Shown here piece by piece: positions 1-18,377 of a stretch of 18,377 bases of DNA. A program made the position numbers and the translations under genes. The stretch lies in contig JBHLNS010000057.1 in NCBI GenBank assembly GCA_048941285.1, positions 1 through 18,377 of the forward strand, written 5' to 3'. The notes under the pieces are model-generated. The model did not search any database and was not told the origin of the DNA. It worked only from the letters and a program-made list of their open reading frames with translations. The stretch's first letter is position 1. Each line of letters starts with the position of its first letter. Origin of the DNA: Promethearchaeota archaeon. GTDB lineage: Archaea; Asgardarchaeota; Lokiarchaeia; Sigyniarchaeales; SOKP01.

Positions 1-1457
1 GATGGAACCATATCTGTAGTTTTACAATATGTCAGTTCAATTTGTGGAATTTCAGGTGAACCTCCAATTATAAATGGCACAATCATGGAGTCTCTAATTC
101 CAATATCATGAGAGAATGGTGAATCTCCAACTGTCTGTCCATGTTCATAATTAAAGTAATAATCCCCTAATGTTGAAACTATGATATCACAAGATCTAGG
201 ATTCTTAAAATAACGTGGAATTTGATCGATAATCATAGGAAAATTGATGGTATTTGTAGCTTCTAACCATTCTTCTAAAGTGTGAAACTTATTATCCAGT
301 ATCTTTGCAGCTATTTCATTTTCACTATATTGATAAAACTCTTTTCCTTCAAAGATATATTTTGTTTGTTGATCTTTCCCAAAACCTCGATATTCAATCA
401 TACCATGATATTTTTTGTTAGAATCTTTTTCAGAATATTCAATATGAATTATACCCTTTTCTGGCGTATTGTTACTGTCCCTATAATACATATATTTAAC
501 TCCTGGAATCTCCCATAAAGTCTCAAAAAGATTTATTTCTTTTTTTCCAGTTCTATTTACTTTGAAGTTTTGCATTTCTTGAATGGAAGGATGATGGTGC
601 CATGTTTCTCCTGGAAAATTGAAGAAGCCAACTGAGCCAAAATTACAATCAAAATCTCCAGTTCCTTTTTCAGGAACATATGGGACTAATCCTTTTTGTT
701 TTATGAATGGTTCGAGATTAAAATTTTTTTTTGCTTGATAATTGCCATGATCTGAGATGAGACCTATTGCTGTAGAATCATAATACCCCGTCCTTTTTAG
801 TGTACTAATTAAAGATCCAAGATATTTATCACATTCAATAATTAGATTAATATAATTGCTATCATTGAATCCTTTTCTATGCATAATATCATCTGTTTGG
901 AAAATATATCCAACACTGATTCTTGGAACTTCCCTATTTGAAAAATAACTTTGCGGATGTTCAAATGCAATTGCAATATTATTAAAGATTCCTTCTACAT
1001 CAAATACACTTCTTCCAGCAACAAAATAAGCTCCTCTAAATAGGAAACAACTTGAACTTAAAACATTTCCTTTTGGTGCTTGTTCAAAAATGGTTTTGAC
1101 ATTTTTACCAATATCTTTATTCACTTTTAATAATTGAGATCTATCTCCATAATTGCGAATGAACGGAGTTTTTTTACTCATTGATGGAGGATCAATGCGG
1201 TTTAGCCAATGATACATTGGAACACCACTTCCTTCCTTGGGAAAATATCCCGAATACGCTCCTGTTATAATATTACCATAACAAGGAAAAGTGATAGCTG
1301 GATAAGAAGTAATACAATTTGAACATTTTATCCCCTCTTCAGCAATTTTAGCCATATTTGGAAGTCTTTTTTCTTTCATCAATTTAAACAACTGTTCAGC
1401 ACGAACATCATCAATGATGATCAGTATTACTTGGTTAACTTTAGCGTTCCGATTCAT
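1..1457 (-). CDS. Alkaline phosphatase superfamily protein (nucleotide pyrophosphatase/type I phosphodiesterase-like), 3'-truncated by the window edge
   Basis: Absent from the ORF track because its stop lies outside the window. Hand translation from ATG 1457 gives MNRNAKVNQVILIIIDDVRAEQ...ITSYPAITFPCYGNIITG. Later segments are DIMHRKG and GLISDHGNY, and near the edge SHDIG...VPFIIGG...KTTDMVP. These match the metal-binding and Thr-nucleophile motifs of NPP-type enzymes. Confidence 0.88.
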   Translation of the reverse strand, partial: MNRNAKVNQVILIIIDDVRAEQLFKLMKEKRLPNMAKIAEEGIKCSNCITSYPAITFPCYGNIITGAYSGYFPKEGSGVPMYHWLNRIDPPSMSKKTPFIRNYGDRSQLLKVNKDIGKNVKTIFEQAPKGNVLSSSCFLFRGAYFVAGRSVFDVEGIFNNIAIAFEHPQSYFSNREVPRISVGYIFQTDDIMHRKGFNDSNYINLIIECDKYLGSLISTLKRTGYYDSTAIGLISDHGNYQAKKNFNLEPFIKQKGLVPYVPEKGTGDFDCNFGSVGFFNFPGETWHHHPSIQEMQNFKVNRTGKKEINLFETLWEIPGVKYMYYRDSNNTPEKGIIHIEYSEKDSNKKYHGMIEYRGFGKDQQTKYIFEGKEFYQYSENEIAAKILDNKFHTLEEWLEATNTINFPMIIDQIPRYFKNPRSCDIIVSTLGDYYFNYEHGQTVGDSPFSHDIGIRDSMIVPFIIGGSPEIPQIELTYCKTTDMVP

Positions 1458-1574
1458 ATTTGTCAAAATTTTGATAACAATTTATATAAATTTAAAATAA
1501 AATATAGTTGCATAGAATTTGAATTTTTAATTATTAAAGATTAATAGGAAATAATCTCAATGTAATTAACAATA

Positions 1575-2636
1575 ATGGAAACAACTCATAAAATATATTT
1601 TAAAGATTCATCTAATATGGCTGAAGTGGATTCAGAGTCTATAGATTTAATAATAACATCGCCTCCATATCCAATGATCGAGATGTGGGATTCATTATTC
1701 TCTTCTTTAAATAGTGAGGTCGATCAAGCCATTGAAGGAGGAAATGATAAGAAAGCTTTTAATCTAATGCATAGAGAATTAGATAAAGTTTGGAAGGAAG
1801 TAACCCGAGTGTTAAAATCAGGAGGAATAGCTTGTATAAATATTGGTGATGCAACGAGAAAAATAGGTCAAAATTTTCAATTATTCCCAAATCACATTAA
1901 AATTGCAAATTTTTTCCACAAAAATAACTATATTGAATTACCTAACATCCTATGGAGAAAACAAACAAATAGTCCAAACAAATTTATGGGTTCTGGCATG
2001 CTTCCACCAAATGCATATGTGACTCTTGAACATGAGTACATTTTACTTTTTAGAAAAGGAGATGCGAAAAGAGAAATGCCACCTAAACTGGAAAGGAGAT
2101 ATCATAGTGCTTTCTTTTGGGAAGAAAGGAATAAATGGTTTTCAGATATCTGGGAGGATATAAAAGGAATTTCCCAGAATATGAAAAGGAAAAACGATAA
2201 TCAAAAAAAAATAAGAGACCGTTCAGCCTCCTATCCCTTAGAATTACCATATCGTTTGATTAATATGTTTTCCTTATATGAAGATATTGTTTTGGATCCA
2301 TTCTGGGGAACAGGAACAACTTCATTAGCTGCAATGATTTCGGGAAGAAATTCAATTGGGTATGAAATTAACTCTAAATTTAAAGATATCTTTAAAGAAA
2401 ATATAGATAACCTTAAAAAATTGAGTCTTGAAGTTAATAATAAAAGAATCAATCAACACATTGATTTTATCAAGGAATACAAGAAAAGATTTAAAGATAT
2501 TAAATATAATTCAGTTCATTATAAATTTCCTGTAGTAACAAAACAAGAAATTGGATTTTTATTATATCTAATAAAAAATTATAGTGAGGATGAGAATAAA
2601 TTTATTCTTAACTATCAAAAATTTGAGTTTAATTAA
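1575..2636 (+). CDS. Site-specific DNA amino-methyltransferase, beta class (N6_N4_Mtase; probably m4C)
   Basis: Catalytic DLIITSPPY is N-terminal and SAM-binding VLDPFWGTGTT is C-terminal, which is the beta-class order. Also HEYILLFRK and GRNSIGYEI. SPPY is typical of N4-cytosine enzymes. Confidence 0.92.
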   Translation: METTHKIYFKDSSNMAEVDSESIDLIITSPPYPMIEMWDSLFSSLNSEVDQAIEGGNDKKAFNLMHRELDKVWKEVTRVLKSGGIACINIGDATRKIGQNFQLFPNHIKIANFFHKNNYIELPNILWRKQTNSPNKFMGSGMLPPNAYVTLEHEYILLFRKGDAKREMPPKLERRYHSAFFWEERNKWFSDIWEDIKGISQNMKRKNDNQKKIRDRSASYPLELPYRLINMFSLYEDIVLDPFWGTGTTSLAAMISGRNSIGYEINSKFKDIFKENIDNLKKLSLEVNNKRINQHIDFIKEYKKRFKDIKYNSVHYKFPVVTKQEIGFLLYLIKNYSEDENKFILNYQKFEFN

Positions 2637-2653
2637 TAAATAGATGGTTTTTC

Positions 2654-2733
2654 AAAATCCTTTCTCGAGCAGAGTTTTCGTCAAATAACTTTCCATATAG
2701 GGCTTTTTTATTTGAGTCATTATTTAGGATTTT
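2654..2733 (-). promoter_or_regulatory. Putative SECIS element (eukaryote/Asgard-type, kink-turn core) in the 3' UTR of the 2734..3654 gene
   Basis: Minus-strand RNA after the UAA: AAAAUCCU-AAAUA-AUGAC-UCAAAUAA-AAAAG-CCCUAUAUGG-AAAG-UUAUUUGA-CGAA-AACUCUGCUCGAGAA-AGGAUUUU. It has an 8-bp helix I, an AUGA/GA core, an 8-bp helix II, and unpaired apical As with a CC/GG mini-stem. Confidence 0.75.
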
Positions 2734-3654
2734 TTACTTACAATCTTCAGCTTGCTGGAGATTAATTTTTATAAAAGCTTCTTCTTGAAGATTACGCTGT
2801 TCTGATTTTACAGATCGGTTTACTTGATGTAAATGTTTCATCGCATCATTTTTTCCTTGCTTGATGTTTTCAATTAGTTGTTCCTTACTCAAACCACCAG
2901 AAATGACGAGAGCTGTTTGAAAGGTATGACCAGGCTCGATAGTCATGAATTCGATCTGTAAGGCAGATAAGATTTCTCCTTTTCCTCTATATAAAGTATT
3001 AGAAAGATTCATTTTAGTATGATCAACTCTAAAATCTTTTGTTAAACATGACTCGTAGTTTGTCGATTTAGAAATGGGTGAAAATCCACCATATAAACCC
3101 GTATCATCATATTGGTAAATTATATCGTTTTCTTCATCATACCCTGACATATCATTGTCATAACCTTCAAGTCCATTTATATCAAAATCAAATACAAAAT
3201 ACATTGAGAAATCTTTCATAGCAAAATCAGAAATGTTTTTTATAGTAAAAAATGTACTGATATACGGTACTTTAGGGGGATTAAAGATGTCCTTGTAAAC
3301 GCGCACAAATTCTTTTTTTTCTAAAGGTATTGATTTGATTTGTTTTTCTTGGACTAATTTTTTTAAATATTCTGTAATATTGAAATCTAAGGTAATTCTG
3401 CTAATTTTTGTCCCAGCTCTTGTATTTACCATATTATATATGGGTGTGGGCTCAATATTTTTTAGAATCACTGGAATCGTACCAATCTTTTTCCCTTCTA
3501 GTTTAAAACTAAACCAAGGGCCAGTTAGTTCTTGTTCACTAAGATATATGAGATATCTGTCTAAATATGTAAGCTCTTTGATTGAAAATCCCATTACATA
3601 TCCACGAGTATTTCAGGTTGCAAGCACATCATGCCAAATAATTTTAAGTACTAT
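2734..3654 (-). CDS. Uncharacterised protein; candidate selenoprotein (in-frame TGA at 3613..3615 read as Sec). The ORF track gives only the 286-aa part 2734..3594
   Basis: Upstream of ATG 3594 the frame reads ATA GTA CTT AAA ATT ATT TGG CAT GAT GTG CTT GCA ACC TGA AAT ACT CGT GGA TAT GTA ATG, i.e. (M)VLKIIWHDVLAT-U-NTRGYVMGFS. GGAGG sits 8 nt before the ATA, and a SECIS-like element follows the stop. The CDS itself is secure; the confidence given is for the extension. Confidence 0.7.
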
Positions 3655-3660
3655 TTTTTA

Positions 3661-3670
3661 AACCTCCTTC
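3661..3670 (-). promoter_or_regulatory. Shine-Dalgarno-like ribosome binding site GAAGGAGGTT
   Basis: GGAGG at 3667..3663 lies 8 nt from the in-frame ATA at 3654 but about 70 nt from ATG 3594. Confidence 0.7.
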
Positions 3671-3757
3671 TACTTATTTTTAAGAATTTTATTCACTTTA
3701 ATTAGGGTATTACTTATAAAAAAATGAGAATTCATAAAAAAGTTTGTATTAGAGGGA

Positions 3758-4738
3758 TTAAAGATTTTCTACAACTCTATATGCAATATATAAGAAAGCA
3801 TCATTAACATTCTCACCAGTTAAAGCTGATGTAAGAATATAATGAAACCCAAATTGTTTTGCACTAACCTTTATGTCTTCTTCCTTTATTACAATTTCTT
3901 CTTTTAAATCAGATTTATTTCCAACTAATACAATGGGAATAGTTCTTGATACTGATTTTTTGATTTCATTATACCATTTTTCAATACTTTTTAGATGGTT
4001 TGGCCGAGTTCTATCTATAACTATGAAGGCCGCATTTGCACCGTTATAAAATCTTGCCCTATTCAAATCAAATTGGCTTTGCCCACCAATATCCCAGATA
4101 AGAAAATTCATTTTAGTTTTTTCGCTTAGAAGAACTGTCTTTTTACTTAATTGGACTCCTATTGTACTTATATAATCTTTCTCGAATCTATTTTCCACAA
4201 AACGTCTAATTAAGGATGTTTTGCCCACTTGATAATCTCCACAAAATATTAGTTTATTCGAGTATTCTCCTGTTAAATTAGGCAGTTCTCCTCCTCGAGT
4301 TTTGGATAAAGCTTTTATTATTTCAGGAATTTTTGGTGAAACAAATTGATTTCCAGTTAAAATTAACTCAACCTTAGAAGATATGTGCTCAGAGTATACT
4401 TTCAATTCAATATCGGTTGCTATTTTATCTGCTACTGTAGACAGTATTGAATTTGGGCCCATCGAACTAAATACAAACTTTTTACCTCCTGTTTCAGTGA
4501 TATTAAAGAAACTAGTAGTTGTTCCAAATTCAGTTTTAATTCTATCTATGTATGTATCAAGCATAGCAGAAAGCGCTCCAATAATTGCATCTGATTCTTC
4601 TTCATTTTGTTCTTTAGACTCTGAAGCGATAATAAAACCATTTCTATCACATATGGCTACACCTAAAAGGCCCTCAACTTCATTAAGATAATTATGTAGA
4701 ATTTCATTTAATAGTTCTGTGTTAGGAAGACGTTCCAT
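3758..4738 (-). CDS. Roadblock/LC7 domain fused to a Ras-superfamily (Rab-like) small GTPase
   Basis: N-terminal VEGLLGVAICDRNGFIIAS...IIGALSAML is a roadblock pattern. GTPase motifs: G1 GDYQVGKT, G2 YISTIGV, G3 WDIGGQ, G4 NKSD, G5 TSALTG. No C-terminal prenylation cysteine. Confidence 0.92.
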   Translation of the reverse strand: MERLPNTELLNEILHNYLNEVEGLLGVAICDRNGFIIASESKEQNEEESDAIIGALSAMLDTYIDRIKTEFGTTTSFFNITETGGKKFVFSSMGPNSILSTVADKIATDIELKVYSEHISSKVELILTGNQFVSPKIPEIIKALSKTRGGELPNLTGEYSNKLIFCGDYQVGKTSLIRRFVENRFEKDYISTIGVQLSKKTVLLSEKTKMNFLIWDIGGQSQFDLNRARFYNGANAAFIVIDRTRPNHLKSIEKWYNEIKKSVSRTIPIVLVGNKSDLKEEIVIKEEDIKVSAKQFGFHYILTSALTGENVNDAFLYIAYRVVENL

Positions 4739-4883
4739 TGGTATTGCATTTTTTTTAATTTCTATATTTGTAGATAATATAAAAATAATATAAATATAGG
4801 TATTTGGATAATATTAAAGTCATATCTAAGTCAAGTTCTACATACCATTCTATTTTAAATTTATTTCATCTCTTTTTTCATTC

Positions 4884-5048
4884 ATGATTGAAAGTTCATC
4901 TACTGATCCAGATATTTTAAAATATGAAGAAAATATTGCCAAAATCTTAGATCGAGCAGTCAAACTCTTTCGAAGAACCAATCTTGAAGAACTCGCAGAT
5001 AAGTGGGATCGAATTTTGAAGACATACAACTCAAAGAAAAATTGCTAA
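4884..5048 (+). CDS. Small hypothetical protein (54 aa) or gene remnant
   Basis: ATG 4884 to TAA 5048: MIESSSTDPDILKYEENIAKILDRAVKLFRRTNLEELADKWDRILKTYNSKKNC. Helical, protein-like composition; fills the gap up to the convergent methyltransferase. Below the track's size cutoff. Confidence 0.45.
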   Translation: MIESSSTDPDILKYEENIAKILDRAVKLFRRTNLEELADKWDRILKTYNSKKNC

Positions 5049-5063
5049 TAAGGAAGTCGAAAT

Positions 5064-6977
5064 TTAATCATTTAAAGTTTTCATAAAATCCAATATATAA
5101 TTCCGATTGTTTTCAGAAATCTGATACAAATCAAAAATTAAGAAGTCGATGATCTCTTGGAGATACTCCAATTCCTCAAGGTTTTCTAAAATTAATTTAA
5201 CATTCTCAACTATTTTTTTAACATACTCCTTCTCTTTACTAGAAATTGGAACTTTAATTGGAAAGATTTTTATTTTTTCTATTAAAATTCTTGGAAATAA
5301 TTTTTTATAGGTTCCAAATGATTTAATGAAGTAGTACGAGAAAAGCATTGAATTAAAGAGACCTAATAAATAAAAATTATTAAACTCATCAATAGAAGAT
5401 TTCATAACTCTCAAATTGTAATAAGATTGAGAAGTATATGATAAATTTTTATCATAAGTCGCACAAATTTTATTTTTTTGGCTTAGTTGTCTTATTACTA
5501 TTCGATCTTCATAAAGCTTCATACTTTTATAGTTTATTCCAACTTTAGAAGTATCTATATATTTATATTGAGTTTTTTGATAACGATTTATAGAATATAG
5601 GAATAATTGAAAATTTTCTTTAATAGCATTTGAGGGAATTGACTCGTAAATAATGTTTTCAATATTTTCTTTATTTAAATTTGATTTACAGTGAGGACAT
5701 TTTAGTGATTTTTGAGGAATTGGTGAATATTTATTGCATTTTATACAATATATTATCTTTCCCGTTTTAGTTAGTTCAACACCTCTACCTAAAGCCAATA
5801 TAATATTATATGTTTTGAATAAATCTTTTAATTTTGGAAATTCTGAGTTTAATTGTTTAAGAATCAATATATCCATCTGATTTAAATGAATCAAATATTT
5901 GTAACCCCATGTTTCTAAAATTTGTTGTGGTATTGTATATTCATTTCGATTTGATAATTTTAAGCTAATTTGGTTGTTTTTTCTTTCGAAGATAATACTC
6001 TCCTTTTCTAAAATTAAGATAATATTCGAAACAATAAGGTCACTAAACTTTGGTCCTGTGTGATAAATTTGTTTAATTTTTGTTTTATTATATATATATC
6101 TCCTGAGTATTGAGCGACTTGAAAGAGCTAAAAGTGAATCTGGAACGATAAAGCCTAAAATACCCCCCTGCTTCAAAATTCTTATTCCAATTTCTATAAA
6201 TATCTGATAATAATCATATTGACCATCATTAGTTTCAAAAGCAGACTTTTCAATTATTTCTCTTTGATCTAAGGGAATATCTCTGATAAATAGATATGGA
6301 GGGTTTCCTATTACATAATCATACTCATCTTCAGTATCTAATGTTAATGTATTATTATTTTCTATATTGAATATTGGAAGACGGAAATAAGGCTCAGAAA
6401 ATAAAATTAAATTTAATAATTCAAATAAAGTAAACCGAATATTAATTTGACATAAAATACAAGCAATTGGATTGATATCTATTCCAATAACATTATTTTT
6501 AACTACAGAAATTATAGATTTTGCTTCCTTAACTGTTAATTCAGAAATTTTCTCGTGGTGATAAATTTTAAGAAATCTTTTAATTAAAACTCTAATTGCT
6601 TCAATAATAAAGCTTCCAGAACCACAACTGATATCAATTATTTTTTTTATTTCAATTTGGTTAATGTCATCATAACCTGAAGCTTCTAATATGTATTTAA
6701 CTACTGAAACGGGAGTATAAAATTCACCAAGTTCTTTTTTTTCTTTATGATTTCGCGTTTCTTCATATACTCTACTTATTAGATCAAAATCTGTTACTTT
6801 TAATTCAGAGGAAACATCATCTCTTATGGTTTTCTCGGCATTATTAAACCACCCAAGACTTTCAATTATTCTTTTCAAGAAAATATCACAATTATGCTCA
6901 TTCAAACCAACTTTGTAAAATTGTTTTAAATTTCTTATAACATCTTCTTTTTCCAGATAATTAATAAAATCTTGCAT
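5064..6977 (-). CDS. N6-adenine DNA methyltransferase, gamma class (Eco57I/TaqI-like) with C-terminal target-recognition domain
   Basis: Motifs in gamma order: KELGEFYTP, IIDISCGSGSF, GIDINP, YDYVIGNPPY, LKQGGILGFIVP. The TaqI_C-like tail has RIVIRQ and YLLGLFNSMLFSYYF. The N-terminus is too short for an endonuclease domain. Confidence 0.9.
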   Translation of the reverse strand: MQDFINYLEKEDVIRNLKQFYKVGLNEHNCDIFLKRIIESLGWFNNAEKTIRDDVSSELKVTDFDLISRVYEETRNHKEKKELGEFYTPVSVVKYILEASGYDDINQIEIKKIIDISCGSGSFIIEAIRVLIKRFLKIYHHEKISELTVKEAKSIISVVKNNVIGIDINPIACILCQINIRFTLFELLNLILFSEPYFRLPIFNIENNNTLTLDTEDEYDYVIGNPPYLFIRDIPLDQREIIEKSAFETNDGQYDYYQIFIEIGIRILKQGGILGFIVPDSLLALSSRSILRRYIYNKTKIKQIYHTGPKFSDLIVSNIILILEKESIIFERKNNQISLKLSNRNEYTIPQQILETWGYKYLIHLNQMDILILKQLNSEFPKLKDLFKTYNIILALGRGVELTKTGKIIYCIKCNKYSPIPQKSLKCPHCKSNLNKENIENIIYESIPSNAIKENFQLFLYSINRYQKTQYKYIDTSKVGINYKSMKLYEDRIVIRQLSQKNKICATYDKNLSYTSQSYYNLRVMKSSIDEFNNFYLLGLFNSMLFSYYFIKSFGTYKKLFPRILIEKIKIFPIKVPISSKEKEYVKKIVENVKLILENLEELEYLQEIIDFLIFDLYQISENNRNYILDFMKTLND

Positions 6978-7191
6978 ATAGAATTGAAATTTGAGACTCT
7001 TTTTTAAAATTAGATTATATGAATATTTCTTTTTTATTATTTGTAATTTAATAGTAGTAATTAAATATCGAGATAATGTTATAAAATTGAAGATAATACA
7101 AATTGAGAAATACTTTTCTATAATATATCAAATTTAAATAATATTGAACTATATTTTTTTTGTCTGAGTTAAAGGAATTCAAAGTTGAATT

Positions 7192-8292
7192 ATGATAATT
7201 GATATCTTTCTGATCATAGTTTCATTGATAATTTCTTTTATCGCAGTATCCTTTCTTTATTTCAATCGTGAAAATTTCGGCAGCAAACTTAATGTCTTTT
7301 TAAATAGTCTAATTTATTTATCTCTGGGAATCATCTTTTTCGCATTATTTTTATTATCCACAGAAATTTATTTTGCAGAAGAATTTGCTCTTGGATTATT
7401 CCACCTATCAATAATATCTTGGCTTTTTTCATTAAGTATGTTGAATCTTATTCACAAATATATAATTAATTTTGAAAAGAGCCCAATTTTATCCATACTT
7501 CTATATTCTTTATTGATTGGAACAATTCTAGGGTTATTTTTCATTCCAAATTCAATTACAATTAATCTAAATAATGGATTTTATAGTTTTGATTTTCAGA
7601 ATCATATGCTTCTATATTTGCTCCTCACCTATAATTTTATTATAATTTTTGTAATGTGTTATAATATTGTAAAATTCTACCATAATCTTCGAAATGATAA
7701 ATCAAGAAAAATGTTAAGTATCCTTACCATTGAGTTTTGCGTTATAATTATTTTTTATTCGATTTATATTATTTCGCAAAATCTCATTTTCAAGTATTTT
7801 TATGTTGCTTTTTATTTACTCGGTGCAATTCTAGTTTCCTATTATTTAATCAAAAGCCCTGCTCTTTTTATTGAACTTACTAATAAGATTTATGATTTTA
7901 TAATCTTCCATAGAAGTGGAATCCTCCTGTATTCATATAATTTCGAGACTGGAGAAGAGACTGATGAATCTCTCTTAAAAGGTTCTATTTTGATAGGAAT
8001 TAATCATATTCTTTCTAATTTTATTAATAAAAAAGATCAATTAGGATTAATTAAAATGCAGAATAGAGATATAATATTTGAATATGATAATAATCATGGT
8101 TATGCTCTATTATTAACTATTAATCATAAGAATTCATTCATAGATAAAGCAGTAAGCAAATTTATGACAAAATTCACAGATTTAAATAGAGAAAAATTGA
8201 AAAATTTAACAGGTCTTATTGATGCATCAGAATTTCGAAATGCAAAAGATATAATAACAGAATTTTTTGAACCTTTTATAGTTAAAGATTGA
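7192..8292 (+). CDS. Seven-TM membrane protein with C-terminal longin-like domain
   Basis: About 7 hydrophobic segments in aa 1-220, with a polar loop between TM4 and TM5. The soluble domain IYDFIIFHRSGILLYSYNF...ILIGINHILSNF...DIIFEY...YALLLTI...KAVSKFMTKF fits the longin beta-beta-alpha-beta-beta-beta-alpha-alpha pattern. Confidence 0.72.
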   Translation: MIIDIFLIIVSLIISFIAVSFLYFNRENFGSKLNVFLNSLIYLSLGIIFFALFLLSTEIYFAEEFALGLFHLSIISWLFSLSMLNLIHKYIINFEKSPILSILLYSLLIGTILGLFFIPNSITINLNNGFYSFDFQNHMLLYLLLTYNFIIIFVMCYNIVKFYHNLRNDKSRKMLSILTIEFCVIIIFYSIYIISQNLIFKYFYVAFYLLGAILVSYYLIKSPALFIELTNKIYDFIIFHRSGILLYSYNFETGEETDESLLKGSILIGINHILSNFINKKDQLGLIKMQNRDIIFEYDNNHGYALLLTINHKNSFIDKAVSKFMTKFTDLNREKLKNLTGLIDASEFRNAKDIITEFFEPFIVKD

Positions 8293-8471
8293 ATAGATCA
8301 GACATATGAATTTTTGAAAAAAGAATTCGAAAATGATTAATTTCTTTAAAATGATGTCAGACTTTATCAATAATAAATAAAATTATATTTATGACGATGT
8401 CTTCTATATTCAATAATATACTTGAAATTAATTCAATAATATAAAGTCAATAAAACGCTTGAAATTAATAT

Positions 8472-9614
8472 ATGTCTCTTGTATTTTTGGTAATAATAAT
8501 AATTGCTTTTGCCATAACTTTATGTGTGAGTATTTACACTATGATATTCATTTTTAGACATCGTGATAAATATGGCATAATGTTTTCAGCAATCTTAAAT
8601 GTCTTAGCAATTTTCAATATGGTTACTATCTATTCTTCTTTATATATTTTTTCTGTATTCATTTTATTTTCTGAAAGTATCAATATCTTACTATGGAAAC
8701 TTTGCTTAATATTTGGTTTTATTTCATTATTTATTACTGCATTAATCTATACTTTTTTAAAGGAATTTAAGAGGATTCCATATTTTCCATTCTTATTATT
8801 TACTACTCTAAGTGGTTTATTAATAGGATCGTTCTTTTCACCAAATTCGATTCAAATTTCAATTAATTCTCTCAATTCTCCACCGTTTTTGGTTAATGAT
8901 ATCTCAACAATAAATTACACCTTTAATATCGTAACTGGATTAATTATAGTGATATTTCAATCATGCTCTGTGCTATATTATTTCATTCTTTCTTATTTAA
9001 TATATAATAAAGCAAGAAATAAAGAACCAGTTAAGGGTCTAATTGTTAATACTTTTATCTTTTTTCTTCCCCTCTTAATGTACATATTATATATTTTTAT
9101 TCAAACCTCAATTTTTAGAGAATTACATATTCTTTTATTGTGGATTGCTATTTTATCGATCTGTTATACACTAGTGAAAAAACCTGAAATGTTTTCAGAA
9201 TTAACAAACAAGATTTATTATATTAATATTTACCATAAATCTGGTATTTTATTATATTCCTATCAATTTGGTACTGAAAATAATCAAGTTGATTCAACTA
9301 TATGGGGAAATATTCTTATTGGTATAAACCATATACTCTCTGAATTTGTTGATCCAAGAGATCAAATAGATGTACTCCAAACTAACAACTCAGATATTAT
9401 CGTAAATTACGATAATCTTGGATTTGCTGTAGTGCTTATAACAAATCATAAAAATGATATTTTAAAAAAATTAATGGATAAATTTGCAAAAGAATTTAGA
9501 GAAAAATATAAGAATGAGTTAACTGAAATCCAAGATCTCAATAAATTAATCAATGTTTCGGAATTTAATGAGACAAAAGCTATTATCGAAAATAATTTTC
9601 AGGTGTATTTATAA
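8472..9614 (+). CDS. Seven-TM membrane protein with C-terminal longin-like domain (tandem paralog)
   Basis: Same architecture. Shares ELTNKIY..I.H.SGILLYSY.F, G.ILIGINHILS.F, NHKN and LI..SEF...K.II with 7192..8292. Confidence 0.72.
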   Translation: MSLVFLVIIIIAFAITLCVSIYTMIFIFRHRDKYGIMFSAILNVLAIFNMVTIYSSLYIFSVFILFSESINILLWKLCLIFGFISLFITALIYTFLKEFKRIPYFPFLLFTTLSGLLIGSFFSPNSIQISINSLNSPPFLVNDISTINYTFNIVTGLIIVIFQSCSVLYYFILSYLIYNKARNKEPVKGLIVNTFIFFLPLLMYILYIFIQTSIFRELHILLLWIAILSICYTLVKKPEMFSELTNKIYYINIYHKSGILLYSYQFGTENNQVDSTIWGNILIGINHILSEFVDPRDQIDVLQTNNSDIIVNYDNLGFAVVLITNHKNDILKKLMDKFAKEFREKYKNELTEIQDLNKLINVSEFNETKAIIENNFQVYL

Positions 9615-9721
9615 ACTTTTCTCCTATTAAAACTGGTCTCCAGAAACTATTAATTAATTATCATTATAAACTAATTAATAACAAATACTAAAAATTTACA
9701 AATATAAGGTGTAAAAACAGG

Positions 9722-10282
9722 TTGTCTTCAAAATTCTGTCCAAAATGTGGAAATGAATTAGAACCAAGTGCAACTTTTTGTCCGTCTTGTGGTACAAATT
9801 TAAAGGATTCTAGCACAAAACTAAAAATCAATCAAGAAAACATAGAGTTTGCTGGTTTTGGAACTAGATTAGTGGCACTCATTATTGATAGCATCATTAT
9901 TGGTTTAATTGGTTCCTCTCTTTCATTTATAGTCTTTATCTCATGGATACCGTTTAATATTTTCGATCCTCTAGGTGGATGGTGGTATGTCTCATTTCCA
10001 TTTGATTGGATGCTTGGATTTCTATATCACTGGGGCATGGAAACTTATAATAAAGGTCAGACTGTAGGGAAAATTGCCATGAAAATTAGGACCGTAGAGG
10101 AGAAGACTTTAAATTTGGCAACAGCAAAAAATTATGCTATTAATAACATTTTTAAGAGTTCTCCTTTTCTACTTTTAGATTTTCTTATTGGAATCATCAA
10201 AAATTCTGGAGATCCTAAACGAAGAATAAGAATTATGCAAAATGCCTCTGAAACAGTTGTGATTACTGTACAGGAAAAATAA
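9722..10282 (+). CDS. RDD family membrane protein with N-terminal zinc ribbon
   Basis: KFCPKCG...FCPSCGT zinc ribbon. RDD motifs FAGFGTRLVALIID and GQTVGKIAMKIRTV. TTG start. Confidence 0.88.
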   Translation: MSSKFCPKCGNELEPSATFCPSCGTNLKDSSTKLKINQENIEFAGFGTRLVALIIDSIIIGLIGSSLSFIVFISWIPFNIFDPLGGWWYVSFPFDWMLGFLYHWGMETYNKGQTVGKIAMKIRTVEEKTLNLATAKNYAINNIFKSSPFLLLDFLIGIIKNSGDPKRRIRIMQNASETVVITVQEK

Positions 10283-10409
10283 CAATTAATTTTTAAAATT
10301 CCTTTTTTATTTTATAGAAATTCTTTATTATCTAAAGATTTATAAAGCTATATTGGTATGAATATCCTCAGAGAATACTTTTTTCCCCGAAAATGAGATG
10401 ATTTCTTAA

Positions 10410-10616
10410 ATGGAACAATTAGAATATCAAGATTATGAATGGGCTCATGATTGGAAAGTAATTGTAGAAATTTTTGACACTATTGATAAATTAAAATCTA
10501 TGTTTAAGAAGTTAGATGTCCCATATTTGAGAGAAATTCAACAAAAATTGCTGGTACTTAATCTTGAAAAGTATGCTTGGTCCTTACAAAATTACATTAT
10601 TGAAAAATATTCTTAA
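10410..10616 (+). CDS. Small hypothetical helical protein (68 aa)
   Basis: ATG-started ORF with typical coding composition; no recognisable motif. Confidence 0.75.
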   Translation: MEQLEYQDYEWAHDWKVIVEIFDTIDKLKSMFKKLDVPYLREIQQKLLVLNLEKYAWSLQNYIIEKYS

Positions 10617-10823
10617 TCTGTGATATAAGTTTTAAGTCTAATCTATAGAGGTTATATTGGAATTTTCCATCTCAATATTGAATCTGAGCTTTAAAACTAC
10701 ATTAAGAAAGTAGAAGAACAATCTCCTGATTATTATATGAAAGCAGAGGGATTGAGGGCTGGCACAATATCTTTACCCAGTACAGATGTTAAGATAAATT
10801 AGAATATATTTTTCTCTTTTTTC

Positions 10824-11537
10824 TTAATTAGACATTTTCTTTTTCCTTATTTTATTGAGTAAATCCACTATGTTTAGTTTTAACATTATATAAACAGTTA
10901 TAACTGTGAAATACAAAGTGACCAAACTGAATATCCAATTTTCTGCTCCTAAGAAAATACAAATGTTAAGAAAATTATATGCAAAAATAAGCATTAATCC
11001 TAGTTTTCCAAGCCACACCCAAAAAATAGTCTTTTTCACATCATATTTTATTAAGCCTAATGGAACTGTTATCATATCATCATTCAATGGTGTAAACCCA
11101 AAAAGAAAAATAAGAAAGGGGGCTATTTTCGGGTGTTCCACTAAATATCGCTGATATTTTTTCAGATTTGTTTTGCGCTCTTCTGAAATCACTTCAGAAG
11201 CCCCTCTACCAACAAAATATCCTCCCATCTCTCCTACTAAGCATCCTAATGAAGCAATAAATCCTACCAAAAAGGGAATAAAATAATTTATTTGTCGAAA
11301 TGGCTCAGAACTAAAACACACTACAAAAATATAAGGAGTAGGGACAGGGAGTAAATTTCCAATCATACATACCCAAAAAGTAATTAGGAGACCAGAACCT
11401 AAATCCTGAAATGGAGGATATAATGAGATATTTTCTATTAGTTCTCGATGAGATTCATTTAATAAAAGATCTATAGCAATTATAGTTATTGCTATAAGTA
11501 AAATTATGAAAACAATATCTATCTTTTTAAGTTTCAA
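10824..11537 (-). CDS. DedA/VTT (SNARE-associated) family membrane protein
   Basis: GNLLPVP, ASLGCLVGEMGGYFVGRG, IFLFGFTPLNDDMITVPLGLIKY and WLGKLG are characteristic of DedA/YqaA-like proteins. Confidence 0.87.
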   Translation of the reverse strand: MKLKKIDIVFIILLIAITIIAIDLLLNESHRELIENISLYPPFQDLGSGLLITFWVCMIGNLLPVPTPYIFVVCFSSEPFRQINYFIPFLVGFIASLGCLVGEMGGYFVGRGASEVISEERKTNLKKYQRYLVEHPKIAPFLIFLFGFTPLNDDMITVPLGLIKYDVKKTIFWVWLGKLGLMLIFAYNFLNICIFLGAENWIFSLVTLYFTVITVYIMLKLNIVDLLNKIRKKKMSN

Positions 11538-11610
11538 TTTTAATTTCTAATTCCTTATAATAAATAAGGTAAAGTCATTAGAATTTTAAAACTATTGGAT
11601 TAAGAGCATT

Positions 11611-11763
11611 TTAAGGCATAGATAGACTAACAAAAATAATGCCTAAAATTATGCTAGCAAAAAGAACCGATATGATTACTAACCCAATCATTTTTCTTTT
11701 CTTATATCTTTTTTTTAATGATACCCTGTGATTTCGAGAAGGGCTACGTCGAGTGTGAGACAT
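11611..11763 (-). CDS. Small single-pass membrane protein (50 aa) with a highly basic N-terminus
   Basis: ATG 11763 to TAA 11611: MSHTRRSPSRNHRVSLKKRYKKRKMIGLVIISVLFASIILGIIFVSLSMP. Starts 32 nt after the gelsolin gene on the same strand. Not in the ORF track. Confidence 0.68.
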   Translation of the reverse strand: MSHTRRSPSRNHRVSLKKRYKKRKMIGLVIISVLFASIILGIIFVSLSMP

Positions 11764-11795
11764 GATCAACTTTTTTAAGGAATTTGGATTAGAAA

Positions 11796-12500
11796 TTAAT
11801 CTTTATCGCTAATTTCTTTCATATTTTTTTTATTTGTTTTTTGCAAAAGTTCAATCAATACTACATTATTAAATGAAAAAAGCATTCTAGGAATATAGTT
11901 TTCTGCCAGATAGGGACCATCTTCAATCTCCTCTTTTAAGGGAAAAAGTCTTTTCTCTTTTATAACTGAATTCAAATAATTCCTATCATATTCTTTATAT
12001 CCATATACTTTATTATTTACTATAACAATTTTTCTTTCATAACCTTCTGGTATGCCAACTTTTTCAAGAAGTAACAAAATTTTTTCTTTTGATAGAGTTT
12101 CAAGTAATTCCAAATCTTGCTCAGTTCCTTCATAAGCAGGTCCAGTTTGTACTTCTATATATTCAGGTTCTTTTTCTATACCTGCAGCTACTTTAAAACC
12201 TACAGTTTCATTACCTTCATCAACCGCACTTATTTTAAAACCAATCCCATACCTATCCCTAATACTGGGTGCTAATTTAGCAGCAATAAATTTCATCCTT
12301 GTTGTGGTATTACTCCCATGCCAAATCCATACTCTATAGCGAGTAGGATCAACAAAAAGTAGAACAAAATCTGGATCCAAGAGTTCAGGTATATCAATAT
12401 CATCTGTTAATTCTAATTCTTGAAATTCATTCAGTTGATCATTATATTGAAAAACAGTGATTTTCTCTTTCTTCAATTCTGGTAATTCATCGTCTGACAT
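11796..12500 (-). CDS. Gelsolin-domain protein (one gelsolin domain plus C-terminal domain; Asgard 1DGelX-like architecture)
   Basis: LLDPDFVLLFVD...VWIWHGSNTTTRMKFIAAKLA...ISAVDEGNETVGF matches the gelsolin repeat consensus (L...D...W.W.G...A...V.EG.E...F). About 120 additional C-terminal residues follow. Confidence 0.8.
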   Translation of the reverse strand: MSDDELPELKKEKITVFQYNDQLNEFQELELTDDIDIPELLDPDFVLLFVDPTRYRVWIWHGSNTTTRMKFIAAKLAPSIRDRYGIGFKISAVDEGNETVGFKVAAGIEKEPEYIEVQTGPAYEGTEQDLELLETLSKEKILLLLEKVGIPEGYERKIVIVNNKVYGYKEYDRNYLNSVIKEKRLFPLKEEIEDGPYLAENYIPRMLFSFNNVVLIELLQKTNKKNMKEISDKD

Positions 12501-12581
12501 AATCTTGAATAAACAGTTTTCAATTTATAATACTATATAATTTTCCTACTTTATTACTATTTTGGCTTGAAAACGATCAAA

Positions 12582-12740
12582 TGCGGGAAGGGAGATTTGA
12601 ACTCCCGAACTCCTACGAGAATGGGTGTCTCTAGTTAAAAGCTCTATGCGATTATAAACTTTTAGCTGTCTGAGCCCATCGCCTTTAGTCGACTGTTTTT
12701 ATACTCATGTTAACCATTGACCAAACTTGGCAATTCCCGC
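12582..12740 (-). tRNA. tRNA-Leu(CAG) with two introns: 12685..12716 (32 nt, position 21/22) and 12627..12668 (42 nt, position 37/38)
   Basis: The spliced 85-nt product has acceptor GCGGGAA/TTCCCGC and D-arm GCCAAGTTTGGTCAA|AGGC. The anticodon arm is ATGGG-CTCAGA|A-CCCAT, the long variable arm contains CTC-GTAG-GAG, and the T-arm is GGGAG-TTCAAAT-CTCCC. Discriminator A, no encoded CCA. Relaxed bulge-helix-bulge motifs occur at both introns. Confidence 0.9.
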
Positions 12741-12824
12741 AAATTTTGTAAATTGTCTAAATGACTTATTTTTATAAATAATAATTATTTAAAATTCCTA
12801 AAAATTTTAATCATTACTTTACAA

Positions 12825-13472
12825 TTGGATAAGTTTGTTTACAAAATGCAAGAGCTCCTAAATAAAATACAACAACTTAAAGACAGCGAAATTAAAGGCC
12901 GTATTGACACTCGTTTAGCTGAATTCAGTATTATTAAAGATCAAAAAAAAGAGACAATTTTTAAAGAACTCTGTTTTTGCATCATGACGGCTAACTGTTC
13001 CGCTGGAAAATGTATTGAAGTGCATGAGCATATTGGAGACCATTTTCTCACATTTTCTGAATTCGAGTTAGCGAATAAATTGAAAGAACTCGGATATCGC
13101 TTTCCAAATATCAGATCCAATTTTATAATTGGAGCAAGAAATAGTATTTCTGAGTTAGAAAATATCATCAAATCAGGAAATGATAGAAATAATCTACGAG
13201 AATGGCTCGTAAGGAATATCAAGGGGATTGGATATAAAGAAGCGAGTCATTTCTTAAGAAATATAGGATATACTAATTATGGAATTATAGATTTTCATAT
13301 CGTAGATTTATTAGTTAAATATAAAATAGTCGAAAAACCTAAAACATTGACAAAAACTAAATATTTAGAAATCGAAACAGTTCTGAAAAGTATCGGAAAT
13401 AAATTAAATTTGAATATGGCAGAATTAGATCTTTATTTATGGTTTTTGGAAACAGGAAAGATTCTTAAATAA
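12825..13472 (+). CDS. ogg: 8-oxoguanine DNA N-glycosylase/AP lyase (Ogg2 family, HhH-GPD); true start may be ATG 12846
   Basis: ELCFCIMTAN, GYRFPNIRS, REWLVRNIKGIGYKEASHFLRNIGY, IIDFHI, ELDLYLW and the C-terminal TGKILK with the conserved terminal Lys. Confidence 0.95.
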   Translation: MDKFVYKMQELLNKIQQLKDSEIKGRIDTRLAEFSIIKDQKKETIFKELCFCIMTANCSAGKCIEVHEHIGDHFLTFSEFELANKLKELGYRFPNIRSNFIIGARNSISELENIIKSGNDRNNLREWLVRNIKGIGYKEASHFLRNIGYTNYGIIDFHIVDLLVKYKIVEKPKTLTKTKYLEIETVLKSIGNKLNLNMAELDLYLWFLETGKILK

Positions 13473-13540
13473 AAATTTTATCTTATTTCTCTCAGACTTA
13501 GATAAATAAGTAATAAATATAAAAAACAAAAAAAAAGTTA

Positions 13541-14239
13541 TTATTCTGATTTTAAATTATATCCACAGCCAGGACAAAATTTAGCTTCAGCTTCAGGTAT
13601 TTTTTCACCGCATACTGGACAAAAATTAATTCCATGAGGTTCTTCAATTGGCTGAGAAACTGGTGGAGCTATTTCTTCACTTACTTTAGATTGGTCGGGC
13701 ACTACTGGAGTTGATTCTTTACTTATTGGCTTTATTTCAACTTCTTCTTCACCCGCAATTCTTCCAATTATAAATCCTAAGATTGACAAACCTCCTCCGA
13801 TAAATGGACCGATAGTCGCGAAACTAGGAATAGCTCCTTCCCAAAAACTAATGGGCATCATAAGATTTATTATGCTGTATATAAAATATCCAAGTTCTGT
13901 TCCTGCAATATAAAAGATCGCTCCTCCGATAAGCAAAATACCAAGAGCTATCCATGAACCTGGAGATTTTTTTCCTCTATGAGTAAGAGGTGATATAAAC
14001 AATATAATTGTACATACTACTATTAGAATAGTACAAATTATCCCAACAATCATTAAACTTGGAATACCAAGAAATCCAGGTACGGGAAAACCTCCACCAA
14101 CACGTAGGTAAAAAGTATTCATATATATAAGATCATGTGGAGGACCGGGGAAAATTACTGCCGGTGTAAAAATACTAATTACTGTAAGGATACTTCCAAT
14201 AAAAGGTAATATCCAAATATATTTTCTTACTTCAGACAT
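13541..14239 (-). CDS. Four-TM membrane protein with Pro/Glu linker and C-terminal zinc ribbon
   Basis: Four hydrophobic segments, a low-complexity linker, and NFCPVCGEKI...KFCPGCG. GAGGT lies upstream of the ATG. Confidence 0.82.
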   Translation of the reverse strand: MSEVRKYIWILPFIGSILTVISIFTPAVIFPGPPHDLIYMNTFYLRVGGGFPVPGFLGIPSLMIVGIICTILIVVCTIILFISPLTHRGKKSPGSWIALGILLIGGAIFYIAGTELGYFIYSIINLMMPISFWEGAIPSFATIGPFIGGGLSILGFIIGRIAGEEEVEIKPISKESTPVVPDQSKVSEEIAPPVSQPIEEPHGINFCPVCGEKIPEAEAKFCPGCGYNLKSE

Positions 14240-14501
14240 AGATTCTACCTCTTTTTTAAAATTTTCAAATATGCATTTTACATAAATTAATTAAGGTATT
14301 TGCTGATTTATGATTATTTTGTTTTTTATTTAATACTTTACCTCAAAATGAAAGCTTTGAGAATTATCAAAAAATACAGTATTATAAATTTACGTATCGA
14401 AAAAATTAGCATTAAGTAAATTTAAATATTAATGTATGAAATTCAACATAATTATATAGAAGATTAAGATGTGATTCAAGGTTAGATACCCAAATAAATT
14501 A

Positions 14502-16337
14502 TTGAATTTCATTAAACAGCTTCCTGAAGGGCATCCTGGTTTAGAAAAATTAATTAAAAAGAATTATAAGAAGATCAATTTCGAAAAATTAAAATTTGTA
14601 AACCCAAACATTAGTGAAGAGAAAATTGAGCAGCTTTATAAGCTAATAATAGAAGATATTTTCGTTTTAAATCCAAATGCTTTAGAATTGCTTAAAACTT
14701 TATCTTTAATTAGTATGGAAATAGATACTAATATTGATGGTGGATCTATTAAAACTTGTTGTAAAATACCTCATATAGATCAATCTCTCAATTTTTTACT
14801 GGATTCTGGAATAATAAAGAAAAAGAAAAGCAAAGTAGAAAGATATGAACTTTCTTTTCTGGAAATTCGATATGTTATAGAACCTCTTATAAATAAAAGA
14901 AATCATGAAAAAGTAATAAAATACTATGAAAAAAAGTTAAGGAGACTCAAGGATAATGTTCAGGATGAGATTGAGATTTTGTTTCATAAAGCAAAAGTAA
15001 ATCCGTCTGAGGATTTAGTAAACCAATTTTTATTAATTGCTAATAGCATAGAAGAATTTGAATATACCCATAAAAGATTAATTGATATTGCAGAAGAATT
15101 ATTTCAGCTTGAAAATAAATATAAAGCACCAATTTTAATAGTACTTGGTAAGTTATTTTCTGACTTAGGAAATTCAGAGGGTGCAGAGGGTATTTATCTC
15201 AAAGCTTTAGAAATTTACAAAAATTTGGCAGAAAAGTATTACAAAATATATTTACCTTATGTCGCGGCAACTCAAAAAAACCTTGGAACCTTATATCTTG
15301 ACTTAAAGCGATTTGAAGAGGCTGAAAAGATATACAATGATGCTTTGAGTTCTTATAAAGAATTAGAAAGACAATATTATGACGTACATTCGCCTGATTT
15401 TCATTCAAAAGAGTATAAGAGTATAGAAAAATCATTCATCGATGATTTAAAGGCATATAATGATTTATTAAAAAGATATTATGATATTTATCTACCAGAG
15501 GAGCCCCCACTTGTAAGTGATTATGGAAATATCGGAATTGATTTAGATTTATTAGAGGATATTAAAGATGGATCCATTGACTCTATAGATAGTTACAAAA
15601 AATTGGCGAAAATTTATTACGATATGTATTTATTCGATATTGCTAAAACGCAGAGTAGTCTAGGACTCATCTATAGTGAATTAAATAAATTTGATGATGC
15701 TGAAAAGATGCATCTTGAAGCTTTGAAAATTAAAAAGAAAATAGCAGAACACTTTCCTGACCAAGTCTTACCTGAATTAGTACTTACGCTATTAGATCTC
15801 GGAGATTTATATGCTAGTTTAAAAAAATTTAAGGAGGCAGAACCTATGTTCATTGAAGCATTAAATATTTCTCAACAATTAGCAGAACAAAATCCAGAAG
15901 TATATATGTTCAACATTGCTCTCATTCAAAACTCCTTAGGTACTATATATTCTAAATTGCAGAAATATGAGGACTCAGAAAAATATTACCTTGAAGCATT
16001 AAAAATTTTTGAAGTATTTGCTAATAAAGATCCTAAAAACTATTCTTACAACGTTGCTGACGTTCAGAATAATCTTGGAAATTTATTTATGATCTTAAGA
16101 GATTTTGATAAAGTTGAATTATATCTTAATAAAGCAATTAAGAACGATCCCGGAAATATAGATGTAATATATAGTCTCGCTTGTCTTGAATCACTTAGAA
16201 ATGACCAAGTAAAAGCCTTAGAATTATTAACTAGTGTAATTAAGTTTGATGAAAGTTATATCGAGAAAGCAATTGAGGATAAACGACTTGAGAATCTCAG
16301 AGATTTAAAAGAATTTAAAGAATTAACAGCTGGTTAA
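14502..16337 (+). CDS. Tetratricopeptide repeat protein
   Basis: Repeated units such as VAATQKNLGTLYLDLKRFEEAEKIYNDAL, IAKTQSSLGLIYSELNKFDDAEKMHLEAL and VADVQNNLGNLF. C-terminal YSLACLESL...EDKRLENLR capping domain. Confidence 0.92.
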   Translation: MNFIKQLPEGHPGLEKLIKKNYKKINFEKLKFVNPNISEEKIEQLYKLIIEDIFVLNPNALELLKTLSLISMEIDTNIDGGSIKTCCKIPHIDQSLNFLLDSGIIKKKKSKVERYELSFLEIRYVIEPLINKRNHEKVIKYYEKKLRRLKDNVQDEIEILFHKAKVNPSEDLVNQFLLIANSIEEFEYTHKRLIDIAEELFQLENKYKAPILIVLGKLFSDLGNSEGAEGIYLKALEIYKNLAEKYYKIYLPYVAATQKNLGTLYLDLKRFEEAEKIYNDALSSYKELERQYYDVHSPDFHSKEYKSIEKSFIDDLKAYNDLLKRYYDIYLPEEPPLVSDYGNIGIDLDLLEDIKDGSIDSIDSYKKLAKIYYDMYLFDIAKTQSSLGLIYSELNKFDDAEKMHLEALKIKKKIAEHFPDQVLPELVLTLLDLGDLYASLKKFKEAEPMFIEALNISQQLAEQNPEVYMFNIALIQNSLGTIYSKLQKYEDSEKYYLEALKIFEVFANKDPKNYSYNVADVQNNLGNLFMILRDFDKVELYLNKAIKNDPGNIDVIYSLACLESLRNDQVKALELLTSVIKFDESYIEKAIEDKRLENLRDLKEFKELTAG

Positions 16338-16482
16338 ATTACCTAAAATTTTTCTAATTTATTAGATAATATCTAGGTTCTCTTGTCTTCAGTTATATTT
16401 AATTTCGATTAAATATTAACTTGAAATTCCTTAAAAACTTAAGGGTTTATCAAATTTAGAAGGATCGGAAACTTTAAGATAT

Positions 16483-16701
16483 TCAAAAAATCCCTCTTTT
16501 TTTATAATAGTCAATTAATTTTTTTCTAACTATTAAGAGCACTATTCCAGCAATCACAAAAACAATTCCGCTTTGTAAAGCAGTTACGGGGTCTAAAGAA
16601 CCTTTATCGTGAAAAATAATGAGTATTATCCCCACAAATATGCTTACAATACCAACTATTGCTAATAATATTCCGTGATAATAGAATTCATGAGATTTTA
16701 T
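16483..16701 (-). CDS. Small two-TM membrane protein (about 72 aa) without a canonical start codon
   Basis: The open frame gives (I)KSHEFYYHGILLAIVGIVSIFVGIILIIFHDKGSLDPVTALQSGIVFVIAGIVLLIVRKKLIDYYKKRGIF-TGA: two TM helices and a basic tail. No ATG/GTG/TTG occurs between the upstream TAA (16732..16734) and TM1. Confidence 0.55.
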   Translation of the reverse strand: MKSHEFYYHGILLAIVGIVSIFVGIILIIFHDKGSLDPVTALQSGIVFVIAGIVLLIVRKKLIDYYKKRGIF

Positions 16702-16794
16702 AAGATAAAAAATAATTATTGAGATATAAAAATTAATTTTTCTTTTATAAGTAAAAGGTAGATCCTAGACTTAAACCTAATCACCTTATAGTTA

Positions 16795-18336
16795 TTGAAC
16801 TGGTTTATGAAAGGAATGAAATTGACTTGGAGTCTAATTAGACTCAAATATAGCATATGTCTTTTTTGTAAGTTTTTTAAAAACGATTATTGTTCTAAAT
16901 GGCATCTCCCTAGAGGCCCTATTTCAGATAAATGCACGAAATTTAAGAGAAATTACTTATTTAGAGAAAATTTATTAAGGAACCATTCATTCCGACTTAT
17001 TTTTTTACTCTATTTTATGATGTATTTTTGTATAGGAATTATCCCACCAAATATAATTAACATTATTAACGCCATTCCAACTATTTCTGAATTTCAAATT
17101 AGCTTAGCAATTGTTTTCAATTTAATCGTTAACTCTGTTAGTGTAATGATTTTTGGTTATTTTGGAGATAAAATGTCTGAAAAAACTTCTATAAAGGGAT
17201 TATTCATTTTAACTAACACTTTTTGGATTTTCGGATACGGTTTTTTGGCTCTTTCTCCTAATTACATATTTTTTCTTAGTATGTTTACAATGAGTGCGAT
17301 AGGAACAGGTGCATTTATCCCATTAGGATTTTCAATGGTGGGAGAATTTTTTCATGCAAAGATCCGTGGAAAAAAATTCGGAATTATGCAATTTGGATTA
17401 ATTTTAGGAAATGGAATGGGAGTTATGATGGGAATAACATTTAACAATATCTTTAGGCAGAATGGGTGGCGGATCGCATATTTATTAGCAATTTCACTAA
17501 ATACATTGATTCTATTTGCCTATTCGTTAATTGCAGTAGAACCCGAACGTGGTAGAACAGACTCTGAATTTGCAGATTTCCCAGGTATTATAAAATATAA
17601 CTATAGAATTACTAAGGATCACTTAATTCAATTAGCAACTACTAAATCTATCATCGGAATTTTACTTTCAGTTTTATGTGGAGGAATTACTACATCCACT
17701 TTAGCTAATTGGGGAATTTATAATCTAACACTAAAGTTTGGTAGCTCAACATTTGCAACTATAATCTATTTGATGGTGGGTAGTGCAGCCCTTCCTGGGG
17801 CAGTTATAGGAGGAAAAATTAGTGATTATTTCTTTAAAAATAAAAAAATAAACAAACGTTTTCTGATTTCGATAATGTCAATATCAATTGGGGCTACATC
17901 ATTATTAGGATTTTATTTACTGCCTGTTAATTATTGGATTCTTATTCTACCATTAGGAATTATTGGGTACTTTTTCACATCCTTTAATAGCGGAACACAA
18001 TATGCAATATATTCCGAAGTGTGCATACCTGAACTACGGAGCACTGTAAATGCTCTAAATGGTCTGATGTTGAATATTGGTGGTATTTGTGGAAACTTAT
18101 TGGTTTCATTAATTATATACCAAAATATCACATACTTATCATATTCTATTCTTTTAGTATTATTAATATGGTTAATGGGTTCACTTTTTTGGACATTACC
18201 AGCGACATTTTACATGAAAGATTTTCAAAGACGGAATAGAATAATGATCAAAAAAAGAGTTGAATTAGAGCAGAAGCTAGCATATTTTACAACTGAGAAA
18301 CCGAGAAAATATCAGGTAAAAATCAGAGAATCATAA
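16795..18336 (+). CDS. Major facilitator superfamily transporter with a Cys-rich N-terminal extension; start uncertain
   Basis: About 12 TM segments. MFS loop motifs FGYFGDKM, VGEFFHAKIRGKKFG, GWRIAY, GGKISDYF and EVCIPELRSTVNAL. Confidence 0.9.
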   Translation: MNWFMKGMKLTWSLIRLKYSICLFCKFFKNDYCSKWHLPRGPISDKCTKFKRNYLFRENLLRNHSFRLIFLLYFMMYFCIGIIPPNIINIINAIPTISEFQISLAIVFNLIVNSVSVMIFGYFGDKMSEKTSIKGLFILTNTFWIFGYGFLALSPNYIFFLSMFTMSAIGTGAFIPLGFSMVGEFFHAKIRGKKFGIMQFGLILGNGMGVMMGITFNNIFRQNGWRIAYLLAISLNTLILFAYSLIAVEPERGRTDSEFADFPGIIKYNYRITKDHLIQLATTKSIIGILLSVLCGGITTSTLANWGIYNLTLKFGSSTFATIIYLMVGSAALPGAVIGGKISDYFFKNKKINKRFLISIMSISIGATSLLGFYLLPVNYWILILPLGIIGYFFTSFNSGTQYAIYSEVCIPELRSTVNALNGLMLNIGGICGNLLVSLIIYQNITYLSYSILLVLLIWLMGSLFWTLPATFYMKDFQRRNRIMIKKRVELEQKLAYFTTEKPRKYQVKIRES

Positions 18337-18377
18337 TAATCTGAACAATTTCTTCAAAATTTTATTGTAGCAATTTT

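What the first reader, a model, noticed from the sequence alone, without database searches (positions are those of the whole stretch)
2654..2733. Eukaryote-like SECIS abutting the stop codon, with a short helix II and an extra side hairpin
Seen: helix I AAAAUCCU/AGGAUUUU starts at the first base after UAA. The core is AUGAC/CGAA (tandem G.A pairs, kink-turn type) and helix II is UCAAAUAA/UUAUUUGA. The apical region is AAAAG-C-CC-UAUAU-GG-AAAG, and a possible CUC-UGCUC-GAG hairpin lies in the 3' side of the internal loop. It is about 900 nt downstream of the UGA. Established: AUGA..AA..GA is the eukaryotic SECIS signature, normally with a longer helix II. Inference: the 8-bp helix with purine-rich bulges on both sides of a mini-stem may be a form intermediate between archaeal and eukaryotic SECIS.
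Basis: partly seen in the sequence, partly recalled or inferred. Interest (0 to 1): 0.78.

Follow-up and report, generated by a model that had tools for sequence, protein, structure and literature searches.

The report
Loki-type SECIS behind hidden selenoprotein
The 80-base RNA fold right after this gene's stop codon is very probably a working selenocysteine-insertion signal of the eukaryote-like kind already known from Loki-type Asgard archaea, and it shows that the gene before it is a selenium-containing protein that public annotation cuts short.

Summary
The structure is real, lies on the minus strand (2733-2654) and starts at the first base after UAA. It meets every sequence criterion of the published Asgard type II 'eSECIS-like'/SPS-type lokiSECIS, so it is a member of a known kind and not a new intermediate form. 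It is kept in 34 of 34 same-genus orthologous loci while the flanks diverge, with compensatory changes. It has the same three-armed build as the selD SECIS of the same genome. It is one of only 7 strict matches in the 3.55-Mb genome (0 in six shuffles), and all 7 follow ORFs with in-frame UGA. The gene really runs 3654-2734. It starts at a conserved AUA behind GGAGGU and reads UGA 3615-3613 (kept in 34/34) as selenocysteine. Codon periodicity runs through the UGA, and distant homologues carry Cys (CxxC) or Sec (CxxU) in the same column. The protein has no Pfam or NCBIfam family and is absent from the published Asgard selenoprotein lists I read. The scan had already found this family in at least 8 other genomes. 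New here: in 4 relatives a 28-32-nt bulge-helix-bulge-like hairpin, possibly a mini-intron, directly follows the Sec codon. There is no wet-lab evidence.

The parts
2654..2733 (-). Whole SECIS element (three-armed, type II lokiSECIS) in the 3' UTR
   Evidence: MFE fold. Conserved in 34/34 orthologous loci with covariation. One of 7 strict descriptor hits in the genome against 0 in 6 shuffles. Top hit of the selD-SECIS covariance model in the window.
2726..2733 (-). Helix I, 5' arm (AAAAUCCU), starting at the first base after the stop
   Evidence: The core AAUCC/GGAUU is nearly invariant. The basal pair shows AU 13, GU 3, UA 3, UG 1 and other 14.
2654..2661 (-). Helix I, 3' arm (AGGAUUUU)
2717..2720 (-). 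AUGA, 5' half of the kink-turn-type core
   Evidence: AUGA in 32/34 orthologues and AGGA in 2/34.
2678..2679 (-). GA, 3' half of the core
   Evidence: GA in 34/34. The flanking N.N position varies (C.C here; U.U 12, C.U 9, C.G 5, A.U 5 and others).
2708..2715 (-). Helix II (upper stem), 5' arm
   Evidence: 8 bp. 98.9% of cells are paired, with one C-G to U-A compensatory change.
2681..2688 (-). Helix II, 3' arm
2689..2707 (-). Apical region: AAAAG, a 2-bp mini-stem (CC/GG) with a 6-nt loop, then AAAG
   Evidence: The region starts with AAAA in 33/34 and its last base is G in 33/34. RNAfold finds a mini-stem of 2-4 bp in 29/34, with differing sequences.
2664..2674 (-). Third arm (side hairpin CUC-UGCUC-GAG) on the 3' strand between the core and helix I
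   Evidence: The stem covaries: CUC/GAG 23, CCC/GGG 2, CCU/AGG 2, CUU/AAG 1, with G.U 3 and a mismatch 3. The loop holds UGC in 33/34. The same arm is present in the selD SECIS.
2734..3654 (-). Full coding sequence of the selenoprotein (306 codons plus UAA). The public protein record starts only at AUG 3594.
3613..3615 (-). UGA read as selenocysteine (codon 14)
   Evidence: TGA in 30/30 uninterrupted orthologues and in the 4 with an insert. Third-position variation on both sides. The column holds U or C in 28/28 aligned homologues.
3652..3654 (-). AUA start codon (inferred)
   Evidence: ATA in 28/30, ATT in 1/30, shifted by one codon in 1/30. The frame is open for only 14 codons before the TGA here. 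15/30 loci have no ATG/GTG/TTG in the open frame.
3662..3667 (-). Shine-Dalgarno-like GGAGGU, 7 nt before the AUA
   Evidence: GGAGG ends 7-10 nt before the start in 30/30.

Best explanation
The element is a functional selenocysteine insertion sequence of the Lokiarchaeial type II (selD/SPS-like) class. It lies in the 3' UTR of a roughly 306-codon gene (window 3654-2734, minus strand). The mRNA starts translation at AUA 3654-3652 behind a GGAGGU. At UGA 3615-3613 the ribosome inserts Sec-tRNASec instead of terminating, because the downstream SECIS recruits the Sec-specific elongation factor. The SECIS is a kink-turn-type core (AUGA/GA) between helix I and an 8-bp helix II. It has an A-rich apical bulge and a mini-stem, plus a third hairpin on the non-bulged strand, which makes it a three-way junction. 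Whether the factor binds directly or through an unknown adaptor is not known. Shown by computation: the structure, its conservation and covariation, the conserved UGA with a coding signal on both sides, the Sec/Cys column, the shared architecture with the selD SECIS, and the Sec machinery in the genome. Inferred: that Sec is actually inserted, that AUA is the start, that the core folds as a k-turn or k-junction, and what binds it. The protein is a beta-sandwich with the Sec near the N-terminus (CxxU or CxxC in distant relatives) and a conserved Cys one or two residues before the C-terminus. This suggests a redox function, perhaps through a selenenyl-sulfide.
For: (1) Structure. It is strand-specific, and the G.U pairs seen would be A.C on the other strand. 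(2) Conservation: orthologues occur in 33 of 36 other genomes of the genus. The element is present in all 34 loci examined, while the sequence beyond it diverges. Covariation: 94.1% paired against at most 51% when slid, with 6 pairs and 16 cells changed on both sides, reached by 0/500 shuffles. (3) It follows the gene and not the neighbour: the convergent methylase is present in only 15/34 loci. (4) It has the same architecture as bona fide SECIS. The two tandem selD genes (each with 1 TGA) carry helix I, AUGA, an 8-bp helix II, an A-rich bulge, a mini-stem, GA, a third arm and helix I, supported by covariation (75 cells changed on both sides, 0/500). All 5 SECIS found by a pattern that did not ask for a third arm have one. 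(5) Specificity: the strict three-arm descriptor gives 7 hits in the genome and 0 in each of 6 shuffled genomes. All 7 sit at the end of ORFs with in-frame TGA: HdrA+VhuD twice, HdrA, SelD, two small membrane ORFs and this one. (6) A covariance model trained only on selD SECIS ranks this element first in the window (16.7 bits, E 0.068; next hit 13.2 bits). It hits 7 of 8 orthologous elements and nothing in 9 Cys-form loci. (7) UGA: TGA in 30/30. The variable sites by codon position are 8/3/13 before the TGA and 4/2/6 between the TGA and the AUG, against 20/20/20 in the upstream control. (8) The Sec/Cys column is invariant in 28 homologues: U in 19 and C in 9. The motif is CxxU or CxxC in the distant ones. 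Of 13 library representatives inspected, 11 have CxxC and 2 begin just after the Sec site. (9) Machinery in the genome: tRNA-Sec at 59.4 bits next to SepSecS, selD, an EFSec-like gene and a PSTK-like gene. (10) The element fits the published type II limits and the lokiSECIS features: an A-rich start and a terminal G of the apical region.
Against: There is no experimental evidence of selenium incorporation or of the transcript's 3' end. The RNA-library contigs cover only 3341-3661 and 2561-2711, at depth 2-5, and show neither strand nor ends. Rfam has no hit at the element even at E up to 10. Mariotti 2016 also reports that standard SECIS models miss Loki elements. The selD-trained model's score is marginal (E 0.068, with rough calibration). 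Helices I and II are almost invariant, so their pairing rests on conservation, energy and a single compensatory change. The reading needs a non-canonical AUA start. In this genus the Cys three residues before the Sec is replaced by L/F/V/I/M/Y. Among the distant CxxU homologues, a three-way fold with an AUGA..GA core straddles the stop in 2 of 3, but the third (L049) has a deviant core. Under the loosest scan, 6 of 9 Cys-form loci also show weak 6-bp core-like matches, and 1 of 9 passes the loose three-arm test.
Confidence: 0.9

Rival explanations
1. The element is a conserved 3' UTR structure with another role, such as a k-turn binding site for L7Ae or another protein that controls mRNA stability or translation. 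The UGA then ends a 13-codon upstream ORF and the protein starts at AUG 3594.
For: The public record starts at AUG 3594. There is no canonical start upstream. K-turns bind many proteins (established knowledge).
Against: Codon periodicity and conserved residues continue through the UGA and the 6 codons before the AUG. Cys-form homologues are continuous proteins with CxxC in exactly this column. The element shares its whole architecture with the selD and HdrA/VhuD SECIS.
Confidence: 0.05
2. The element is an intrinsic or bidirectional terminator hairpin between two convergent genes.
For: It lies between convergent genes, 17 nt from the methylase stop. Helix I ends in UUUU in this window.
Against: The U run after helix I is not conserved; for example GGAUAUAUU and GGAUUAAAA occur. 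The convergent methylase is there in only 15/34 loci, yet the element is in 34/34. The unpaired AUGA, GA and A-rich bulge are the most conserved parts. The plus strand folds no better than shuffles.
Confidence: 0.02
3. The element is a C/D-box small RNA gene (k-turn from C and D boxes).
For: It has AUGA...GA with a closing stem. Four distant orthologues read UGAUGA at the 5' core.
Against: In the window the boxes would read AAUGAC and CGAA, not RUGAUGA and CUGA (motifs recalled). The stretch between them is a self-paired hairpin, not a guide. Rfam shows no C/D family here. The element always abuts the stop of the same gene.
Confidence: 0.01

Closest known systems
SPS/selD-type lokiSECIS (Mariotti et al. 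2016, PMC4989117), also called the type II eSECIS-like structure of Asgard archaea (Huang et al. 2024, PMC11227280)
   Same: It has the AUGA_GA core, a short upper stem (8 bp), unpaired A's followed by a mini-stem in the apical region, a G as the last apical base, and a position a few bases after the stop. The selD elements of the same genome also have a third arm and a lower stem.
   Different: It serves a gene family not among the seven Asgard selenoprotein families listed in those papers or in the 2026 review. Its primary sequence is unrelated to the selD element apart from the motifs. It has a 2-3-nt spacer between the third arm and helix I, where selD has none. The third arm itself is not mentioned in the passages I read; I did not see the figures or supplements.
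Eukaryotic type II SECIS (Rfam SECIS families; bound by SBP2)
   Same: It has the AUGA...GA quartet-type core, unpaired A's above helix II, an apical mini-stem, a 3' UTR location and action over about 0.9 kb.
   Different: Helix II is shorter (8 bp). An extra hairpin on the 3' strand makes a three-way junction. No Rfam SECIS model matches it. No SBP2 is reported in Asgard archaea (papers).
k-junction (Wang et al. 2014, PMC4005666, abstract read)
   Same: The topology is a k-turn-type core with a third helix that turns the two-helix kink into a three-way junction.
   Different: This is a topological analogy only. No 3D evidence exists, and k-junctions are described for TPP riboswitches, not for SECIS.
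Euryarchaeal SECIS (Methanococcales/Methanopyrus)
   Same: It lies in the 3' UTR close to the stop codon and works with the archaeal Sec machinery.
   Different: It has no GAA_A bulge and no GC-rich 3-bp upper stem (direct reading against the description).

Membership tests
Asgard type II eSECIS-like / SPS-type lokiSECIS | Core 5'-(A/G)UGA ... (G/A)A-3' flanking the upper stem | tested here: met
   AUGA at 2720-2717 and GA at 2679-2678. GA in 34/34. AUGA in 32/34 and AGGA in 2/34 orthologues.
Asgard type II eSECIS-like / SPS-type lokiSECIS | Upper stem 7-15 bp with at most 2 mismatches; mini-stem 2-8 bp; bulge 4-12 nt; apical loop 2-6 nt (limits of Huang 2024) | tested here: met
   The upper stem is 8 bp with 0 mismatches. 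The mini-stem is 2 bp. The bulge is 5+4 nt. The loop is 6 nt.
Asgard type II eSECIS-like / SPS-type lokiSECIS | Unpaired adenines at the start of the apical region; a G, mostly preceded by A, as its last base (Mariotti 2016) | tested here: met
   The region starts with AAAA in 33/34 and ends with G in 33/34.
Asgard type II eSECIS-like / SPS-type lokiSECIS | Lies just downstream of a gene with an in-frame UGA, in a genome with Sec machinery | tested here: met
   The AUGA lies 13 nt after the stop codon (16 nt from its first base). The UGA is at 3615-3613. The genome has tRNA-Sec, SepSecS, selD, an EFSec-like gene and a PSTK-like gene.
Asgard type II eSECIS-like / SPS-type lokiSECIS | Scores with a covariance model of bona fide elements | tested here: inconclusive
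   With the selD-trained model R2 it is the top hit of the window but only at 16.7 bits, E 0.068. 7 of 8 orthologous elements hit at E 0.037-0.77. I did not have lokiSECISearch or SECISearch3.
Asgard type II eSECIS-like / SPS-type lokiSECIS | Directs Sec insertion at UGA | not testable with these tools
   This needs a reporter assay, 75Se labelling or proteomics.
Selenoprotein gene (Sec/Cys-pair criterion) | In-frame UGA conserved among orthologues with a coding signal on both sides | tested here: met
   TGA in 30/30. Variable sites by codon position are 8/3/13 before the TGA and 4/2/6 after it, against 20/20/20 in the control.
Selenoprotein gene (Sec/Cys-pair criterion) | Cys in the same column in homologues | tested here: met
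   The column holds U in 19 and C in 9 of 28 sequences. 11 of 13 library representatives have CxxC there.
Eukaryotic SECIS (Rfam SECIS families) | Match to the curated covariance models | tested here: not met
   No Rfam hit at the element at E up to 10.
Euryarchaeal SECIS | GAA_A bulge between a GC-rich lower stem and a 3-bp GC upper stem | tested here: not met
   The sequence and fold show none.
Intrinsic terminator | Hairpin followed by a conserved U run | tested here: not met
   The U run is not conserved among the 34 loci.
C/D-box sRNA | C box RUGAUGA and D box CUGA at the ends, with guide sequences between them (recalled) | tested here: not met
   The window reads AAUGAC and CGAA, and the interior is self-paired. 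No Rfam C/D hit here.
k-junction | Three-way junction built on a k-turn with the standard cross-strand contacts | not testable with these tools
   Only the secondary-structure topology fits.

The most novel reading that the evidence does not exclude
All SECIS elements of this Asgard lineage, this one included, are three-way 'k-junction' RNAs. Their conserved third arm, with a UGC loop motif, is the docking site for the still unknown archaeal SECIS-binding factor (no SBP2 exists). This would be a structural class of SECIS that the literature I read does not describe. The gene served here is a new redox selenoprotein family on a sugar-enzyme-like beta-sandwich, partnered with a Rab-like GTPase. 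In some relatives the gene is interrupted right after its Sec codon by an endonuclease-spliced mini-intron.
Probability: 0.35. Interest if true: 0.8.

Novelty: new member of a known kind. Interest (0 to 1): 0.62.

Why it matters
Asgard archaea are the closest known relatives of eukaryotes, and their SECIS elements are the only known bridge between the archaeal and the eukaryotic way of decoding UGA as selenocysteine. Homology-based surveys list seven Asgard selenoprotein families. This element marks an eighth that such surveys miss, because annotation truncates the protein at the UGA and the start codon is AUA. The family offers a clean Sec/Cys series (CxxC, CxxU, xxxU). Its three-armed SECIS, with an almost invariant core, gives a well-defined RNA for finding the unknown archaeal SECIS-binding partner.

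Tried and rejected
(1) Covariance model R1 and the first pair count used a structure string that was off by one column. Both are void. The corrected count is. (2) Simple AUGA-stem-GA patterns are not specific. They gave 5318 raw and 68 filtered matches in the genome. A loose three-arm descriptor gave 22 hits against 23, 14 and 20 in shuffles. Only the strict descriptor discriminates. (3) The Rfam scan of the window at E up to 10 found nothing at the element. (4) RNA evidence: one search and one lay-on of 4 RNA-library runs gave 7 short contigs, with no strand and no ends. One run laid nothing. The two contigs ending at 3659 and 3661 come from one study. Nothing can be said about the parts without cover. 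(5) For the distant CxxU homologues, my first scans from stop-30 found no core, and R2 found nothing there. Folding the region around the stop then showed the element overlapping the end of the coding sequence. L052 could not be read because its 3' part is withheld as N. (6) Rows left out: L082_A was dropped from the selD alignment because it is too divergent. The 4 insert-bearing loci were left out, and L037 out because of a one-codon shift. For the protein alignment I used 15 of the 34 same-genus sequences. (7) I did not run complex prediction, a viral fold search or the protein atlas, because they do not bear on the SECIS question. (8) I considered the insert after the UGA as a repeat or MITE. 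This is rejected: the hairpin occurs only at this locus in each of the 4 genomes.

Full report
WHAT IS THERE. The finding lies on the minus strand. Read 5'->3', the sequence directly after the UAA of ORF 2734..3594(-) gives, in order:
- helix I 5' arm AAAAUCCU (2733-2726);
- AAAUA;
- AUGA (2720-2717), then C;
- helix II UCAAAUAA (2715-2708);
- the apical stretch AAAAG-CC-CUAUAU-GG-AAAG (2707-2689);
- UUAUUUGA (2688-2681), then C;
- GA (2679-2678), then AAA;
- the hairpin CUC-UGCUC-GAG (2674-2664), then AA;
- helix I 3' arm AGGAUUUU (2661-2654).
RNAfold returns exactly this as the MFE and centroid: -15.3 kcal/mol, z -2.33, with 3/200 shuffles as good. The opposite strand is at chance level, z -0.08. 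On energy alone it is only mildly unusual.

THE ORGANISM USES SELENOCYSTEINE. The window is contig C96 of a 3.55-Mb, 29.7% G+C assembly. It carries a Ras/Roc GTPase with a weak roadblock-like N-terminus, which is typical of Asgard archaea. The genome has:
- a tRNA-Sec (59.4 bits, above Rfam's threshold) next to SepSecS (376 bits);
- two tandem selD genes, each with one in-frame TGA;
- an EFSec-like gene 4 kb from the tRNA-Sec (239.7 bits, just under the bacterial selB cut-off) and a PSTK-like gene (153.9 bits).

COMPARATIVE EVIDENCE FOR THE RNA. The 286-aa ORF has orthologues (72-90% identity) in 33 of 36 other genomes of the genus. I examined 34 loci: 30 returned, own locus included, plus 4 fetched.
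- The element follows the stop codon in all 34. One is cut off by a contig end. The sequence beyond it is unalignable.
Six pairs and 16 cells change on both sides, a level reached by 0 of 500 shuffles.
- The covariation sits in the third arm (U-A 26 / C-G 5 / U-G 2; C-G 28 / U-A 3 / U-G 1), at the base of helix I and in the mini-stem. Helix II contributes one C-G to U-A change.
- Helices I and II are otherwise nearly invariant. That signals strong selection but gives little covariation.
- The G.U pairs fit only the minus strand.
- The unpaired AUGA (32/34; AGGA in 2), GA (34/34), the AAAA start (33/34) and the final G (33/34) of the apical region are conserved. So is UGC in the third-arm loop (33/34).
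- The convergent methylase gene is present in only 15 of 34 loci, whereas the upstream GTPase gene is present in 32 of 34. The element therefore travels with the gene upstream of it. It is not a feature of the convergent gene pair.

COMPARISON WITH BONA FIDE SECIS OF THE SAME GENOME. A simple AUGA-stem-A-rich-loop-GA pattern picked up the SECIS behind HdrA+VhuD (C43), HdrA (C67) and SelD (C39), along with many chance hits.
- The selD elements of 30 genomes (51 sequences; one divergent sequence left out) have the same build as the window's element. That build is lower stem, AUGA, 8-bp upper stem, AAA(A/C) bulge, mini-stem, GA, a short spacer, a third hairpin, and the lower stem again. Covariation supports it: 93.3% paired, 75 cells changed on both sides, 0/500 shuffles.
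- All five SECIS first found without asking for a third arm possess one.
- A strict descriptor of the three-armed architecture finds 7 sites in the genome and none in six shuffled genomes. The seven lie at the ends of HdrA+VhuD (twice), HdrA, SelD, two small membrane ORFs with an in-frame TGA, and this gene.
- Looser scans also show SECIS-like folds behind a Prx-like UxxC gene and a VhuU-like gene.
- A covariance model built only from selD elements ranks the window's element first: 16.7 bits, E 0.068, with the next hit at 13.2 bits.
- Over 24 further sources that model hits 7 of 8 orthologous elements and 1 of 3 distant selD SECIS. It hits nothing else, including 9 loci of Cys-containing homologues.
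- The scores are marginal, because the model is dominated by selD-specific sequence. Rfam's SECIS models see nothing. Mariotti et al. reported the same for Loki genes.

THE GENE IS A SELENOPROTEIN GENE.
- Upstream of the annotated AUG (3594), the frame stays open through TGA 3615-3613 back to an in-frame UAA two codons before ATA 3654-3652.
- In 30 uninterrupted orthologues the TGA is invariant (30/30).
- The codon 13 positions before it is ATA in 28, ATT in 1 and shifted by one codon in 1.
- A GGAGG ends 7-10 nt before that codon in all 30.
- 15 of the 30 have no ATG, GTG or TTG anywhere in the open frame.
- Substitutions are three-periodic on both sides of the TGA. Variable sites at codon positions 1/2/3 are 8/3/13 before it and 4/2/6 between it and the AUG. 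The non-coding control gives 20/20/20 (29 sequences).
- In a 28-sequence protein alignment the Sec column is invariant: U in 15 same-genus and 4 more distant sequences, C in 9 sequences of another family of the order.
- The distant proteins read C-x-x-U or C-x-x-C. In this genus the first Cys is replaced by a hydrophobic residue.
- A Cys one or two residues before the C-terminus is present in 27 of the 27 sequences with a readable C-terminus.
- A profile search of 1.84 billion representatives finds a small family: 159 at E<=1e-3 and 17 at E<=1e-30. Of 13 representatives read, 11 start with the CxxC segment and 2 start just after the Sec position, which is the signature of truncated annotation.
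- The window's own protein is on public record only as the 286-aa form.
- With a loose three-arm test in -100..+400 around the stop, 24 of 30 same-genus Sec forms pass at +16 to +21 and 1 of 9 Cys forms passes. The misses among the Sec forms have the AGGA core, a mismatched third arm or a cut contig.
- In three distant CxxU genes the MFE fold shows a three-way junction straddling the stop codon. It has an AUGA..GA core in two; the third is deviant.

WHAT THE PROTEIN IS. No Pfam or NCBIfam family matches the full-length protein or two distant homologues. AlphaFold2 on the 28-sequence alignment gives a confident, mainly beta model (pLDDT 88.5, pTM 0.88), with the termini less certain. Foldseek's best matches are GH94 cellobiose/cellodextrin phosphorylases, GH116 beta-glucosidases and a GH15 glucoamylase: E 3.6e-9 to about 1e-6, TM on the query about 0.5, identity 9-15%. 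From recall, not from the output, I take these matches to involve those enzymes' non-catalytic beta-sandwich domain. The likeness is moderate and says nothing about catalysis. A redox role is inferred from the CxxU/CxxC motif and the C-terminal Cys.

HOW IT MOST LIKELY WORKS. Translation starts at AUA behind the GGAGGU. At codon 14 the UGA is decoded by Sec-tRNASec, delivered by the EFSec-like factor. The 3' UTR element 893 nt downstream recruits that factor. Such a distance is unproblematic: one SECIS in this genome serves HdrA and VhuD UGAs up to about 2.5 kb away. The tandem G.A pairs of AUGA/GA would form a kink-turn. With the third arm on the non-bulged strand, the topology is that of a k-junction (abstract of PMC4005666). 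The near-invariant A-rich bulge, the terminal G and the UGC loop are candidate contact points. No SBP2 is known in Asgard archaea, so the binding partner is unknown. All of this paragraph is inference.

COMPARISON WITH WHAT IS KNOWN, AND NOVELTY.
- The element satisfies the numerical definition of the type II eSECIS-like structure of Huang et al. 2024. It also has the qualitative features of the lokiSECIS of Mariotti et al. 2016. So the 'eukaryote-like, short helix II, intermediate form' reading is already in print.
- I did not find the gene family in print. I searched with 'Lokiarchaeota/SECIS/selenocysteine' and 'selenoprotein/Asgard/new selenoprotein families'.
- Huang 2024 (sections 13-14 read) and the 2026 review PMC13188914 (passages read) list seven Asgard families: SelD, FrhA/VhuU, HdrA, FrhD/VhuD, Prx-like, AhpF-N-like and DsbA-like.
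- I also did not find the third arm in print. The word 'hairpin' is absent from the main text of Huang 2024, and there is no 'three-way', 'junction' or 'third stem' in Mariotti 2016.
- I did not see figures or supplements. They may show either the family or the third arm.
- Within this scan, the same family and the same three-armed element were already reported from at least 8 other genomes. I had derived the AUA start, the UGA conservation and the selD likeness before opening those notes. After opening them I tested the fold and the GTPase neighbourhood myself.

SIDE OBSERVATION. In 4 of the 34 loci (L012, L015, L022, L026) the N-terminal segment and its TGA are followed by an extra 28, 29, 31 or 32 nt, which puts the rest of the gene out of frame.
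- The insert has conserved ends and a variable, compensating hairpin.
- CUUG (ending in the U and G of the UGA) pairs with CAAG. A 3-nt bulge AAU follows. Then comes a CUUC...GAAG helix. After CAAG comes AAA or AUA.
- This is the geometry of a relaxed bulge-helix-bulge motif.
- Cutting between the second and third bulge residues is the rule stated for archaeal cbf5 pre-mRNA introns in PMC2738675. It removes exactly the extra bases and restores ...T-U-N-x-x-G-Y-V-M..., as in the uninterrupted orthologues.
- An outer exon-exon helix is not evident.
- The hairpin occurs only at this locus in each of the four genomes.
- All four loci keep the SECIS.
- It may be a mini-intron in an Asgard protein-coding gene. 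It is not in the window's genome and I did not test it further.

VERDICT. The element is a new member of a known kind of RNA element and marks an unlisted selenoprotein family. The evidence is entirely computational.

Noticed in passing
Loci L012, L015, L022, L026 (relatives G030, G022, G031, G024), directly 3' of the Sec codon: A 28/29/31/32-nt hairpin insert breaks the frame right after the UGA. It has relaxed bulge-helix-bulge geometry: a CUUG/CAAG helix, a 3-nt bulge, and a CUUC..GAAG helix with a compensating top. Cutting at the canonical bulge positions restores the conserved peptide. [quoted passage not shown]
   Followed up: partly
window 3652-3654 (-): The gene appears to start at AUA (ATA in 28/30 orthologues, ATT in 1) behind a strong GGAGGU. 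Half of the orthologues have no canonical start codon in the open frame. Why a near-cognate start is conserved is unexplained.
   Followed up: partly
own genome G000: C36 about 38400-38760 (+) and C65 about 170-520 (-): Two small membrane ORFs of about 75 and 82 codons each have one in-frame TGA (…IIAUGHIL… and …GGDGUGC…). Each is followed by a strict three-armed SECIS. They look like further unlisted micro-selenoproteins, and earlier scan notes describe similar ones.
   Followed up: partly
own genome, third arms of 9 SECIS candidates; A1 and A2 alignments: The loop of the third arm carries UGC in 7 of 9 SECIS candidates of this genome, in 33/34 orthologous elements and in most selD elements. 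A conserved loop motif suggests a specific contact.
   Followed up: no
window 3758-4738 (-): A Ras/Roc-family GTPase with a weak roadblock-like N-terminal hit lies directly upstream on the same strand. It is the neighbour in 32 of 34 orthologous loci, so this is a conserved gene pair with the selenoprotein.
   Followed up: partly
loci L040, L041, L049 (another family of the order): In the CxxU homologues the SECIS-like three-way fold overlaps the last ~14 codons of the gene, with its AUGA inside the coding sequence. L049 has AUGU/AA instead of AUGA/GA.
   Followed up: partly
window 1575-2636 (+) and 5064-6977 (-): There are two DNA methylase genes: an N6_N4 methylase convergent with the selenoprotein gene, and an Eco57I/TaqI_C-type enzyme. 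The first is present in only 15/34 related loci, so it is probably a mobile restriction-modification remnant.
   Followed up: no
window 3659-3661: Two RNA-library contigs from one study (3341-3661 and 3509-3659) end within 7 nt upstream of the AUA, inside or just after the GGAGGU. This is too little to call a transcription start.
   Followed up: no
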